DNA of 64,000 bases from Phycisphaerae bacterium (GTDB lineage: Bacteria > Planctomycetota > Phycisphaerae > UBA1845 > Fen-1342), in assembly GCA_963675745.2 (NCBI GenBank), contig CAXXWX010000016.1, positions 223,261-287,260 on the forward strand. Direction: 5' to 3'. The position numbers were made by a program, and so were the translations under genes. Shown here one piece after another: positions 1-64,000 of this stretch (positions are counted from its first letter, which is position 1; each line of letters begins with the position of its first letter). The notes beneath the pieces were generated by a model. It did no database searches. It saw only the letters and a list, made by a program, of their open reading frames with translations, and had not been told where the DNA came from.

Positions 1-2
1 CC

Positions 3-638
3 GCCCTCAAGAAACCCTCCAAGTCCCACGACGCCGAGAAGCATGAGCTGGCCCTGCTGACGCGCTGCCGCGAGGCCCTCGAAGAAGGCACGCCCTTGTC
101 AACAGTGATCACTTCCGAAGACGACCGCAAGCTGGTGCGCAGCTTCGCCTTTCTAACCGAACTACCGATCGTCTGTGTGCGGAACGTGGCGGACGATCAG
201 GTGGCAACAGCTACCCCGCTGGAACTGGAGCACGTGTCGGCATCTCTGGTGCTGAGCGCAGAGATTGAAGCCGAAATCAGAGCTCTTGATGAGAAGGATC
301 GGGCGGCCTTTGTTGCTGATCTCGGCTTGCCGGAGCCCGCCCGCGCCCGTCTGATCCACGCCTGCTATCAGGCCGGTGGGTTAATCTCGTTCTTGACTAT
401 GGGGCCTGCCGAGGTGCGCGCCTGGTCCGTGCCCAAAGGCGCGACCGCGGTCGAAGCCGCCGGCACAATCCACACTGACTTAGCCCGTGGGTTCATTAGA
501 GCCGAGACCATCGCCTACGACGAACTCGTCGCTCAGGGCGATATGAAGAACGCCAAGGCGGCCGGCAAGGTGCGCAAAGAGGGAAAGAACTACATAGTCC
601 AGGACGGAGACGTAATGCTGATCCTGGCAAGCACGTAG
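3..638 (+). CDS. ychF: Redox-regulated Obg-family ATPase YchF, 5' partial
   Basis: C-terminal YchF motifs LISFLT, EVRAW, AGTIHTDLARGFIRAE, GKVRKEGKNYIVQDGD; frame is open from the window start. Confidence 0.93.
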   Translation, partial: ALKKPSKSHDAEKHELALLTRCREALEEGTPLSTVITSEDDRKLVRSFAFLTELPIVCVRNVADDQVATATPLELEHVSASLVLSAEIEAEIRALDEKDRAAFVADLGLPEPARARLIHACYQAGGLISFLTMGPAEVRAWSVPKGATAVEAAGTIHTDLARGFIRAETIAYDELVAQGDMKNAKAAGKVRKEGKNYIVQDGDVMLILAST

Positions 639-745
639 GGTGCGTCCCGGACGCACCGGTTGAAGGATTGGCGATTGCAGATTGTGGATTGGCGATTGGG
701 GGGTAGGTAGAAGTAACAGACCGGTTCCGCAAGTTCCTTCTGCAT

Positions 746-1845
746 TATTGACCATTGAACAGACAATGTAACATCTCACAATCCGAGCTTTGCGTGCGGG
801 AAGAACGACCGCAACAATGGCTGTTGACCTCGGCTCCGACGAAGCGATCGGCAGATGGCTCGACCGAGCGCTCGGATGTCATCGGGGATGTAGTTGGCCA
901 GATCGTCATACTTGGTGTGTTTCCAGACCTGTTCGTCGGGGTTGAGTTCGGGAGCGTACGCCGGCAGCCACTCGAGCTGAACGCGACGCGGAAACCGGCG
1001 AAGCAGCCGTCGAGCCCCCGAACGGTGAACCGACCACCGATCGATGACCAGGATGATCCGCCGTTGCAGACGACGCAGCAGCGTTTCCACGAAACGCTCA
1101 AAATCATCGGTGACGATGTTGTGATCGTGGATGTCGAAGTAGAGTCCGAGCCGCCGGCGTTTGGCGGACACACTGATGGCAGATATAACCGAGAGCCGAT
1201 CGCGACGGTCCCAACTGTAATGAATGGGAGTTTGGCCTTGGGGAGCCCAGGTGCGGCGGACCACCGGTTGCAGCATGAAGCCGCTTTCGTCGAGAAAAAC
1301 AATGCTACGCCCGCGGCGACGCGCGTTTTTTTATGCGTGGCCAGTCCTGCTTCCGCCAACGTTCGATGGCCTTCTCGTTGCGTTCTCGGGCTCGACGTTC
1401 GGGCTTCTGGCAGCTCCAGCCCATCCCCCGCAGGACGTGCCACACGCCGGAGGGGTCGTAGCGGACCCCGAAGTGCTTGCGGATCACCTCGGCCACCCGC
1501 TTCAGCGTCCACAACTCCGTGTGATAGCCATGCTTGCCCGGGCCTCGCTTCAGCAACCGGATCAACTTGCGGCGTTGTTTCAACGAGAGCTTGGGCGTAC
1601 GTCCCGGATGGGGCTTGGCGCACAGCCCGTCCTCCCCTCGTTTCTCGTAGGCCTGGCGCCAACGAGTTACGGCTGCGGGCGAGGCCCCGACCATGCCCGC
1701 CACCTCCCGGACGCCTCGGCCCTTGTCTAGCAGCGCGATGGCTCTCCGTCGACGCCGCTCCAGTTCTTCGGCTGTACCTGTGGGTCTCATACATAGGAGT
1801 ATCGGCCAAACAGCGTCTGTTGCGTTAGCTATTCAATGGTCAATA
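746..1845 (-). mobile_element. IS630-family insertion sequence
   Basis: Terminal inverted repeats TATTGACCATTGAA (746-759) and TTCAATGGTCAATA (1832-1845), with TA at both ends; HTH ORF plus DDE ORF inside. Confidence 0.95.
776..1790 (-). CDS. IS630 transposase split in two frames (HTH ORF 1305-1790; DDE frame ending at 776), joined by a +1 shift at an A7 run (1326-1332)
   Basis: HTH part ends W..IKK; the DDE frame carries VFLDESG, LVIDRW and WLPAYAPELNPDEQVW, typical of IS630. Confidence 0.92.
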
Positions 1846-1966
1846 GCTATTCGACACTCGCTATTAGCCAGGTGCGTCCGGGACGCACCCTACTTCTGCA
1901 TGGCGGCGCTGCGCTTGGCCATGCCACCCGATGTCCGAACATGACTGCAACTCCGCGACCGGTCAC

Positions 1967-3463
1967 ATGCGACTATTAACACGACATCCGATAATACGGC
2001 TTCTATTATTCTCGGTATTTTTGCCCGGCTGCGGCGGGCCGCTCTATCGCAATCAACCAATGAAGAGCTACGACCCGCAGGCGGGGTATCGCTTCGAGAA
2101 CCTCGAACCCGGGCCGGGCAATACGGACGAGCTGTTCGTCTGCCTGACCTTCTCCGGCGGGGGCACCCGCGCGGCCGCGTTCTCCTATGGCGTCTTGCAG
2201 GCATTACAGGAAACGGTGATCGGCAACCCCCCGGCCGAGGCAGCAGGTGGCCCGGCGCGCAGCCCCCAAGTCCAGGCCGATGGCGCCCGCATGTTGGACG
2301 AGGTGGACGTAATCTCGGCGGTGTCGGGCGGCTCCTTCACGGCGATGGGCTATGGCCTGTGGCGCGACCGGCTTTTCGACGGCCGCTTCGAGCAGCGCTT
2401 CCTGCGCCGCAACGTGCAGTGGGATCTGCTAGTCGAACTCTTCCGAATTCGCAACCTTTTCCGCGTCCCGTTCATTCTGCTCGATCGGATCGACGTGGCC
2501 GCGTACTATTACGATGAGCGAATCTTCCAGGGCAGCACCTATGCCGATCTGCGCGCCGGCAATCGCCGCCCCTTCATCGTAGTGAACGCCACCGACATGG
2601 CCCGGCGCCAGCGCTTCGAGTTCACGCAGGACGACTTCTACTTGCTGGGATCGGACTTGGAGCAACTTCCGGTCGGCTGGGCCGTGGCCGCGTCTTCCGC
2701 GTTTCCGGGATTGCTGAGCCCGCTGCGGTTCAAGTATTATCCCGGGCCGCCGCTGTCGGCCGCGGTCGCGGCTACGCTCGGTGCTCCGCCCGAGCAGCAG
2801 AGTGCGCGGCGCGTACGGTGGGCTCATAGCCTGCTCCCCGAAGACGTTCCGTACCCACCTGATACTTATGACATTGACCCCCAAGCCCATCGTTACATTT
2901 ACCTATTAGACGGCGGCCTGTCCGACAACCTGGGTCTCGCCTACTGTATTGAATCGAACGACAAGGGCGCGATTCGCCGGCTTCTGGAGCAGGGTCGCAT
3001 CAAGCGCCTGGTTGTAATAATAGTGGACGCCGCCAACGACCCGCCGGAAGACCTGGAAAGCAAGCGAAACGCCCCCGGCTTGCTGGACGTGTTCATTCGC
3101 ACGGGCACCACGGGCATCGACCGCCACAGCGCCGCCCTTGCCGGGTTAGTGAAATACGCATTAACGGAAGCCCAGCCCCGCACCCTGAGAGCCTACGAAG
3201 AGTGTGCCGAGGCAATGGAACAGCACTGCCCCGAGGCCACTCCGCCGGAGCCTCCGGTCGATATCCTGATCGAGCCATACGTAATAGACGTGAACTTCAA
3301 CCGCGTCCCGGACGAACACACCCGCCGCAGTCTCTTCTCGATGATTACGAGTTTCTTCCTCCCCACGCAAGACGTCCAAACCCTGATAGACGCCGGGCGG
3401 GAGGTGCTGCTGGAGCATCCGGAGTATCAACGGCTCGTGCGAGACCTGACAGCGGAGCGGTGA
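1967..3463 (+). CDS. Patatin-like phospholipase, probable lipoprotein
   Basis: SGGGTRAAA, AVSGGS and LLDGG motifs; signal ending FLPGC; start taken at ATG 1967 (ORF track starts 1931). Confidence 0.88.
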   Translation: MRLLTRHPIIRLLLFSVFLPGCGGPLYRNQPMKSYDPQAGYRFENLEPGPGNTDELFVCLTFSGGGTRAAAFSYGVLQALQETVIGNPPAEAAGGPARSPQVQADGARMLDEVDVISAVSGGSFTAMGYGLWRDRLFDGRFEQRFLRRNVQWDLLVELFRIRNLFRVPFILLDRIDVAAYYYDERIFQGSTYADLRAGNRRPFIVVNATDMARRQRFEFTQDDFYLLGSDLEQLPVGWAVAASSAFPGLLSPLRFKYYPGPPLSAAVAATLGAPPEQQSARRVRWAHSLLPEDVPYPPDTYDIDPQAHRYIYLLDGGLSDNLGLAYCIESNDKGAIRRLLEQGRIKRLVVIIVDAANDPPEDLESKRNAPGLLDVFIRTGTTGIDRHSAALAGLVKYALTEAQPRTLRAYEECAEAMEQHCPEATPPEPPVDILIEPYVIDVNFNRVPDEHTRRSLFSMITSFFLPTQDVQTLIDAGREVLLEHPEYQRLVRDLTAER

Positions 3464-3491
3464 AGCAAGGGCTGAGGACTGCCCTATATCA

Positions 3492-4109
3492 CTACGGATC
3501 ATCCCCGACAGCGCCCCAAGCCGCCTCTTGAACCTGGCGCTCAGACTCAGAGGTACGCAGCGCCGCGACATGCGCTCGATGCTCCTTGAGCAAGCCGCCT
3601 GCATAGTCCTTGCGGTATCGCAGCACCGTTACGCGCGCCATGCCCGCCTTCGGATGTTGCGCGTTCTCGGGGAGTCCCCGGCCAGTGACCCACAGAACCT
3701 CCTGGTCGTGAAGCCACCATGTCTCAAACCACCAAGCAGGGTCACCCTCCCGTGCCGACTGCCGCCACCTTGAGGACTCGACAGTTGGGGTGGGCGGAAC
3801 CGAGAAAGTATACTCAGCGGGCGACCACCCCAAGCCGAGGAGGTGTTGCTCCATTGCACCCAAGAATCCTGTCGCAGGGAAGCAGGTACCAAGATCGTAG
3901 TCTACAAACTCCGCTATATCGTTCTTGCCCGGCAAGCCGACGTTTAGAGCTAGCTTGTTTTCGAATCCGGGAACGCGAAAGACAGGGTCGAGAGTCTTGA
4001 TATCAGCAGGATCTGCAGCTTCGACCGACGCGGGTTGCGGTCTTCGGCACGATGCCAGAGCGAAAAGAACGGCTGCGGCAGTGATCGTCAGGGCCCCCAA
4101 CGTCTTCAT
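3492..4109 (-). CDS. Hypothetical lipoprotein
   Basis: 205 aa ORF with lipobox-like MKTLGALTITAAAVLFALASC. Confidence 0.65.
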   Translation of the reverse strand: MKTLGALTITAAAVLFALASCRRPQPASVEAADPADIKTLDPVFRVPGFENKLALNVGLPGKNDIAEFVDYDLGTCFPATGFLGAMEQHLLGLGWSPAEYTFSVPPTPTVESSRWRQSAREGDPAWWFETWWLHDQEVLWVTGRGLPENAQHPKAGMARVTVLRYRKDYAGGLLKEHRAHVAALRTSESERQVQEAAWGAVGDDP

Positions 4110-4136
4110 AAGACTCGCCTGCGTACCTGTATTCCT

Positions 4137-4161
4137 GCACTGCTCAAGAGCAGTGGCACAC
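4137..4161. repeat. Short palindromic REP-like repeat; exact inverse copy at 22249-22273
   Basis: GCACTGCTCAAGAGCAGTGGCACAC is the reverse complement of GTGTGCCACTGCTCTTGAGCAGTGC. Confidence 0.8.
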
Positions 4162-4179
4162 CGAGAGTGGGCCGCGCTG

Positions 4180-4707
4180 CTACTTCATCCGCTCCAGCAG
4201 GGCCTTGAGAAACCCCTTGACCAGAGGCTCCGGCACGTCGCCGATGGGCGAGGCCATTTCGTCCACGATGCGGCCCTGGACGTAGTCGCGGGTGCGGTGG
4301 CGGACGCGACGTAGTTGGCGGATGAGCTCCTCCACGGTTTCCAGCTTCGAGTCGCGCATAGCCACAACGTAGCGCTCGACCATCCCGGCCAGGTCGGCTA
4401 CCTCGCCCGGCGGCGGTGCGGGCCCTGCCCCCCCACCGGCACCACCTGCACCCGGGCCCTCCGAATCCTTGGGTGCGTCGCGCGAAAGCTCCGCGGTGTA
4501 CGCAGCCGCCTCCGCCTTGAGTCGCTCCTCGCGTTCGGCGTCACCTTCGTCCAGCGGGGCGAGGCCGAAGCCCTCCTCATCCTCCGGCTCGGTCGAGGGG
4601 ATGTAGACCAGGTTCTTGCAGTAGGGGCACTTGCCCTGCTTCCCCCCCGCATCGTCGGGGGCCTTGATGAGCTTCTGACAGACGGGGCAGTTGAGTTCAA
4701 TCGTCAC
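4180..4707 (-). CDS. Hypothetical protein with N-terminal zinc ribbon
   Basis: CPVC...GKQGKCPYC; GTG start at 4707 behind an AGGGAGG Shine-Dalgarno. Confidence 0.75.
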   Translation of the reverse strand: MTIELNCPVCQKLIKAPDDAGGKQGKCPYCKNLVYIPSTEPEDEEGFGLAPLDEGDAEREERLKAEAAAYTAELSRDAPKDSEGPGAGGAGGGAGPAPPPGEVADLAGMVERYVVAMRDSKLETVEELIRQLRRVRHRTRDYVQGRIVDEMASPIGDVPEPLVKGFLKALLERMK

Positions 4708-4836
4708 GAGCGCCTCCCTTTCCTGCGTCTTTCGGTTGACAGTCCTCATCGACCGCCACAACGGTGTGCCGCTGCTCTTGGGCAGTGCCGACAGAACGCC
4801 ACGCCAAGTCCAAAGGACCTGAACCACACCGACCGT

Positions 4837-5186
4837 GGGTGGCATGGCCAAGCGTAGCGCCGCCATGCAGACGTAGGGTGCGTCCCGGACGCACCGGGCT
4901 AACAGCGAATGGCGAAGAGCGAATGCAGAGGGCACTTGCAGAACCTATCTGCTACTTCAAACTGCTCCCCCATCGACAGTCCACATTCTGCAATCTCCAA
5001 TCCCTCAACAGGTGCGTCCGGGACGCACCCTACTTGCTACCGGCACGCCACACATGCCGGCGCTCGACTTCGTTGAGCTTGGGCATGCCACCCAGACCGG
5101 GCATCTACATGCTCACCCTGCGGGATGAGCTTGGCACCCCGCTCCGGTATACGTCCACGGCCCAGCGGAGCTGGACCGTGCCACCC
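4837..5186. repeat. Nested REP cluster
   Basis: REP-M 4837-4867, GTAG-REP pair 4873-4895 / 5011-5033, REP-K 5053-5093, further hairpins to 5186; 5053-5138 resembles 18919-19004. Confidence 0.88.
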
Positions 5187-5208
5187 GTTCCGGTGGGCGG
5201 TGTCCACC

Positions 5209-6540
5209 TTACTGTACGGCCGCCCGCGCGCGACGGGCCCGAAAGATCAATCGTATCGGGACCTCCTCGAAGGGCAACCGCTCCCGGAAACGGTTCAGCA
5301 AGAAACGCTCAAAGCCCGGAGTCACCAACTGCGGCGCGTTCACAAACACCACGATCGTCGGCGGGCCGGTCGAGACCTGCGTGGCGTAATAGAACTTCGG
5401 GGCGCGGTGACCGTGCTTCGGGCGCGGCGCGTTCTGCTCCAATGCCTCCCGCAACACCTGGTTGAGCTTCCCCGTGCCAACCCGCAGGTGAGACTGCTTG
5501 AACAGCGCGGCCGCCACGTCGATCGTCGAGTCCAGGTTGCGCCCGGACACAGCCGAGGTGAAGCTGACCGGCACGTAATCCAACCCACCCAATACCTTAT
5601 CGAGATACTCACCGTACTCCGTCGTGCTCGTGCGGTCCTTGGCGAGATCCCACTTGTTAACCACCAGCACGCAGGGCCTGTACTCCGCCGTGATGATCTG
5701 CGCGAGCTTCTTGTCCACCTGGCCGATGGGCACGGTCGAGTCGATCAGCATCAACACCACGTCCGCCCGGCGGATCGAAGCTTCCGCGCGCGTGAGCGCG
5801 TAGAACTCGATGCTGTCGGCAATCTTGCTCTTTTTGCGCACGCCCGCGGTGTCGATGGCCACCAGGGTGCGGCCATCCTTCTCGAAACGCACGTCGATGC
5901 TGTCACGCGTGGTACCGGGGATCTCGCTGACAATCACGCGCTCCTCGCCCGCCAGCGCGTTGATGAAGGTGCTCTTGCCGGCGTTGCGCTTGCCCACTAG
6001 GGCGAGCTTGATGGCCGGGTTCTCGGGCACCTCCTCGCTCAACCCGGCCAGGGTCTCCGCCAGCATTTCGCGCAGCGCCCGCCGCCCTAATCCCTGCAAG
6101 GCGCTGATCGGCATGGGCTCGCCATAGCCCAACGAGACGAACTCGCCGATCCCGTCACCGAGGTGCTCCTCATCCACCTTGTTCGCCAGCAGTTGGATTC
6201 GTCCGGCACAACGGCGGAGCAGCTCGGCCGTCGCGCGGTCGAGCGGCGTGAGCCCCTCGCGCCCATCGACCACGAAGAGAATCAGATGTGCCTGCGCGAT
6301 GGCGTAGGAAATCTGCCGCTCGATGTGGCTGGACAGGTCGTCGCGATCGACCACGCCGTAGCCGCCGGTATCGACCAGCTCGAAGTAGACATCGTCGAGC
6401 TGGCAGATGGTACTGACGCGGTCGCGCGTAACTCCGGCCGTGGGCTCGACGATGGAGGTCCGCCGGCCCGCCAGCACGTTGAACAGGCTGCTCTTGCCTA
6501 CATTGGGCCGACCCACTATCGCCACCACCGGAAGCGCCAT
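5209..6540 (-). CDS. der: Ribosome biogenesis GTPase Der (EngA)
   Basis: Two G domains (GRPNVGKSS, GKRNAGKST, DTGG/DTAG, NKVD/NKWD) and a KH-like C-terminus. Confidence 0.97.
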   Translation of the reverse strand: MALPVVAIVGRPNVGKSSLFNVLAGRRTSIVEPTAGVTRDRVSTICQLDDVYFELVDTGGYGVVDRDDLSSHIERQISYAIAQAHLILFVVDGREGLTPLDRATAELLRRCAGRIQLLANKVDEEHLGDGIGEFVSLGYGEPMPISALQGLGRRALREMLAETLAGLSEEVPENPAIKLALVGKRNAGKSTFINALAGEERVIVSEIPGTTRDSIDVRFEKDGRTLVAIDTAGVRKKSKIADSIEFYALTRAEASIRRADVVLMLIDSTVPIGQVDKKLAQIITAEYRPCVLVVNKWDLAKDRTSTTEYGEYLDKVLGGLDYVPVSFTSAVSGRNLDSTIDVAAALFKQSHLRVGTGKLNQVLREALEQNAPRPKHGHRAPKFYYATQVSTGPPTIVVFVNAPQLVTPGFERFLLNRFRERLPFEEVPIRLIFRARRARAAVQ

Positions 6541-6805
6541 AACAACCTCAACCTGATTAAGCCCGCTACTACCGTCGCCGTCCGTACACCGGGCCCTGCC
6601 CGCCCATCGAGCGTACCTCGATCGAGCACGGATCCGGACACCGTGGGCTTATACCATAACCTGGGCTGGATTTCCCCCCTGGAAGACTCGTCACGCCCTG
6701 AGCGTTCCCGCGGCACTGCCTCCGCCAGCCCCCTGGGTCGAGTTGAGAGCACCGCACGACATCAGAGGCGTCGCCAGGACCTGCGGGTACAGGTGGCAGG
6801 AAGCG

Positions 6806-6837
6806 AACGAGGGCGCCGGGGGGTCGGCGCCCTCGTT
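6806..6837. other. Perfect 13 bp hairpin in intergenic DNA
   Basis: AACGAGGGCGCCG / CGGCGCCCTCGTT. Confidence 0.5.
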
Positions 6838-7022
6838 GGGTTAAGTGCGGGCACCGCATGGACGTCGATGACCCGTAGACTAACTCGTTCCGGGCGTGCA
6901 CCTGAGTGTCAGGTTCGCCCGGTCATACGCTGTCGGCGCGGAGTAAGTGGAACCATCTTCAGCTCACCCCTGCCAGCGCAAGGGTTGAGACACCCTGATC
7001 CACTACCACCGGCCGCGTGTCA

Positions 7023-7064
7023 GTCGCCCGGGCGGGGCAACGGGTGCCTGCCCCGCCCGGCGAC
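7023..7064 (-). terminator. GC-rich hairpin downstream of the 7087-8343 gene, possible terminator
   Basis: GTCGCC(C)GGGCGGGGCA ... TGCCCCGCCCGGCGAC just after the stop; no clear U tract. Confidence 0.45.
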
Positions 7065-7086
7065 CTATCGTAGGATTCTATTTCGA

Positions 7087-8343
7087 TCAGCGGATGCCGC
7101 TCACGCGTGCCGCCGCCTGGTCCAGCACGATCACGGGCAGCTCACCCTCGCCCTCCGGCAGCGCCAGTTCGGGCGGCGGGCCGGCGGTGTCGTACTTGAT
7201 CTTGCCGGCCTGGGTGCCCATACCCACCAGGTTCGTCCCGGCCATGCCGCGCTCGTCGCCGACAAAGTCAATCATCTTGGCAACCACACCCAGCAGCGGC
7301 ACGTCGATACTCTCCGCCCCGCACACCACCTCGCTGGCGATCCCGTCGATCCGGGCCTTGCCCTTGTCGGTCTGCAGGTTCTCGCGCAGGAAGCTGTTGG
7401 GCGGATCGTAGTTGCTCAGCAGCTCCTGGCTCCACGCGGTGATGCAGCGCTCGGTGTTGGAGAACTTGACCTCGTTCATGTTCCAGATGTCGAACTTGGC
7501 CTTGGTGGTGTAGGGGCCTTCCGTCTCTTGCCGCAGGTCGATCTTCATCGGCAGCAGCGTCAGATCGGTGTCGATCCCGACCACGGCGTCACCCAGATCC
7601 GGCGGGTCGGCATCCAAGGTGCTGGCGTAGAAGTCCATCAGCAACATGCTGAAGCAAGAATCGTACTCGGGTTCGCACGAGTCGCACTCGTCGCAACCAA
7701 GGTAGAGCCTGCCGGGAGTCCCGGTTACCTGGCCATGGTCCACGATCGCCGTCTGGAACGCGTAGGCGCTGTACTCCCAGGCGGACGTCAGATCGTAGTT
7801 CACGATCGCGACGTCACCCTTGAGGTGATTCCAGCGAATCTCGTTCCCCTCGCTGTTCACTGCCCACGCCAGGATGAACCCGCGCATCACGCGTTCCGTC
7901 GTGCGATCGTTGCTGGGACGCCCCGGCATGCTGCCGTTCCCGCTCGTGTCCGGGTCCAGAGCGTCGAACGGGAAGACACCTTCGGGCATCCCGCAAGCCG
8001 CACTCCAATAAGCCGGCTCGTTCGACGTCAGGGTGATAAGGTTATCCACCCAGTTGTAACCCAGGTGCTGGCGCTCATTAGCAGTCACGTCCAGCGGCGG
8101 ATCACCATTGAAGAAGTACATCTGCACCATGACCCAGCCGGGGTAGTCATTGCTGAGATCGATGAAGGTGTCCTGGATCAAGTTGCCCGCAGCGTCCCAG
8201 CGGATCTCTACCTTCGGGAACACGAGCAGACTGCCTTTCTGGGAGATGTCCGCTCTGCCGTTGATCTCATCGCCCGCCCAGGCCGAACTCGCCGCGCCCA
8301 GCACGGCAACCATTAGTGCACAACCCAATAGCTTCCTCTTCAT
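7087..8343 (-). CDS. Secreted acidic hypothetical protein
   Basis: Signal peptide ending AWA, strong SD (AGGAGGAAGGAG), strongly GC3-biased codons. Confidence 0.8.
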   Translation of the reverse strand: MKRKLLGCALMVAVLGAASSAWAGDEINGRADISQKGSLLVFPKVEIRWDAAGNLIQDTFIDLSNDYPGWVMVQMYFFNGDPPLDVTANERQHLGYNWVDNLITLTSNEPAYWSAACGMPEGVFPFDALDPDTSGNGSMPGRPSNDRTTERVMRGFILAWAVNSEGNEIRWNHLKGDVAIVNYDLTSAWEYSAYAFQTAIVDHGQVTGTPGRLYLGCDECDSCEPEYDSCFSMLLMDFYASTLDADPPDLGDAVVGIDTDLTLLPMKIDLRQETEGPYTTKAKFDIWNMNEVKFSNTERCITAWSQELLSNYDPPNSFLRENLQTDKGKARIDGIASEVVCGAESIDVPLLGVVAKMIDFVGDERGMAGTNLVGMGTQAGKIKYDTAGPPPELALPEGEGELPVIVLDQAAARVSGIR

Positions 8344-8795
8344 TGCTCCTTCCTCCTACTCATCTTGAGTCAACCGAAGACCACGCTGGGGGTAGGGGCG
8401 CTCGAACCCGGGGCGGTAACCGGAGTACAACAACCGCAAGCGCACAGCACAATGCTATCCACTGCTCGGCGCGCAACCGCCTCACTTTGCACCATTCAAG
8501 ATCTGGGTGTAGCCCTTCCCGGAGCAACACCGGTGAAGAGGTCGGTGAATTGGCCCCTATCCCCTGTGGCAGCCACTTTCCGCCTCCATGGTCCTATAAA
8601 GAACCAGGAAACAGTTTATCGGATGTTGCCCACGCGAATCAAGGACCAAGGGAGGAATATTGCCAGTCCGGAGAGAATCACTGTGCGCTGAAGTGCCACT
8701 GGTTGAGAACTGATCGGAACCGCCGCGTCCGGCAGGGCGCACGCCAACCTCTCAGGACGTACACTGCCGACCCTAAGTTCATGCCATCAGTACGG

Positions 8796-10409
8796 TTAGG
8801 TACCGCTGTAGACCGCCTGCCAGCCTGCCCAATCGGCGAGATCCACGTCCTGGTCGTAATCGAAGTCGAAGGCCTCGCAGCCCGGAGGATAGGGTCCGGC
8901 TCCCGGTCCGGTGACGCACAAACTCCAGGCAGCATAGTCCGCCAGGTCCACGTCCGCGTCGCAGTCCGAGTTGCCGATGCCGAACTCGTAGGAGCCCATG
9001 TCCACCGCGGCGCAGAGAATACGGGCGTGACCGTCGAGATCGGTGTCAGTAGTCACCACCGAGTCGTCACCTTCATCGATACAAGGCGAGCCCGGCTGGA
9101 GCCGCAGCCCGTCGAAGAGCGGATCCTCGTCGATGTTGGTTGCATCCGGCCAGCCGCCCGCGATATCGCTGTACGTCACCGTAACCGTGCCGCTGCCGGC
9201 GTTGATCACTTCGTCGGTGCCGCCGTCCCAGATGATGCAGTTGGTGAAGGCGGCATCGCTGTCATCCAGGTTGAACAGCGCATCACCAATATTCGCATAG
9301 TTGTTCTTGAAAGTGCAGTTGACGACCGTCGCATTGCTCTGGGCACCTCCCGCAAGAGCGGCACCGTAGCTCAGAGCAGGGTAGAGAGTCTCAGCCCGAT
9401 TCCCCGTGAAGGCGCAGTTGGTGAAGGTCGGCTGGGTGAATTCGAGGTTGCTGACCGCCCCGCCGTAACACTCGGTGATGTTGAACAGCGTGTCCACCCG
9501 ATTGTACGAGAAAAGGCACCGGTCGAAGCTGGGGGCGCTGTAGCCTCCGTTGGCGACCCCGGCCCCGTAGAACTTGCAGTAATTGCCATGGAGGGTGCAG
9601 CCGATCAGCACCGCGCTGCAATCCCAGTTTCTCATGCCGCCCCCGTAGTTCTCGGCCGTGTTATCCTCTAAGGTGCAGCCGACCAACGTAGGCCGATACG
9701 CGCTCGACATCGAGTAGTTGTACATTCCCCCGCCAGAAATGGTAGCAGTGTTGTCCGCTATAAGGCAGTCGGTGAAGGTAGCATTGGTGTGGCTGTTGAA
9801 GACTCCCCCGCCGTACTCAGCCGAGTTGTCGGTGAAGATGCAGGAGACGATGGTGGGGCTACCGCCTCCGACGTACATTCCGCCCCCAGAAAGGGAGCCG
9901 ACCTCCGCCCGCCCCCCGGTAACCGTAAACCCGTCAAGCACGGTGGCAGCGGCGCAACTCGTAGCGGTAACCACCTGGTAGCTGTCCTGATCATCCCGGG
10001 GCGCTCCGGCCTTTTCCCCGGTGCGCAGGTCTCCACTGAGGATGGTCACGCAGGCTTCGAGATCGCGCATGTCGGGCCAAGGCGCTCCCGGACCCGCGTA
10101 GCCGCCGCGCAGGGCAACGCCGCTGATCAGATCGAAGCTCGCATTGGGATCCCCACGCGTTACATTCCCTGCTTCGTCCCTGTCCGGATGATACGTGCCG
10201 CCCGCCACGCGAATTTCGTCGCCGGCGGCGGCGCGCCCCAAGGCATCCTGGAGAAACCGGAAGGAGGAAACCCAACTCGTGCCGGTGCCCCCGAGCACGC
10301 TCTCGTCGTCCACGTACCAGACGGTCTGCCCCGCGGCCGTCAATGCGGTGCAGAGAGTGCAGATCAGTCCCACGCCCGCGCATTCATGCCATTTGATGTG
10401 GTTCATCAT
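8796..10409 (-). CDS. Secreted right-handed beta-helix repeat protein with C-terminal dockerin-like/EF-hand-like repeats
   Basis: WYVDD..GTSW..LQDAL start, repeated GGGMYN / F..N.A units, GSPCID..DLDG..VDMGSYE, DCDADVDLADY and DYDQDVDLADW. Confidence 0.85.
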   Translation of the reverse strand: MMNHIKWHECAGVGLICTLCTALTAAGQTVWYVDDESVLGGTGTSWVSSFRFLQDALGRAAAGDEIRVAGGTYHPDRDEAGNVTRGDPNASFDLISGVALRGGYAGPGAPWPDMRDLEACVTILSGDLRTGEKAGAPRDDQDSYQVVTATSCAAATVLDGFTVTGGRAEVGSLSGGGMYVGGGSPTIVSCIFTDNSAEYGGGVFNSHTNATFTDCLIADNTATISGGGMYNYSMSSAYRPTLVGCTLEDNTAENYGGGMRNWDCSAVLIGCTLHGNYCKFYGAGVANGGYSAPSFDRCLFSYNRVDTLFNITECYGGAVSNLEFTQPTFTNCAFTGNRAETLYPALSYGAALAGGAQSNATVVNCTFKNNYANIGDALFNLDDSDAAFTNCIIWDGGTDEVINAGSGTVTVTYSDIAGGWPDATNIDEDPLFDGLRLQPGSPCIDEGDDSVVTTDTDLDGHARILCAAVDMGSYEFGIGNSDCDADVDLADYAAWSLCVTGPGAGPYPPGCEAFDFDYDQDVDLADWAGWQAVYSGT

Positions 10410-10658
10410 TAGTAGACCTCCCGCGACCGGAGCCGATCAGGGGCCTGAGGTGACAGCCCACGTCACCCACGCGCGTTGCAGAACACGCGCCCCCTGAACT
10501 CAACTCCTAAGATCTCTAGAAGCGACAACCCCATACCCCACGCGGAAGAGCTCCGCGTACCGGACCTCATTGTAGCAATCTGCGCCCTTCATGTCACGCC
10601 TTATTCTGTCGCCCCAGCCCCTGTGCACCGCTCACCAGACGTAGCAGAGCGGTGCTGG

Positions 10659-10740
10659 CCGCAGATTTCCCAGATTGCGCAGATTCGCTGCCAGGTATCG
10701 AACGTCTTCCTCCTATCTGCGGAATCTGCACAATCCGCGG
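10659..10740. repeat. Inverted pair of 9 nt tandem repeats
   Basis: CGCAGATTT-CCCAGATTG-CGCAGATT ... ATCTGCGGA-ATCTGCACA-ATCCGCGG. Confidence 0.75.
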
Positions 10741-10898
10741 ACAAACTCCCGGAGCATCCTGTTCGACCCGGCGTGAGTGAGATTGCCCGCTCTGCCGGTA
10801 TAATCCCAAGGTGATATGCCCGCGGGGCCAGCGCTTTGCCAGCAGGGGTCTAGGGCTGCTCACAGGCAGCGCGGCGACCGGACATTCGACGGACACCC

Positions 10899-11345
10899 AT
10901 GCGAAACTTCTTAACCAGGTACAAACCGGCAGCCTCGACCCGTACGCACCTGCTACTAGCAGCGCTGATGTGGAGCACGGTGGGCACGGTATTGCTGGCG
11001 TTCGGGCTGCTTTGGGTACTACGCTCGGAGCTGCCCTACGGCTGGGGATTGGTCATGTTGGCGGTCGCAGTCGGATGGACCAAGGCGCATTTCGTGCTTG
11101 CGCGCACGGCGCGGCGCGTGGCGGCGCGGATCACAACCCGGGGCGACGGCTACTGTCTGGGCGGATTCCTCTCGCCGCTCTCGTGGGTGTTCGTGCTGGC
11201 GATGATCCTGATGGGGCGGCTGCTGCGTAGCGGGTGGTTGCCGCGCACGCTGGTGGGTTGGCTCTACGTAGCTGTGGGTAGCGCGCTGCTGCTGGCGTCC
11301 CGGCTGCTGTGGCGGGCGTGGCGGCGGCAGCACCCGGCACGCTGA
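10899..11345 (+). CDS. Hypothetical membrane protein (about 4 TM)
   Basis: 148 aa with four hydrophobic segments. Confidence 0.75.
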   Translation: MRNFLTRYKPAASTRTHLLLAALMWSTVGTVLLAFGLLWVLRSELPYGWGLVMLAVAVGWTKAHFVLARTARRVAARITTRGDGYCLGGFLSPLSWVFVLAMILMGRLLRSGWLPRTLVGWLYVAVGSALLLASRLLWRAWRRQHPAR

Positions 11346-11441
11346 CGGCGCGCGTCGCCGCCGGAGAAAGCGACGGCCACCCCAGCAAGGGACGGCCGTC
11401 ACCATGAGAGAAACAGTGAACTGAATCCGCGCCGCTTCCTG

Positions 11442-13337
11442 CTATGCCTCTGACTTGGCGCTTGGAATATCCTCCTGCGGAATCACCATCTTCACCTGGA
11501 CCACGCCGCTGACCGTGGCGGTCTCGATGCCCAGGCCGGAGCGGTGGAAGATCTTGAGCATGCCGCTGTTTTCCGGCAGCACGCTGGCGCGCAGGTGGTA
11601 GATGCCCTGGCTCTTTGCGATCCGCACCAGCTCCTCGTGGAAGTAGGTGCCGAGCCCCTTGCGCTGCCAGTCGTCGCGCACCACGAAGGCGACCTCGGCG
11701 TCCAGCTTGGCGGCGTCGGTCAGGTAGCGCCCAACTCCCACGATCTCCTCGCTCTCGGCGTCACCGACCACGCCCACGAGTGCCATCTCCGTGTCATAGT
11801 CGATGTTGCAGAAGACCTGGAGCTTGTTGTGAGGCATGGACTTAAGTTGCGAATGGTAGCGCAGGTAGACCGTCTGCTCGCTGAAGGAGTAGAACATGCT
11901 CTTGATGAGCGGCTCGTCGTCGGGGCGGATGGGCCTGACCCTGACTTGGGTTCCATCCAGCAGCTTGGCGGTCGATTCGTATTGGGCGGGGTACTGCGCC
12001 CGCGGGGGCGGGAGAATCTGGTTGGCGTAGACGATGCGGCGGCGCTTGGCGGCGTGCAGCAGCTCCGAGCGGAAGTCCGGGTGGGCGATGTTGATGAGCG
12101 ACATCGCCCGCTCGCGCATGGTCTTGCCGTGCAGGTAGGCCACGCCGTACTCAGTGACTACATAGTGAATGTCGCCGCGGGTAGTGATCACGCCCGCCCC
12201 CTCCTGGATGGTGGCGACGATCCGCGAGCGAATGCCGTCGGGAGTATCCGCGGTGCTGGGCACGGCAATGATGGGTTTGCCGTTCTTCGCCAGGGCGGCG
12301 CCGCGGATGAAATCGGCATGACCACCCAGACCGCTGTAAAGCTGCTGGCCCAGCGAATCCGCCACCACCTGCCCGGTCAGATCAACCTCGAGGGCGGAGT
12401 TGATGGCGATCATGTTGTTGTGCTGGGCGATAGTGAAGGGGTGATTGGTGTACTCCGAGGGGTGCATCTCAATCTGGGGGTTGCCGTCGAGGAACTCGAA
12501 GAGAGCGGTAGTACCAGCGGCGAAGCTGCCCACGATCTTGCCGGGGTGCAGGGTCTTGCGCTTGCCGGTGATCACGCCCGCTTGCGCCAGCTTGAGCACG
12601 CCGTCGGAGAACATCTCGGTATGGATACCGAGGTCGCGCTTGTCGGTAAGCAGCGAGAGCACCGCGTCCGGGATGCGCCCGATCCCCAACTGGAGGGTGG
12701 CGCCGTCGGGCACCAGGCGGGCGATGTTTGCGGCGATCTTGCGGGTGACCTCGTCCGGCTCGCCCCCCGCGGGCCATTCCAACAGGGGTTCGTCGTGCTC
12801 GATCAGGTACTTGATCCGATCCACGTGCAGGAAGGTGTCGCCCAGAGTGCGCGGCATGTTTCGATTAACCTGCGCCACTACCACCTTGGCCGACTCGACC
12901 GCGGACTTGGTGATGTCCACCGAGACACCCAGGCTACAGTATCCCCGCTGATCGGGCGGGCTCACCATCACTAAGGCGACGTCGATCCCCAGCCGGCGAC
13001 TCTTGAACAACGCCGGAAGCTGCGAGAGAAACACTGGGGTGTAATCCGCCCGGGCTTCGTTCACCGCTGCGCGCACGCTGTTGCCGATGAAGAAGGCGTT
13101 AGCGCGAAAGTTGGGGGCGAAGCGCGGGTCCGCGTAAGGCGCCACACCCAACGTCAGCACGTGCAGCACCTCCGTATCGGCCAGTTCGCCCCCCACCGAC
13201 GCCAGCGCTCGCACGAGTTCCTGCGGCTCCCCGCAGGCCGAGCCCACAAACACGCGCTGTCCCGGTCTGATAGTCCTGATCGCGTCGGTCGCGGGTACGA
13301 CCTTGTCCGCCCAGGTGTTGCGCCAATCGTGAGTCAT
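11442..13337 (-). CDS. Acetyl-CoA hydrolase / 4-hydroxybutyrate CoA-transferase family protein fused to a C-terminal GNAT domain (copy 2)
   Basis: LQLGIG.IP, GIHTEMFSDG, EVDLTGQV, SGLGGHADF, YVVTEYG; GNAT part EVAFVVRDDWQRKGLG. Confidence 0.92.
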   Translation of the reverse strand: MTHDWRNTWADKVVPATDAIRTIRPGQRVFVGSACGEPQELVRALASVGGELADTEVLHVLTLGVAPYADPRFAPNFRANAFFIGNSVRAAVNEARADYTPVFLSQLPALFKSRRLGIDVALVMVSPPDQRGYCSLGVSVDITKSAVESAKVVVAQVNRNMPRTLGDTFLHVDRIKYLIEHDEPLLEWPAGGEPDEVTRKIAANIARLVPDGATLQLGIGRIPDAVLSLLTDKRDLGIHTEMFSDGVLKLAQAGVITGKRKTLHPGKIVGSFAAGTTALFEFLDGNPQIEMHPSEYTNHPFTIAQHNNMIAINSALEVDLTGQVVADSLGQQLYSGLGGHADFIRGAALAKNGKPIIAVPSTADTPDGIRSRIVATIQEGAGVITTRGDIHYVVTEYGVAYLHGKTMRERAMSLINIAHPDFRSELLHAAKRRRIVYANQILPPPRAQYPAQYESTAKLLDGTQVRVRPIRPDDEPLIKSMFYSFSEQTVYLRYHSQLKSMPHNKLQVFCNIDYDTEMALVGVVGDAESEEIVGVGRYLTDAAKLDAEVAFVVRDDWQRKGLGTYFHEELVRIAKSQGIYHLRASVLPENSGMLKIFHRSGLGIETATVSGVVQVKMVIPQEDIPSAKSEA

Positions 13338-13343
13338 GGTTCG

Positions 13344-15503
13344 CTACTCCGCGAGAATGATCCGCGCATCCGCCACCATCGCGCCTTCACCGCGCGGGTA
13401 GACGATCAGCGGGTTAATGTCGAGTTCCTTAATCTGCGGCAGGTCGGTCACCAACTGACTGAGCCGCATGAGACAATCACCGATAGCTTCAACGTCAGAG
13501 GGCGCCTCGCCGCGCACGCCTTCGAGCAGGCGATAGGAGCGAATGTCCTTGACCATCTCCTCGGCCATGCCCGCGCGAATCGGGGCGAGCCGGAACGAGA
13601 CGTCGCGCAACGCCTCGGTGTAAATGCCGCCCAGGCCGAACATCAGCAGCGGACCGAAACGCGGATCGCGCGTCATGCCCAGGATGATCTCTTTGCCAGG
13701 GTCCAGCATCTTCTGCACCAGCACGCCCCAGATTTCGATGTCCGCTCCCAGCTTGTCCCGTACGGAAGCAACCATCTCGTCATGCGCCTGCCGCACCGCG
13801 TCCGGATCGCGCAGGTTCAACCGCACGCCGCCCACGTCGGTTTTGTGCAGGATCTTGGGGCCGGAGATTTTCATCACCACCGGATACCCGATCTCCTCCG
13901 CCGCCGCGGCCGCCTCCTGGGCACTGGTCGCCAGCTTGAAGGGCACCAGCGGGAAGCCGTAATGCTGCAAGGCCTCCAGCGCCCGCACTTCGACAAGCTG
14001 CGTCCGCCCCTCCTTCAGCTCGGAGGCAAAGAGCTGCTCGACCTGCGCCTGCTCCACGTCGTAGCGGTGATAGTCCCGCAGCGGAGCCCGACCCCAATCC
14101 GCGAAGCGCGCCTTGGCCGCCAGCGCCCGCATGGCGTCTTCGGGGAAGGTATAAGTGGGTACCCCGTGCTTCTTGAGCACCTTCACCGCATCCGCGATAT
14201 CAGCCAAGCCCATCAGACACGCCACCACCGGTTTGCCGCAGTAACTACGAGCTTCACCGATCACGTTGGCGATCTCGGTCATATCGGTCATCATCTGCGG
14301 CGTCACGATCACCACGATCTGATCGACGCCTTCATCGGCGGTGACGGCGTCCAAGGCGGCGCGATAGCGGTCGCTCTTGGCGTCCCCGATCACGTCGACC
14401 GGGTTCTTGAGGGCGGCCGTGGGCGGCAGTTGAAACTTCAGCGACTTCACCGTGTATTCCTGGAAGCCGCTCAACGCGAGCCCGTTGCGGATACAGGCGT
14501 CGGTGGCCATGATCCCCGGTCCGCCGGCGTTGGTCACCACGGCGGTGCGCCGCCCACGCGGTAAGGTCGCGTCGGCGAAGATCTCGGCGTACTCGAAGAG
14601 TTCCTCCACCGATTCCACCCTGATCACCCCCGCCTGATTCATGAGGGCTTCGTACACCTCGTCCGAACCGGCGAGGGAGCCGGTGTGCGAAGCGGCCGCA
14701 GCCGCTCCCTGTGCCGTGCGCCCGGTCTTGATCGCGAGGATCGGCTTGGGATGCTTGCCGTGGGTGATCCGGTTGGCGGCCTCGATGAACGCCTGGCCAG
14801 CCGAAAGCTCCTCAATGTACATCAGGATTACGTTAGTGTTAGGATCATTCGCGAGCGAGTGCAGCAGGTCCAGCTCGCTGATGTCGCACTTGTTGCCGAA
14901 GCTGATGAAGCGCGAAAAGCCCATGCCGATGCCCTTGGCGTAATCGAGCAAGGCGGTGCAGAGGGCGCCGCTCTGGGAGATCAGCCCCAGGCTGCCGGCG
15001 GCCGGCATCTCGCGGGCGAAGGTGGCGTTAAGCTGCACGTGGGCAGCCGTGTTGATCACGCCCAGGCAGTTGGGCCCGAGAATAGAGAGCCCCTTCTCCC
15101 GAGCCAAGGCGCTCAGACGGCGTTCACGCTCAGCGCCCTCCCCGCCGATCTCCTTGAACCCGGCGGTTATCACGACGAAGTGCTTGGTGCCGTGCTCGGC
15201 CGCCTCGCAGATCACGTCCTCCACCGCGGTGGCGGGAATCACGAGCACCGCCAGATCCACCTCATCGTCAACCTGCGAAACCCGCTTCGTGCAACGGCAG
15301 CCCAAGATGCTCTTGGCCTTGGGGTTTATGGGATAGACCACCCCCGTAAAGCCGCCGTAGATGAGGTTGCGCGTGATGGCATGCCCGACGGAACCGGGCG
15401 TGCGCGAGGCCCCCACCACCGCCACCGAACGAGGGGCAAACAAGGGCTCCAGATCCCGAATAGCCGCGGGAGCCTCGGCCGTGGAACTGACTACGCTGGA
15501 CAT
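13344..15503 (-). CDS. ADP-forming acetate/acyl-CoA ligase, alpha-beta fusion
   Basis: CoA-binding VAVVGAS, GPNCLG, phospho-His motif SHTGSLAG, NPVD, ATP-grasp HKTDVGGV, ELDINP. Confidence 0.92.
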   Translation of the reverse strand: MSSVVSSTAEAPAAIRDLEPLFAPRSVAVVGASRTPGSVGHAITRNLIYGGFTGVVYPINPKAKSILGCRCTKRVSQVDDEVDLAVLVIPATAVEDVICEAAEHGTKHFVVITAGFKEIGGEGAERERRLSALAREKGLSILGPNCLGVINTAAHVQLNATFAREMPAAGSLGLISQSGALCTALLDYAKGIGMGFSRFISFGNKCDISELDLLHSLANDPNTNVILMYIEELSAGQAFIEAANRITHGKHPKPILAIKTGRTAQGAAAAASHTGSLAGSDEVYEALMNQAGVIRVESVEELFEYAEIFADATLPRGRRTAVVTNAGGPGIMATDACIRNGLALSGFQEYTVKSLKFQLPPTAALKNPVDVIGDAKSDRYRAALDAVTADEGVDQIVVIVTPQMMTDMTEIANVIGEARSYCGKPVVACLMGLADIADAVKVLKKHGVPTYTFPEDAMRALAAKARFADWGRAPLRDYHRYDVEQAQVEQLFASELKEGRTQLVEVRALEALQHYGFPLVPFKLATSAQEAAAAAEEIGYPVVMKISGPKILHKTDVGGVRLNLRDPDAVRQAHDEMVASVRDKLGADIEIWGVLVQKMLDPGKEIILGMTRDPRFGPLLMFGLGGIYTEALRDVSFRLAPIRAGMAEEMVKDIRSYRLLEGVRGEAPSDVEAIGDCLMRLSQLVTDLPQIKELDINPLIVYPRGEGAMVADARIILAE

Positions 15504-15629
15504 CGAAACTCACCTCTTAAGGCTGATTGCCGGTCGGCGCGGGCGCTAATTCCCACCCGCCGGGACCGGTCGACTATGTAGTTGATAGGGCCGCAAGCCG
15601 CGTCGCTGACGCAGCCACTCTTACCCTCG

Positions 15630-17507
15630 TCACTGGTTCTTCTTCGTGAAGGGGATGCGCAAAATGTAGGCGCCATCCTCCAGTTCGCTCTCGACCGGGT
15701 AACCCGTCTTATGGAAAACGCGCAACATGCCCAGGTTGTCCGCCAGCACGTCCGCGGTGAAGCCGGCGATACCGTGGGCCCGGGCGGATTCGATCAAAAC
15801 CTCAATCATGTGCGAGCCCATTCCCTTCCGCTGCAAGTCGTCCCGCACCAGAAACGCCGCGTCGGCGAAGTTGGTGCGCGGGTCCTTGCGGTAATGCGCG
15901 ATGCCGACGATCTGAGCTTCCTCCGTGTTGTCCGTGAGCACCACCAGGGCCATATCCGATTCATAGTCCACCCGCAGAAACTCCTGCATATTCTGGTGCG
16001 GCATGGACTTCAAGATTCTGAAGAAGCGGAAGTGGATGGACTCGGAGGAGAGCTTGTAGAACATGTCGCGCAACATCGGCTCGTCCGTGAGCTTGAGCGG
16101 GCGGAGGAAGTAGCGCGACTTATCCTTCAGCTCAACCCAACGCTCCAGTTCCTCCGGGTAGACCGGGGTGCGCATCGGCAGCTCGATCTGATCGGCATAG
16201 ACCAGGTTCCGCCCCTTCGCCTCCGACAGCAGCCAGGGTCTGAACTTCGGGTGGGCGATCTGGATCAACGCCAATGCCCGCTCGCGAATGTTCTTACCAT
16301 GCAGATAGGCCACCCCGTACTCGGTGACGATGTAGTGCACGTCGCCCCGGCTGGTCACCACCCCCGCCCCCTGCTTGAGATGCGGCACGATCCGGGAGAA
16401 CACCTCGCCCTCGGCCGTGGAGGGTAGCGCAATGATCGGCTTGCCTCCGCGCGAGCGCGAGGCCCCCCGGGTGAAATCAACCTGCCCCCCGATCCCGCTG
16501 TAAAACATCGTGCCCAGCGAATCGGCGCAGACCTGCCCGGTGAGGTCCACCTCGATCGCCGAGTTGATCGAGATCATCTTGTCGTTCTGGGCGATGATGA
16601 ACGGGTCGTTGGTGTACTCCGTGGGGTGAAACTCGATCATCGGGTTGTCGTCGATGAACTCGTAGAGCTTCTTCGACCCCATCACGAAGCTCGCCACGAT
16701 CTTGCCGGGATGCAGCGTCTTGGCGGAGTTGTTGATAACGCCTTGCTCGATCAAAGGAATCACGCCGTCGCTGAACATCTCGGTGTGAATCCCCAGGTTG
16801 CGAAAGCCGCCCAGGTAATGCAGCACCGCATCCGGAATCGAGCCGATGCCGAGCTGAAGCGTGGCCCCGTCCTCGATCAAACCGGCGATGTGCTTGCCGA
16901 TGTGCTCGGCGATCTCGTCCTCTTCACCCTGCGGTGCTTCGAGCACGGGGATGTCGCTCTCGACCAACACGTCGATGTCATCCACCCGGATAAAGCAGTC
17001 GCCCAGCACTCGCGGCAGTTGCTTGTTCACCTCCGCCACCACGATGTTGGCGGACTCAGCCGCAGCTTTGACGATGTCCGTCGAGACGCTGTAGCTGCAA
17101 TAACCATATTCGTCGGGTGGGCTGACCCCGATCAAGGCAACGTCGATCACCACCCGGCGCGAGCGGAGCAGGCGCGGAATCTCGGAAAGGAAGATGGGCG
17201 TATAGTCGGCCCGCCCCTGGGCGACGGCGTCGCGGACGTTGGGACCGATGAAGTAAGCGTTATGGCGAAAGCGACTGCCGAAGCGGGGCTCGGCGTAGGT
17301 CGCCACCCCCAGCGTGAGAATGTGCACGATCTCGGTGTCGCTCAGGTCGTCGCGGGCGGATAAGGCCGCCACCAGTGCCTGCGGTTCACCCGCCCCGGAG
17401 CCCACGAAGACCCGCTGGCCATGCTTGACGCAGGAGACCGCCTCCGCCGCGGAAACCAGCTTATCAGCATAACGCTCCTGCCACGCGGGGGATGACTTAT
17501 CAACCAT
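15630..17507 (-). CDS. Acetyl-CoA hydrolase / 4-hydroxybutyrate CoA-transferase family protein fused to a C-terminal GNAT domain (copy 1)
   Basis: Same motifs as 11442-13337: GIHTEMFSDG, SGIGGQVDF, AFLVRDDLQRKGMG. Confidence 0.92.
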   Translation of the reverse strand: MVDKSSPAWQERYADKLVSAAEAVSCVKHGQRVFVGSGAGEPQALVAALSARDDLSDTEIVHILTLGVATYAEPRFGSRFRHNAYFIGPNVRDAVAQGRADYTPIFLSEIPRLLRSRRVVIDVALIGVSPPDEYGYCSYSVSTDIVKAAAESANIVVAEVNKQLPRVLGDCFIRVDDIDVLVESDIPVLEAPQGEEDEIAEHIGKHIAGLIEDGATLQLGIGSIPDAVLHYLGGFRNLGIHTEMFSDGVIPLIEQGVINNSAKTLHPGKIVASFVMGSKKLYEFIDDNPMIEFHPTEYTNDPFIIAQNDKMISINSAIEVDLTGQVCADSLGTMFYSGIGGQVDFTRGASRSRGGKPIIALPSTAEGEVFSRIVPHLKQGAGVVTSRGDVHYIVTEYGVAYLHGKNIRERALALIQIAHPKFRPWLLSEAKGRNLVYADQIELPMRTPVYPEELERWVELKDKSRYFLRPLKLTDEPMLRDMFYKLSSESIHFRFFRILKSMPHQNMQEFLRVDYESDMALVVLTDNTEEAQIVGIAHYRKDPRTNFADAAFLVRDDLQRKGMGSHMIEVLIESARAHGIAGFTADVLADNLGMLRVFHKTGYPVESELEDGAYILRIPFTKKNQ

Positions 17508-17721
17508 AGCCGGACTCCTTCTGACGCACTCCCAAACCGCGCCTGCCGGCGAGTCACCGCCCGCCCTCAGTAGCTCCCCCGGCGACCGACGAGGAACCCT
17601 CCACCCACGGGTATCCGTCAGATAGGAGAGGCCGTCAATGACCCACTAGCCGGAGCCTGCTCCATGCAGCACTCCGGAACCGGCCCAAGCACGTCGCCCC
17701 ACCCCCGCCCTGCAGCGCTAT

Positions 17722-17738
17722 ATGCAATCGGCATACCG
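17722..17738 (-). promoter_or_regulatory. Candidate sigma-54 promoter
   Basis: Minus strand CGGTATGCCGATTGCAT has GG-N10-GC spacing, about 215 nt upstream of the 17507 start. Confidence 0.5.
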
Positions 17739-17802
17739 CACCCGCCCGATCCACTCCCAGATCGGAGCGGAGGGTCACGCTTTCCCCCGGCGGCGGGGAT
17801 AC

Positions 17803-18135
17803 TTATAGGGTGATTACCTTATCCGCGTCGCGTAGGGTGGCAAGAATCTCGTCCATGTTGCTCTGGCGATCGACGATGAGGCGCTCGCCCAGACCATAAT
17901 ACTCGATGCAGGTCCCGCACGGCAGCAACTCGACCCCGCGCTCCTGCAAGGCCAGCAGGTCAGGGCCTAGCACGGATTCCCGCGCCACCAAGTGTACGCC
18001 GGAGTTATACAGTACGACGGCCTCTAAACCAGGGAAAACCTGGAGTTTACGCAGACATGCTCCCAGAAGCTTCTCCCCGAGTTCACGCTCACCTTCCCCC
18101 ATCTGGGGCCGACAGAGCACCACGACAGTCTTCAT
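17803..18135 (-). CDS. DsrE/YedF-like sulfurtransferase family protein
   Basis: MGEGERELG..L, LYNSGV and CGTC.EYYG motifs. Confidence 0.8.
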   Translation of the reverse strand: MKTVVVLCRPQMGEGERELGEKLLGACLRKLQVFPGLEAVVLYNSGVHLVARESVLGPDLLALQERGVELLPCGTCIEYYGLGERLIVDRQSNMDEILATLRDADKVITL

Positions 18136-18175
18136 AGGCAATTCCCGGGGCTCAACTGCGGCTTATATACTGGAA

Positions 18176-18787
18176 TCAGATAGCCGGCTTGACCTTGAAC
18201 AAGGGCTGCCCGAAACGCACCTCCGCGGCGTCCTCCGCCAGCACCTCGACGATCTCGCCTCGCTCGGGCAGGTCCACCCCGCCGTAGGTGATCTGGTGGA
18301 AGCACTTCATGATCTCGACCAGTCCGAGGATGGTGCCGGAGCCGACCGGCGACCCCGCCTCCACGTAGGGCGGCGCGTCGGGTGAGGACCGGCGGTAGAA
18401 GATGCCGTCCGACGGGGCCGGGACTGTGATCAGATCACCCACTCCGGCTGATCCCTCGGTGGCGGCACCACCCTTCGCCCTTGTAGCCGCCCCACCACCA
18501 CCGTCCAGGGCACGTGGGTCCAGCCGGGCCATGACCTCACCGTAAGCCACCGGTGAATAGCTGTTCGGAATGAACACTTCCGTCACCCGACCGTGGATCT
18601 CGCGCGGCAGGCGCAGCACGTAGCGCTCGTTGAGAATCTTCATCGTGATCACGCGGTCGGACGGGTTGAGGAACAAACCCACCTTCGGCGCCCCGTCAGC
18701 CATGCCCACCACCGGTGAACTCACCAGCAGGGTATCAGGGTCAGCCTCATCCGGTCGCACGTTTGCTATCAAGGTCTTTTCCGGCAT
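18176..18787 (-). CDS. Biotin carboxyl carrier protein with an extra degenerate N-terminal biotinyl-like domain
   Basis: P..GIFYR..SPDAPPYV, VEIMKC biotinylation-type motif, V.FGQPLF. Confidence 0.85.
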   Translation of the reverse strand: MPEKTLIANVRPDEADPDTLLVSSPVVGMADGAPKVGLFLNPSDRVITMKILNERYVLRLPREIHGRVTEVFIPNSYSPVAYGEVMARLDPRALDGGGGAATRAKGGAATEGSAGVGDLITVPAPSDGIFYRRSSPDAPPYVEAGSPVGSGTILGLVEIMKCFHQITYGGVDLPERGEIVEVLAEDAAEVRFGQPLFKVKPAI

Positions 18788-18802
18788 CTATCTTCTCGCG
18801 GC

Positions 18803-19133
18803 GGGTGGCATGGCCAAGCGTAGCGCCGCCATGCAGGCGGGACAGCAAATGGCGAAACCACTCGTAGGGTGCACCTTGGTGCACCTGTATCCTGCGTATC
18901 TCTCACTCCTGCGCGGCACATGCAGGCGCCCGACTGCGTCGGGCTTGGGCATGCCACCCATACTCGCCAGCCACATGCTCACCCTACGGGCTGAGCATGG
19001 CACCCAAGCCCTCCCCCTCTACCCTTCATCCTTCGTCCTTCCCTTCCGTCCCCACCCTTGCTCCGCGAGGATGCGCCACCCACACTCGCGTATTGTCCGA
19101 AAACCCTCGGCCGCCACGGGGGGCGGCCGCTAC
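18803..19133. repeat. REP cluster inside the carboxylase operon
   Basis: REP-M 18803-18833, GTAG-REP 18864-18885, REP-K 18919-18959, further hairpins, GTAGCGGCCG-type REP 19108-19133. Confidence 0.88.
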
Positions 19134-19137
19134 ACTC

Positions 19138-20871
19138 CTACCCCGCGAAATCCGAGAGCACGTTCAAATCATGCATCGACCAGATGCGCGGGTTCTTCAC
19201 GCGCCGATAGCCGATGCTCTGGTAGGACATCTCCACCAGCGTCATCAGGTAATCGCGCAGCTCGTGCACCGGCACGATCTCATCCGTATCCATCTGCCGG
19301 GCGGCCTTGTAGGGATCCATGTCGGCCTCGATGCGATCCTCGACCGCCTTCATCCCCGCCTCGACCTTCGCCCGCTCCGCAGGATCCTGCGTGGTAATGT
19401 TGAAGTTGTCGTCCAGCTTGGTGCGATAGGCCCCGATCGCCAGCGTCCGCCCCTCCATCACCGCCAAGCGCGTAAGCGGGGTGGAGAACTGCACGATCGG
19501 CTCGTAGGGTAAACCCGTCTCCGCATAGTAGCCCGCCCCGGACGCCTTGCGCAACAGCACCGTGATCATGGGCACGGTGTTGGTCGAGTTGGTGTAGAGC
19601 AGGTTCGAGCCGTAGGCGAGTAGGCCGTGCTTCTCCGCCTCGATCCCGATGTCGAAGCCGGAGATGTCCTGCAACCAGATGATCGGGATACCATCCGAGT
19701 TGCAGGAGCGCGAGAACTGCGAAATCTTGGCGATGCCCTCGCGATAGAGCAACCCGCCCGCCCGGCTGCGATCCTTCAGCTCCGGATGGGGCGTAAGCTG
19801 CTGATTGTTCGCGATGATCCCGACGTACAAACCGTTGATCCGCGCGATCCCCGTGACCATCTCCTCGCCGGTGTGCGGGAACAACTCCCAGAAGAGCGAG
19901 CTATCCACCAGGCGGGCGATGATCTGGCGAATGTCGTAGACCACGCGATGATCCACGGGGAGCAAGCCGTTGATCTCCTGCGGTGAGAAGCGCGGCTCGG
20001 CCGGGTCGAATCCGTGACGATAGTAAGCAACGGCGCTGGCAGGCAGCTTCGCTACTTCCTGTCGGATGCGCTTAAGCATGGTCTGATCGTCGGGCACGCG
20101 CTCGTCGGCGCAGTTGGACAGGTGCACGTGCACGTTCGGCCCACCGATGGTGAGCGACGTAATCTTCTGGGATTTGGCGCCTTTGATGAGCGCCGCCCCG
20201 GCGATTACCATGTAGGCCTGCTCCGTCATGAAAAGCTTGTCGGAGATGATGGGCATGTAGCCGCCGCCCGCGATGCAGTCGCCCAGCACGCCGGCGATCT
20301 GCGGCACGCCGCTCGCGGAGAGCAGCGCGTTCATCTTGAAGATATACCCCGCCCCCACCCGCCCGGGGAAGGTCTTGGACTGCTCCGGCAGGTTCAGACC
20401 GGAACAATCGACCAGGTAAATGACGGGTATGCGCAGACGCAGGCCCACTTCCTGGGCACGTTCGATCTTCTCCGGCGTCAAGGGCCACCAGGAGCCGGAC
20501 GCCACCGTGTTGTCATTCGCGATCACGACCGTAAGTCGGCCCTGAATCCGCACGAACGCGGTTACCACCCCCGCAGCCGGAGAGGTGCGCGGCGGCTTGC
20601 CGAAGGTCAGACCATAGTTGACAAAAGTGTTAATAGGAAAGATGGTCGTGCCCTCGTCCTTGAGCGCCTCCAACCGCTCCCAGGTCGTCATCTTCCCCTT
20701 GGCGTGGACGCGCTCCACATACTCAGGCCCCCACCCGGCCCGCACTTCCTCCCGGCGCTCGCGCACGACGGCGTTAAGCTCTTCCATGCGCGCAAGATTC
20801 TTAGTATAGGTCTGCTCGTCGACCAACTCTTCAACGGGCGCACCAACTGGATGAAGGATAACCTTTGCCAT
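19138..20871 (-). CDS. Acyl-CoA carboxyltransferase (methylcrotonyl-CoA carboxylase beta / glutaconyl-CoA decarboxylase alpha family)
   Basis: [39 protein letters not shown]. Confidence 0.9.
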
Positions 20872-20881
20872 GAAGTAGAAC

Positions 20882-22231
20882 CTATCCCAATAATCGCGCG
20901 ATGAAGCCCGTGTCGTACTTTCCTTCAGCAAAGTCAGGGGATTTCATGATCTTGACATGCGCGGGAATCGTGGTTTTCACGCCCCCCACTTTGAAGGCTT
21001 CGAGTGCTTTGACCATGCCGTTACGTGCGGCCTCACGATCTGGCCCCCAGACAATCAGCTTCGCAATCAGCGAGTCGTAATAGACCGGAATGCGATAGCC
21101 CGGGCGCACGTGCGAATCCACCCGCACCTTTACACCCGGCACTTCCCGCGGCGGCACGAACTCGGTCACCACGCCCGGACAGGGTTTGAAATCCTCGAAG
21201 GGATCTTCCGCGTTGATCCGGCACTCGATCGAGTGCCCGTGCATCTCTATGTCTTCCTGATTGAACGAAAGCGTCTCGTTGGCAGCCACGTGGAGCTGCT
21301 CAGTCACCAGGTCGCGGCCGGTCACTTGCTCGGTTACCGGATGCTCGACCTGGAGCCGGGCGTTTACCTCCATGAAATAGAGCTGCCCGTCCTGATCGCG
21401 GAAGAACTCGACCGTGCCGGCGTTGCGATAGCCGATCAGGCGCAAGGCCTTGCGCAGCTTCTCACCCAGATCGCGCCGCAACTCAGGCGTCATCACCGGC
21501 GACGGCGATTCTTCTACGAGCTTCTGATGCCGGCGCTGGGCGGAGCACTCGCGCTCCCCCAGATAGACGGCATTACCGAAGGCGTCGGCCATCACCTGAA
21601 ACTCGATGTGCCGCCCGTCGATGATGTACTTTTCGAGATAGAGCCCGGCGTTGTTGAACGCCTTCTCCGCCTCCATCGAAGCTTCCTGGAACATCGGCGC
21701 GAACTGGTCTGCGGAGTCCACGCGGCGCATCCCGCGCCCACCGCCGCCGGCAGTGGCCTTGAGCAGGACGGGGAAGCCCATCTCCTTGGCGAGCTTGAGC
21801 CCTTCCTCCAGATTCGGCAACGTGCCACGTGAGCCGGGGATCACGGGCAACCCGGCCGAGCGCATGGTCTCCCGGGCGGTGGCCTTGTCCCCCATCGACT
21901 GGATCGCACCCGCCGGCGGGCCGATGAACGTCATCTTCGCCTGCTCACACAACTCCGCGAAGAGCGCGTTTTCCGCCAGAAAACCGTAACCCGGGTGAAT
22001 GGCGCAACAGTCCGTCTGCTCGGCTGCCTGGATGATCGCGGTCATGTTCAGGTAGCTCTGAGCGCTCTTGGGCGGGCCGATGCAGACACGCACGTCGGCC
22101 TCCTCCAGGTGCGGAGACTCGGCATCCGCCTCGGAGTAGACCGCCACCGACTCGACGCCCAGCTCCTTGCAGGCGCGAATCACTCGCAGAGCGATTTCAC
22201 CACGGTTGGCAATCAGGATGCGTTTGAACAT
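20882..22231 (-). CDS. accC: Biotin carboxylase
   Basis: [50 protein letters not shown]. Confidence 0.95.
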
Positions 22232-22248
22232 GAAAGCTCCGTGCTACA

Positions 22249-22395
22249 GTGTGCCACTGCTCTTGAGCAGTGCTCTCAGATTGCGGGTGGCATGGCCAAG
22301 CGCCGCCATGCAGTAGGGTGGGCACCGCCCACCACGTATGTCGTTATCAATTACGTCGCGTTACCGGTCCCGGCGGTGGGCAGTGCCCACCCTAC
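22249..22395. repeat. REP cluster overlapping the hydratase stop codon
   Basis: Palindrome 22249-22273, shortened REP-M 22285-22310, inverted GTAGGGTGGGCA pair 22313-22333 / 22375-22395. Confidence 0.85.
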
Positions 22396-23180
22396 TTCTC
22401 TTCCCCCCACCTCGGCTTCCGTCTTTCGAGAAACGCGTTCATGCCATCCTGGCCTTCGGCGCTCATGCGGAGCTTCGCGATAACCTCAGCCGTGTAGGGA
22501 CCGTTGTCCACGAGTGAACGTTCCGCCACCTCGCGAATAAGCTCCTTGGAAACCGCCAACGCCTCCGGCCCGCCGGAGAGAATCAACGCCACCTTCTGCT
22601 CGACCTCCGCATCAAGCTGCTCCGCCGGCACAGCCGAGTTGACCAACCCCAGCTCAACCGCCCGCTCCGCGCTGAAACGCTCGCCCGTGAGGAAGTACTC
22701 CCGCAGGTTCTTCTCGCCCATGCGTTTGAGCAGGTAAGGTGAAATCGCGGCCGGGGTCAGGCCGAGCTTGGTCTCACTGAAGGCGAAGTAGGCGTCCTGC
22801 GAAGCGATCGCAATATCGCAGACCGCCACCACGCCCGTGCCACCGCCGATGGCCGGGCCGTTGATCCGCCCGATCACCGGCTGCGGATGGGTGTAGACCT
22901 CGCGCAGCATCCGCGCCAGGTTGAGCGAGTCCTCGTAGTTTTGCTCGAGGGTGTAATTGACGACTCGCTTCATCCAGTTGAGGTCGGCCCCGGCGCAGAA
23001 ACAGGCACCCTCGCCGGTGAGCACGACCACGCGCACCTGGGAATCAGTGCGCAGAGAGGCAAAGACCTCACGGAGGTCTTCGAGCATCTCATCGTTGAAG
23101 GCGTTGCGCACGTCGGGACGGCTGAGGGTCACCCGCGCAATAGGTCCGTCACGGGTGAGGCGTACGGTGCCGTAGCTCAT
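22392..23180 (-). CDS. Crotonase, methylglutaconyl-CoA hydratase (LiuC)-like
   Basis: FCAGADLNWM, GGGTGVVAVCD, SETKLGLTPAAISPY. Confidence 0.85.
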   Translation of the reverse strand: MSYGTVRLTRDGPIARVTLSRPDVRNAFNDEMLEDLREVFASLRTDSQVRVVVLTGEGACFCAGADLNWMKRVVNYTLEQNYEDSLNLARMLREVYTHPQPVIGRINGPAIGGGTGVVAVCDIAIASQDAYFAFSETKLGLTPAAISPYLLKRMGEKNLREYFLTGERFSAERAVELGLVNSAVPAEQLDAEVEQKVALILSGGPEALAVSKELIREVAERSLVDNGPYTAEVIAKLRMSAEGQDGMNAFLERRKPRWGEEK

Positions 23181-23239
23181 ACGCAACTCCTTAGGAAGCG
23201 CACCACGAGGCCCCTGCGAACGGAGAACGGCGCAGCATC

Positions 23240-23356
23240 CGTCCCCCACCCTTGCTGCGCAAGAATGGGGCACCCATCACGGGGCAGCCGGAATACTCGT
23301 GAAGCGCATCCCCCACAAGGGATACGCTTCACGAGGTACGCTTCACGCTTCACGCC
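23240..23356. repeat. REP-like hairpin plus ACGCTTC heptamer run
   Basis: CCCACCCTTGCTGCGCAAGAATGGGGCACCC resembles the hairpin near 19050-19081; ACGCTTC units at 23324-23351. Confidence 0.65.
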
Positions 23357-23372
23357 GCCGCGCCAGCGGCGG

Positions 23373-23768
23373 CTACTGCCGCACCGGGACGGCCTTGTGC
23401 CCGTAGTGAATGATGCCCGCGTCGCCTTCGGTATAACTCCGGCGAAACTCCAACTTCACCGGCATCCCGATCTTCAGCTCGTCGAACGAAACGTCGGCAA
23501 TCTGCACGGTAAGCCGGGCGCCGTCGTCCATGTCGACTAAACCGACAGCGAAGGGAGCCTCACCGGAAAACTCATCCGAGGGCGTCCGAATCACGGTATA
23601 GGTCACGACTTTGCCGGTGCGTTTCATCTCGAACCGGGTAAAGGCACGCGCCTGGCACTTGTTGCACACCAGGCGGGGCGGATAGAAGACCTTGCCGCAC
23701 TTGTCACACTTGGCGGCTTCCAGTCGATACGTCTGCGGATATTCACGCCATGCTCTCGAGGGTGGCAT
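23373..23768 (-). CDS. DUF35-type Zn-ribbon / OB-fold protein
   Basis: CDKC..YPPR..CNKC, GKVVTYTVI, OB-fold C-terminus; starts 1 nt after the thiolase stop. Confidence 0.92.
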   Translation of the reverse strand: MPPSRAWREYPQTYRLEAAKCDKCGKVFYPPRLVCNKCQARAFTRFEMKRTGKVVTYTVIRTPSDEFSGEAPFAVGLVDMDDGARLTVQIADVSFDELKIGMPVKLEFRRSYTEGDAGIIHYGHKAVPVRQ

Positions 23769-23769
23769 C

Positions 23770-24924
23770 TTACATCGCCTCCAGAATATGAACGACGGAA
23801 CTTCCGCCGCTACCGCCCATGTTCTGCGCCAGCCCCACGCGCGCGTTCTTAAGCTGCCGCTTACCCGCCTCGCCCCGAAGCTGCTCGGTAATCTCCACGA
23901 TCTGGGCAATCCCGGTCGCACCGACCGGATGCCCCTTGGATTTGAGCCCACCACTGGCATTGATGGGCATCTTGCCGTCGAGCGCGGTGACCCCCGCCTC
24001 CGCGGCCGGACCACCCTTGCCCCGTTCGATCAAACCCAGACTCTCCGAGACGATGATCTCCGCGATGGTGAAGCAGTCGTGCACCTCGGCGAAGTCAATG
24101 TCCTTGGGGTCCTTGCCCGCCATCTTGTAGGCCTGCTCCGCGGAACAGCTCACCGCCTTGAGCGCGGTAAGGTCCTCGCGATCCTTGAGAGCAATGGAAT
24201 CCGTCGCATGACCCGAGCCGATGATCTTCACGCCCGGCTTCTTGTACTTCTTAACCCAGTCGGCCGGGATCACGATCGCCGCGGCCGCCCCGTCGGTGAT
24301 CGGCGAACAATCCAGGATGTTCAGCGGATCAGCCACCTTGACCGAGTCGATCACACCCTCGACCGTGATCTCCATCGGGAACTGGGCCCGCGGGTTCATG
24401 CTGCCGTTGTGATGGTTCTTGACGGCCACGTGGGCGAGCTGCTTACGGGTGGTGCCGTACTTGGCCATGTGGGCGACTGCCAGCATGGCGTACAGCCCGG
24501 GGAAAGTGATACCACTGGTCCCTTCCCACTCCATGTCCGCCGCGGTGGCAAGGGCATAAGTCGCATCCCCCCCGCCGATCTCGGTCATCTTCTCCACCCC
24601 GCCGGCCAGCACCACGTCGTGCACCCCACTGGCCACGTCCCGAAACGCCATCCGCAGCGCCAAGCCTCCGGAGGCACAGGCGGACTCCACCCGCGTCGCG
24701 GGAATCGGAGCCTGCCCCAGGTAATCCGCCAAAACCGAACCCAAATGCTCCTGGGCGGCAAAGAGCCCGGGAGTCATGCTACCTACATACATGGCGTCCA
24801 GCTTGTCCACCCCGGCATCGTCCATGGCGAGCAAGGCGGACTCGACGAAGATGTCGCGGGTCGAGCGATTCCACAGCTCGCCCCACTTCTGCATGCCGAC
24901 GCCGATTACGGCCACTTCTCTCAT
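23770..24924 (-). CDS. Archaeal-type acetyl-CoA acetyltransferase (thiolase)
   Basis: [30 protein letters not shown]. Confidence 0.93.
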
Positions 24925-24936
24925 CTTTCGTATCTC

Positions 24937-25995
24937 CTACTTCTCCGCCAGGCGGATCTTGCGCCGCAGCTTGGCGTACTCGCCGTACTCGAGGAAGCTA
25001 ATGTTCTCGTCCAGCATCCAACGCGTCTTGGGCGCCAGGTCACGGGCCTTGAGCACCCGCTCCTGCACCGTAAAGATGAAGGCATCACTGCCCGCCCCCG
25101 AGCCGTAGGAGCACATCATGATCTTGTCGCCCGGCTTCGCCACATCCAACACGGCCGTCATCCCGAGCGGCGAGGCGCCTGAGTAGGTGTTGCCCAAAGT
25201 GAGTACCAGACGCCCGACCTCGATCTGCTCAAAGCTGAAGCCGAGCATCTTGGCGACGCGCTTGGGGAACTTGCCGTTGGGCTGGTGGAAGATAGCGTAC
25301 TTGAAATCCTTGGGCTTCATGCCGGATTTCTTGAGGATGCCCTCGACCGCGCCTACCACCGTGCGGAAGTAGGCCGGCTCCCCGGTGAAACGCCCGCCGT
25401 GCGACGGGTAGAACTGGTGCTCGCGCCGCCAGAAATCCGGGGTGTCCGTCATGAAGGAGTAGGTCTCGTCGATGGTGGCGATCATGCGGTCCTCGTCGGC
25501 CCCCATGATGAAGGCCGCCGCACCGGCCGCCGCCGAGTACTCGAGGGCGTCGCCGGGCGCACCCTGCGAGGTATCGCCGCCGATGCCCATCCCGTACTTG
25601 ATAAGCCCCGCCTTGACCAGGCCATAGGCGACGAACATGCCCTCCGAGCCCGCCTTGCAGGCGAACTCGAAGTCCGCGCAATGGCAGTCAGGGGTGGCAC
25701 CGATCGCCTCGGCCACGGTAACGCCGGAGGGCTTCACCGCGTAGGGGTGCGACTCGCTCCCGACGTAGATCGCCCCGATGTCCTTGGGGTCGATCCCCGC
25801 CCGCGCCACGGCGTTGCGGGCCGCCTCCACGGAGAGAGTGATCGTGTCCTCGTCCAGCCCCGGGACTGATTTCTGGATCAGCTCCAGCCCCTTCTTGTAG
25901 CTTGGCGCGTCCGCCCCCCAGACCTTGGCGATCTCCTCAACCTTGATTCGCCGCCGGGGGAGGTGGGCACCATAGCCAATAATCCCAACTGCCAT
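24937..25995 (-). CDS. Archaeal-type hydroxymethylglutaryl-CoA synthase
   Basis: GSESHPYAVKP, EFACKAG (catalytic Cys), DTPDFWRR, HQPNGKFP, GNTYSG, SYGSGAGSD. Confidence 0.93.
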   Translation of the reverse strand: MAVGIIGYGAHLPRRRIKVEEIAKVWGADAPSYKKGLELIQKSVPGLDEDTITLSVEAARNAVARAGIDPKDIGAIYVGSESHPYAVKPSGVTVAEAIGATPDCHCADFEFACKAGSEGMFVAYGLVKAGLIKYGMGIGGDTSQGAPGDALEYSAAAGAAAFIMGADEDRMIATIDETYSFMTDTPDFWRREHQFYPSHGGRFTGEPAYFRTVVGAVEGILKKSGMKPKDFKYAIFHQPNGKFPKRVAKMLGFSFEQIEVGRLVLTLGNTYSGASPLGMTAVLDVAKPGDKIMMCSYGSGAGSDAFIFTVQERVLKARDLAPKTRWMLDENISFLEYGEYAKLRRKIRLAEK

Positions 25996-26205
25996 GTAGG
26001 TCCTCCTCGTCTTACCCTAACCGGACCCGAACACCGGGTCCGGCACGAAACGCCTATCGCAACACCTGGCACCTGCGCCGCCGCCTGGGCGACCAGGTTC
26101 TTGAACCCAATAACCAGAAGGTAGAGGTTTAGCGTGAGGTCTGCGACCCGTCAACTGCGCCCCTCCTCCTGATACTGCAAACGCGGATTCCCCCCTGCCG
26201 CGGCG

Positions 26206-26629
26206 TCAGCCTACCGGCTCGTCGCGTTCTCCGGTTCTGCGAAAGTGCCTCCAGCCCAGGACAACCAGCACCAGGATGCTCCCGGCCTTCCACAGCAGCA
26301 ACCACCAGGGCCTCCACCAGGCACCGGTCTGCACCTCGACGACGTCAGACAGACCGAAGAGAGCGAAGGTCACGGCAATCAGTACGTGCCGGCGGCGGAG
26401 CGAACCTGTCCGCCCGGTTGCTGGTGTCCTGAGTCCGAAATCCGTGCACAGTCTTGACTTCCGAGCCGCGACATTCATGTCGCGCGGGAAACGCCCGGCA
26501 CAAATGCCGGGGCTCGGACGACCGTGCCAAATCCTGCAACCAACTTGCGACTCAGGACACTAGAATCGCGAGGACTGGAGCAGTCCCCGCCCAGAGAGCC
26601 GCCTCGAGATAGTCTGCGCTGGAGAACAT
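26206..26629 (-). pseudogene. Small membrane protein gene interrupted by a MITE
   Basis: Removing 26422-26560 fuses MFSSADY...LAIL to ATGRTGS...FALFGLSDVVEVQTGAWWRPWWLLLWK in frame (94 aa). Confidence 0.85.
26421..26563. mobile_element. MITE-C, 143 bp
   Basis: TIRs CTGGTGTCCTGAGTC / GACTCAGGACACTAG; same-length inverted copy at 48602-48744. Confidence 0.9.
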
Positions 26630-26637
26630 AACCGCCC

Positions 26638-27207
26638 TCAGAACACCGGGCTGGATCGCAATACCGCAAAGCTGGGGTTGGCGCGGTCGCGGTCGCTCAG
26701 CACCGGATCGGTCAGGGGCCAGGTGATCGCAAGCTCCGGGTCGTCGTAGGCGATTCCCGCCTCCGCCTGCGGGTCGTAGTAGTCGCCGCACTTGTACATC
26801 ACGTCAGCCCCCTGTGAGATCACCGCGAAACCGTGGGCAAAACCGACCGGGACGAAAAGCTGCCGATGATTCTCGGCACTCAACTCGCACGCCTCCCATT
26901 GCCCGAAGGTCGGCGACTCTTGGCGCAGATCGACGGCCACGTCCCAGATAGCACCGCGGACGCAGTAGATCAGCTTCGCCTGACCGGGGGAGTCGGCTGT
27001 CGGCCTCTGGTAGTGCAGCCCGCGAATCACCCCCGCCGCAGAGTGACTATGATTGTCCTGCACGAAGGGCCCGGCAATCCCGCTGGACTCGTAGCGCCGC
27101 TGTTGGTAGGTCTCCAGCAGGAAGCCGCGAGCGTCGCGAAAGACCTTCGGCGCCACGAGCACGAGCCCCGGCAACTCAGTCGGAACAGTGTCCAATGAAC
27201 TCTCCAT
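26638..27207 (-). CDS. rfbC: dTDP-4-dehydrorhamnose 3,5-epimerase
   Basis: DARGF, QDNHS.S, RGLHYQ, QAKL, DVAVDLR, GFAHGF; exact start uncertain. Confidence 0.95.
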   Translation of the reverse strand: MESSLDTVPTELPGLVLVAPKVFRDARGFLLETYQQRRYESSGIAGPFVQDNHSHSAAGVIRGLHYQRPTADSPGQAKLIYCVRGAIWDVAVDLRQESPTFGQWEACELSAENHRQLFVPVGFAHGFAVISQGADVMYKCGDYYDPQAEAGIAYDDPELAITWPLTDPVLSDRDRANPSFAVLRSSPVF

Positions 27208-27415
27208 TCGGAGTCGCGGTATCCAGTAGCACGGTCGTCCCGGAGTATAGCATCTTCGCGCGTCCGAGTACTACCGATCGGGCGAACCTCAAGAACCGCC
27301 GTGGCAGAACAAGACGCCGCGGCTTCAGGGGTCCGTTTGACTGGCAGCACCGGGCACGGCAGACTACGCCCTGGAACTTGGGCTCAATTAGGACCACCGA
27401 AAATGGAAACCAGCA

Positions 27416-27513
27416 GGGTGGCATGCCCAAGCCGAAGGCGCCGGCATGTGATGGCGAAAAATGGGCGTCTTGCTGGGGGACGGCATGGCGGCGCTGCGCT
27501 TGGCCATGCCACC
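27416..27513. repeat. REP-K / REP-M hetero-doublet
   Basis: GGGTGGCATGCCCAAGCCGAAGGCGCCGGCATG at 27416-27448 and inverted REP-M at 27484-27513. Confidence 0.85.
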
Positions 27514-27609
27514 TACTCCGGACTATCGGTCTCCCGATTGCAGGGAGCTATCTAGGTCCCAGAGAGGCCTGGCTCCCCTGGGGAATGCGCAGTTACAAGG
27601 AGACAAGCA

Positions 27610-29955
27610 TTGGCGAGCATGGACGACAAGACCCTTCTGGAACAAGCGGAAGCCGGGATTACCGCCTACCTGGAAGGCGAGCGGGACGCGGGGCGCATCG
27701 CGGGCAACTACTTCGAGGACGCCCGGCGGCGGACGGTGCCCAACCTGCGCCGCTGGCTGCAAGCGGCGGAGTTGGATGATATCTCGCCGAACCTGCGGGA
27801 GGGTCTGCGCCAAGCGATCCGGCGGGAGCAGTGGGTGGCACTGGCTAACGCCTTCTCCCGCGACGTGAGCTTCGGCACGGGCGGCATCCGCGAGAAGATG
27901 GGCTCCGAGCGCGACGTGGTGCTCCAGCTCAAGGAGATCGGCGTCCACGCCCCCATAATCAAAGGGCCCAACACGATCAACGACGTAGTGCTCCTCTTGA
28001 CCAGTGCGGGCGTGGCGAAGTACGGCCGGCAGCGCCAGCCGCCGCTCACCAAGGCCGTGGTAGGCTTTGACAGCCGGGTGCGCGGGGCGGACTTCGCCCG
28101 TTTGATCGCCGAACTGTTCCTCGCCTACGGCTGGACGGTCTACCTCTTCGACGAAGCCTGCATGTACCCCAGCGTCACCTACGCCGTGCCGACGCTGAAG
28201 GCGGACGTGGGCGTCTTCATCTCGGCCAGCCACAACGACTTCAGGTATAACGGCTTCAAGCTCTCCTGCCACAACGGCTCGCAGTTCGACCCGGCGGAGC
28301 GGGCGGACATCTACGATAACTTCATCACCAAGATGCAGTTCACCGACATCAGGCGGCTGCCCCTGGCGGAGGCGCCGGCGGATAACCTGTGGTTCCTCGG
28401 CGGGGTGCCGCGGGCGGATGGGCGTAAGCTGGAATCCGGCCCACACGCCGGGCTTCCCGTGGGCGACCCCCTACCGGATGCCCCGGCCGACCTCTACGCC
28501 GGGCGCACCGAGCGCATCATCGACCTGCACACCATGCACGCCAACCATGTGAAGCAGTTCCTCCTGCAGCCGGAGATGATCGCGCAGGCAAAGCATCCGC
28601 TCTCGATCGGCTTCTCCGCCTTCAACGGCTCGGGACGCAAGGCTGTGCCCGGGCTGTTGGCGGAGGTGGGTTTCAAGCAAGTTCGGCGGATCATGAAGCT
28701 CGACGCTCTGGACGGCATGTTCCCCGCGTTTTGCAGCGATCCGGGCAAGGAACAGCAGCCGGACCCGGGCGACTGGCGGGCGGCCGACATCGCCATTCAG
28801 TGTTTCAAAGAAGAGTACCCCGGCGCCTGGGAAGGTGTGGACCTGATCGTGGGCACCGACCCGGACGCCGATCGCTGCGGCGTGATCGTCAAGGTCCCGC
28901 CCCACCAGCGCCCGGGCTATCGCCACCCGGGCACGGGCGAGGAACGCGACTACTTCCTGCTCTCGGCCGACGACGCCTGGTCGCTGATCCTGTGGTATCG
29001 GTTCAATCGTGAGGTCGAGCAGCACGGATGCGTCCGCACCGCCGATCAGCAGTTCATCGTCCTCTCTCACACCACCACGGACCTGCTGCCCTGCGTGGCG
29101 CGCAAGTATGGCGTGGGCGTGCTGAAGACGTGGGTGGGCTTTGCCCAACTGGCGGCCGGAACGCGGGCGATCTGGGACCTGCGCCAGGGCAAGGACACAC
29201 CCGGCATCACTGAAGGCGGCAAGCTCCCACCCTACACCGAGGGCAGGCGCCACCCGGATGACAAGGTCTGCAACCGCACGATCTACACCTGGGACGGGAT
29301 GGACGGCCCCAACCGCTCGATCAACGTCGCCGCCCTCGAGCAGAGCAACGGCTTCTCTTTGCTCGGCGGGATTCCGGTGGATGAACGCTCGCTCGGCGTG
29401 AACGGCCACGTGCGCGACAAGGACGGCACCTTCGCCGCGGTGCTGATGGCGGAACTGGCGGCCTACGCGAAGGAACAGGGCACGAACGTGCTCGACCTGC
29501 TGGATGAGAAGCTCTACCTAGATCCGGACATCGGCCTTTACGTAACGTATTACGAACCTGATCCGCTGGACGGCGAATACGAAGGGCTCGTCGGCTACAC
29601 CAAGAAGCGCGGCGTGCTGGACAAAGCGGAGGAGCTGTTCCAAAACTACCAGGCCAAGCAGCTTACGTTGGGCGGGTTGCCCGTGCGGCATACCTGCGCC
29701 TTCCGCACCGGCAAGTATGACGCGATCAACTGGCCCGGCTTCCCGGACGAGGGCTATCGGTTCTACTTCGACGACGAGCGCCGTTCGCACCTGACCATCA
29801 GGCCTTCGGGCACGTCGAATGCTCTGCGTTTCCACGTGCAGTTGTTCGGCGGGCATCCGGGCCGGAAGGAGCTGATCGCCCGGAAGGGTGAGCTGCGGGC
29901 ACAGTGCACGCAGATCGTCACGGACATTCGAGTGCTAATAGGCGCGCCACGGTGA
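27610..29955 (+). CDS. Alpha-D-phosphohexomutase (phosphoglucomutase/phosphomannomutase), long form
   Basis: FGTGGIR, ISASHN (phospho-Ser), TDPDADR (metal loop), RDKDG, IRPSGT. Confidence 0.92.
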   Translation: MASMDDKTLLEQAEAGITAYLEGERDAGRIAGNYFEDARRRTVPNLRRWLQAAELDDISPNLREGLRQAIRREQWVALANAFSRDVSFGTGGIREKMGSERDVVLQLKEIGVHAPIIKGPNTINDVVLLLTSAGVAKYGRQRQPPLTKAVVGFDSRVRGADFARLIAELFLAYGWTVYLFDEACMYPSVTYAVPTLKADVGVFISASHNDFRYNGFKLSCHNGSQFDPAERADIYDNFITKMQFTDIRRLPLAEAPADNLWFLGGVPRADGRKLESGPHAGLPVGDPLPDAPADLYAGRTERIIDLHTMHANHVKQFLLQPEMIAQAKHPLSIGFSAFNGSGRKAVPGLLAEVGFKQVRRIMKLDALDGMFPAFCSDPGKEQQPDPGDWRAADIAIQCFKEEYPGAWEGVDLIVGTDPDADRCGVIVKVPPHQRPGYRHPGTGEERDYFLLSADDAWSLILWYRFNREVEQHGCVRTADQQFIVLSHTTTDLLPCVARKYGVGVLKTWVGFAQLAAGTRAIWDLRQGKDTPGITEGGKLPPYTEGRRHPDDKVCNRTIYTWDGMDGPNRSINVAALEQSNGFSLLGGIPVDERSLGVNGHVRDKDGTFAAVLMAELAAYAKEQGTNVLDLLDEKLYLDPDIGLYVTYYEPDPLDGEYEGLVGYTKKRGVLDKAEELFQNYQAKQLTLGGLPVRHTCAFRTGKYDAINWPGFPDEGYRFYFDDERRSHLTIRPSGTSNALRFHVQLFGGHPGRKELIARKGELRAQCTQIVTDIRVLIGAPR

Positions 29956-30076
29956 TGTCGATTCGTCCATACGTCGGCCCGCGCAAGCGTCACCGCGCGG
30001 TGGAGCCGATTGTCCGTCCGGGCCGGCGTGAGGCGTCGCCTGCGCGCCCGGCGGCACCTGAACCCGGAACGCATCC

Positions 30077-31471
30077 ATGCAGGACAAGCTTCCCGACGAA
30101 TGCCGGCCGACGCACGACCTGGAAGGCGTCGTCTGTGCCTTCGACGTAGACAACACGCTTACCTGTCTGGGCGCGGATGCTTACGCCCAAACGCTGCGCG
30201 CGTTTCTCAATCTGCGTGACCTCGGCTTACCGCTGGATGAAGCCTGCCGGCTCTATGAGGCCGTACGCCGGCGCGGAGGCGACGGTTTCTTCGAGCACTT
30301 GGGGCTGCACGGCGCGCTCCACTACCGAGGCCATCCCGAAGCCCTGGCCATCTTCCTCCTCAGCTATGCCTGTACCCCTGAGCTGCGTCGCCTTATCGGC
30401 CTGACTGAGGTGCAGCAAGACTGGCACAGGACTACCACCCAACGCCACGGCGTCGCCTACGCGCTTTGGCGCGCCTTTGGTCCTCCGGATTGTTTCACCC
30501 TGGAGATGGAGTTTCGGAGAGGGTTGCGCCGGGACGACCGCGTACACCGTCTGGTGGAGGAGGCTCGGCGGGTCGCGCAGTTGCCTGAGGTTTGCGCTTG
30601 GGCTCAGCAATATGAGGCGTGTGCCCGCGCCGCTGAGCAGCAGGTGGACCTGCTAACTCCGTTGGAGCGACTGCGTGCCCGCGGCGCTCACTGCGTAGTG
30701 ATCAGTCAGGGCTATTACGACGTGCAAACCGCGAAGCTCGCGGAGAAAGGTCTGGCCGAGTTCTTCGCGGGGCGGGTTCTGGTCACGGAGCGCGCCCCCC
30801 GCATACCGGGTCTGGAGGAACTGGAGGCTGAACTCGATCGCCGCCTTGAGCAGCGTGAAGAGCTCTGGGACGCCCAGCGCGATCGCGACCTGACGCCATT
30901 GTGGACCTGCGCGTTCCTGGCCCGCCAGTGGGCCTCGAAGACCCCCTACTTCTATGCTCGCTGCCTGCACGCCTTGCACTGCGCCCCGGAGAATCCCGAA
31001 CAAGCCCTGCGCGACACACGTATGGCGGACCGAGACGCCTGGATCGCTCACCCCTTACGTTTCGTCATGATCGGGGATCGCCCGCGCACCGACATCAACC
31101 CTGTGGGCCGGCTCTTGGGGCCGGGTGCAGGGCTGAAGGTACTCCTCAGGCAGGGCAAATACGCGCGCGAAGAACCTGACCCGTACGCACCGGGTGCAAG
31201 GCCGAGACACCTCTGCGGAACCTTCCTGCGCCCGTCAAAAAGACCGGCGCCGAACTCCGAACCTCACCTGCTACCCAACTTCACCTTCGACGATTGGGAT
31301 GCGCTCGGCAAGTTCCTCACCCGCGACCTCACCACAGAACAGGTGCCGCCCATCTCGGCCTGCCCCCGCCTGCTGCCCCGGGAGCACCTGCCGCCTGACT
31401 TGGCCGAGACGTGGGCTACGAGTGAATTCGAAGCGGTGCGGACGATCGCGGCCCTGGCGCAGATATGTTGA
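30077..31471 (+). CDS. HAD-superfamily hydrolase-like protein with large insertions
   Basis: FDVDNTL motif I, VISQG motif II, MIGDR..TDI motif IV. Confidence 0.7.
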   Translation: MQDKLPDECRPTHDLEGVVCAFDVDNTLTCLGADAYAQTLRAFLNLRDLGLPLDEACRLYEAVRRRGGDGFFEHLGLHGALHYRGHPEALAIFLLSYACTPELRRLIGLTEVQQDWHRTTTQRHGVAYALWRAFGPPDCFTLEMEFRRGLRRDDRVHRLVEEARRVAQLPEVCAWAQQYEACARAAEQQVDLLTPLERLRARGAHCVVISQGYYDVQTAKLAEKGLAEFFAGRVLVTERAPRIPGLEELEAELDRRLEQREELWDAQRDRDLTPLWTCAFLARQWASKTPYFYARCLHALHCAPENPEQALRDTRMADRDAWIAHPLRFVMIGDRPRTDINPVGRLLGPGAGLKVLLRQGKYAREEPDPYAPGARPRHLCGTFLRPSKRPAPNSEPHLLPNFTFDDWDALGKFLTRDLTTEQVPPISACPRLLPREHLPPDLAETWATSEFEAVRTIAALAQIC

Positions 31472-31538
31472 TCGTCCCTAAAAGTAATCCCAAGACACCG
31501 TGCGCCACCCAGCGCGACGTGAGCGCGAGTTGCAGATC

Positions 31539-31833
31539 CAAGAGCGTTTCTCAATATCGCATTCCGAGCCGCGGGGCTGAAGCCCACGCGGATTCCCTGG
31601 TCTTGAACCCGTTTCCGTGACCCAGAACCGGCCACACGAAAACGGAATCCGCTCGAGTGCTCTGTCACGCCTAAATTGACGGGTGGCATGCCCGAGCCCG
31701 TCGCAGACGGGCGCCGGCATGCTTGATGCAATGGGAGCTGTAGGTCCTGGCAATCTCGGAGTGGGCCGGGTGCTACATGGCGGCGCTGCGCTTGGCCATG
31801 CCACCCATCAAGGGACGGTTGACGGAGCACTAT
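31539..31833. mobile_element. Tandem MITE-A (31539-31657) + MITE-B (31654-31833, carrying a REP-K/REP-M doublet)
   Basis: AGAGCGTTT...AATCCGCTCGAG then GAGTGCTCTGTC...GACGGAGCACTA; homologous to 48488-48605 and 53740-53858. Confidence 0.8.
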
Positions 31834-32216
31834 ACCGTCACCCCCTCCTGCGTCTTCTCACTATTTTCCTCATGCTGCGCCTGCTCCTCAGCGAGTAGCT
31901 CATCCAACCGCCAGGCGGCCTCGTAGCAGGTCGGACACAACTCCTCACCCGTATCGCTGAAGTAGATCTTGCGGTCACCCCGGCCGCACTGGGCGCAAAC
32001 GCCCTCGATGAACGGCGGATAGGGAGCCCCGTCCGCCCGGCGGGAGGTCTCGATCCACTTTTCATACGCCCGCCGGCGCTGGATATGCCACCACCACATG
32101 CTCAACCCGGTCCAGAGCGAGAAGAGCAGCACGAACAACACCAACAACAGTATCAGCGCCCCGATGATGAGGTAAATGTTAAAACGAAACGTGCCCAGGT
32201 CCACTTGCAACAACAT
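31830..32216 (-). CDS. Hypothetical membrane-anchored protein with a C4 zinc finger
   Basis: N-terminal TM segment, CAQC...CPTC. Confidence 0.7.
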   Translation of the reverse strand: MLLQVDLGTFRFNIYLIIGALILLLVLFVLLFSLWTGLSMWWWHIQRRRAYEKWIETSRRADGAPYPPFIEGVCAQCGRGDRKIYFSDTGEELCPTCYEAAWRLDELLAEEQAQHEENSEKTQEGVTV

Positions 32217-32307
32217 CCGCCCATCTCCGATCCTGGCGACCGGGGATATGACGGGCGGGCAGCCCGGACGTTAACGTCGCCGCCCCAAGGGAGGGTTCCA
32301 TAGCGTG

Positions 32308-32565
32308 GTAGCGTCCGCCCCCCGCGGCGGACGGAGTGGTCAGCGCGCGCCACTGCTCCGTGGGATGCTCGGCGCCGGGTGGCATGGCCAAGCGCAGCGC
32401 CGCCATGCGTTGCCACATCTGCACCCAACTCGCCGACAAACAAGTACGTGCACGTGCTTGGCGCTTACCGGGCCAATATCTTGGGTGGCACCCGCCCCCT
32501 GCGGCGGACATGGAGGTTCGAATGTTTGCCGAAACTCGTCGGCCGCCACGGGGGGCGGCCGCTAC
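32308..32565. repeat. REP cluster
   Basis: Inverted GTAGCG(T/G)CCGCCCCCCG pair at 32308-32333 / 32540-32565 enclosing REP-M at 32377-32407. Confidence 0.85.
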
Positions 32566-32649
32566 ACACTCAAGCAGTTAGGCAAGCATCGGGGTGGCAG
32601 ACACAGACTTGTCTCTGCGTGGGGCAAGTACACCGTTAGCCGCGTGTCA

Positions 32650-33963
32650 CTACTCCCCACCCTTCAGGCGTTGCCGCACCTGTTTGGCCAGAGGCTTCGC
32701 GGCCGGGTCCGACAACGAGAGCTGCTCGAGCGCCGCCGCCAACTCCTCAAGATCCTGAACATCCAGTGCGTCTTCCGCCCTCAGAGCTTGGGCTACCTGG
32801 GGCAAGGTCGCGCCGGTCACCTGCCCCGCCCGCAGGGCCGCCTGCACCAACAGCGCATACACCTGAGCGGTGTCCTCGACTTCCAACACGCACACGGCGA
32901 CCTCGGCCGCCTCCGCAGGCTTGTGATTGCCGAGAAGCATCTCGTAATACTTAACCGCCTGCTGCGCGTACTCGCACCGCTGGAAGGCGCGAAACCGCTC
33001 GAGACCAGGACCCGGCGGCAACTCACAACGGGCATCCGCCAGATGCTGCGCGTGCGCCCGCCGAGCGTAGGCCGACACGTCCATCAGTTCGGCGATCCTG
33101 TCGTACGACCGATCTTCGTACAGCGCCTCTATCAGACTCTGTTTCAGCAAACTGGTAGTGATGCTCTCGGGATGCTCCGCCTGCATCTGCCGGTAGAGCA
33201 CGAGCGTATCGTCCGTCTCCTTGAGTTCCTGGTTCAAGGCGGCCAAGAGCGCCGGCTCGTAGCGCTCTACCGCTACTTCCGTTATGCGTTTCCGCAACGT
33301 ATCCCGCCGCTGCTGCAAGGCTTCCCGCGCCGGCGGGTAACCTTGCGCCAGACTCCCCAGCTCCGCCACCGCCGCGAGGCGCACGCCGTCGGTAAGCGGA
33401 TTGGCGGCTTCGTCTTTGACGTCCAGACATTGCAGGAACTGCTCCAGCGCCTCCGCGGCCCGACCCGCCTGCGCCAGCGCCTGGCCGTAGCCAATACGGG
33501 CGGTCGCCTTGTGCACCCCGGGCTCATCCAACTGCTGCCGCGCGACCACTACCGGGTCACTCGCCTTAAGCTGTTCCTCCAAGGACGACACGAACTCGGC
33601 CGGTGCCTGATAGCCCAGCAGCACGGCCCGCACGCGACCCTCGGGTGAGACCACCAGCACGGCCGGGAAGATCGGCACGCGGAAGCGTCCCAGCAGTTTC
33701 GCGCGCTCCTCACCCTCCGGTGCCAGCGCCACCACCCGCTCCCGCAGCCAGGCCTTGACGGACTCGTCTGCGAAGGTCTCGCGCATCATGCGGGCGGAAC
33801 TCTCATTCTCCCCATCCGCGAAGTAGAGCAGCACGGGCTTGCCCGACGTTTGCGCCTGGGCGTTGGCGACGGCGAAGGACGCAGCGACGAACGGCCCGGC
33901 GTCGGTCGCCGGCTGCGCCGGCACCGCCCACACAAAAACTGACAACAAGGGTAGGGCAAACAT
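32650..33963 (-). CDS. Secreted thioredoxin-fold plus helical-repeat protein lacking CxxC
   Basis: Signal peptide, GKPVLLYF...F.V..FP..LV; alanine/leucine-rich helical remainder. Confidence 0.7.
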   Translation of the reverse strand: MFALPLLSVFVWAVPAQPATDAGPFVAASFAVANAQAQTSGKPVLLYFADGENESSARMMRETFADESVKAWLRERVVALAPEGEERAKLLGRFRVPIFPAVLVVSPEGRVRAVLLGYQAPAEFVSSLEEQLKASDPVVVARQQLDEPGVHKATARIGYGQALAQAGRAAEALEQFLQCLDVKDEAANPLTDGVRLAAVAELGSLAQGYPPAREALQQRRDTLRKRITEVAVERYEPALLAALNQELKETDDTLVLYRQMQAEHPESITTSLLKQSLIEALYEDRSYDRIAELMDVSAYARRAHAQHLADARCELPPGPGLERFRAFQRCEYAQQAVKYYEMLLGNHKPAEAAEVAVCVLEVEDTAQVYALLVQAALRAGQVTGATLPQVAQALRAEDALDVQDLEELAAALEQLSLSDPAAKPLAKQVRQRLKGGE

Positions 33964-34096
33964 GGGACCTCCGTTTCCCGTTGCGGGTTCTCCTTACGAC
34001 CGCGGGCAGGTAGTATACGCGGCGGGGGTTATTGCATGCAAACTGACAGGTAGGGTGCGTCCCGGACGCACCTTCTTGCTCCGGGAGTTGATCGTG

Positions 34097-34759
34097 ATGT
34101 ACCCCACGGCAAAGGCCCTCACGCTCATCTCTGTTGTGACCCTACTGGCGGGGTGCAGCAGAACCAAGCCGGTGCCACAGCCGACAACGGATATCGCGAG
34201 CGAGATCAAAGCTCTGATCGAGAAACTCGCGATATCCAATGAGCCGGCTGCCGATGCCCCCGTCTACACCCCGTCCATCGACACACCCAAGTCCGATCCA
34301 AAAGCTGCTGCCTACGCAGCCGCGGAAAGGATCAGGACGTATGGCAAAGATGCGTTCCCCTACCTGCTGAAACACCTGGACGATCAACGGCAGTCAGTCG
34401 CTTTCAGGCGCGTCCTCCCAAGCACGGTGGGTGATGCCTGCTTCTGTATCATACGGGACCAGGTGTTCAATCTGCCCAAGGACTACTAGGGCAGCTTCTA
34501 CCGGATAGGAGCTGATGGCCAGGAGCACGACCGCCCCTTCTTCCTCGCGCCGGTCATGTTCGAGAGCGATACGGTCGCCGGTTGGTTGGCAGAGCGCCAG
34601 AACGCAACCTTGCCGGCACTCCAAGCCGAGGCGCTACAGTGGTTGATCGAACAGGAGAAACGGATCGGTTTCCCGGATGAGTCTGCGAAGGAGTGGGCCC
34701 TCTATCCCCTGGAGCGAGAACTGGAGCACGTGCGGAAGGCGATATCCGGCGGAATGTAG
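34097..34759 (+). pseudogene. Hypothetical lipoprotein with an in-frame TAG at 34487-34489, flanked by direct REP copies
   Basis: LLAGC lipobox; the frame continues after TAG as GSFYRIGADG... into ORF 34556-34759; REPs at 34050-34078 and 34762-34786. Confidence 0.7.
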
Positions 34760-34793
34760 CAGTAGGGTGCGTCCCGGACCTTCTTGACGCTTG

Positions 34794-35420
34794 TTAGCGT
34801 TCGATCCGCACCCCGTCTCGCGGTGGTTTGGAGATTCGGATCAGGTTGCCCGATGCGGACGACCGTTCGAGCTTACCCGCTTCGGTGTGCTCGAGGATCA
34901 CGGCGCCGGGAGTCTCTCCGGGGACGGCCGTGAACTCGCCGACCAAGGCCACATCGGTATTGCCGGCCCAGCCGAGTAGGACGTTGAACGACTGCTGCCG
35001 GCACAGCAGCCGGAAGCGCCCGCGCCAGCGATCTTCGCCCTGGCGCCAAACCCCCACAATGCCCGCCAGGGAAGCTGCCCGGATGTGGGCCCAGCCGTCC
35101 CGGGCACGGATGCGCGCGGTCTGACGAGTGACCTGGTAATCGCGCCCGCGACCAGCCGGCTCCTCCTCCAGCACCAGTGACATCCGCCACTCGCCACCGA
35201 AGGCGTCACCCAGCAGCGACGACCGCAGTCCCTCCAGAGCGATGCAGAACTCACCCGCGTCATTGACCCACCAGTAGCAGTGCCGGCAGCGAACCTCCGT
35301 AGTCAGCGGACCGGATTCGTTGATTCGATGGCTGCCCAGCGGAATCGTGGAGACCTGCGCGTGACCGGTGCAGCCGGTGAGGCCTGGAAGTGCGAGGGCA
35401 AGGCACAGGATCAGGCTCAC
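34794..35420 (-). CDS. Hypothetical lipoprotein (start uncertain: GTG 35420 or ATG 35657)
   Basis: LALALPGLTGC lipobox; the upstream in-frame extension is made of REP sequence. Confidence 0.65.
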   Translation of the reverse strand: MSLILCLALALPGLTGCTGHAQVSTIPLGSHRINESGPLTTEVRCRHCYWWVNDAGEFCIALEGLRSSLLGDAFGGEWRMSLVLEEEPAGRGRDYQVTRQTARIRARDGWAHIRAASLAGIVGVWRQGEDRWRGRFRLLCRQQSFNVLLGWAGNTDVALVGEFTAVPGETPGAVILEHTEAGKLERSSASGNLIRISKPPRDGVRIER

Positions 35421-35429
35421 CCGAAGAAA

Positions 35430-35594
35430 CGTCCGCCACGGGGGGCGGACGCTACACGCTCCCGACCGCCGGGTGGCATGCCCAAGCCCATCGCAGACGG
35501 GCGCCGGCATGTCAGGCGCACGACGCACCCGACGCCCGCCAGTGTGAGTTGTCCAAGCCTTCGCATGGCGGCGCTGCGCTTGACCATGCCACCC
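35430..35594. repeat. REP cluster (GTAGCG-type 35430-35455, REP-K 35471-35511, REP-M 35564-35594)
   Basis: Direct matches to copies elsewhere in the window. Confidence 0.85.
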
Positions 35595-35653
35595 AGCCGG
35601 ATCGTGCCACCCTGAGCCGGTTGGACAATGCCAACCCGAGTTGGAGTCACCGA

Positions 35654-36913
35654 TCATAGAGGAAATTGCTCGCAGAGGGCGTGGACCTCTGCCGCGGCCG
35701 GCTCGATCGCCTTCGCGTCGCCCTGGCTGCGCAGGACGCGGTCGATCAGCTCAGCCACCTTCCGCATCTCGTCCTCCTTCAGGCCGCGAGTGGTGAGAGC
35801 GGGAGTGCCGATGCGCAGGCCGCTCGTCTGCGTGGGCTTGCGTTCGTCCCAGGGGATCATGTTCTTGTTGACCACGATCCCCGCCTCGCCCAGCCAATCC
35901 TCCGCCTCCTGGCCGGTAACATCAGGATAAGCGGGCCGCAGGTCGAGCAGCATCAGGTGATTGTCCGTTCCGCCGGAGACCAAGCGGTTGCCCTTCGAAA
36001 CGAGCCCCTCCGCCAAAGCCTGGGCGTTGTTGAGAATCTGCTGCTGATAGGTCTTGAACTCGGGTTTGAGCGCCTCGGCGAAGGCGACGGCCTTACCGGC
36101 GATGCAGTGCATCAACGGGCCGCCCTGCAAACCGGGGAACACCCGCGAGTCGATCTTCTTCTGCCACTCCTCCTTGCACATAATCATCCCGCCGCGCGCG
36201 CCGCGGAGGGTCTTGTGCGTGGTGGTCGTGACAAAGTCGGAACTGGGCACCGGGGTAGGATGCAGCCCCACGGCCACCAGCCCGGCGATGTGCGCGATGT
36301 CAGCCATGTGCAACGCGCCAACCTCATGCGCGATCTCGCTGAAGCCGTCGAAGTCGATCGTGCGCGGATAGGCCGACGCCCCGCTCAGGATGAGCTTGGG
36401 CTTGTGCTCTTTCGCCAGGCGGCGCAGCTCGGCCATGTCGATCTGCTCGTTCTCCCGGCTGACCTCGTAGGGCACGATGTTATACAGCAGGCCGCTCATG
36501 TTGACCTTGAGCCCGTGCGAGAGGTGACCCCCGTGGGCGAGGCTCATCGAGAGCACGGTATCGCCCGGCTTCAGGACCGCGAGGTAGACCGCCTGGTTCG
36601 CCTGGCTGCCGGAGTGGGGCTGCACGTTGACGTGGTCACAGCCGAAGAGCTGCTGGGCCCGCTGCCGGGCGATGTCCTCGACGGAGTCCATGTTCTGACA
36701 CCCGCCGTAGTAGCGCTTGCCGGGGTAGCCCTCGGCGTACTTGTTGGTGAACACGGAGCCCAAAGCCTCGAGCACAGCCGAGGAAACGTGGTTCTCCGAG
36801 GCGATCAGCTCCAGCGTATTCTGCTGCCGCCGCACCTCCGCCTGCATCACCGGGAAAAGCTCAGGATCAACCGCCTTAATGGCCTCAAAGGAAGCTTTCG
36901 CACGCGAACTCAT
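35654..36913 (-). CDS. glyA: Serine hydroxymethyltransferase
   Basis: [45 protein letters not shown]. Confidence 0.98.
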
Positions 36914-37072
36914 CTGTGGACCTCGACTAAGCACAAAGTGACATTCTCAAACCACCTTCAGACCGCCCAAAATAACGCGCATCGCCGGGAAGTACAAACC
37001 CAACCGGGTGGGCCCAGGCCGAGCAGGTTCGGCGTTTGTCCCGAATGCGACAACCGAATCGACTGACCACTC

Positions 37073-37353
37073 AGCCCCGACGGGGCGATACATGCTAGCC
37101 CAGGGTGTTAACCCTGGGTGCTCGGCCCCGCGCGCGCCCCAAGCCCCGAAGGGGCGAAACATGCTAGCCCAGGGTGTTAACCCTGGGTACTCGGTCCCGC
37201 CACGTACCTCCAAGCCCTGAAAGGGCGACACTTGGCGGGGGATGCACAACGCACCCTGTCGTGTCGCCCTTGCAGGGCTCAGAGAGGAACACGAACGAGG
37301 ACGTTCTCCCCAGGCTCACGCCTGGGGCTAGCATTTTTCGCCCTTGCAGGGCT
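37073..37353. repeat. Tandem/inverted double-hairpin repeat cluster
   Basis: AGCCCCGA(C/A)GGGGCG...AGCCCAGGGTGTTAACCCTGGG twice, a third half unit, then an inverted unit ending CGCCCTTGCAGGGCT. Confidence 0.88.
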
Positions 37354-37434
37354 TAGGTACCGGCAGTCTTGGGCACATGCCGTCATTCGTGGAATGCGTC
37401 ACGACAATTGAGGACTGTCCGCCCTGAGCGAACG

Positions 37435-38262
37435 CTACACTCGCTCATTCCGCCCCACCACGCGCGTGAAACCCTGAAAGGTGTAGGCCTCGGGGCTTGC
37501 GAGCATACGCTCATACTCCCGCCCGGCCTGCGTGAGTTGATCTTCGGTGATCAAACCGCGGGTTAGCATGCCCTCACGCGATTGGTTGATGATCTCGTCG
37601 GCGCCCTCGACGTAGAAGGCGAGCATCTCAGGCTCGGCAGCGGTGACGGTCCAAGATCGTCCCGTCGTCTCAATCCGCTCGAAGCCGGCCTGCACGAACA
37701 AGCCGGGGAGCTTCCGCGCGATCCGCGAATCACCACCCGTCACATCCTGAAGCCGGTAGATCGCCTGCCAGACTTGCTGCACGGCCGGGCTATCGGGGTA
37801 ATCGACGCCTGCCCCGTTTTCCCACTCGTAGGCACAAACCCAGCCGCCGGGACGCACCACCCGCCGCATCTCGCCGAGCACGCGCACCGGGTCGGCCACA
37901 TGCTCCAGCACAAACCGGCAGTAAGCAGCGTCGAAGGATCCGTCGGGAAATGCCAAGGCCGCCGCGTCACTCTGCACGAACCGGAGCGTCTTGAGCCCCG
38001 CCTGCGCCGCGTACTCCCGCGCCGTCTGCAACTGGGCCGACTCCCGGTCCAGCCCGACCACCGCGCCCGGCGCAACCCGGAGCGCGACCTCGCGGGTGAT
38101 CGCACCCGTGCCGCAGCCCACCTCCAGCACTCGCATCGCCGGCCGAAGGTCAGGCAAGAACTCCGCCCCGCCGAGCATGCGCGCCATTTTCTCCAGCCGG
38201 GCCTGCTCCGCCGCGTCGGTGCCGTGCAGGTAGCGCCGTTCAGATGGTGTGGAATCTGCCAT
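37435..38262 (-). CDS. Class I SAM-dependent methyltransferase
   Basis: VLEVGCGTG, SFDAAYCRFVLEH, VRPGG. Confidence 0.9.
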   Translation of the reverse strand: MADSTPSERRYLHGTDAAEQARLEKMARMLGGAEFLPDLRPAMRVLEVGCGTGAITREVALRVAPGAVVGLDRESAQLQTAREYAAQAGLKTLRFVQSDAAALAFPDGSFDAAYCRFVLEHVADPVRVLGEMRRVVRPGGWVCAYEWENGAGVDYPDSPAVQQVWQAIYRLQDVTGGDSRIARKLPGLFVQAGFERIETTGRSWTVTAAEPEMLAFYVEGADEIINQSREGMLTRGLITEDQLTQAGREYERMLASPEAYTFQGFTRVVGRNERV

Positions 38263-38331
38263 GAGGTCTTATTGGCTTGTTCGACTGTCGAATCGGAACA
38301 GAGCGGCGTTCGACTGCGTCGAGCTTGGCCG

Positions 38332-38588
38332 CCACTGCTGCTTCATTGCGCCTCAACTGACGGGTGGCACGGTCGAGCTTCGCTCGGCCGTGGAGCTTGC
38401 CTCACGGCCCAGCAGAGCCGAACCGTGCCACCCGGAATTCACCAATCCACGTGCGACAGAGCACTAGACTTCGTCGCACTTGAGGTGATCGGCGGCGTGG
38501 TAGGACTTCGCTCGGCCACGGCTCCCCTCCACGGCCCAGCAGAGCTGGACCGTGCCACCCGGCTGGGATCGGTGTAATGCGGCGGTGG
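38332..38588. mobile_element. MITE-B (38332-38467) followed by a second, degenerate unit starting at the shared CTAG (38464)
   Basis: 38332-38467 is an inverted homologue of 41237-41404; both units carry GGGTGGCACGG-type REPs. Confidence 0.72.
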
Positions 38589-38594
38589 CCGCCG

Positions 38595-39587
38595 TCACTC
38601 CACGACCACCGTCGAGTGCTTGCACACCAGCAGGTCGTAGAGGAACTCCACGTCCTCGTTGTACATGCGGATGCAGCCGAGGGAGGCTTCTTTGCCGATG
38701 CTGTCCGGCTCGATCGTGCCGTGGATGCCGTAGCGGGACTGACCTAGCGCCTCGCCGCCGACGCCGTTCAGGCCGATCCAACGCTCGCCCAGCGGATTCT
38801 TCGGATCGTCAGCCGCGAGAATGTTGCCTCCACGCGGTGGGTAGTAGGTCGGGTTCACCAGCTTGACCGCCACCTCCCACTTACCGCTGGGAGTGCTGCC
38901 GTCCTCTCCGAGCCCCACGCGGTACTGTTGGACGAACACGTCACGAAGATACACATCCAGGGTGAACGCGCGGCGATCGACCACGGCGTGGAAAGGTCCT
39001 TTAACGATCTTGAGCGTCTGTCCCGCCCGGATCAGGTTGACGTCGCGAATCTGGTTCACCCGCGCGAGCAGGCCGGCCGTGATGTGATGCCGCTTGGCAA
39101 TCTTGTCCAGCGAATCGCCCGGCTGCACGATGTAACGCTCCACCAGCGGGTCCTGCTCGAGAATCCGCGCGGAGAAGACCGTCTCGTTGCCCAGCCGCAC
39201 CAGGTCCGCCCGCAACTGGGCTTCCTGCCGCGGCTCAACGCCCAACGCCAGGGCCTCGTTCAGCTTGGTGCGCGCGGTGATCAAGTCCTGCTGCTGGAGC
39301 CCTTGCCGTCCCGCCAGGAGCAGAGCCTCCGCCCGCGGGGTAACCGGCGCAGGTTCTGTCTCGGAGTGAGTGTCGTTGTCGCCGCGTTCCGGTACGCCGG
39401 GCTGCGGCGTGACGGCCGCAAGCTGCTCCGGGCGATCAGTAGTCAAGGGGGACTGAGAAGTGAACTGTACGGCTTCCCGCTCCCCGCTCTCCGACCAGAA
39501 CCACCAGCCGCCGACGCCGACCACGGCGATTATCAGCACCCACCGCCATACGGGCCGGCGCTTGCGTCTGCGTCGGTATCGAGCCAT
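38595..39587 (-). CDS. L,D-transpeptidase (YkuD) with LysM domain and N-terminal membrane anchor
   Basis: YIVQPGDSLDKIA LysM; GIHGT...SLGCIRM catalytic motif. Confidence 0.92.
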   Translation of the reverse strand: MARYRRRRKRRPVWRWVLIIAVVGVGGWWFWSESGEREAVQFTSQSPLTTDRPEQLAAVTPQPGVPERGDNDTHSETEPAPVTPRAEALLLAGRQGLQQQDLITARTKLNEALALGVEPRQEAQLRADLVRLGNETVFSARILEQDPLVERYIVQPGDSLDKIAKRHHITAGLLARVNQIRDVNLIRAGQTLKIVKGPFHAVVDRRAFTLDVYLRDVFVQQYRVGLGEDGSTPSGKWEVAVKLVNPTYYPPRGGNILAADDPKNPLGERWIGLNGVGGEALGQSRYGIHGTIEPDSIGKEASLGCIRMYNEDVEFLYDLLVCKHSTVVVE

Positions 39588-39992
39588 TCAGCCGCCTCCT
39601 TGCCTGGTGCCTCTGCACACCGATCGTCCCGAGGGCTGACCGCTGAACGCCCCTCGCGGAAGATCCAGGTTGCAGGACCAAACGCCAGCATAAACGAGTT
39701 TTTCGCCCTTGCAAGCCGCAAATAGCGGGCTATGAGCTGGTTTCGTCCTCTGCGACAACAACACACGGCTCGGGGGGAAGATCGCCCCGGGGACGAAGCT
39801 GACAGCTCCCCGCCATCAACCCGCCGAGCGTGGGTTCAGCGCGATCCTTTGCTGGACCGATAACTATGGAAGACGGTTGAGGCCGAGCATGCGCAAGTCC
39901 CGTCGGCAGGCGCCGACGAGACAGCATGGGAGGTGGATGTTTGCGCGCCGGTTCGGGGTCCGGCGTTGGTGTCTGGACGGGGCTGGATCCCT

Positions 39993-41240
39993 ATGAAGAT
40001 CGGCGTGTTACGTTCCGGCTGGTGGGAGGGTGCTTGCGCCGCGGCCGGGCATGAAGTGATCGAGCTGCCGCTGACTACGGGCGAAGACGGCAACCCGCAC
40101 ACGGCCGACCTCGATCGGCGGAAGGAGCTGGGCGGGCAACTTGTCCCCTTGGTGCGCGAGACCGCACCGGACTTCCTGCTCGACAACAGCGGCACGGGTC
40201 TGGCCTTTGTCGGCGATGAGTCCGACGGCGACGGCCTGCAACTCGCTCATGAGCACGCGCGCCTGCCGCTCTGGTCGCACTTCATCGACCCATTGGTTAC
40301 CACCTTTCAAGGTTTGTCCTGGCCCGTGGTGTGGCAGAGCTTGAAGAGCCGCCTGTGGTTCAAGGCGGTCTGGGATCAGGCGCAGGTGGCGGAGCTGGCA
40401 GCGTTCGGCGTGCCCAATGTCATGCACCTGCCTATGGCTGCCTGGGATCGGGAGTACTGCACGGAGCCGGTCGATCCGGCCCAAGTTCACCCGGTGGTTT
40501 CATTCGTCGGGGCGCAGAACACGAGCTTCTTCGCACCGGATCACCTGGTCCCCGCCCCCGTCCTGCTGGCGGGGGTGCTGGCCCATGCCGTGCGCGGAGA
40601 TCTCCCCCGGCTGACATTCTGCGAACTCTACCACGACCTCTACCGGCTCGGTGAGCCGGTGCAACCCGACGACCAGCTCGAGACCCAGTTCGCGAAGACC
40701 CAGAGGTACTTCGAAGCCAAGCTCTTCTTCAACGCCTTCCTCTGCATCCGCAACCGCGACCGCTTCGTGATCTTCCTCAAGCAGAAGCTGGGCGATGCGT
40801 TCGAGTTGATCGGCGCGCGCTGGGATACGACCTACGGGCTTAAGACCGCCCCGCGCCTGCCCACGACCGACGACTACCTGAACCGCCTGCGTCATAGCGC
40901 CATCAACCTCAACCTGGTAAACGGCAACGCGGAGACCGGGCTCAACATGCGCCACTTCGAGATCACGGCGGCGGGCGGGTTCATGCTCTGCTACCAGCAA
41001 CCCGAACTGGAGCAGTACTTCGAGATCGGCAAGGAGTGCGCCGTCTTCACCAGTGAGCGCAACCTGCTCGATAAGATTCGCTACTATCTGGCGCATCCCG
41101 ATGAGCGTTGCGCCATTGCCTTGGCTGGTCAACGGCGCACCTTACGCGAGCATTTGTACAGCCATCGCCTCCAGTCCATCCTGCAAAAACAGGGTGAAAC
41201 GACGGGCGGGCGCATGCCGGCGTGCGCCCAGGCACCCTAG
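39993..41240 (+). CDS. CgeB-like glycosyltransferase
   Basis: INLN...NMRHFEITAAGGF...YFEIGKE...EHLYSHR. Confidence 0.85.
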   Translation: MKIGVLRSGWWEGACAAAGHEVIELPLTTGEDGNPHTADLDRRKELGGQLVPLVRETAPDFLLDNSGTGLAFVGDESDGDGLQLAHEHARLPLWSHFIDPLVTTFQGLSWPVVWQSLKSRLWFKAVWDQAQVAELAAFGVPNVMHLPMAAWDREYCTEPVDPAQVHPVVSFVGAQNTSFFAPDHLVPAPVLLAGVLAHAVRGDLPRLTFCELYHDLYRLGEPVQPDDQLETQFAKTQRYFEAKLFFNAFLCIRNRDRFVIFLKQKLGDAFELIGARWDTTYGLKTAPRLPTTDDYLNRLRHSAINLNLVNGNAETGLNMRHFEITAAGGFMLCYQQPELEQYFEIGKECAVFTSERNLLDKIRYYLAHPDERCAIALAGQRRTLREHLYSHRLQSILQKQGETTGGRMPACAQAP

Positions 41241-41404
41241 TGCTCCGTCGCACGTGGATTGGTGGATTCCGGGTGGCACGGTCCAGCTCTGCTGGGCCGT
41301 GTAAGAGCGACCACGGCCGAGCGCAGCTGGACCGTGCGAGAGCAACCACGGCCGAGCGCAGCTCGACCGTGCCACCCGTAAACTGAAGTGCAATGAAACA
41401 GTAG
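41237..41404. mobile_element. MITE-B carrying three REP hairpins; supplies the TAG of the upstream gene
   Basis: CTAGTGCTCCGTCGCAC ... GTGCAATGAAACAGTAG. Confidence 0.8.
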
Positions 41405-41448
41405 AGCCAGGATCGACAGAGGCCACCGAGCCCAGGAAGGAAACCTAA

Positions 41449-44184
41449 ATGCCCCGGCGTCCTCTTCGCATCGCCACCACCAGGCAGTTCGAACGCGCCG
41501 TGCGCACGGCCGGCTTTGAAACCTACGTTCTGCCCGAGCTGCCCTCGCTCGACACGCACCGCCCCATGGAGCAACGGCTCAAGGATGGAGGCATTTATCA
41601 ACCCTTCCTGGAAGATAACGACATCGACCTAGTGCTCGACTACAACACCGGCGCCCTGACGCTAGTGCCCTCGACGGAGCATGCAGGGCAATACGACCTG
41701 ACCACAGCCGCAATGGGGATTCCCTACGTCGCCTGCTACGTGGACCCCATTACGTCAACCATGCAACAGGCGAAGTGGGAGCACCACTGGCAGGTGCTCG
41801 AATCCCCGAGCTGGATAAAGTGGATCTGGGAGGTCGCTCACTCCCAGGAGCTGACGCACCTGGGCGTGCCGAACATTCTCACCCTGCCCATGGCTGCCCC
41901 GGACGACGAGTACGACACGAACCCGCTGCCTACGCGCAAGTCGGGGTCGATCCTGTCGTTCATCGGCCATCCGGGATCGGGCTGGTTCAAGAGCAAGCAA
42001 GCGGTAACCTCGGATGTGCTCTACCCGGGCTTGCTGGCGGCCGCGGTCCATGGCGATCTGCCGGACTTGCCCTTTCACAAAATCTTCTACGACCTCTACC
42101 AGTTTGCGGAGCCTCCTCAACCCAGCGACGACTTCGCCACCCGGGCGCAGAAGAGCGCCGCCTATTACAATGCGAAGTTCATCTACAACGCCTACTTGGC
42201 GCTCAAGCAGCGTGACCGCTGGGCCCGTTTCCTCCAGTTGCGCCTGGGCGACTCTTTCGAGCTGGTCGGCGACCACTGGGGCAACGACTACGGCCTGAAA
42301 CATCAACCCACCATTCGCGACCGGCAGGAACTCTACCGGCGGATGCGCGAGGTGCCGATCTGCCTGAACCTGATGAAAGGCAACATCGAGAGCGGTGTCA
42401 TCCTGCGGCACTTCGAGATCACCGCCTGCGGCGGCTTCATGCTCACCTATCCCACGCCGGAGCTGTCGCAGTACTTCGAGATCGGCACAGAGTGCGATGT
42501 CTTCCACAACGAGTCGGAACTGCTCGAAAAGGTCGCCTACTATCTCGATCACGACAAGGAGCGGCGTGAAATCGCAGCCGCGGGGCAGCGGCGGACGTTG
42601 AAGGAACACCTCTACAGTCATCGCGTCACGCGACTGGTGGAGTTGCTGCACGAAGCGAAGGTCCTGCCGCGGCAGGGTGCTACACAGGAATCGGCAGACG
42701 CCCCGGCACCTCCGACCTCGGTCGAGACACCGCAGACGCGCACCGAGACGGTTACCGTGCCTGCCCCGACCGTCGCACCGCGGACGACTCCTGGAGGCGC
42801 TGCCCCCGGGCAGGGCAGCGATCCAACCCTGTTGATCCTGCAAAACCCCGGCCGGGTGTCGCGTTTCTACCTGCAAGGCATGGAACGCGCGGCCAGGCGG
42901 TTAGGAATCCGAACGCTGGTCTTCGAGCTGGACCAGATGTGGAAGCTTAATCCGCCACAGCGCGCGGCCGCCACTCCCAAGATGGAAGAGTATCTGCGCC
43001 GCGAGAACGTGCGGGCGGTGCTGGGCTACTGCATGAACGGCACGGCCGAGTGGGCCTGCACGCCGGTCGGCGACGACTGCATTCTCTCCATGTTCGACCG
43101 GCTGGGTATCGACCACCTGCACTGGTGGACGGATCACCCCCAGTGGGCCAGCGAGAAGCACGCGCTTGACCCGAAGGTGCAACCGCTGCTGCGGAGCGGA
43201 AGAAAGCAACATTTCCTCAAGAGCCAGGCGCACGCGGACGAGCTTACGCACCTGCTCGGCTGGCAGAACTGCCACGCCCTGCCCGTCGCAGAGGACCCGG
43301 AGTTGGTGCAACCGGCGCTGGACGTGACACCGGCGCACGACGTGGTGGTAATCACCGGCGCCCCCCCGCGACCCATCGCCGAGTTGGAGCCGTTTCTCAA
43401 GCAGGATGATCCCGATGTGGCTGAGATCGAAGCGATCATCGCCGCCCAGGTGCGCGAAGGGCTTGCGACTTTGTGGCGTAACGCGGCGCCGGCGCCCGTG
43501 CAGCCGGCCCTGACGGCGCTGGGCGAGGATTGGGCGCAGCGCCGTCAGCATAATCTTCGCCGGGCCACGTTCTATCACTACCAGGCGCTGGAGCAGGATC
43601 ACCCGGAGGCGAGTGACTGGCTGCGGCAGCACCCACGCCTCTACTTCGACGCGGCCGAGGTCATTTGGGCGTTTCTGGGCTGGCAGCGCACTTTCATCGT
43701 GACCTACCTGGCACAGCACTTCGACGTGGCGGTGTTCGGGCGCGACTGGTCCGCGCATGGCGCGCCGGGCGGGGAATGGGTCGAGTATGAACAGCAGGCG
43801 CAGTACTACGCCCGGGGCAAGCTCGCCCTCAACATCTCGCAGCGCAACGAGGAGGAGGGGGCCAGTCACAAGCCTTTCCAGATTGCGGCCTCTGGCGCCG
43901 CCCAAGTGCACATCGATCGCCCGGGCATCGGTCACTACTTCGAACCGGGGCGCGAGATCGCGCTGTTCGACACTCCTGGCGAGGCACGACAGTTGATCGC
44001 GGAGTTGTTGGCGGACGACGAGCGCCGTCGCGCCCTGGCCAAGGCCGGCAGGGCGCGCTTTCTGCGCGACCACACCTGGGACACGCGCCTGCCGCAGTTG
44101 CTCGCCGCGGCCGGGTTGCACTGGCCGTGTGTCCCCGGGTCCGAACATATCCCCAACACGGACATGTCTCCAGCCCTGGCATAG
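41449..44184 (+). CDS. Tandem two-domain CgeB-like glycosyltransferase
   Basis: LRHFEITACGGF..EHLYSHR in the first half, KPFQIAASG..DHTWDTR in the second, Pro/Thr linker between. Confidence 0.85.
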   Translation: MPRRPLRIATTRQFERAVRTAGFETYVLPELPSLDTHRPMEQRLKDGGIYQPFLEDNDIDLVLDYNTGALTLVPSTEHAGQYDLTTAAMGIPYVACYVDPITSTMQQAKWEHHWQVLESPSWIKWIWEVAHSQELTHLGVPNILTLPMAAPDDEYDTNPLPTRKSGSILSFIGHPGSGWFKSKQAVTSDVLYPGLLAAAVHGDLPDLPFHKIFYDLYQFAEPPQPSDDFATRAQKSAAYYNAKFIYNAYLALKQRDRWARFLQLRLGDSFELVGDHWGNDYGLKHQPTIRDRQELYRRMREVPICLNLMKGNIESGVILRHFEITACGGFMLTYPTPELSQYFEIGTECDVFHNESELLEKVAYYLDHDKERREIAAAGQRRTLKEHLYSHRVTRLVELLHEAKVLPRQGATQESADAPAPPTSVETPQTRTETVTVPAPTVAPRTTPGGAAPGQGSDPTLLILQNPGRVSRFYLQGMERAARRLGIRTLVFELDQMWKLNPPQRAAATPKMEEYLRRENVRAVLGYCMNGTAEWACTPVGDDCILSMFDRLGIDHLHWWTDHPQWASEKHALDPKVQPLLRSGRKQHFLKSQAHADELTHLLGWQNCHALPVAEDPELVQPALDVTPAHDVVVITGAPPRPIAELEPFLKQDDPDVAEIEAIIAAQVREGLATLWRNAAPAPVQPALTALGEDWAQRRQHNLRRATFYHYQALEQDHPEASDWLRQHPRLYFDAAEVIWAFLGWQRTFIVTYLAQHFDVAVFGRDWSAHGAPGGEWVEYEQQAQYYARGKLALNISQRNEEEGASHKPFQIAASGAAQVHIDRPGIGHYFEPGREIALFDTPGEARQLIAELLADDERRRALAKAGRARFLRDHTWDTRLPQLLAAAGLHWPCVPGSEHIPNTDMSPALA

Positions 44185-44399
44185 CCCCATGCTCCTCGCC
44201 GCTGCAGAGGGCCGGTAATTGGAGAGTTCGTCGAGGTTGCGTCCGTGCATGTCGAGTCGGAGCAGTCCTGGCGGCACGACCGATTGATGGGGACCAGGAC
44301 CCCAGTCTTGAGCACCCCCCGGGTGCCCGATATACTTGTAAGGTTGTCGGCCCGCCCAGTGGGTTGGCGAGCCTGGCCCGCATCCTTCTGGAGACGCGC

Positions 44400-45164
44400 A
44401 TGCCCCAGTTTGAGTTCTCATTGATGGCGCTCGACGAACACGTGGAGAACATCGGTGTCGACGTGCGCCCTCCGATCGACATCAGGGCTGATCGCCTGAA
44501 GATTCAGGACTACTACAACCAAGTAAGTGACGCCCTCCCTCACCTTTTCGAGAGTCTGGTGCAGGGACCCGCGGAATTCAGAATCCAGAAGACGCTCCCT
44601 GTTGTCGGAAAGGGGCGCCTTGACATAACGACGTTCACGCTCACTCCAAGGGGGCCTGTCTTCACGTTTCCGCGGATCATTCCAGATGTCGGCGAGGATT
44701 TCTTGTGGTCCAAGGATCTTACTGCCGATGTTCTGCAATCACTTGCGCGGCTTCAGCAGTTCTTCCCAATGTTGCGCTTTGTCCGAATCGGGAAGGTGCG
44801 GACGCTCGTCTTCAGTTGTGGGAAGGAAGACAGCAACAAGATTCTCCGCGAGAGATTCGCGAGGAACCTACCGCCGGGATCAGTCGGACTGAGTGTGGGC
44901 TGGAATCAAAGCGATGAGCAATACAACCGTAAGATCCAGGTGAACTCGGTACGAAAAGGGACCCTAACCACGGGTAAGGCTGAGGTGATGGGGCAACAGC
45001 AGATCGAGCCGACGGGCGAGTACGGGATCAGGGTAACCGTGGACGTGAACAACCTGCATCTGGACAAGGCCCTCGAGCAGGAGGAGTTGCGGAGCATCCT
45101 CAACTACGCTGATAGGTTCTTCCATGACGACTTGATCAATGTGCTGAATGGGAGGGGGAACTAA
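44400..45164 (+). CDS. Hypothetical protein, TIGR04255-like
   Basis: 254 aa with RIG and VDVNN motifs recalled from that family; GGAGA SD; TAATG overlap with the next gene. Confidence 0.55.
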   Translation: MPQFEFSLMALDEHVENIGVDVRPPIDIRADRLKIQDYYNQVSDALPHLFESLVQGPAEFRIQKTLPVVGKGRLDITTFTLTPRGPVFTFPRIIPDVGEDFLWSKDLTADVLQSLARLQQFFPMLRFVRIGKVRTLVFSCGKEDSNKILRERFARNLPPGSVGLSVGWNQSDEQYNRKIQVNSVRKGTLTTGKAEVMGQQQIEPTGEYGIRVTVDVNNLHLDKALEQEELRSILNYADRFFHDDLINVLNGRGN

Positions 45165-45463
45165 TGCAAGTGCCGAAGTGCCGGTTTGAAAACGCCTGGG
45201 ACACGAGTCTCACCGAAGTCTACCCTGCCGAGGAGCGCGATAGCACCGCAACCGCCAAGGCTGTCGCCGATGCTTTCCGCCCGCAGTACTTCGAGCCAAC
45301 CAACGCCGTTGAGGCGGTCGAGCAGGCCGCCCCCGACGAGCACTTCAGGGATCTGCTCGCGGAGCCGGACTGGATGTCCTCAGCCGTGCGAAGCGAAAGT
45401 TGGGGCTTCTGGAAAGAACCCGAGGAAGACATCTACACTGCGGAGGACGGGCACCCCCTGTGA
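45164..45463 (+). CDS. Putative antitoxin
   Basis: Acidic 99 aa protein ending W..PEEDIY; GTGA overlap with the toxin gene. Confidence 0.65.
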   Translation: MQVPKCRFENAWDTSLTEVYPAEERDSTATAKAVADAFRPQYFEPTNAVEAVEQAAPDEHFRDLLAEPDWMSSAVRSESWGFWKEPEEDIYTAEDGHPL

Positions 45464-45825
45464 CAACCGCCCGGCCCAAGCTCACGCCTGGCGAAGTGTG
45501 CCTCTGCGAGGTGGTATTCACCGACTACAGCGAAGTCAAGACGCGCCCTGCGGTCGTCCTTTCCACTTGCGAATACGAATCGGGAGGTGAAGACGTCATC
45601 ATCGCAGCCATCACCTCTCGTACCGAATCTCCACAGCGGTACAAGGTGGTGTTGAGCAGCGCCGACGACGGATTCGCCGAGACCGGTCTGCGGAGAAGCT
45701 CGGCGGTGCTCTGCTCGAAGCTACTCACGATTCACGTTCAGAAGCTCACCCGCAGGCTCGGCAGCCTCCCCCAGGAGGCCTTCGCGAAGGTGCAGGAAAC
45801 CGTCCAGTCCGCACTGGGGCTATGA
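45460..45825 (+). CDS. PemK/MazF-family toxin
   Basis: GEV...FTD..K.RPAVVLS, AITS, TGL..S, LG.L. Confidence 0.9.
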   Translation: MTTARPKLTPGEVCLCEVVFTDYSEVKTRPAVVLSTCEYESGGEDVIIAAITSRTESPQRYKVVLSSADDGFAETGLRRSSAVLCSKLLTIHVQKLTRRLGSLPQEAFAKVQETVQSALGL

Positions 45826-45911
45826 ACCGTTAGCCGGCGCTTGGTAGACTGGTCAAGGTCCCCTATAATCCCGTACGATAACGGACCCGGTGTTGAACTG
45901 CGGACCACGGC

Positions 45912-47030
45912 ATGGCTGTGCTCTTTCAACCTCCTCTGCCCGCCAGGTACGGCGCCCTCAGCGACGACGAGTGCGCCGCGGGCATTCTGGCGCATAAGAA
46001 GGCTTTCGGCCCGCGCCTGGTGATCCTGGGTCATCATTACCAGCGGGACGAGGTCATCCGCTTCGCCGACTTCACCGGCGACAGTCTCAAGCTCGCCCAG
46101 GTCGGCAGCCAGCAGGAGCAGGCGGAGTTCATCGTCTTCTGCGGCGTGCACTTCATGGCTGAGTCCGCCGACATTCTCACGGGCGACAACGTGCAGGTTA
46201 TTCTGCCCGACCTCTCCGCGGGGTGCAGCATGGCCGACATGGCCGACATCGACGAGCTCGAAGAAGCGTGGGACTTCCTCACCCAAGACTGCGGAGTCCA
46301 GCCGATCCCCATTACCTACGTAAACTCGGCCGCCACGATCAAGGCGTTCTGCGGCCAGCACGGAGGCGCCTGTTGCACCAGCAGCAACGCCCGGGCGGTG
46401 CTGGAGTGGGCTTTCAAGCAGGGCGACCAGGTGATCTTCCTCCCCGACCAACACCTGGGCCGCAATACCGCCTACGCCATGGGGATTCCGCTCGCACAGA
46501 TGGAAGTGTGGGATCCGCAAATCGTCAGCGGCGGGCTGACGCGGGAGCGGGCGCGCCAGGCGCGGGTGCTGCTCTGGAAAGGGCATTGCAGCGTGCACGG
46601 TTTGTTCACGGTTGAACAGTGCCGGGAGCTGCGCCGGCTCGACCCGACGTTCGAGATTGTCGTGCACCCGGAATGCCCCTGGGAGGTGGTGCAAGAGGCG
46701 GACCTGGCCGGCAGCACCGAGTTCATCATCAAGACCGTGCGCGAGGCCGATCCGGGCAGCAAGTGGGCGGTTGGTACCGAGATTCACCTGGTAAACCGGT
46801 TGGCGCAGCAGCATCCGAACAAAGTGGTACGTTCCCTGGCAGGTGTCCAGTGTCTCTGCACCACGATGTACCGGATTGATCTGAAGCACTTGCTCTGGGT
46901 TCTGGATGAGCTGGCGGCCGGGCGCGTGGTGAACCGAATCAAGGTAAGTGAGCTGATCGCGAAGTCGGCGGTGGTGGCGCTGGAGCGAATGCTGGCCAAC
47001 GTCTCCGCCACGCCAGTGGCGATCAAGTAG
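45912..47030 (+). CDS. nadA: Quinolinate synthase
   Basis: ILGHHYQR, FCGVHFMAE, GCSMA, YVNS, CTSSNA, HPEC. Confidence 0.97.
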   Translation: MAVLFQPPLPARYGALSDDECAAGILAHKKAFGPRLVILGHHYQRDEVIRFADFTGDSLKLAQVGSQQEQAEFIVFCGVHFMAESADILTGDNVQVILPDLSAGCSMADMADIDELEEAWDFLTQDCGVQPIPITYVNSAATIKAFCGQHGGACCTSSNARAVLEWAFKQGDQVIFLPDQHLGRNTAYAMGIPLAQMEVWDPQIVSGGLTRERARQARVLLWKGHCSVHGLFTVEQCRELRRLDPTFEIVVHPECPWEVVQEADLAGSTEFIIKTVREADPGSKWAVGTEIHLVNRLAQQHPNKVVRSLAGVQCLCTTMYRIDLKHLLWVLDELAAGRVVNRIKVSELIAKSAVVALERMLANVSATPVAIK

Positions 47031-47083
47031 CGCGGCCCGGACGGTCCGGAGGCGTGCAACCGTCAGACGTCGGGTTTCGGGTA

Positions 47084-47249
47084 GTAGTGCAGCGTTCCGC
47101 CCGGATTGACGGGTGGCATGCCCAAGCCCGTCGCAGACGGGCGCCGGCATGTTGAGGGCAGGAAGGTCTGCAAGCGCCGGCGCTTTGTGAACATGGCGGC
47201 GCTGCGCTTGACCATGCCACCCGGATTTCGAAGGCAACAGGAGCAGTAG
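47084..47249. mobile_element. Degenerate MITE-B-like unit carrying a REP-K/REP-M doublet
   Basis: GTAGTGCAGCGTT...GGAGCAGTAG around REP-K 47111-47151 and REP-M 47192-47222. Confidence 0.65.
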
Positions 47250-47307
47250 CGTTACTCCCTAACCGCGAGAGCCCAAACCCATGCCACAGGCGTCGACCAT
47301 GTGCCCT

Positions 47308-47856
47308 ATGAAAGCCGACATCGACCGCGTCATTATCACGCAGGAGCAGATCGCCCAACGGATCGCGGAGATGGCGAAGGAGATTGACGCCACCTATCCC
47401 AAGCCGATCGGCATCATCATCGTGCCCATCCTCTCGGGGTCGGTCTTCTTCCTGGCGGACCTGGTGCGGCTGCTGCCGATGAAGATGCGGATCGGGATGG
47501 TAACTGTGTCGAGCTACCCCGGCGCTACCACGAAGTCGAAGGGAGCCACGCTGCGCTCCGACAACTTCCCGGACGTGCGTGACCGCCACGTGCTGCTCGT
47601 GGACGACATCCTGGACTCGGGGGGCACCCTCCGCCTAGTGCGTCAGACGTTGGAGCAGGCGGGCGCCCAGACGGTGCGCACGGCCGTGCTCTTGCGCAAG
47701 CCCAACCGGGCACCGCAGGACGTGCCGGCCGACTTCGTCGGCTTCGACATCGACGATCTGTTCGTCGTGGGTTACGGGCTGGACTACAACGACTACTACC
47801 GCAACCTGCCCTACATTGCGGTTCTGCGGCCGGAGCTTTACGAGGGGTCAAGCTGA
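47308..47856 (+). CDS. hpt: Hypoxanthine phosphoribosyltransferase
   Basis: LLVDDILDSGGTL, FVVGYGLDY, RNLPYI. Confidence 0.96.
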   Translation: MKADIDRVIITQEQIAQRIAEMAKEIDATYPKPIGIIIVPILSGSVFFLADLVRLLPMKMRIGMVTVSSYPGATTKSKGATLRSDNFPDVRDRHVLLVDDILDSGGTLRLVRQTLEQAGAQTVRTAVLLRKPNRAPQDVPADFVGFDIDDLFVVGYGLDYNDYYRNLPYIAVLRPELYEGSS

Positions 47857-48491
47857 TGCTGCACCGGCTGACCATCGCGAGCGCAGCGCCTTTCCCCGCG
47901 ACCGCACGGTGGCGCCGGTTACCCGCAGTGCGCCTATCCGCCGCGGCCGAGGCGCCGACGGTGCAAGCTCCGACCGTGGCCGCATCGCTGCCCGGCGGGG
48001 TGCTGGACGGCGGCGAGATTGTGCTGCTGGCGGTGAAGCCGGCCTGCTGGCGCATCGCGTTTGACTCGGCTTGGTGGGTCTTGGTGACCTGCCTGCTGGC
48101 GGCCGTGCTGACCTGGACTCAGCATCCGTTCCCGGGGCTTCCGCCGGCGGCGACGGCCCAGATGTTGATCCTGATCGGGGTGGCGCGGATGGCGGTGGCG
48201 GTAGTGCGTTGGATTCCGACCTGGTACCTGCTAACCAACCGGCGGGTGCTGACGCTCCAAGGCGTGCGCCGACCGGAAGTGACTTCCTGTCTGCTGGTCG
48301 ATCTGCGGCATGCCGAAGTCGCCCGCTCCGCGGCGGAGAAGCTCACCCGCCTCGGTAGCCTGGTGTTCTCGCTGCGCGAGGCCGACGTGGAGCCGCTGCT
48401 CTGGCAGTCGATTGCCGACCCCGAGGCGGTGCTCGCCCAAATCCGCGACGCCGCCGACAAAGCGTCGCATTTCCACAACGTTGTCAGTTAG
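47856..48491 (+). CDS. Membrane protein with bacterial PH-like domain
   Basis: GE.V...KP, two TM segments, YLLTNRRV, I.DP. Confidence 0.75.
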   Translation: MLHRLTIASAAPFPATARWRRLPAVRLSAAAEAPTVQAPTVAASLPGGVLDGGEIVLLAVKPACWRIAFDSAWWVLVTCLLAAVLTWTQHPFPGLPPAATAQMLILIGVARMAVAVVRWIPTWYLLTNRRVLTLQGVRRPEVTSCLLVDLRHAEVARSAAEKLTRLGSLVFSLREADVEPLLWQSIADPEAVLAQIRDAADKASHFHNVVS

Positions 48492-48873
48492 AGCGTTCTC
48501 AGATACTGCGTTCAGAGCCGCGGGGTTCAGCCCGCGCGAATTCCCCGGCTTCAAGCCGGTTTCCGTCAACGAAGAACCGCTACGCAAAAAAGGAATCTGC
48601 TCCAGCGTCCTGAGTCGCAAGTTGGTTGCAAAACTCGGTGCGGTCCTCCGAGCCCCGGCATTCATGCCGGGCGTGTCCCGCGCGACATGAATGTCGCGGC
48701 TCGGAAGTCAAGACCATGCACTGACTTCGGACTCAGGACACCAGTGCCCCGTCACGCATGAGTTGACGGTTTCTGGGTGGCATGGTCCAGCCCTGCTGGG
48801 CCGTGCGAGACCAACCACGGCCGAGCAAAGCTCGACCGTGCCACCCGTCAACTCAGGTGCAACGGAGCACTAG
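48488..48873. mobile_element. Train of three different MITEs: A (48488-48605), C (48602-48744), B (48741-48873)
   Basis: Adjacent units share a 4 nt C(T/C)AG junction; the outer TAG/CTA are the stop codons of the two convergent genes. Confidence 0.85.
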
Positions 48874-50099
48874 GAAGCGCCGCGTTCGTATTCGCGGGTA
48901 CGGTTGCCGAGTTCGAGAAAGAGTTCGACCTCCTCGTCGGTGATGTCCGCCCGGCGCCGACCCATGACCTTGACCGCCACGTCCAAAAGGCGGGCGGGAT
49001 CGCCGCGCCCGACGCCGTGGTCCGTCACCCAACTGAAGGACGGGATGTACTTGGGAACCAACCCGCCGCCGGTCAGCACCGAGGCCAAGCCGATCACCGC
49101 GCCCGTGGGCAGGGTAGTGTTGACGGCCGTCTTGACGTGATCGCCGATCACCGCGCCGAAAAACATCTGACCGCTGTCGATCTCGGTGCCGTTGATCGGC
49201 ACCCGCACGTTGCCGTAGGTGTTCTTCAGATTGGAGTTGACCGTGCCGGCGCCCAGATTCACCCAGCTCCCGACGTAGGCGTGGCCCAAGAAACCATCGT
49301 GCTGCTTGTTGCTGTACCCGTGCAGCACGCAGCCCTCCAGCTCCCCGCCAACCTTGCAGATAGGACCCAACGCGTTGGCGCCGTGCAACCAGGCGTGTGG
49401 GTTGAGGCGACAGCCGGGCCCGATGTACGCCGGGCCTTCAATCACGCAGTGCGCCCCGACGCGCACGTTCTCGCTGAGATAGATGGGGCCCGCCGAAGCA
49501 TCGAGCACGGCCGTGGGATGCACGCGGGTACCGGCGCCGACGTGCAGCATCCCGCGGTTCTCCACTACCACGCGCTCATCCAGGCGCTCTTCCAGCACGG
49601 CGTCGCGCGGATGGAAGTCGGCGGTCAAGGTTTGTCCCAGCCGGGTAATGATGTCCCAGGGATAGCGAATCAGCTCCCCGGACATCTCCAGCCGCGGCAA
49701 GGAGCCTAGGACGTCATTCCGCCGCCGCGGATCCAGCAGGTCTGCAGGTGTCAGACGCTCCGCCAGGGGTTCGTCACATGAGATACAAACCACCTCGTCA
49801 CCGATCACGCCGACCGAGGGGGAAGGGGGCGGAGTAACCGGATCGTCAAACACCCAGCGCCCATTCACCAGCAGGGTGTGGGCGTCGACCGGGCGATTGA
49901 CCGGGGCGCCGCAGCGGTGCTGCGCCACCGGGGCGAACCAGTCGCGCGTCCAGACGCCGGTGACCGGGAGTTCAAGTTGGCGCGCGCTGCGGTCCAGCAG
50001 GATGGTGCGGCCCACGCGCAGCTCAAACACGGAGCGCCAAAAGGTCAGGGGCAGGAGGTCAACAAACCGTTCGTCTTCGAAGAGTACCAACCCGTTCAT
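48870..50099 (-). CDS. GlmU-like sugar nucleotidyltransferase / left-handed beta-helix protein
   Basis: LLPLTF.R..FELRVG, hexapeptide repeats, NKQHDGFLGH, NLGAGT.NSNLKNTY. Confidence 0.85.
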   Translation of the reverse strand: MNGLVLFEDERFVDLLPLTFWRSVFELRVGRTILLDRSARQLELPVTGVWTRDWFAPVAQHRCGAPVNRPVDAHTLLVNGRWVFDDPVTPPPSPSVGVIGDEVVCISCDEPLAERLTPADLLDPRRRNDVLGSLPRLEMSGELIRYPWDIITRLGQTLTADFHPRDAVLEERLDERVVVENRGMLHVGAGTRVHPTAVLDASAGPIYLSENVRVGAHCVIEGPAYIGPGCRLNPHAWLHGANALGPICKVGGELEGCVLHGYSNKQHDGFLGHAYVGSWVNLGAGTVNSNLKNTYGNVRVPINGTEIDSGQMFFGAVIGDHVKTAVNTTLPTGAVIGLASVLTGGGLVPKYIPSFSWVTDHGVGRGDPARLLDVAVKVMGRRRADITDEEVELFLELGNRTREYERGAS

Positions 50100-50212
50100 A
50101 AGAAACGAGTATAACGGCCGCCGGGCGGATTGCACATTACTGCGGACGTCCACCAGGGTGCAGTTGCAGCATGATTGCGGGGCTCAGGAGTCCTCTCGGC
50201 TCCACAAACAAA

Positions 50213-50386
50213 GAGCCCATGCTTCTCCAGTTTGAAGGCGATCCCGTTGCCGAACCCCGGCAGCCTCTTGAAGAAGTGTGGCCCAGACGCCCCCGGCCGC
50301 GTCTCTGGCACCTAAAACGGCGGTCTCGCCCCCACGAATTGACTTCTGCAACAGGCTGCCAGGTAAACCCGGTCCACGTCGAGCTC
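50213..50386 (-). ncRNA. Candidate structured rod-like RNA, possibly 6S-like
   Basis: Nested stems read by eye (GAGCTC/GGGCTC, GGCAGCCT/AGGCTGCC, GAAGT/ACTTC, AGACGC/GCGTCT); G-U pairs favour the minus strand. Confidence 0.35.
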
Positions 50387-51091
50387 CGGGGGGCAGGTAG
50401 CCCCAAAGAGGAGGGGAGGTCTCCAGACCCCGCGTCGGGCCCGCGCACCGGGGTCTATTGCGGCTCGCATTACGCCGTCATGCCACGTCCCATTCTTACC
50501 CGGTGGCGGACGACTCCAGACGAAGCCTTCTCACTCTCGACCCCGGCAATAGAAAGGGCCTGCGCCGCTTGGCGCAAGCCCTTCGAATGCAGCGTCCAAC
50601 AAGGGCAACCGGCCAGTGCCGATGGGAGCGGATGACGGAACCCTTGAACAACGTGGGTGGCTTGGAGCAACTCAGACCGCCAACCTCAATGGGGGTCGGT
50701 ACGTCGTTTGTGCCTTAGACAAGCCTCCTCAAGGGTCGTGTTATCGGTTCGGTCGATCGATTCTCCCGGTCGTGCACGGCAGTCGCGTCCTCGTGGACCG
50801 CCTCATAAATGACCATACTAGTATACCACGAAGGCTTGCCAAGGGCGCCGGATTCCGCTCTGAATCTGGAGTCGATATGCAAAAACCTCGGCGCCCCGGC
50901 GGCGGGTCTGCGTGGTTCGCAGGCGACCCGGATTGCCCGCGGAACGTCCACGCCCAGGGCGATCTACTGTATCCTCTTCCGCTTACAGGAGCTACGATAC
51001 GGCGTGAGAAGCGCGGGCTGCCAGGGACGCAGCTGCCGCCCGTTGCAGCCCGGCGTACTTGTGCTTTAAGGCGCTCTCTTCTTTCGGTATT

Positions 51092-51107
51092 TGGTATGCA
51101 AGTTGCT
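51092..51107 (+). promoter_or_regulatory. Candidate sigma-54 promoter upstream of trpA
   Basis: TGGTATGCAAGTTGCT has GG-N10-GC spacing, 40 nt before the ATG. Confidence 0.45.
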
Positions 51108-51147
51108 TGCCCCGGGCCGCCCGGGTGGGAATAAGGGAAATCGGCTG

Positions 51148-51981
51148 ATGGCCTCGGATCGTCTGACTGAACGGCTGCGCGGGCTCGCTGCACCGCAACG
51201 CGGCACGCTGCTGCCTTACTACACCGCCGGCTTGCCCGACGACGCCAGCACTGTCGCGCTCATTCGCAGCGCCGACGAACTGGGCGTGGCGGCGGTTGAG
51301 ATTGGATTCCCCTATTCGGATTCGATCGCCGACGGGCCGGTGATTCAGGAGTCGTTTTACCGAGTGCTCGAGCGCGGGCACCGGGTGGCGGACGCCTTTA
51401 AGCTGGCGGCTGAGGTGCGGCCTACGGTTTCCTGCGGCTTGATCGCGATGGTCTCCTACTCCATCGTCTATCGCTTGGGAGTGCGGGAGTTCATGGCGCG
51501 GGCGGCGGAGGCGGGCTTCGATGGAGTGATCGTGCCGGATGTGCCCGTCGAGGAGGCACAGGCGCTGACGGAGGCGGCCGCTGGTGCCAAGCTGTGTCAC
51601 ATAGGCCTGGTCGCGCCGACCACCCAGCCGGCGCGGCGGGCGGCGATCGCCCGGGCGTCCACCGGTTTCGTCTATCAGATCGCGGTGGCGGGCACCACGG
51701 GTGAGCGGGCGGAACTGCCGGCGGAGTTGCCCGCCGAGGTGGCGGCTGTGCGCCGCGAAAGCGGCCTGCCCGTCTGTGTAGGATTCGGTATCAGCACGGC
51801 GGCGCAGGTGCGGGCGGTCTGCACCGTGGCGGAGGGAGCGATTGTGGGCAGCGCCCTGGTGCGCCGGGTTACGGCTGCGGCGGTAGAGGGACTGCGGGGG
51901 GACGAGCTTGCCGCCCGCGTGCAACCGTTCCTCGCCGAGTTGTGGTCCGGGGTTGATGACTCCCGCGCCATGTCCGCCTAA
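51148..51981 (+). CDS. trpA: Tryptophan synthase alpha chain
   Basis: EIGFPYSDSIADGPVIQ, LVAPTT, GTTG, VGFGIS, IVGSA. Confidence 0.96.
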   Translation: MASDRLTERLRGLAAPQRGTLLPYYTAGLPDDASTVALIRSADELGVAAVEIGFPYSDSIADGPVIQESFYRVLERGHRVADAFKLAAEVRPTVSCGLIAMVSYSIVYRLGVREFMARAAEAGFDGVIVPDVPVEEAQALTEAAAGAKLCHIGLVAPTTQPARRAAIARASTGFVYQIAVAGTTGERAELPAELPAEVAAVRRESGLPVCVGFGISTAAQVRAVCTVAEGAIVGSALVRRVTAAAVEGLRGDELAARVQPFLAELWSGVDDSRAMSA

Positions 51982-52023
51982 ACTAAATAGCTCCCCGCAC
52001 TGGGGAAACCGGGAATCGGCAGG

Positions 52024-52120
52024 GGGTGGCATGGCCAAGCGCAGCGCCGCCATGCTGGTCCGCGGGGAAAGGGCTGGTCCCCATCGCGACATGCCGGCGC
52101 TGCGCTTGGCCATGCCACCC
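52024..52120. repeat. Inverted REP-M doublet
   Basis: 52024-52054 forward, 52090-52120 reverse. Confidence 0.9.
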
Positions 52121-52393
52121 GGTTGGTTTCCCGTTTGCGTGGTCCTGCTCAGTCCAGGTCCCCGAGGGTTTCGTGATCTTGGAAAGATCGGGTTTCACCG
52201 CGCGGCGAGGGCGGATATAATCCGAGCGGCGCGACTACCCAGCGGCGCGGCCGGCGCTTGCCCGATCCAATCCCGCGCAGGAACAAGACTGCGGCGCCAG
52301 GGTCTGGACGAACGATACCCGCGGCACGCTGGCCCCCAGGAGGCACCAACGCTCTAAGCCTCTGGACTTGCAGTTCATTTCGGAGGAACCCTG

Positions 52394-53743
52394 ATGGCTG
52401 AGAACGGCAAACCTGCGACCCATGCTAACTGGCTCGACGCGAGTGGGCTGCCCTACATTGCGCGCACCTTCTCCACCGTGTTGCAGCCTTCACGCCTGGG
52501 CATCGCCCTGGTGTGCCTGCTGACAACGCTGCTTCTGGGTTGGATCATGGATGTGATCTGGAAGCAGGCGGGCAGCGGAGTGGAGCCGAACGCGATCGCC
52601 ACCTACATCCTCGCCCGCCAGACGGACCAGGAGATTCCTGAGTCACCCGCTGGCGAAACCGAAGGTGAGGAGAAGACCACCTGCGGGGTCTTCGAGGTCT
52701 GGTCGCTCCATGAGCGGAACTGCGTGCTGGGCCTGCTGGGCTCGGCGGTGCCCGGGGCGGAGTCGGTGGCGGCCGGCTCGCCGATCGACGCGTATCTGCG
52801 TCAACCTGCAGGGGCGTCATCCACCCTCGCGAGCCTGACCGGGATGCTCTACGGGGTGCTCTGGCTAGCGGAGGCGCGCACCTGCTACTTCGTGCTATTT
52901 ACGCTCGGCGTGCTGTTCGTCTGGTCGCTGGGCGGCGGGGCGCTGTGCCGGATGGCGGCGCTGCATTTTGCCCGGGAGGAGAAGCTCACCATCGGGCAGG
53001 CGCTCAGCTTCGCTCGCCCGCGCTGGTTCGGCAGTTTCTTCCTGGCGCCCATCCTACCCTTGCTGTTCATGCTGGGGGTGATGGTGCTGCTGGTGCTGGG
53101 GGGGATGGTCCTGTGGATTCCGATCTTCGGGGACCTGGTGGCCGGCGGGGCGTTTATCCTGGCGCTGCTCGGCGGCTTCGTGCTCGCGCTGCTCATGCTG
53201 GGTCTGCTGGCCGGGGGCAGCCTGCTCTGGCCTACGGTGGCGGCCGAGGGCTCCGACGCCTTTGATGCCTTCTCCCGCAGCGTCAGCTACGTGCTCTCCC
53301 GCCCGTGGAAGACCATTCTGTACTTCATCATCGCCCTGGTGTACGGCAGTCTCTGCTGGCTCTTCGTGCGCTTGATTACCTTCGCCGCGTTGAAGTTCAC
53401 GCACGTGGTAGTGGGCGTGGGAACCTCCTTTTTCGGGGCGACCTCCAACAAGGTCGAGCGCATCTGGCCCATGGGGGGATTCGGGCAGCTGCACGGCACG
53501 ATCGACTGGTCGCAGTTGACCTGGTACGAGAGCATCTCCGCCTTCTTCGTGTGGGTGGCCGTGGTCGTGGTGATCGCGCTGATGTGGTCGTTTCTGGTTT
53601 CGTTCTACTTCACCATCAGCACGGTGATTTACTTCCTGCTGCGGCGTGACGTGGACCACATCGACCTGGAGGACATCTACTTCGACGAGGAGCCGGAGCA
53701 TGCGACCGGCAGCGCAGGTTCAGACGCGGCGCCTGCAACTTAG
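52394..53743 (+). CDS. Polytopic membrane protein of unknown function
   Basis: Many TM segments, DAFDAFSR, IYFLLRRDVD; GGAGG SD. Confidence 0.8.
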   Translation: MAENGKPATHANWLDASGLPYIARTFSTVLQPSRLGIALVCLLTTLLLGWIMDVIWKQAGSGVEPNAIATYILARQTDQEIPESPAGETEGEEKTTCGVFEVWSLHERNCVLGLLGSAVPGAESVAAGSPIDAYLRQPAGASSTLASLTGMLYGVLWLAEARTCYFVLFTLGVLFVWSLGGGALCRMAALHFAREEKLTIGQALSFARPRWFGSFFLAPILPLLFMLGVMVLLVLGGMVLWIPIFGDLVAGGAFILALLGGFVLALLMLGLLAGGSLLWPTVAAEGSDAFDAFSRSVSYVLSRPWKTILYFIIALVYGSLCWLFVRLITFAALKFTHVVVGVGTSFFGATSNKVERIWPMGGFGQLHGTIDWSQLTWYESISAFFVWVAVVVVIALMWSFLVSFYFTISTVIYFLLRRDVDHIDLEDIYFDEEPEHATGSAGSDAAPAT

Positions 53744-53997
53744 CGCGCTTCTCGATATCGCGCTCCGAGCCGTGGGCTTCAGCCCGCGCGGACTTACCGA
53801 GGGTGAGCGCCACCGGACCTTGGTAACAGGCGGTGCGTGACAGCGAAAAACGCTCTAGTGCTCCGTCAACCCTGGTTTGATAGACAGCAGGGTGGCACGG
53901 TCCAGTTCTGCTGGGCCGTGGTCGGACACTCACACGGGCTGGCTGCGCCGGACCGTGCCACCCGGAACCCATCGACTCAGGTGCAACGCAGCACTAC
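53740..53997. mobile_element. Tandem MITE-A (53740-53858) + MITE-B (53855-53997) sharing CTAG
   Basis: TTAGCGCG...AAACGCTCTAG then CTAGTGCTCCGTC...ACGCAGCACTAC; the first TAG is the stop of the upstream gene. Confidence 0.82.
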
Positions 53998-54096
53998 AGC
54001 AGCTTCACTTCAGACGTAGCGGGCTCGACTAACTCACGCCCCTGGAATACCACGTCCGCCACGGGGGGCGGACGCTACAAGATCGTTCAACAGGCT

Positions 54097-55470
54097 CTAA
54101 TCCTCGTGGCAGGGCAGCACCGCGCTTTCCACTTCCTGCGACCGCGCCCGCGGGCCTTTGGCTACCACCGGCTCGTAATACTCGCGGAACTGGTGCGGCG
54201 TCATGCGCGCCTCGGAGGCCAGCGCCGACAGCACCGTCGGCGACTGGAAGTCTGACTTCTCCAGCCGGATCATGTAGGCCCGGGCCACCTGGTAGGAATA
54301 ACTCGTCATATCCACCTGGCGAATCCGCGTGCGGTTGGTGATCGGATCCACCATCTCCTCGAAAGCGACCGGCACGAGATTGCCCGCCTGCATGGTCGCC
54401 ATGACCCCGGCCGGTAGATCGCAGGTCGAGTCCAGCAGCAAGCGCACCCCCCCGTGACCCAGGTCGCGGGTATAGCTCATGTCCCAAGGCGTCGGCGGCG
54501 CGCTGCGCAGCTCGTAGCCCAACGTATGACCGACGACCGTCATGGACTCGCCCCGCACCTCGGCCCGGCGCGTGAGTTCATCCTTGAGTATCCGTGACAT
54601 GGGCACCTCGGAAAGGCGCGGATGACCGGCGGCGTCGACGGGCACCTCCTTGCCCAGCAGGCGCGACAGCTCCTCCCGGTCCCCCAGTTTGTAAGCCAAC
54701 CCTTCCGACACAACCGCCACCCCGTCCGGGCGACCCATGCTGCGCCGCTTGATCATCGCCCCTTCGATAATGTCCACGATCTCCTTGATCGTGGTGGATT
54801 CCCCGAATTCCTCTGGGATTATTGTAAGCGTGGCACCGGCGGTCTTCCCGATCCCCAACGCCAAAAACCCCGCGTTGCGCCCCATGGTGACGCAGATGTA
54901 CCAGCGCCGCGTCGTCCGCGAATCCTCCATCAGGTTCGCCACGATCTGCGAACCGATGTGACGCGCGGTGGAAAAACCGAAGGTCGGAATATCGCCCGGC
55001 AAGGGCAGATCGTTGTCGATCGTCTTGGGAATATGCACCACGCGGATCATGCCCTCCGCACGTTCGGCGATGAACCGAGCGCTGAGGGCCGTGTCATCCC
55101 CACCAATAGAGAGCAGATGTGTGATACCGAGCTTGCGCAGGCGATTGCAGACGCGGGTGGCTTTCTCCGGGTCAGCCTCGACCACGGTGGAGGTCTTCAG
55201 CTTGGCCTGATCGAGCAGGTTGCGCCTAGAGGCGCGCAGGATGGATCCGCCGCCGAAGTGGATGCGGCTCATCTCATGAATCTCCAGCTCGACCGTGTCG
55301 CGGGCGGGATCGAAATCGTCGGCCGCCAGGTGTTGGAGGCCGTCGTAGAAACCGATTACGCGCAGCCCGTTGTTGACGGCCTCGATCGCCGCGGCCCCGA
55401 TGACCCCGTTGATCCCCGGAGCCGGCCCACCCCCGACGAAGACTCCCATGATCGATTCACGCATGAACAC
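54097..55470 (-). CDS. Phosphofructokinase, probably PPi-dependent
   Basis: GGGPAPGIN, IGGDDT, PKTIDND, MGRNAG, GYELRS. Confidence 0.92.
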   Translation of the reverse strand: MFMRESIMGVFVGGGPAPGINGVIGAAAIEAVNNGLRVIGFYDGLQHLAADDFDPARDTVELEIHEMSRIHFGGGSILRASRRNLLDQAKLKTSTVVEADPEKATRVCNRLRKLGITHLLSIGGDDTALSARFIAERAEGMIRVVHIPKTIDNDLPLPGDIPTFGFSTARHIGSQIVANLMEDSRTTRRWYICVTMGRNAGFLALGIGKTAGATLTIIPEEFGESTTIKEIVDIIEGAMIKRRSMGRPDGVAVVSEGLAYKLGDREELSRLLGKEVPVDAAGHPRLSEVPMSRILKDELTRRAEVRGESMTVVGHTLGYELRSAPPTPWDMSYTRDLGHGGVRLLLDSTCDLPAGVMATMQAGNLVPVAFEEMVDPITNRTRIRQVDMTSYSYQVARAYMIRLEKSDFQSPTVLSALASEARMTPHQFREYYEPVVAKGPRARSQEVESAVLPCHED

Positions 55471-55707
55471 CTCCTGCTGCCAACCCTGGTACCCAGCCGC
55501 CCCTGACGATTATGGACGCTCATCCCGACAAAGGGAAACCCAACAGCCAATTTCCACTAAGACTGTATGGCGCCCCCCCGGCTGGGCCGCTGGAGTATCG
55601 TAGTGAGGTCGCCTCACCTGAACCACCCGTAATCCTAAGCACGGAAAGCCTGCTCGTGGGATCGGCAAGCTGAAGCACGGACCGCAGCTCAGGCGTCTGT
55701 AGCCCCG

Positions 55708-56844
55708 TCAGACAGGCAGGAACGGATCGCAATCGGCCTCGCTGACTTGCACCTCCAGGCCCGGCAGAGCCTGCGCCACCTGGTCCGCCAGGGGCTTGAG
55801 CACCGGTCGCTCGCTCGCCCAGTGGCCCAAGGCAACCGCGCAGCAGCCCCGTCGGCGGATCGTCAAGGCATCATGGTGGCGGATCTCGCCCGTCACGATG
55901 ACGTCCTCCGGACAGAGTCTACCCCTGAACGGGATGCTCCCAGCCGCCCCTACCAGCACCAGGGCGCGGGTCAGTTCGCGGTCCGGCGGGCCCACGACTT
56001 GCACACTGGTGGCCGGAGTGCGGCGTTTGAGCCGGCTGGCAAGCTGACGCAGAGTCGTACGCTGTGCGAATGCACCCACCCGCCCCAAACCGCGCACGGG
56101 CGGCGGTTTCAGCGGATACAGATCGAGGGCAGGCTCCTCGTAGGGGTGAGCCCGGCGCAGCGCCGCCACCACCGCCGGCAGCACCCCCGCCGGCACGACC
56201 GTCTCGAGACGTTGCTCCTCGACATGCTCCAGTCGCCCACGCTCCCCCACGACCGGGTTGGCATCCTCCGAGCCGAAGAAGGTGCCCTGCCCCAAGCTGC
56301 GGAAACTACACCGGGTGTACTCGCCGATCCGCCCCGCCCCTGCGGCGAACAGTGCCTCCGCCACCGGCTCCACCACCTCGGACGGCACGAACACCACCAG
56401 CTTGAACTCCTCTCGTCCCGGCGCCTCGACATACTCCAACGGCTCCGTCTCCTTCAGCCCACAGAGCTGCGCCAACACGTCGTTCGTCCCACCCTGAGCG
56501 GCATCGAGCGCGGTGTGAGGGGCGTAGATCGAAATCCCGAGGCGCACGCAGCGATAGACCGCATCTTCCGTGCCATGACATGGCACACGCAAGGCGGAGA
56601 TCGGTTTGAAGAGCGGCGGATGATAGGCCAGAATCATGCTGTACCTGCCGGTCAACGCTTCACCTACTACCGCCGGGGTCAGGTCGATACAGCAAAGCAG
56701 CCGCCGCACGCGCGTAGTCTCGTCACCCGCCAGCAGGCCGACGTTATCCCAACTTTGCGCCAAACTCAAAGGTGCAATCTCTTCCAACGCGGCACAGACC
56801 TCCTCCACCCGGTAGCGCCGCGCCGCCGCCTTACGTTCAGCCAT
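55708..56844 (-). CDS. Nif3/DUF34 dinuclear metal-centre protein with PII-like insertion
   Basis: WDNVGLL, YHP, HTALD, HPYEEPA, TGE, GHWASE. Confidence 0.92.
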   Translation of the reverse strand: MAERKAAARRYRVEEVCAALEEIAPLSLAQSWDNVGLLAGDETTRVRRLLCCIDLTPAVVGEALTGRYSMILAYHPPLFKPISALRVPCHGTEDAVYRCVRLGISIYAPHTALDAAQGGTNDVLAQLCGLKETEPLEYVEAPGREEFKLVVFVPSEVVEPVAEALFAAGAGRIGEYTRCSFRSLGQGTFFGSEDANPVVGERGRLEHVEEQRLETVVPAGVLPAVVAALRRAHPYEEPALDLYPLKPPPVRGLGRVGAFAQRTTLRQLASRLKRRTPATSVQVVGPPDRELTRALVLVGAAGSIPFRGRLCPEDVIVTGEIRHHDALTIRRRGCCAVALGHWASERPVLKPLADQVAQALPGLEVQVSEADCDPFLPV

Positions 56845-57706
56845 CTTCGTTGCACTCCTTGCGCACCAGCTTACGAAACGAGTCCAGCAACGCCCGCGCC
56901 CACCGCCCCACCTCTCCTGCGCCAATATCGCGCCGCTCCACTCGGATGACCGGCACGACCTGCATCGCCACGTTCGTGAGAAAGACTTCGTCAGCGTCGA
57001 GCAGGTCGTCAATGGTCAGCGGCGTGAAATCCGTATCCATGCCCTCAGCTTGCGCCAACTCCAACACCGCCGCCCGTGCCACGCCGGGCAGCACCGGAGT
57101 CTCCAACGCCGGCGTCCTCAGCACCGAATCCCGCACGACAAACACGTTGCTGATCGAACCCTCCGCCAGGTGGCTGAACTCGGTGAACCACAACGCCTCC
57201 TCGCATCCCGCCCGGCGAGCGTCGCGCAACGCGAGCAGCCGCGGCAGGTAGCATACAGTCTTATGCCCTGCGGTGGGGTCACTCGTGCATTGGCGATAAG
57301 GTGAGACCGCCACGGCCACCCCCTGTTCGTAGAAACGCGGCGGATACGAGATAGCGGGCGTCGCCGTCAGACACACCGACAGCGGCTTGCTCTCGGCGTC
57401 GGCATCCTCCCGCATCGATCCCGCGGTAACCGTCAGGCGCAGGCGGGCACTGGTCAGTTCGTTCCGCGCGAGCAGCTCCTCGAATTGCACCCGCCCGGGC
57501 AAGGGCTCCAAAGCCGCAAAACCGAGCAGCTTCTCCGCCGAGCGCAGCAGGCGCCCCAGATGGGCCTCAAGCCGAAACACCCTGCCGCACTCCGCCCGCA
57601 TGGTCTCGAAGAGCCCCGCCCCGTGCAGCCAACCACCATCATCGATGCCGATCCGGGCATCGCCTGCGGGCACAAACGATCCGTTGAGCCAGACCTCTCT
57701 GCTCAC
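56837..57706 (-). CDS. Class IV aminotransferase, probable aminodeoxychorismate lyase (PabC-like)
   Basis: GLFETMR, HK, EGSISNVF, LPGVAR, EVFLTN; next to pabB. Confidence 0.85.
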   Translation of the reverse strand: MSREVWLNGSFVPAGDARIGIDDGGWLHGAGLFETMRAECGRVFRLEAHLGRLLRSAEKLLGFAALEPLPGRVQFEELLARNELTSARLRLTVTAGSMREDADAESKPLSVCLTATPAISYPPRFYEQGVAVAVSPYRQCTSDPTAGHKTVCYLPRLLALRDARRAGCEEALWFTEFSHLAEGSISNVFVVRDSVLRTPALETPVLPGVARAAVLELAQAEGMDTDFTPLTIDDLLDADEVFLTNVAMQVVPVIRVERRDIGAGEVGRWARALLDSFRKLVRKECNEDG

Positions 57707-57721
57707 GCCTGCACTCCCTCT

Positions 57722-57903
57722 CGGTGCTCCGTCGATCCTCTGTCGAAGGGTGGCACGGTCGAGCTCCGCTCGGCCGTGGTTACTCTCACACGGCACAAAG
57801 CAGAGCTGGACCGTGCCACCCCTCGGCCGCCACGGGGGACGGCCGCTACGCGCTCATGACGTACGTGCTCATGATGTACGCGAACTTGACGTACACGCTC
57901 ACT
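57722..57903. repeat. Partial MITE-B with REP doublet, GTAGCG-type REP (57824-57849) and a degenerate 15 nt tandem repeat
   Basis: GTGCTCCGTC start; GCTCATGACGTACGT-like unit three times at about 57852-57897. Confidence 0.7.
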
Positions 57904-59380
57904 TCTCAGTCGTACGCCTGCTCACGCGTGTACCGCCGCCGGCGGACGGGTCCTTGCGCGTTCGTAAGGCAGGCACCTCATCCTCCAACCCCAAAGCCCG
58001 CAGCATCCCACGCGCCTTGGCCAGACTCTCTTGATACTCAGCCTCGGCGTTGCTGTCAGCCACGATACCACCGCCGGCATAAAGGTGCACCCGGTCATCT
58101 ACCTGCACCATGGTGCGAATGGCGATGTTGAGCCGGAGTGAGCCGTCCAAGCCCAGCCAGCCGATGCCGCCGCAGTACACTCCGCGGGCCGTGGGCTCAA
58201 GTTCGTTGATTATCTGCATGGCGCGAATCTTCGGTGCCCCCGTGATCGAACCGCCGGGAAAGACCGCCCGCAGCAGCGAATGCGCATCCTCCTCCGGCCG
58301 CAACACCCCCTCGATCGTAGCGACGCGGTGATACACCGTCGCCCACTCCTCGATCAGCGCCGCTTCGAGCACCTTCACCGATCCATACGCGCACACCCGC
58401 CCCAGATCGTTGCGCAACAGATCGACGATCATGTTGAGCTCGGCCGCGTCCTTCTCGCTCTCAGCGAGTACCTGCCGCTGCCGGGAATCCTCCGCCGGCG
58501 TCGCACCCCGCGGCACGGTGCCCTTGATCGGCCGGGTCAGCACCTTGCCGTCCCGCAGCTCCAGGAAAAGCTCAGGAGACGAAGAGAGCACCGCCCGCCG
58601 ACCTTCGTCCCACATCAGCAAGGCGGCATAGGTCGCAGGGTTAGCGCACCGCAGCCGCCGGTACACCTCCAGCGGGCTTTCGTGCGTCCGCGTCGTGAAT
58701 CGTTGCGTCAGGTTAACCTGGTAGATGTCGCCCGCGCGGATGTGCTCCAAAGCCCGCTCAACCGCCGCGTCGTATTCAGCGCGCGACAGACTGCCCTCGA
58801 GCGGTCCCGCCCCGCCGGACCGGGCCAGATTCGGTAGCGCCAGACGCCGAGACGCCGCCAACTGCGCGCGCGCCGCCGCCAGGCGCGCCGCGACCGTCGG
58901 TCGCCGCCTTGCCCACGGCTCAGGCCAGTCCACCGCCAGCACATACCACCGGTCGAGCTGGTGGTCGCACACCACCGCCGTGTCGTACAGACAGAAACGA
59001 ACCAACGGCAGATCGACATCCCAGCTTGTCGCCCGCGCAATCCCCTCAATTCCCAGCCCGGCTTCATAGGCCAGGAACCCGACCCAGCCCCCGGGAAACG
59101 GGACTTCCGCCGGGACTTGGGCAATCCGGGGGTAGGCCCCACAACGCTGGGCAAACGCCGCCAGCGGGCACCCGGCGTCGTCCACCCCGAACTCGAACAC
59201 ATCCGCCGGGGAAGCTGCGAAGATGGAGTAGCGTCCGTAACTTACGCCAGGCAGGGAGCTTTCGAGAATCGCCGGCTGGGGCAGCCGCGCAAAACTCACA
59301 ACCACAGCCTCGACCTCGAAGCTGCCATCGACGGGTTCCACCACTACCCGAGCGGGAGGTTTTGCGAGCTGCCGCGCCAT
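57899..59380 (-). CDS. pabB: Aminodeoxychorismate synthase component I
   Basis: GDIYQVNL, SSSPELF, RPIKGT, MIVDLLRNDL, PGGSITGAPK, NIAIRT. Confidence 0.9.
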   Translation of the reverse strand: MARQLAKPPARVVVEPVDGSFEVEAVVVSFARLPQPAILESSLPGVSYGRYSIFAASPADVFEFGVDDAGCPLAAFAQRCGAYPRIAQVPAEVPFPGGWVGFLAYEAGLGIEGIARATSWDVDLPLVRFCLYDTAVVCDHQLDRWYVLAVDWPEPWARRRPTVAARLAAARAQLAASRRLALPNLARSGGAGPLEGSLSRAEYDAAVERALEHIRAGDIYQVNLTQRFTTRTHESPLEVYRRLRCANPATYAALLMWDEGRRAVLSSSPELFLELRDGKVLTRPIKGTVPRGATPAEDSRQRQVLAESEKDAAELNMIVDLLRNDLGRVCAYGSVKVLEAALIEEWATVYHRVATIEGVLRPEEDAHSLLRAVFPGGSITGAPKIRAMQIINELEPTARGVYCGGIGWLGLDGSLRLNIAIRTMVQVDDRVHLYAGGGIVADSNAEAEYQESLAKARGMLRALGLEDEVPALRTRKDPSAGGGTRVSRRTTEK

Positions 59381-59589
59381 CGAGGCCGCAGTATACCACC
59401 GCGCCTCTGTCGCGGGCAGACACCCCGGCAACGACCCTCCCAACGTTGACAGTCCCACCCTGCGAAGATAGGCTAAGTCGTTCGAAATGGAGGCGAAGCT
59501 CGGGGTGCAGGCGGCGTTGAGATGACCTGCCATCGCCTACCACTTGCGCACCTTACAGTACAGTTCAAGCTTGCAAGAGGACCGCAGTC

Positions 59590-60996
59590 ATGTCCGGCAG
59601 TAACAGACAGCGCACTTTGACACGCAGGGTTCTGAGTTCACGACGCGATGGCTGAGTCTCCGGGCCGCGGCAGCAGCAGTGGTCGTGATCCTCGCTCACA
59701 AGCGGGCCAGCCTGGACCGCCCAGGGCCCGCCACCCCACTCAGCCCGCATCCCCCACCGCGACCCGGACCGACACCGAGTGGGTGGCGGAGGTGGCCGGG
59801 AACAACGTGTACGTCCGCAGCGGGCCGAGCGCGAATCACTATCCCGTTCTCAAGCTCAACGCCGGCAGCACAAGGTGACCATCGTCGGGCGCCAGGCGCC
59901 TTGGTACGAGATCAAACCGCCGGCCGAGGCCCAAAGCCTGATCCACGAAAACTACGTCGATACCGTGAACGACAAGGACGGCGTGGTCAACGGCGACAAC
60001 GTCCGCGTGCGGGCGATGTCCAACCTGCCGGAGTACGGCAAGCAACGCTCGAAGGTGCAGACCAAGCTCTCCAAAGGGGCGGCCGTCACCATCCTGGGCA
60101 AGACGGACGACGGCTTCCTCTGTATCGCCCCACCCCCGGGCGTTACCCTCTGGGTGCATGAGGACTTCATCGCGCAACTGCCGCCCGGTACACCTACCCC
60201 GACCACAACCCCCGCGGAGCAGATGGACTCCACCTTGATCCCCAGCACGAAACCGGCCTCGGGGCTGACTACCGAAGAATCCGCCGCGCAGCCTACTCTC
60301 GAAGCGCCGAAGACCCCGCTGACGGCCGTGGACGTTACGCCCCAGCGTAAGGAACTCGAAGCGCTTGACGTGGAGGCCCGGGCGGAGCTGGCCAAGCCGG
60401 TCACGGAGCGCAAGTTCAAACCGCTGCTCGCCCGCTATCAGGTTTTGGCTGAGCAGGAGGAAGACACCTTCGCCCGCGAGTACGCCGAGAAACGCGTGCG
60501 GCAATTGACCTACCTGGTCGAGGTGGCGGAGTCGTCGCGGCGGATGCACGAGCTGATCGAGGACGTGGAGAACCAGCGGCGAGAGTTCATCGAAGCGCGG
60601 GCCAACCTGCCCGCGGCGGTGCCGCCTATCCCCGGCGGTTTCGACGCGCAGGGCGAGGTGCGCATCAGCGCCGCCTATCCCCCCGGAGCCCAGCCGGAGC
60701 GCTATCGCCTGGTCGATCCCGATTCCACCGGCGGCTTGACCGTCGGTTACCTCGAGATTCCGCGCGGTTCCAAGATCTCCGCCGCGGACTTCATCGGCCG
60801 CTACGTGGGAGTGCGAGCCTCGGCACGCAAGCGACTGCACGGCGCTTCCACCGATATCATCCCCGTCTACGTGGTGAGCGAACTGGTCGCCCTGCAACCG
60901 GCGTCCTCCACCAAAGCCGACCCCCGAGGAAGAACAGGAGTAGCGGCCGCTTGCCGAGTTCCGTTGCCCCCGCCGACTCAGGGGAACCACCCTTAA
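59590..60996 (+). pseudogene. Secreted tandem bacterial SH3-domain protein, frameshifted in this sequence
   Basis: NVYVRSGPS (frame of ORF 59648) continues as KVTIVG..WYEIKPP..NVRVRA (frame of ORF 59779); the signal-like segment is in a third frame. Confidence 0.65.
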
Positions 60997-61051
60997 CCCG
61001 GGCACCCCTCAATCAGGGGCGCCCCCCCTAAGGAGCACAAGTACAAAGACT

Positions 61052-61222
61052 ATGAACGTAAGGATGCAGAAGCTGATGCGCCGCGCCATGCCGTTCCTGG
61101 CCGCTGGGATCCTGCTGCAAACGGGCGGCTGTGACGTAGGCGGCATCGTAGGAGGCTTGGCAAGCACGCTGGCCGGCGCCGTCCTCAGCGACCTGATCTA
61201 CGGCAGCTTCGGCCTGCTGTAG
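61052..61222 (+). CDS. Small 56 aa lipoprotein-like membrane peptide, absent from the ORF track
   Basis: MNVRMQKLMRRAMPFLAAGILLQTGGCDVGGIVGGLASTLAGAVLSDLIYGSFGLL; AAGGAG upstream. Confidence 0.6.
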   Translation: MNVRMQKLMRRAMPFLAAGILLQTGGCDVGGIVGGLASTLAGAVLSDLIYGSFGLL

Positions 61223-61415
61223 CGGCCGCCCCCCGCGGCGGCCGTCTGCGTAGGGTGCGTCCCGGGCGCACCTTACTTATGCTTGGTCATGATTGCTGCG
61301 GAATGCATGGCGGCGCTGCGCTTGACCATGCCACCCAAAGCAGGGTGCGTCCCATTGCGCACCTGAAGAGAATTCAGAATGGCGACGTCAGAAGGCAGGT
61401 GCGCCTAGGTGCACT
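61219..61415. repeat. REP cluster
   Basis: GTAGCGGCCG-type 61219-61244, GTAG-REP 61250-61272, REP-M 61306-61336, degenerate copies beyond. Confidence 0.85.
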
Positions 61416-61516
61416 TGTTGGGAACGGCAAGCTTGCGGGCTATGCGCTCCCCCGCCCCAAGATGCGGGGCACCCATGCCGCTGATCGCCTCGTAAATAGT
61501 AATCCGTAATTAGTAA

Positions 61517-62551
61517 TTGCCTGGTTCGTCATGCGGAGCGTCGCTGGCAACCCCGATCCCTCACGCAACTGTCATCGGCGACGGCGCGATGGGGACGCTC
61601 TGCGCCCTGCTGTTGGCCGAACGCGGCACGCGGGTAACTCTGTGGAGCGCCTTCGCTCAGCAAGCTGTTGCCTTGCAAGCCGACCGCGAGAACAAACAGT
61701 TCCTCCCAGGCCATCCGCCCTGCCCGATTCGATCGAAGTCACCAGCGATGACCGTATCGCCTTCGCCGCCAAGCCCGACCTGATCGTCTCGGCCGTCCCC
61801 TGCCAGTACCTCCGCCCCGTCTGGACCCGCCTCGCCCCGCACGTCCCCGCCGCGGTTCCGGTCGTAAGTGTTACCAAGGGCGTCGAGATCGAAACGATGC
61901 TCCGCCCGACTGCGATCATTAAGAGCTGTGCCCCGGTCGGGAGCGCCGGTCTGCCTCTCCGGCCCCAGCATCGCCCCGGAAATCGCGGAACGTAAGCCCG
62001 CAAGTGTCGTGGTGGCGGCCGAGGACGAAACCCTCGCCCGTCGCGTGCAGGAGGGCATGAGCACGAGCTACTTCCGCATCTACACCAGTGCCGATCTGCT
62101 CGGGGTGGAGCTGGCCGGCGCCGTTAAGAATGTAATAGCACTGGCCGCGGGCATGTGCGACGGGCTCGGCGCCGGCGTCAACACCAAGGCCGCCCTGCTC
62201 ACGCGCGGGTTGGTGGAGATCACGCGGCTAGGCGTAGCCCTCGGCGCCCAGGCTGAGACCTTCCGCGGCCTGGCGGGCGTGGGCGACTTAGCTACGACTT
62301 GCTTCTCCCCGGTAAGCCGCAACCGCACCGCCGGCGAACGCCTCGGAAAGGGCATGACCTGCGAAGAAGTGATCGCCTCGACCACGTCGGTAGTCGAGGG
62401 CATTCCCACTACGAAGGCATTATTAGAGTTAGCCGCCCGCCACGACGTAGAGATGCCGATCACCGAGGCCGTCGCGTCCATCCTCTTTGATGACGTCCGC
62501 CCCCAGGAAGCCATCACCCGCCTGATGACCCGCCGTCTGCGCCGCGAATAA
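61517..62551 (+). pseudogene. gpsA: NAD(P)H-dependent glycerol-3-phosphate dehydrogenase with two frameshifts (near 61715 and 61940); start uncertain
   Basis: VIGDGAMGT, AVP..SVTKG.E and LSGPSIA..KNVIA..GDL..T.SRN lie in three successive frames. Confidence 0.88.
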
Positions 62552-62695
62552 CCTGCCACAACCCGCACGGATGAAGTGACACCGCCCGGCAGGGGGCAAG
62601 CGTAGACCACGCACGATTCGACGGGAGTCCGCTCAGCTTCCCCGTACGGCCGAGGCGAACGGCTGCCCAAGCGAACGGTGTTGATCTGGAGGGTG

Positions 62696-63550
62696 TCAGG
62701 CGTCGCGCTCAGCGTCCTCGTTGGGATCCTCGACGGCTTCCGCGCCCGCACTTGTGTCGGAATCAAGGTCGGATCCAGCAGCCGCAAGCTCCTCGACGTC
62801 CGACGGAGGCACCGCGTCATCCTCCTCCGCCTCCTCCAGCTCCACCGGGCTAACGAAACCGCAGCGCTCACAGATCTCGGCCAGGATGGGCTTGAATTCC
62901 TTTATCACGTAGTCATCGAGCCGGGCAATGCCCTTGCCGCCTTCATACTCGAGCTCCACCCAGCCCCGCCTCTTGTAGTCCTCGCCGTGCAAAGCTCGCA
63001 TGGCCGAAAAGGCAATCACGGGGTGCCCGCGGAGCTTGAGGCCCTCTTCGGACAAAATGGCGCGCGTGGTGAGCACCCTAATGAGATGAATGATAAACAC
63101 CAACGCCAGGGCGCTAAGAACGTAGGCAATCCACTGCTGCATGCGGATGTCCATCTCGGTATGCCGGCCGTCGTCCCAGCCCCACGGCTGCTTAACCCCC
63201 ATCTGCGAATCGCGCCACAACACGCCGCCGGGGCCGAAGAAGTAGACCTTAGACCCATGTTCGAGCGCAGGCTCCCCCAGTTCCGCCTTCAACTCCGCCA
63301 GGCTGGGCGCCAGACTCTGGAACTTGTCCTGCAGCTCCAGCGCCCGCGCCCGGGTGATCGTCGGGTCGATCTCGGGCAACTGCTCCGCAGTGAGACCAAG
63401 CCCATCCACGCAGTACCTTCTTACGTTATCCCGGGCATACCCCCCGAATCCGTCGAGCAGATAGGCGATAGCGAAGGCGCCGAACAGCAGCACCATGAGT
63501 CCTGAACGCACTATGCGTTCCGTCGTGGTTCCGGAATGGATGGGCCTCAT
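62696..63550 (-). CDS. Hypothetical two-TM membrane protein with acidic tail
   Basis: Two hydrophobic segments; D/E-rich C-terminus. Confidence 0.7.
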   Translation of the reverse strand: MRPIHSGTTTERIVRSGLMVLLFGAFAIAYLLDGFGGYARDNVRRYCVDGLGLTAEQLPEIDPTITRARALELQDKFQSLAPSLAELKAELGEPALEHGSKVYFFGPGGVLWRDSQMGVKQPWGWDDGRHTEMDIRMQQWIAYVLSALALVFIIHLIRVLTTRAILSEEGLKLRGHPVIAFSAMRALHGEDYKRRGWVELEYEGGKGIARLDDYVIKEFKPILAEICERCGFVSPVELEEAEEDDAVPPSDVEELAAAGSDLDSDTSAGAEAVEDPNEDAERDA

Positions 63551-63920
63551 AAAATCCGCTCCCAGCAGCACGCTTCTGATTGCAGCAGGTTCGACCCCAC
63601 GCCCCGACCACCCGGGCTCTAGCAGGGCTATCATTCCAGCCCCGACGCGACGATGCAAGCCCCAGCCGCCCCGCAACCCGAACTTGAGGGGATGAGACAC
63701 CGGTTGCGGACCCGCCCCCGTCCTCCAATAATCGGCATGTTCGCTTGAGTTCTGGACCGAATGCCCTGAAGTAGGACTGGTCACGGGGCGAGATCCGGGG
63801 GCGATCGGTGGCGGCGTCTTTGCGGCCGTGAGGATGCCTCCAAGGCCAACCCGTGCGGGACCCTACCGCCCCCGCGGGTCTTGGCAGCCTCCGTCCGGCC
63901 TGAGAACGGGACACCCACTG

Positions 63921-64000
63921 ATGGCCACAGATGGTTCCAACCTCCGCTGCCGTGCGATCATCGGGTTGGAGGTCCACGTCCAACTTCACACCGAGAGCAA
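63921..64000 (+). CDS. gatB: Asp/Glu-tRNA amidotransferase subunit B, 3' partial
   Basis: MATDGSNLRCRAIIGLEVHVQLHTES matches the GatB N-terminal IGLEVHVQL motif. Confidence 0.85.
   Translation, partial: MATDGSNLRCRAIIGLEVHVQLHTES

Follow-up and report, generated by a model that had tools for sequence, protein, structure and literature searches.

A bacterial gene block that joins an archaeal-type HMG-CoA synthase trio to a biotin-dependent carboxylase: a candidate for leucine breakdown without HMG-CoA lyase

Background

To our knowledge, HMG-CoA synthase (HMGCS) is treated as a one-way enzyme and HMG-CoA lyase as the sole exit of leucine catabolism. The lyase route releases acetoacetate, which needs re-activation. 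Desulfococcus multivorans has an anaerobic isovalerate cluster of the liu pathway (PMC5109826), and liu operons also occur in genomes of the same order as the bacterium studied here. Thiolase, HMGCS and a DUF35 protein form a complex in Methanothermococcus thermolithotrophicus (6ESQ/6ET9), and the same three-gene scaffold occurs in bacteria as PhlACB, MucABC and PfACAT/HMGS-DUF35 (PMC12960953). That source defines the E-C-H-N tetrad of HMGCS, describes its loss in the characterised repurposed bacterial trios, and counts 1,030 bacterial clusters of the scaffold, 1,001 of them without secondary-metabolism neighbours. The Myxococcus xanthus route (MvaS, LiuC, AibAB, AibC) leads from HMG-CoA via a hydratase to C5 branched acyl-CoAs; as described in PMC5004256, it uses the AibAB decarboxylase and the AibC reductase, with neither a biotin carboxylase nor an archaeal trio. 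Citrate synthase, likewise a condensing enzyme that hydrolyses a thioester, was considered irreversible, yet the roTCA cycle uses it in reverse in vivo against +38.8 kJ/mol, with a saving of ATP (PMC13147460).

Results and discussion

Gene block and conservation

The window, the whole analysed stretch of 64,000 nucleotides, belongs to an uncultured Phycisphaerae bacterium with an assembly completeness of 91 %. The eight co-oriented reading frames named in the earlier note were all found on the minus strand. Seven form the block: HMGCS, thiolase, DUF35, a LiuC-like hydratase, biotin carboxylase (BC), carboxyltransferase (CT) and biotin carboxyl carrier protein (BCCP). The eighth is a YedF/DsrE-like gene (17803-18135; TIGR03527 87 bits, below the cut-off of 110). 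From HMGCS through YedF the intergenic gaps measure 12, 1, 192, 160, 10, 350 and 40 bp, thus the trio is spaced by 12 bp (HMGCS-thiolase) and 1 bp (thiolase-DUF35). A promoter scan of the block gave 3 sites versus 2.8 in shuffles, hence no excess. No published description of the seven-gene block was found in the literature.

Eighty loci related via the CT and drawn from several phyla were surveyed for synteny. The full trio adjoins the CT in 28 of them, again across several phyla, and this recurrence argues against a chance gene order. Six further loci, mostly at contig ends, hold a partial trio. A crotonase adjoins the trio in 26 of the 28 full loci, and an acyl-CoA dehydrogenase is present in 15. 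Isobutyryl-CoA/methylmalonyl-CoA mutase genes adjoin the CT in 5/80 loci, one being a confirmed IcmF. The earlier proposal of a conserved acetyl-CoA/methylcrotonyl-CoA module is thus supported as a conserved linkage, with a function predicted from sequence. Two of its details did not hold: the YedF-like gene, taken as an operon member, occurred in 0/80 related loci, and the ADP-forming ligase, regarded as specifically linked, in 5/80, on the opposite strand and with about 39 % identity. Neither this ligase nor the CoA-transferases (0/80) are conserved neighbours.

The HMGCS/thiolase/DUF35 trio

The HMGCS (24937-25995, minus strand, 352 amino acids) scored 523 bits with TIGR00748 (cut-off 353) and 528 with PRK04262 (cut-off 244). 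Its tetrad is intact (E81-C113-H237-N269) and invariant in all related copies covering each site (28 or 29/29). The SCP2-type acetoacetyl-CoA thiolase (23770-24924, minus strand, 384 amino acids; PRK06064 528 bits, cut-off 420) has intact CxS, HDCF and GHP motifs (C83, H282, G331), kept in 31-32 of 32 related copies. The DUF35 scaffold protein (23373-23768, minus strand, 131 amino acids; PF01796 + PF12172) combines a Zn ribbon and an OB fold; its four cysteines at 21/24/35/38 are kept in 33/34 related copies, the remaining one not being covered there.

The Methanothermococcus complex is the best PDB match for all three subunits: 463 bits for HMGCS to 6ESQ chain I (189 bits to a PhlA-type protein), 363 for thiolase to chain A and 102 for DUF35 to chain E. 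The tetrad, CxS, HDxF, GHx and the four Zn cysteines of that complex are retained. Judged by family models and motifs, the trio belongs to the archaeal-type thiolase/HMGCS/DUF35 family. The retained HDxF motif speaks against an acyltransferase of the PhlACB/MucABC type, as does the retained HMGS tetrad, which the characterised repurposed trios of PMC12960953 lost. Unlike the archaeal complex, the trio resides in a bacterium with MEP genes and without HMG-CoA reductase, and its linked genes encode a hydratase and a biotin carboxylase instead of mevalonate enzymes (except in genome G018).

Hydratase and biotin enzyme

The crotonase (22392-23180, minus strand, 262 amino acids) is LiuC-like and predicted to be a 3-methylglutaconyl-CoA hydratase. 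It falls below every NCBIfam cut-off, including PRK07468 (275 bits) and PRK05674 (244 bits), and is 45-48 % identical to the hydratases of lyase-ending liu operons in three same-order genomes. The BC (20882-22231, minus strand, 449 amino acids) is of the stand-alone AccC type (TIGR00514 650 bits, cut-off 626); another contig (C10) encodes a further AccC, one for fatty-acid synthesis, and the two are 50 % identical. The BCCP (18176-18787, minus strand, 203 amino acids; PF00364) carries an N-terminal extension of unknown fold. Its biotin-site Met-Lys is present in 66 of 67 related copies, the remaining one not being covered at the site.

The CT (19138-20871, minus strand, 577 amino acids; PF01039) had been called glutaconyl-CoA-decarboxylase-like, and the phylogeny agreed. 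PDB scores tie at 251 bits for GcdA and MCC-beta, with 31-33 % identity to both. In a quick tree of 24 rows, where long-branch pull is possible, the CT groups with GcdA (SH-aLRT 100), and one clade with MCC-beta was rejected under the same limits (AU p=1.4e-6). This test speaks against the CT as an orthologue of MCC-beta (LiuB). A loop insertion before GGxLY, QDxxGxD and RKAS are shared with GcdA but not with MCC-beta. Both the tree and these motifs make GcdA (PDB 1PIX, 3GF3) the nearest characterised relative, and on this basis the CT represents a separate uncharacterised clade sister to it. Unlike GcdA, the CT, only 31 % identical, is paired with an ATP-grasp BC, and the genome holds no beta subunit. 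The absence of this membrane subunit (PF03977, 0 matches in the host genome) speaks against a Na+-translocating glutaconyl-CoA decarboxylase. We predict that the CT acts on methylcrotonyl-/methylglutaconyl-CoA. The large CTs of the lyase-bearing genome G033 comprise only the block-type clade and one PCC-like protein, those of G043 and G047 the block-type clade, one PCC-like and one AtuC-like protein, which fits a block-type clade doing the MCC job.

Distribution of lyase, reductase and MEP genes

The earlier note had seen no HMG-CoA reductase or lyase in the window; this absence extends to the whole host assembly. No PF00682 match was found, three lyase queries reached a best E of 0.08, and reductase, mevalonate kinases or any other mevalonate gene were absent from the 91 % complete assembly. 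The MEP genes Dxs, Dxr and IspG are present; IspH was not found in this assembly and is present in 9/9 related Planctomycetota carriers.

Carriers are genomes with this archaeal-type HMGCS, 31 in a set of 50, the other 19 being non-carriers. A canonical lyase, defined by us as NF004283 with at least 379 bits, occurred in 0/31 carriers versus 6/19 non-carriers, counts that overstate independence because the genomes are related. Trio and canonical lyase alternate across genomes. In four inspected same-order genomes that lack the trio, the operons are of the CT-hydratase-BC-BCCP-lyase type, with lyases of 391-398 bits; the two carriers of the same-order set have no PF00682 domain. Lyase absence is also seen outside the carriers: 4/20 same-order non-carriers gave no PF00682 match, and 11 of the 19 non-carriers gave no strong lyase match. 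A lyase-family gene above the curated cut-off (264-279 bits) exists in 5/31 carriers, and one carrier has fragments. Three of these five genes were inspected and lie between a CaiB-type CoA-transferase gene and a gene of the isocitrate/isopropylmalate dehydrogenase family. Reductase is present in 6/31 carriers, where the trio presumably runs forwards; 20/31 have neither reductase nor any lyase-family gene. IspG or IspH was found in 26/31.

Amino-acid dependence and dehydrogenases

LeuA was found in 0/31 carriers, the IlvD family in 2/31 and HisD in 1/31; therefore the carriers depend on outside amino acids. The host genome has no LeuA, LeuB, LeuD, IlvI or IlvD. It has a member of the branched-chain aminotransferase family and 2-oxoacid oxidoreductases of the ferredoxin type; the candidate for a branched-chain 2-oxoacid oxidoreductase scores below the NCBIfam cut-offs. 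Haem-copper and bd oxidases are also encoded, so that the gain of a single thioester may be of little weight.

In 20/80 loci the block contains or adjoins an acyl-CoA dehydrogenase, and all 20 of these copies read IGEGT. They share the Gly of an annotated isovaleryl-CoA dehydrogenase (IGAGT), which we take to make room for the 3-methyl group of the substrate; four farther copies read IYEGT. In the host genome, for which the earlier note had suggested a search for isovaleryl-CoA dehydrogenase, all four dehydrogenases are of the YEG type and none is of the IGEGT type. The IGEGT type occurs in 1/9 related Planctomycetota carriers and in 0/4 lyase-operon relatives.

Proposed route

With a probability of about 0.55, the block provides the lower part of a leucine/isovalerate catabolism that dispenses with HMG-CoA lyase, the trio operating in reverse, a direction that we infer. 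Peptide leucine would be converted to isovaleryl-CoA and 3-methylcrotonyl-CoA by enzymes encoded outside the block. BC, BCCP and the GcdA-sister CT would carboxylate 3-methylcrotonyl-CoA to 3-methylglutaconyl-CoA at the expense of ATP, and the crotonase would hydrate this to HMG-CoA. In the proposed new step, the reversed trio would cleave HMG-CoA with CoA to acetoacetyl-CoA and acetyl-CoA. The channelled acetoacetyl-CoA would be thiolysed immediately, giving 3 acetyl-CoA as end product (net HMG-CoA + 2 CoA -> 3 acetyl-CoA), and one thioester more would be retained than on the lyase route. Like the liu pathway, the block has hydratase, BC, CT and BCCP, and in 15/28 full loci the acyl-CoA dehydrogenase; it differs in the trio replacing the lyase, a CT that is no MCC-beta orthologue and a stand-alone AccC-type BC with separate BCCP.

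The reversed trio is supported by the distribution of the canonical lyase, by the lyase-ending operons of the four inspected same-order non-carriers, and by the host genome, in which HMG-CoA has no other exit and no AtoDA-type acetoacetate CoA-transferase was found. The Gly in 20/20 block-linked dehydrogenases argues for an isovaleryl-type substrate, the ATP-dependent BC and the missing Na+-pump beta subunit for carboxylation, and the amino-acid dependence and the mutase genes near the CT for a catabolic lifestyle. Published free energies are +4.7 kJ/mol for 3 acetyl-CoA -> HMG-CoA (bioRxiv 10.1101/2020.11.20.391870) and, for the single steps, +26.1 (thiolase) and -16.9 +/- 15.8 kJ/mol (HMGCS; PMC7264872 supplement). 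These estimates place the reversed reaction near equilibrium. In a concentration sketch, the reverse becomes uphill in most computed cases at acetyl-CoA/CoA = 5. The roTCA citrate synthase is the proposed parallel, by analogy only, the trio being of a different enzyme family and pathway.

Several observations stand against the reversed trio: the CT is nearer to the decarboxylase GcdA than to MCC-beta, some carriers have lyase-family genes above cut-off (5/31) or reductase (6/31), and the host genome has no IGEGT-type dehydrogenase and only a below-cut-off oxidoreductase candidate. Assemblies are incomplete, some non-carriers also miss the lyase, and the HMGCS energy has an error of 16 kJ/mol.

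Alternative readings

Of the three functions offered in the earlier note, isovalerate breakdown by a reversed trio is the best supported, apart from its ligase link. The iso-branched primers proposed there would arise by biosynthesis: 3 acetyl-CoA would yield HMG-CoA and, by dehydration and biotin-dependent decarboxylation, 3-methylcrotonyl-CoA and then isovaleryl-CoA for iso-fatty acids or branched products, with the IGEGT dehydrogenase as possible reductase. Such a route would parallel LiuC/AibAB/AibC of Myxococcus, but with biotin chemistry. In its favour, Myxococcus, a leucine auxotroph, uses the Aib route, propionyl-CoA carboxylase is reversed in some anaerobic animals, and the CT has a decarboxylase as its sister. 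Moreover, the Aib route is established (PMC5004256), and HMG-CoA synthesis is the sole direction demonstrated for the trio (PMC12960953). However, the BC uses ATP and no Na+ pump is present, thus decarboxylation would either drive ADP phosphorylation or run uncoupled. The CT clade is also found, with no trio, in genomes that have a canonical lyase but lack a recognisable MCC-beta, and among the recurring neighbours in the 80 loci (clusters judged by eye, a minority scanned against a library) no fatty-acid or polyketide gene is prominent. We consider primer synthesis unlikely. Extension of this direction to leucine, by reductive carboxylation and transamination of isovaleryl-CoA in place of the missing LeuABCD, would suit the lack of LeuA in 31/31 carriers, the gaps in the host genome, its oxidoreductases and its aminotransferase. 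Yet LeuA is also missing in 16/19 non-carriers, histidine synthesis is lost too (HisD in 1/31), which indicates a general amino-acid dependence, and G021, a probable carrier with a cut contig, keeps LeuA and IlvD; this reading is extremely improbable.

The third function was a funnel of two routes into HMG-CoA. Acetyl-CoA and leucine halves would both make HMG-CoA for a reductase unassembled here, or the block would be a relic from mevalonate-using bacteria. Directly upstream of its trio, G018 encodes diphosphomevalonate decarboxylase, a kinase, a fusion of reductase and mevalonate kinase, and IPP isomerase; all five carriers without IspG and IspH have reductase, and the host assembly is 91 % complete and without IspH. 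But 25/31 carriers have no reductase, all of them with IspG or IspH; the chromosome-length records CP070772 and CP070744 (G009, G032) gave no reductase match, and the host assembly offers no sink, being devoid of mevalonate genes. A relic would not keep catalytic residues invariant across carriers. The funnel fits only the six carriers with reductase, such as G018, and is quite improbable. Different substrates, with the CT acting on glutaconyl-/crotonyl-CoA or another enoyl-CoA and the trio unrelated in purpose, would agree with the GcdA-type motifs, the hydratase below all cut-offs and the 20/80 loci in which, despite long flanks, the CT has no trio, hydratase or dehydrogenase nearby. The hydratase's identity to LiuC of true liu operons, the isovaleryl-type Gly of the linked dehydrogenases and the full HMGCS tetrad make this very improbable.

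Implications

In either direction of running, the CT clade would be a new type of biotin enzyme. For leucine breakdown through the reversed trio, we see an even chance that uncultured bacteria of several phyla, dependent on external amino acids, form a guild that converts leucine to three acetyl-CoA, with the channelled trio reversed in vivo and fed by an uncharacterised ATP-dependent carboxylase of the GcdA line. If true, the trio would join citrate synthase as a second condensing enzyme that textbooks call irreversible and that is reversed for energy saving. For each leucine or isovalerate, one extra thioester (up to one ATP) would be gained, and this would matter near the thermodynamic limit. 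Some of the bacterial HMGS/ACAT/DUF35 clusters without assignment, roughly 1,000 by the count of PMC12960953, would receive a function, and annotations that name such organisms mevalonate users or unable to complete leucine breakdown would need correction.

Gene families of the block

The eight minus-strand open reading frames described in the earlier note were borne out at ~17803..25995, and domain and profile scans assigned them to archaeal-type HMG-CoA synthase (HMGCS), SCP2-type thiolase, DUF35, crotonase (the LiuC-like hydratase), AccC-type biotin carboxylase (BC), carboxyltransferase (CT), BCCP and a YedF-like protein. The Methanothermococcus complex 6ESQ was the best PDB match for HMGCS, thiolase and DUF35 (the trio); comparison to the archaeal complex rests on PDB matches and on parts of the papers citing it. 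DUF35-thiolase pairs occur in other pathways, according to the consulted part of bioRxiv 10.1101/2024.07.05.601840. The HMGS E-C-H-N tetrad and the thiolase motifs CxS, HDxF and GHx, as defined in section 10 of PMC12960953, were kept here and in every related copy covering them. Because these motifs are intact, a PhlACB-type acyltransferase was excluded as identity of the trio. The hydratase was 45-48 % identical to hydratases of lyase-ending operons in genomes of the same order that lack the archaeal-type HMGCS (non-carriers).

An internal duplication of BCCP was rejected (BLAST E 0.55). Codon bias was uninformative as a sign of high expression: the block genes spread over percentiles 19 to 100, and ribosomal-type bias was weak genome-wide. 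A promoter and terminator scan of the block gave no more than chance level. Long intergenic gaps (window 18790-19137, 22235-22390 and 23180-23372) contained GC-rich palindromic REP-like repeats, common to the three gaps and to many other genome sites; two of the gaps gave 50 and 27 BLAST pieces. In three Phycisphaerae loci (L014, L015, L025) a small open reading frame of ~130 aa was inserted between BC and CT.

Against the PDB, the CT scored 251 bits for GcdA and 251 for MCC-beta, with 31-34 % identity to both groups. Quick trees and FastTree placed its clade with GcdA (SH-aLRT 100, FastTree 1.0; 60- and 24-row trees). P0152 was assigned to GcdA by 1133 bits to 3GF3. A joint clade with MCC-beta was rejected (AU p=1.4e-6; three long-branch rows omitted from the tested set). 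The GcdA-like motifs given in the earlier note were correct. In three lyase-bearing genomes (G033, G043, G047) this CT clade was the sole candidate for the MCC role besides PCC-like copies and copies that we take to be AtuC-like from their gene order. Genome G041 additionally carried an incomplete MCC-like copy. The CT of G034 lay ~14 kb from a lyase-hydratase-dehydrogenase cluster.

Conservation and spread

Among the best 80 of 159 loci from the CT scan, the full trio adjoined the CT in 28, so the linkage is kept beyond this genome. The trio was partial in six, KSB1 loci among them; 20 loci had at least 6 kb of upstream sequence yet no trio, and 26 were too short for judgement. The 28 full-trio loci included the hydratase in 26 cases and an acyl-CoA dehydrogenase in 15. 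Membership of the YedF-like gene was not borne out (0/80 loci), CoA-transferases were never conserved neighbours (0/80), and the proposed link to the ADP-forming ligase was not supported, this gene occurring in only 5/80 loci and on the opposite strand. From these neighbour counts, the conserved unit is seven genes, or eight counting the dehydrogenase. In the window the ligase lies between two acetyl-CoA hydrolase/transferase-GNAT fusion genes (11442-17507), a set that is not a conserved neighbour of the operon; the fusions are 55 % identical mutually, with a third copy on contig C5.

Record titles of carriers, i.e. genomes with the archaeal-type HMGCS, named Phycisphaerae/Planctomycetota, Eisenbacteria, Acidobacteriota, Aminicenantes, Deltaproteobacteria and others. 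The CTs closest to this one (87-90 % identity) stood in records likewise titled Phycisphaerae or Planctomycetota. Within the host class the archaeal HMGCS was rare: 3/201 genomes, this one counted, and 0/7 other family members. No cultured organism with the complete block turned up among the best 80 of 159 loci or in two lists of 120 homologues; Plesiocystis pacifica possessed BC and CT without the trio. Microcompartment-shell-like genes, read by eye, followed the block in genome G018 (L140:17871-19999).

Lyase, reductase and biosynthetic genes across genomes

Fifty genomes of unstated completeness were chosen from the 80, 31 with the trio fully or partly by the CT and 19 without. Archaeal HMGCS exceeded its cut-off in 31/50; this set replaces two cut contigs by two genomes with the trio elsewhere. 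A canonical HMG-CoA lyase (at least 379 bits) was present in 0/31 carriers versus 6/19 non-carriers, while lyase-family proteins of 264-279 bits occurred in five carriers and in pieces in one further. Three carriers (L099-L101) combined a divergent protein of this family (276-279 bits) with a CaiB-type CoA-transferase and an isocitrate/isopropylmalate dehydrogenase-family gene, perhaps a citramalate-type pathway. HMG-CoA reductase was found in 6/31 carriers versus 14/19 non-carriers, and 20/31 carriers had neither reductase nor lyase-family gene. IspG or IspH was detected in 26/31 carriers; all five carriers without both possessed a reductase, and in G018 a mevalonate cluster lay immediately upstream of the trio. 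A bypass of IspH from methylcrotonyl-CoA to prenol was dropped because IspH was found in 25/31 carriers. LeuA was present in 0/31 carriers versus 3/19 non-carriers, the IlvD family in two carriers, IlvD in 4/19 non-carriers, and HisD in one carrier.

Five Planctomycetota (G039, G040, G045, G042, G044; L193-L197) had this CT clade, a stand-alone reductase and MEP genes, with no detectable HMG-CoA synthase and no strong lyase match; three of the five carried a Gly-type dehydrogenase motif ~3 kb from ispH. Their reductases were rejected as a clue to direction because mevalonate genes were absent nearby.

In the set of 22 same-order genomes, PF00682, the domain covering lyase and LeuA, matched in 16 and in neither of the two carriers (G003, G004). 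In four inspected non-carriers the operon ran CT-hydratase-BC-BCCP-lyase, the lyase scoring 391-398 bits; four others lacked both a lyase-family gene and a large CT.

Gene content of the source genome

The lack of HMG-CoA reductase and lyase, noted earlier for the window, holds for the whole assembly (5.2 Mb, 28 contigs, 91 % complete, 6 % contaminated): no reductase was found, and PF00682, mevalonate genes and three lyase queries gave no match. The Na+-pump beta subunit and AtoDA were likewise not found in the assembly. The suggested check for MEP genes recovered Dxs, Dxr and IspG; IspH was not found in this 91 % complete assembly; its presence in the nine related Planctomycetota carriers makes a gap in the assembly the probable reason. 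LeuA, LeuB, LeuD, IlvI, IlvD, the His pathway and ProB had no match to E. coli queries in the assembly; with such queries Trp, aromatic, Arg and Thr genes, PFOR, Rnf and haem-copper and bd oxidases were found. A ketol-acid reductoisomerase above cut-off persists without detected acetolactate synthase or IlvD (L129:6706-7743, contig C7).

The genome also encodes a B12 mutase, EtfAB, a butyryl-CoA operon and an IOR-ligase fusion, a 1024-aa protein that joins an indolepyruvate oxidoreductase beta subunit to an ADP-forming acyl-CoA ligase (L010:5208-10013, contig C6). A POR/VOR-type 2-oxoacid oxidoreductase (L125:6537-10945, contig C26) starts with a 742-aa gene bearing an NAD(P)-binding glutamate-synthase-like module. 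The sole strong E1 match lay within a 1005-aa frame, which would be a 2-oxoglutarate dehydrogenase.

A second, degenerate HMGCS-like/thiolase-like/DUF35/crotonase cluster was located on contig C3 (~241,700-245,100, minus strand; L001:9725-13089), its proteins sharing 28-43 % identity with those of the window. The tetrad is missing from the HMGCS-like protein; the thiolase-like one has no CxS cysteine and shows HDVY. As a hidden lyase this cluster was rejected: it was not found in five related carriers and lacks the YDHF/YDCY aldolase motifs given in the consulted part of PMC12329534.

The linked acyl-CoA dehydrogenase read IGEGT in 20/20 loci having one (best 80 of 159); four more distant copies read IYEGT. 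The glycine matches that of the annotated Sinorhizobium isovaleryl-CoA dehydrogenase and presumably makes room for the 3-methyl group. Dehydrogenases of the source genome were of YEG types only. By pattern search the Gly type occurred in 1/9 related carriers and 0/4 lyase-operon genomes; the lack of a Gly-type enzyme does not tell the readings apart because relatives and lyase-operon genomes mostly lack it too.

Direction of the block

Since MEP serves isoprenoids and neither reductase nor lyase is present, HMG-CoA made in one half of the block would be used only in the other, and the block would act as a linear bridge linking acetyl-CoA with 3-methylcrotonyl-CoA. We favour a catabolic function (probability roughly 0.55), leucine breakdown with the trio reversed, because the trio occupies the lyase position of relatives, the BC that partners the CT uses ATP, and carriers rely on external amino acids. 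Known anaerobic isovalerate degradation employs a lyase (PMC5109826, in part), whereas in the source genome none was found and the trio stands in the block. The opposite direction, isovaleryl-CoA synthesis after the Myxococcus route (PMC5004256, in part), would be served by the same bridge and appears less likely.

In the consulted parts of the sources, eQuilibrator values put 3 acetyl-CoA to HMG-CoA at +4.7 kJ/mol (bioRxiv 10.1101/2020.11.20.391870), and the two steps separately at +26.1 and -16.9 +/- 15.8 kJ/mol (PMC7264872). With the published central values, the reverse reaction was downhill at an acetyl-CoA/CoA ratio of 0.2, mixed at 1 and mostly uphill at 5; taking the upper bound of the error also made it mostly uphill. 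Reversed citrate synthase is a precedent (PMC13147460, in part).

In literature searches, with most subscription journals and bioRxiv supplements outside their coverage, no description of the block linkage or of a reversed HMG-CoA synthase was found, and a term search of the accessible text on Caldithrix abyssi (PMC5317091) gave nothing on the block. PMC12960953, in the part consulted, counts 1,030 bacterial trio clusters, 1,001 without assigned function. Judged from sequence, the block is real and conserved, and it is probably a variant of leucine catabolism in which the trio would perform a proposed reversed step.
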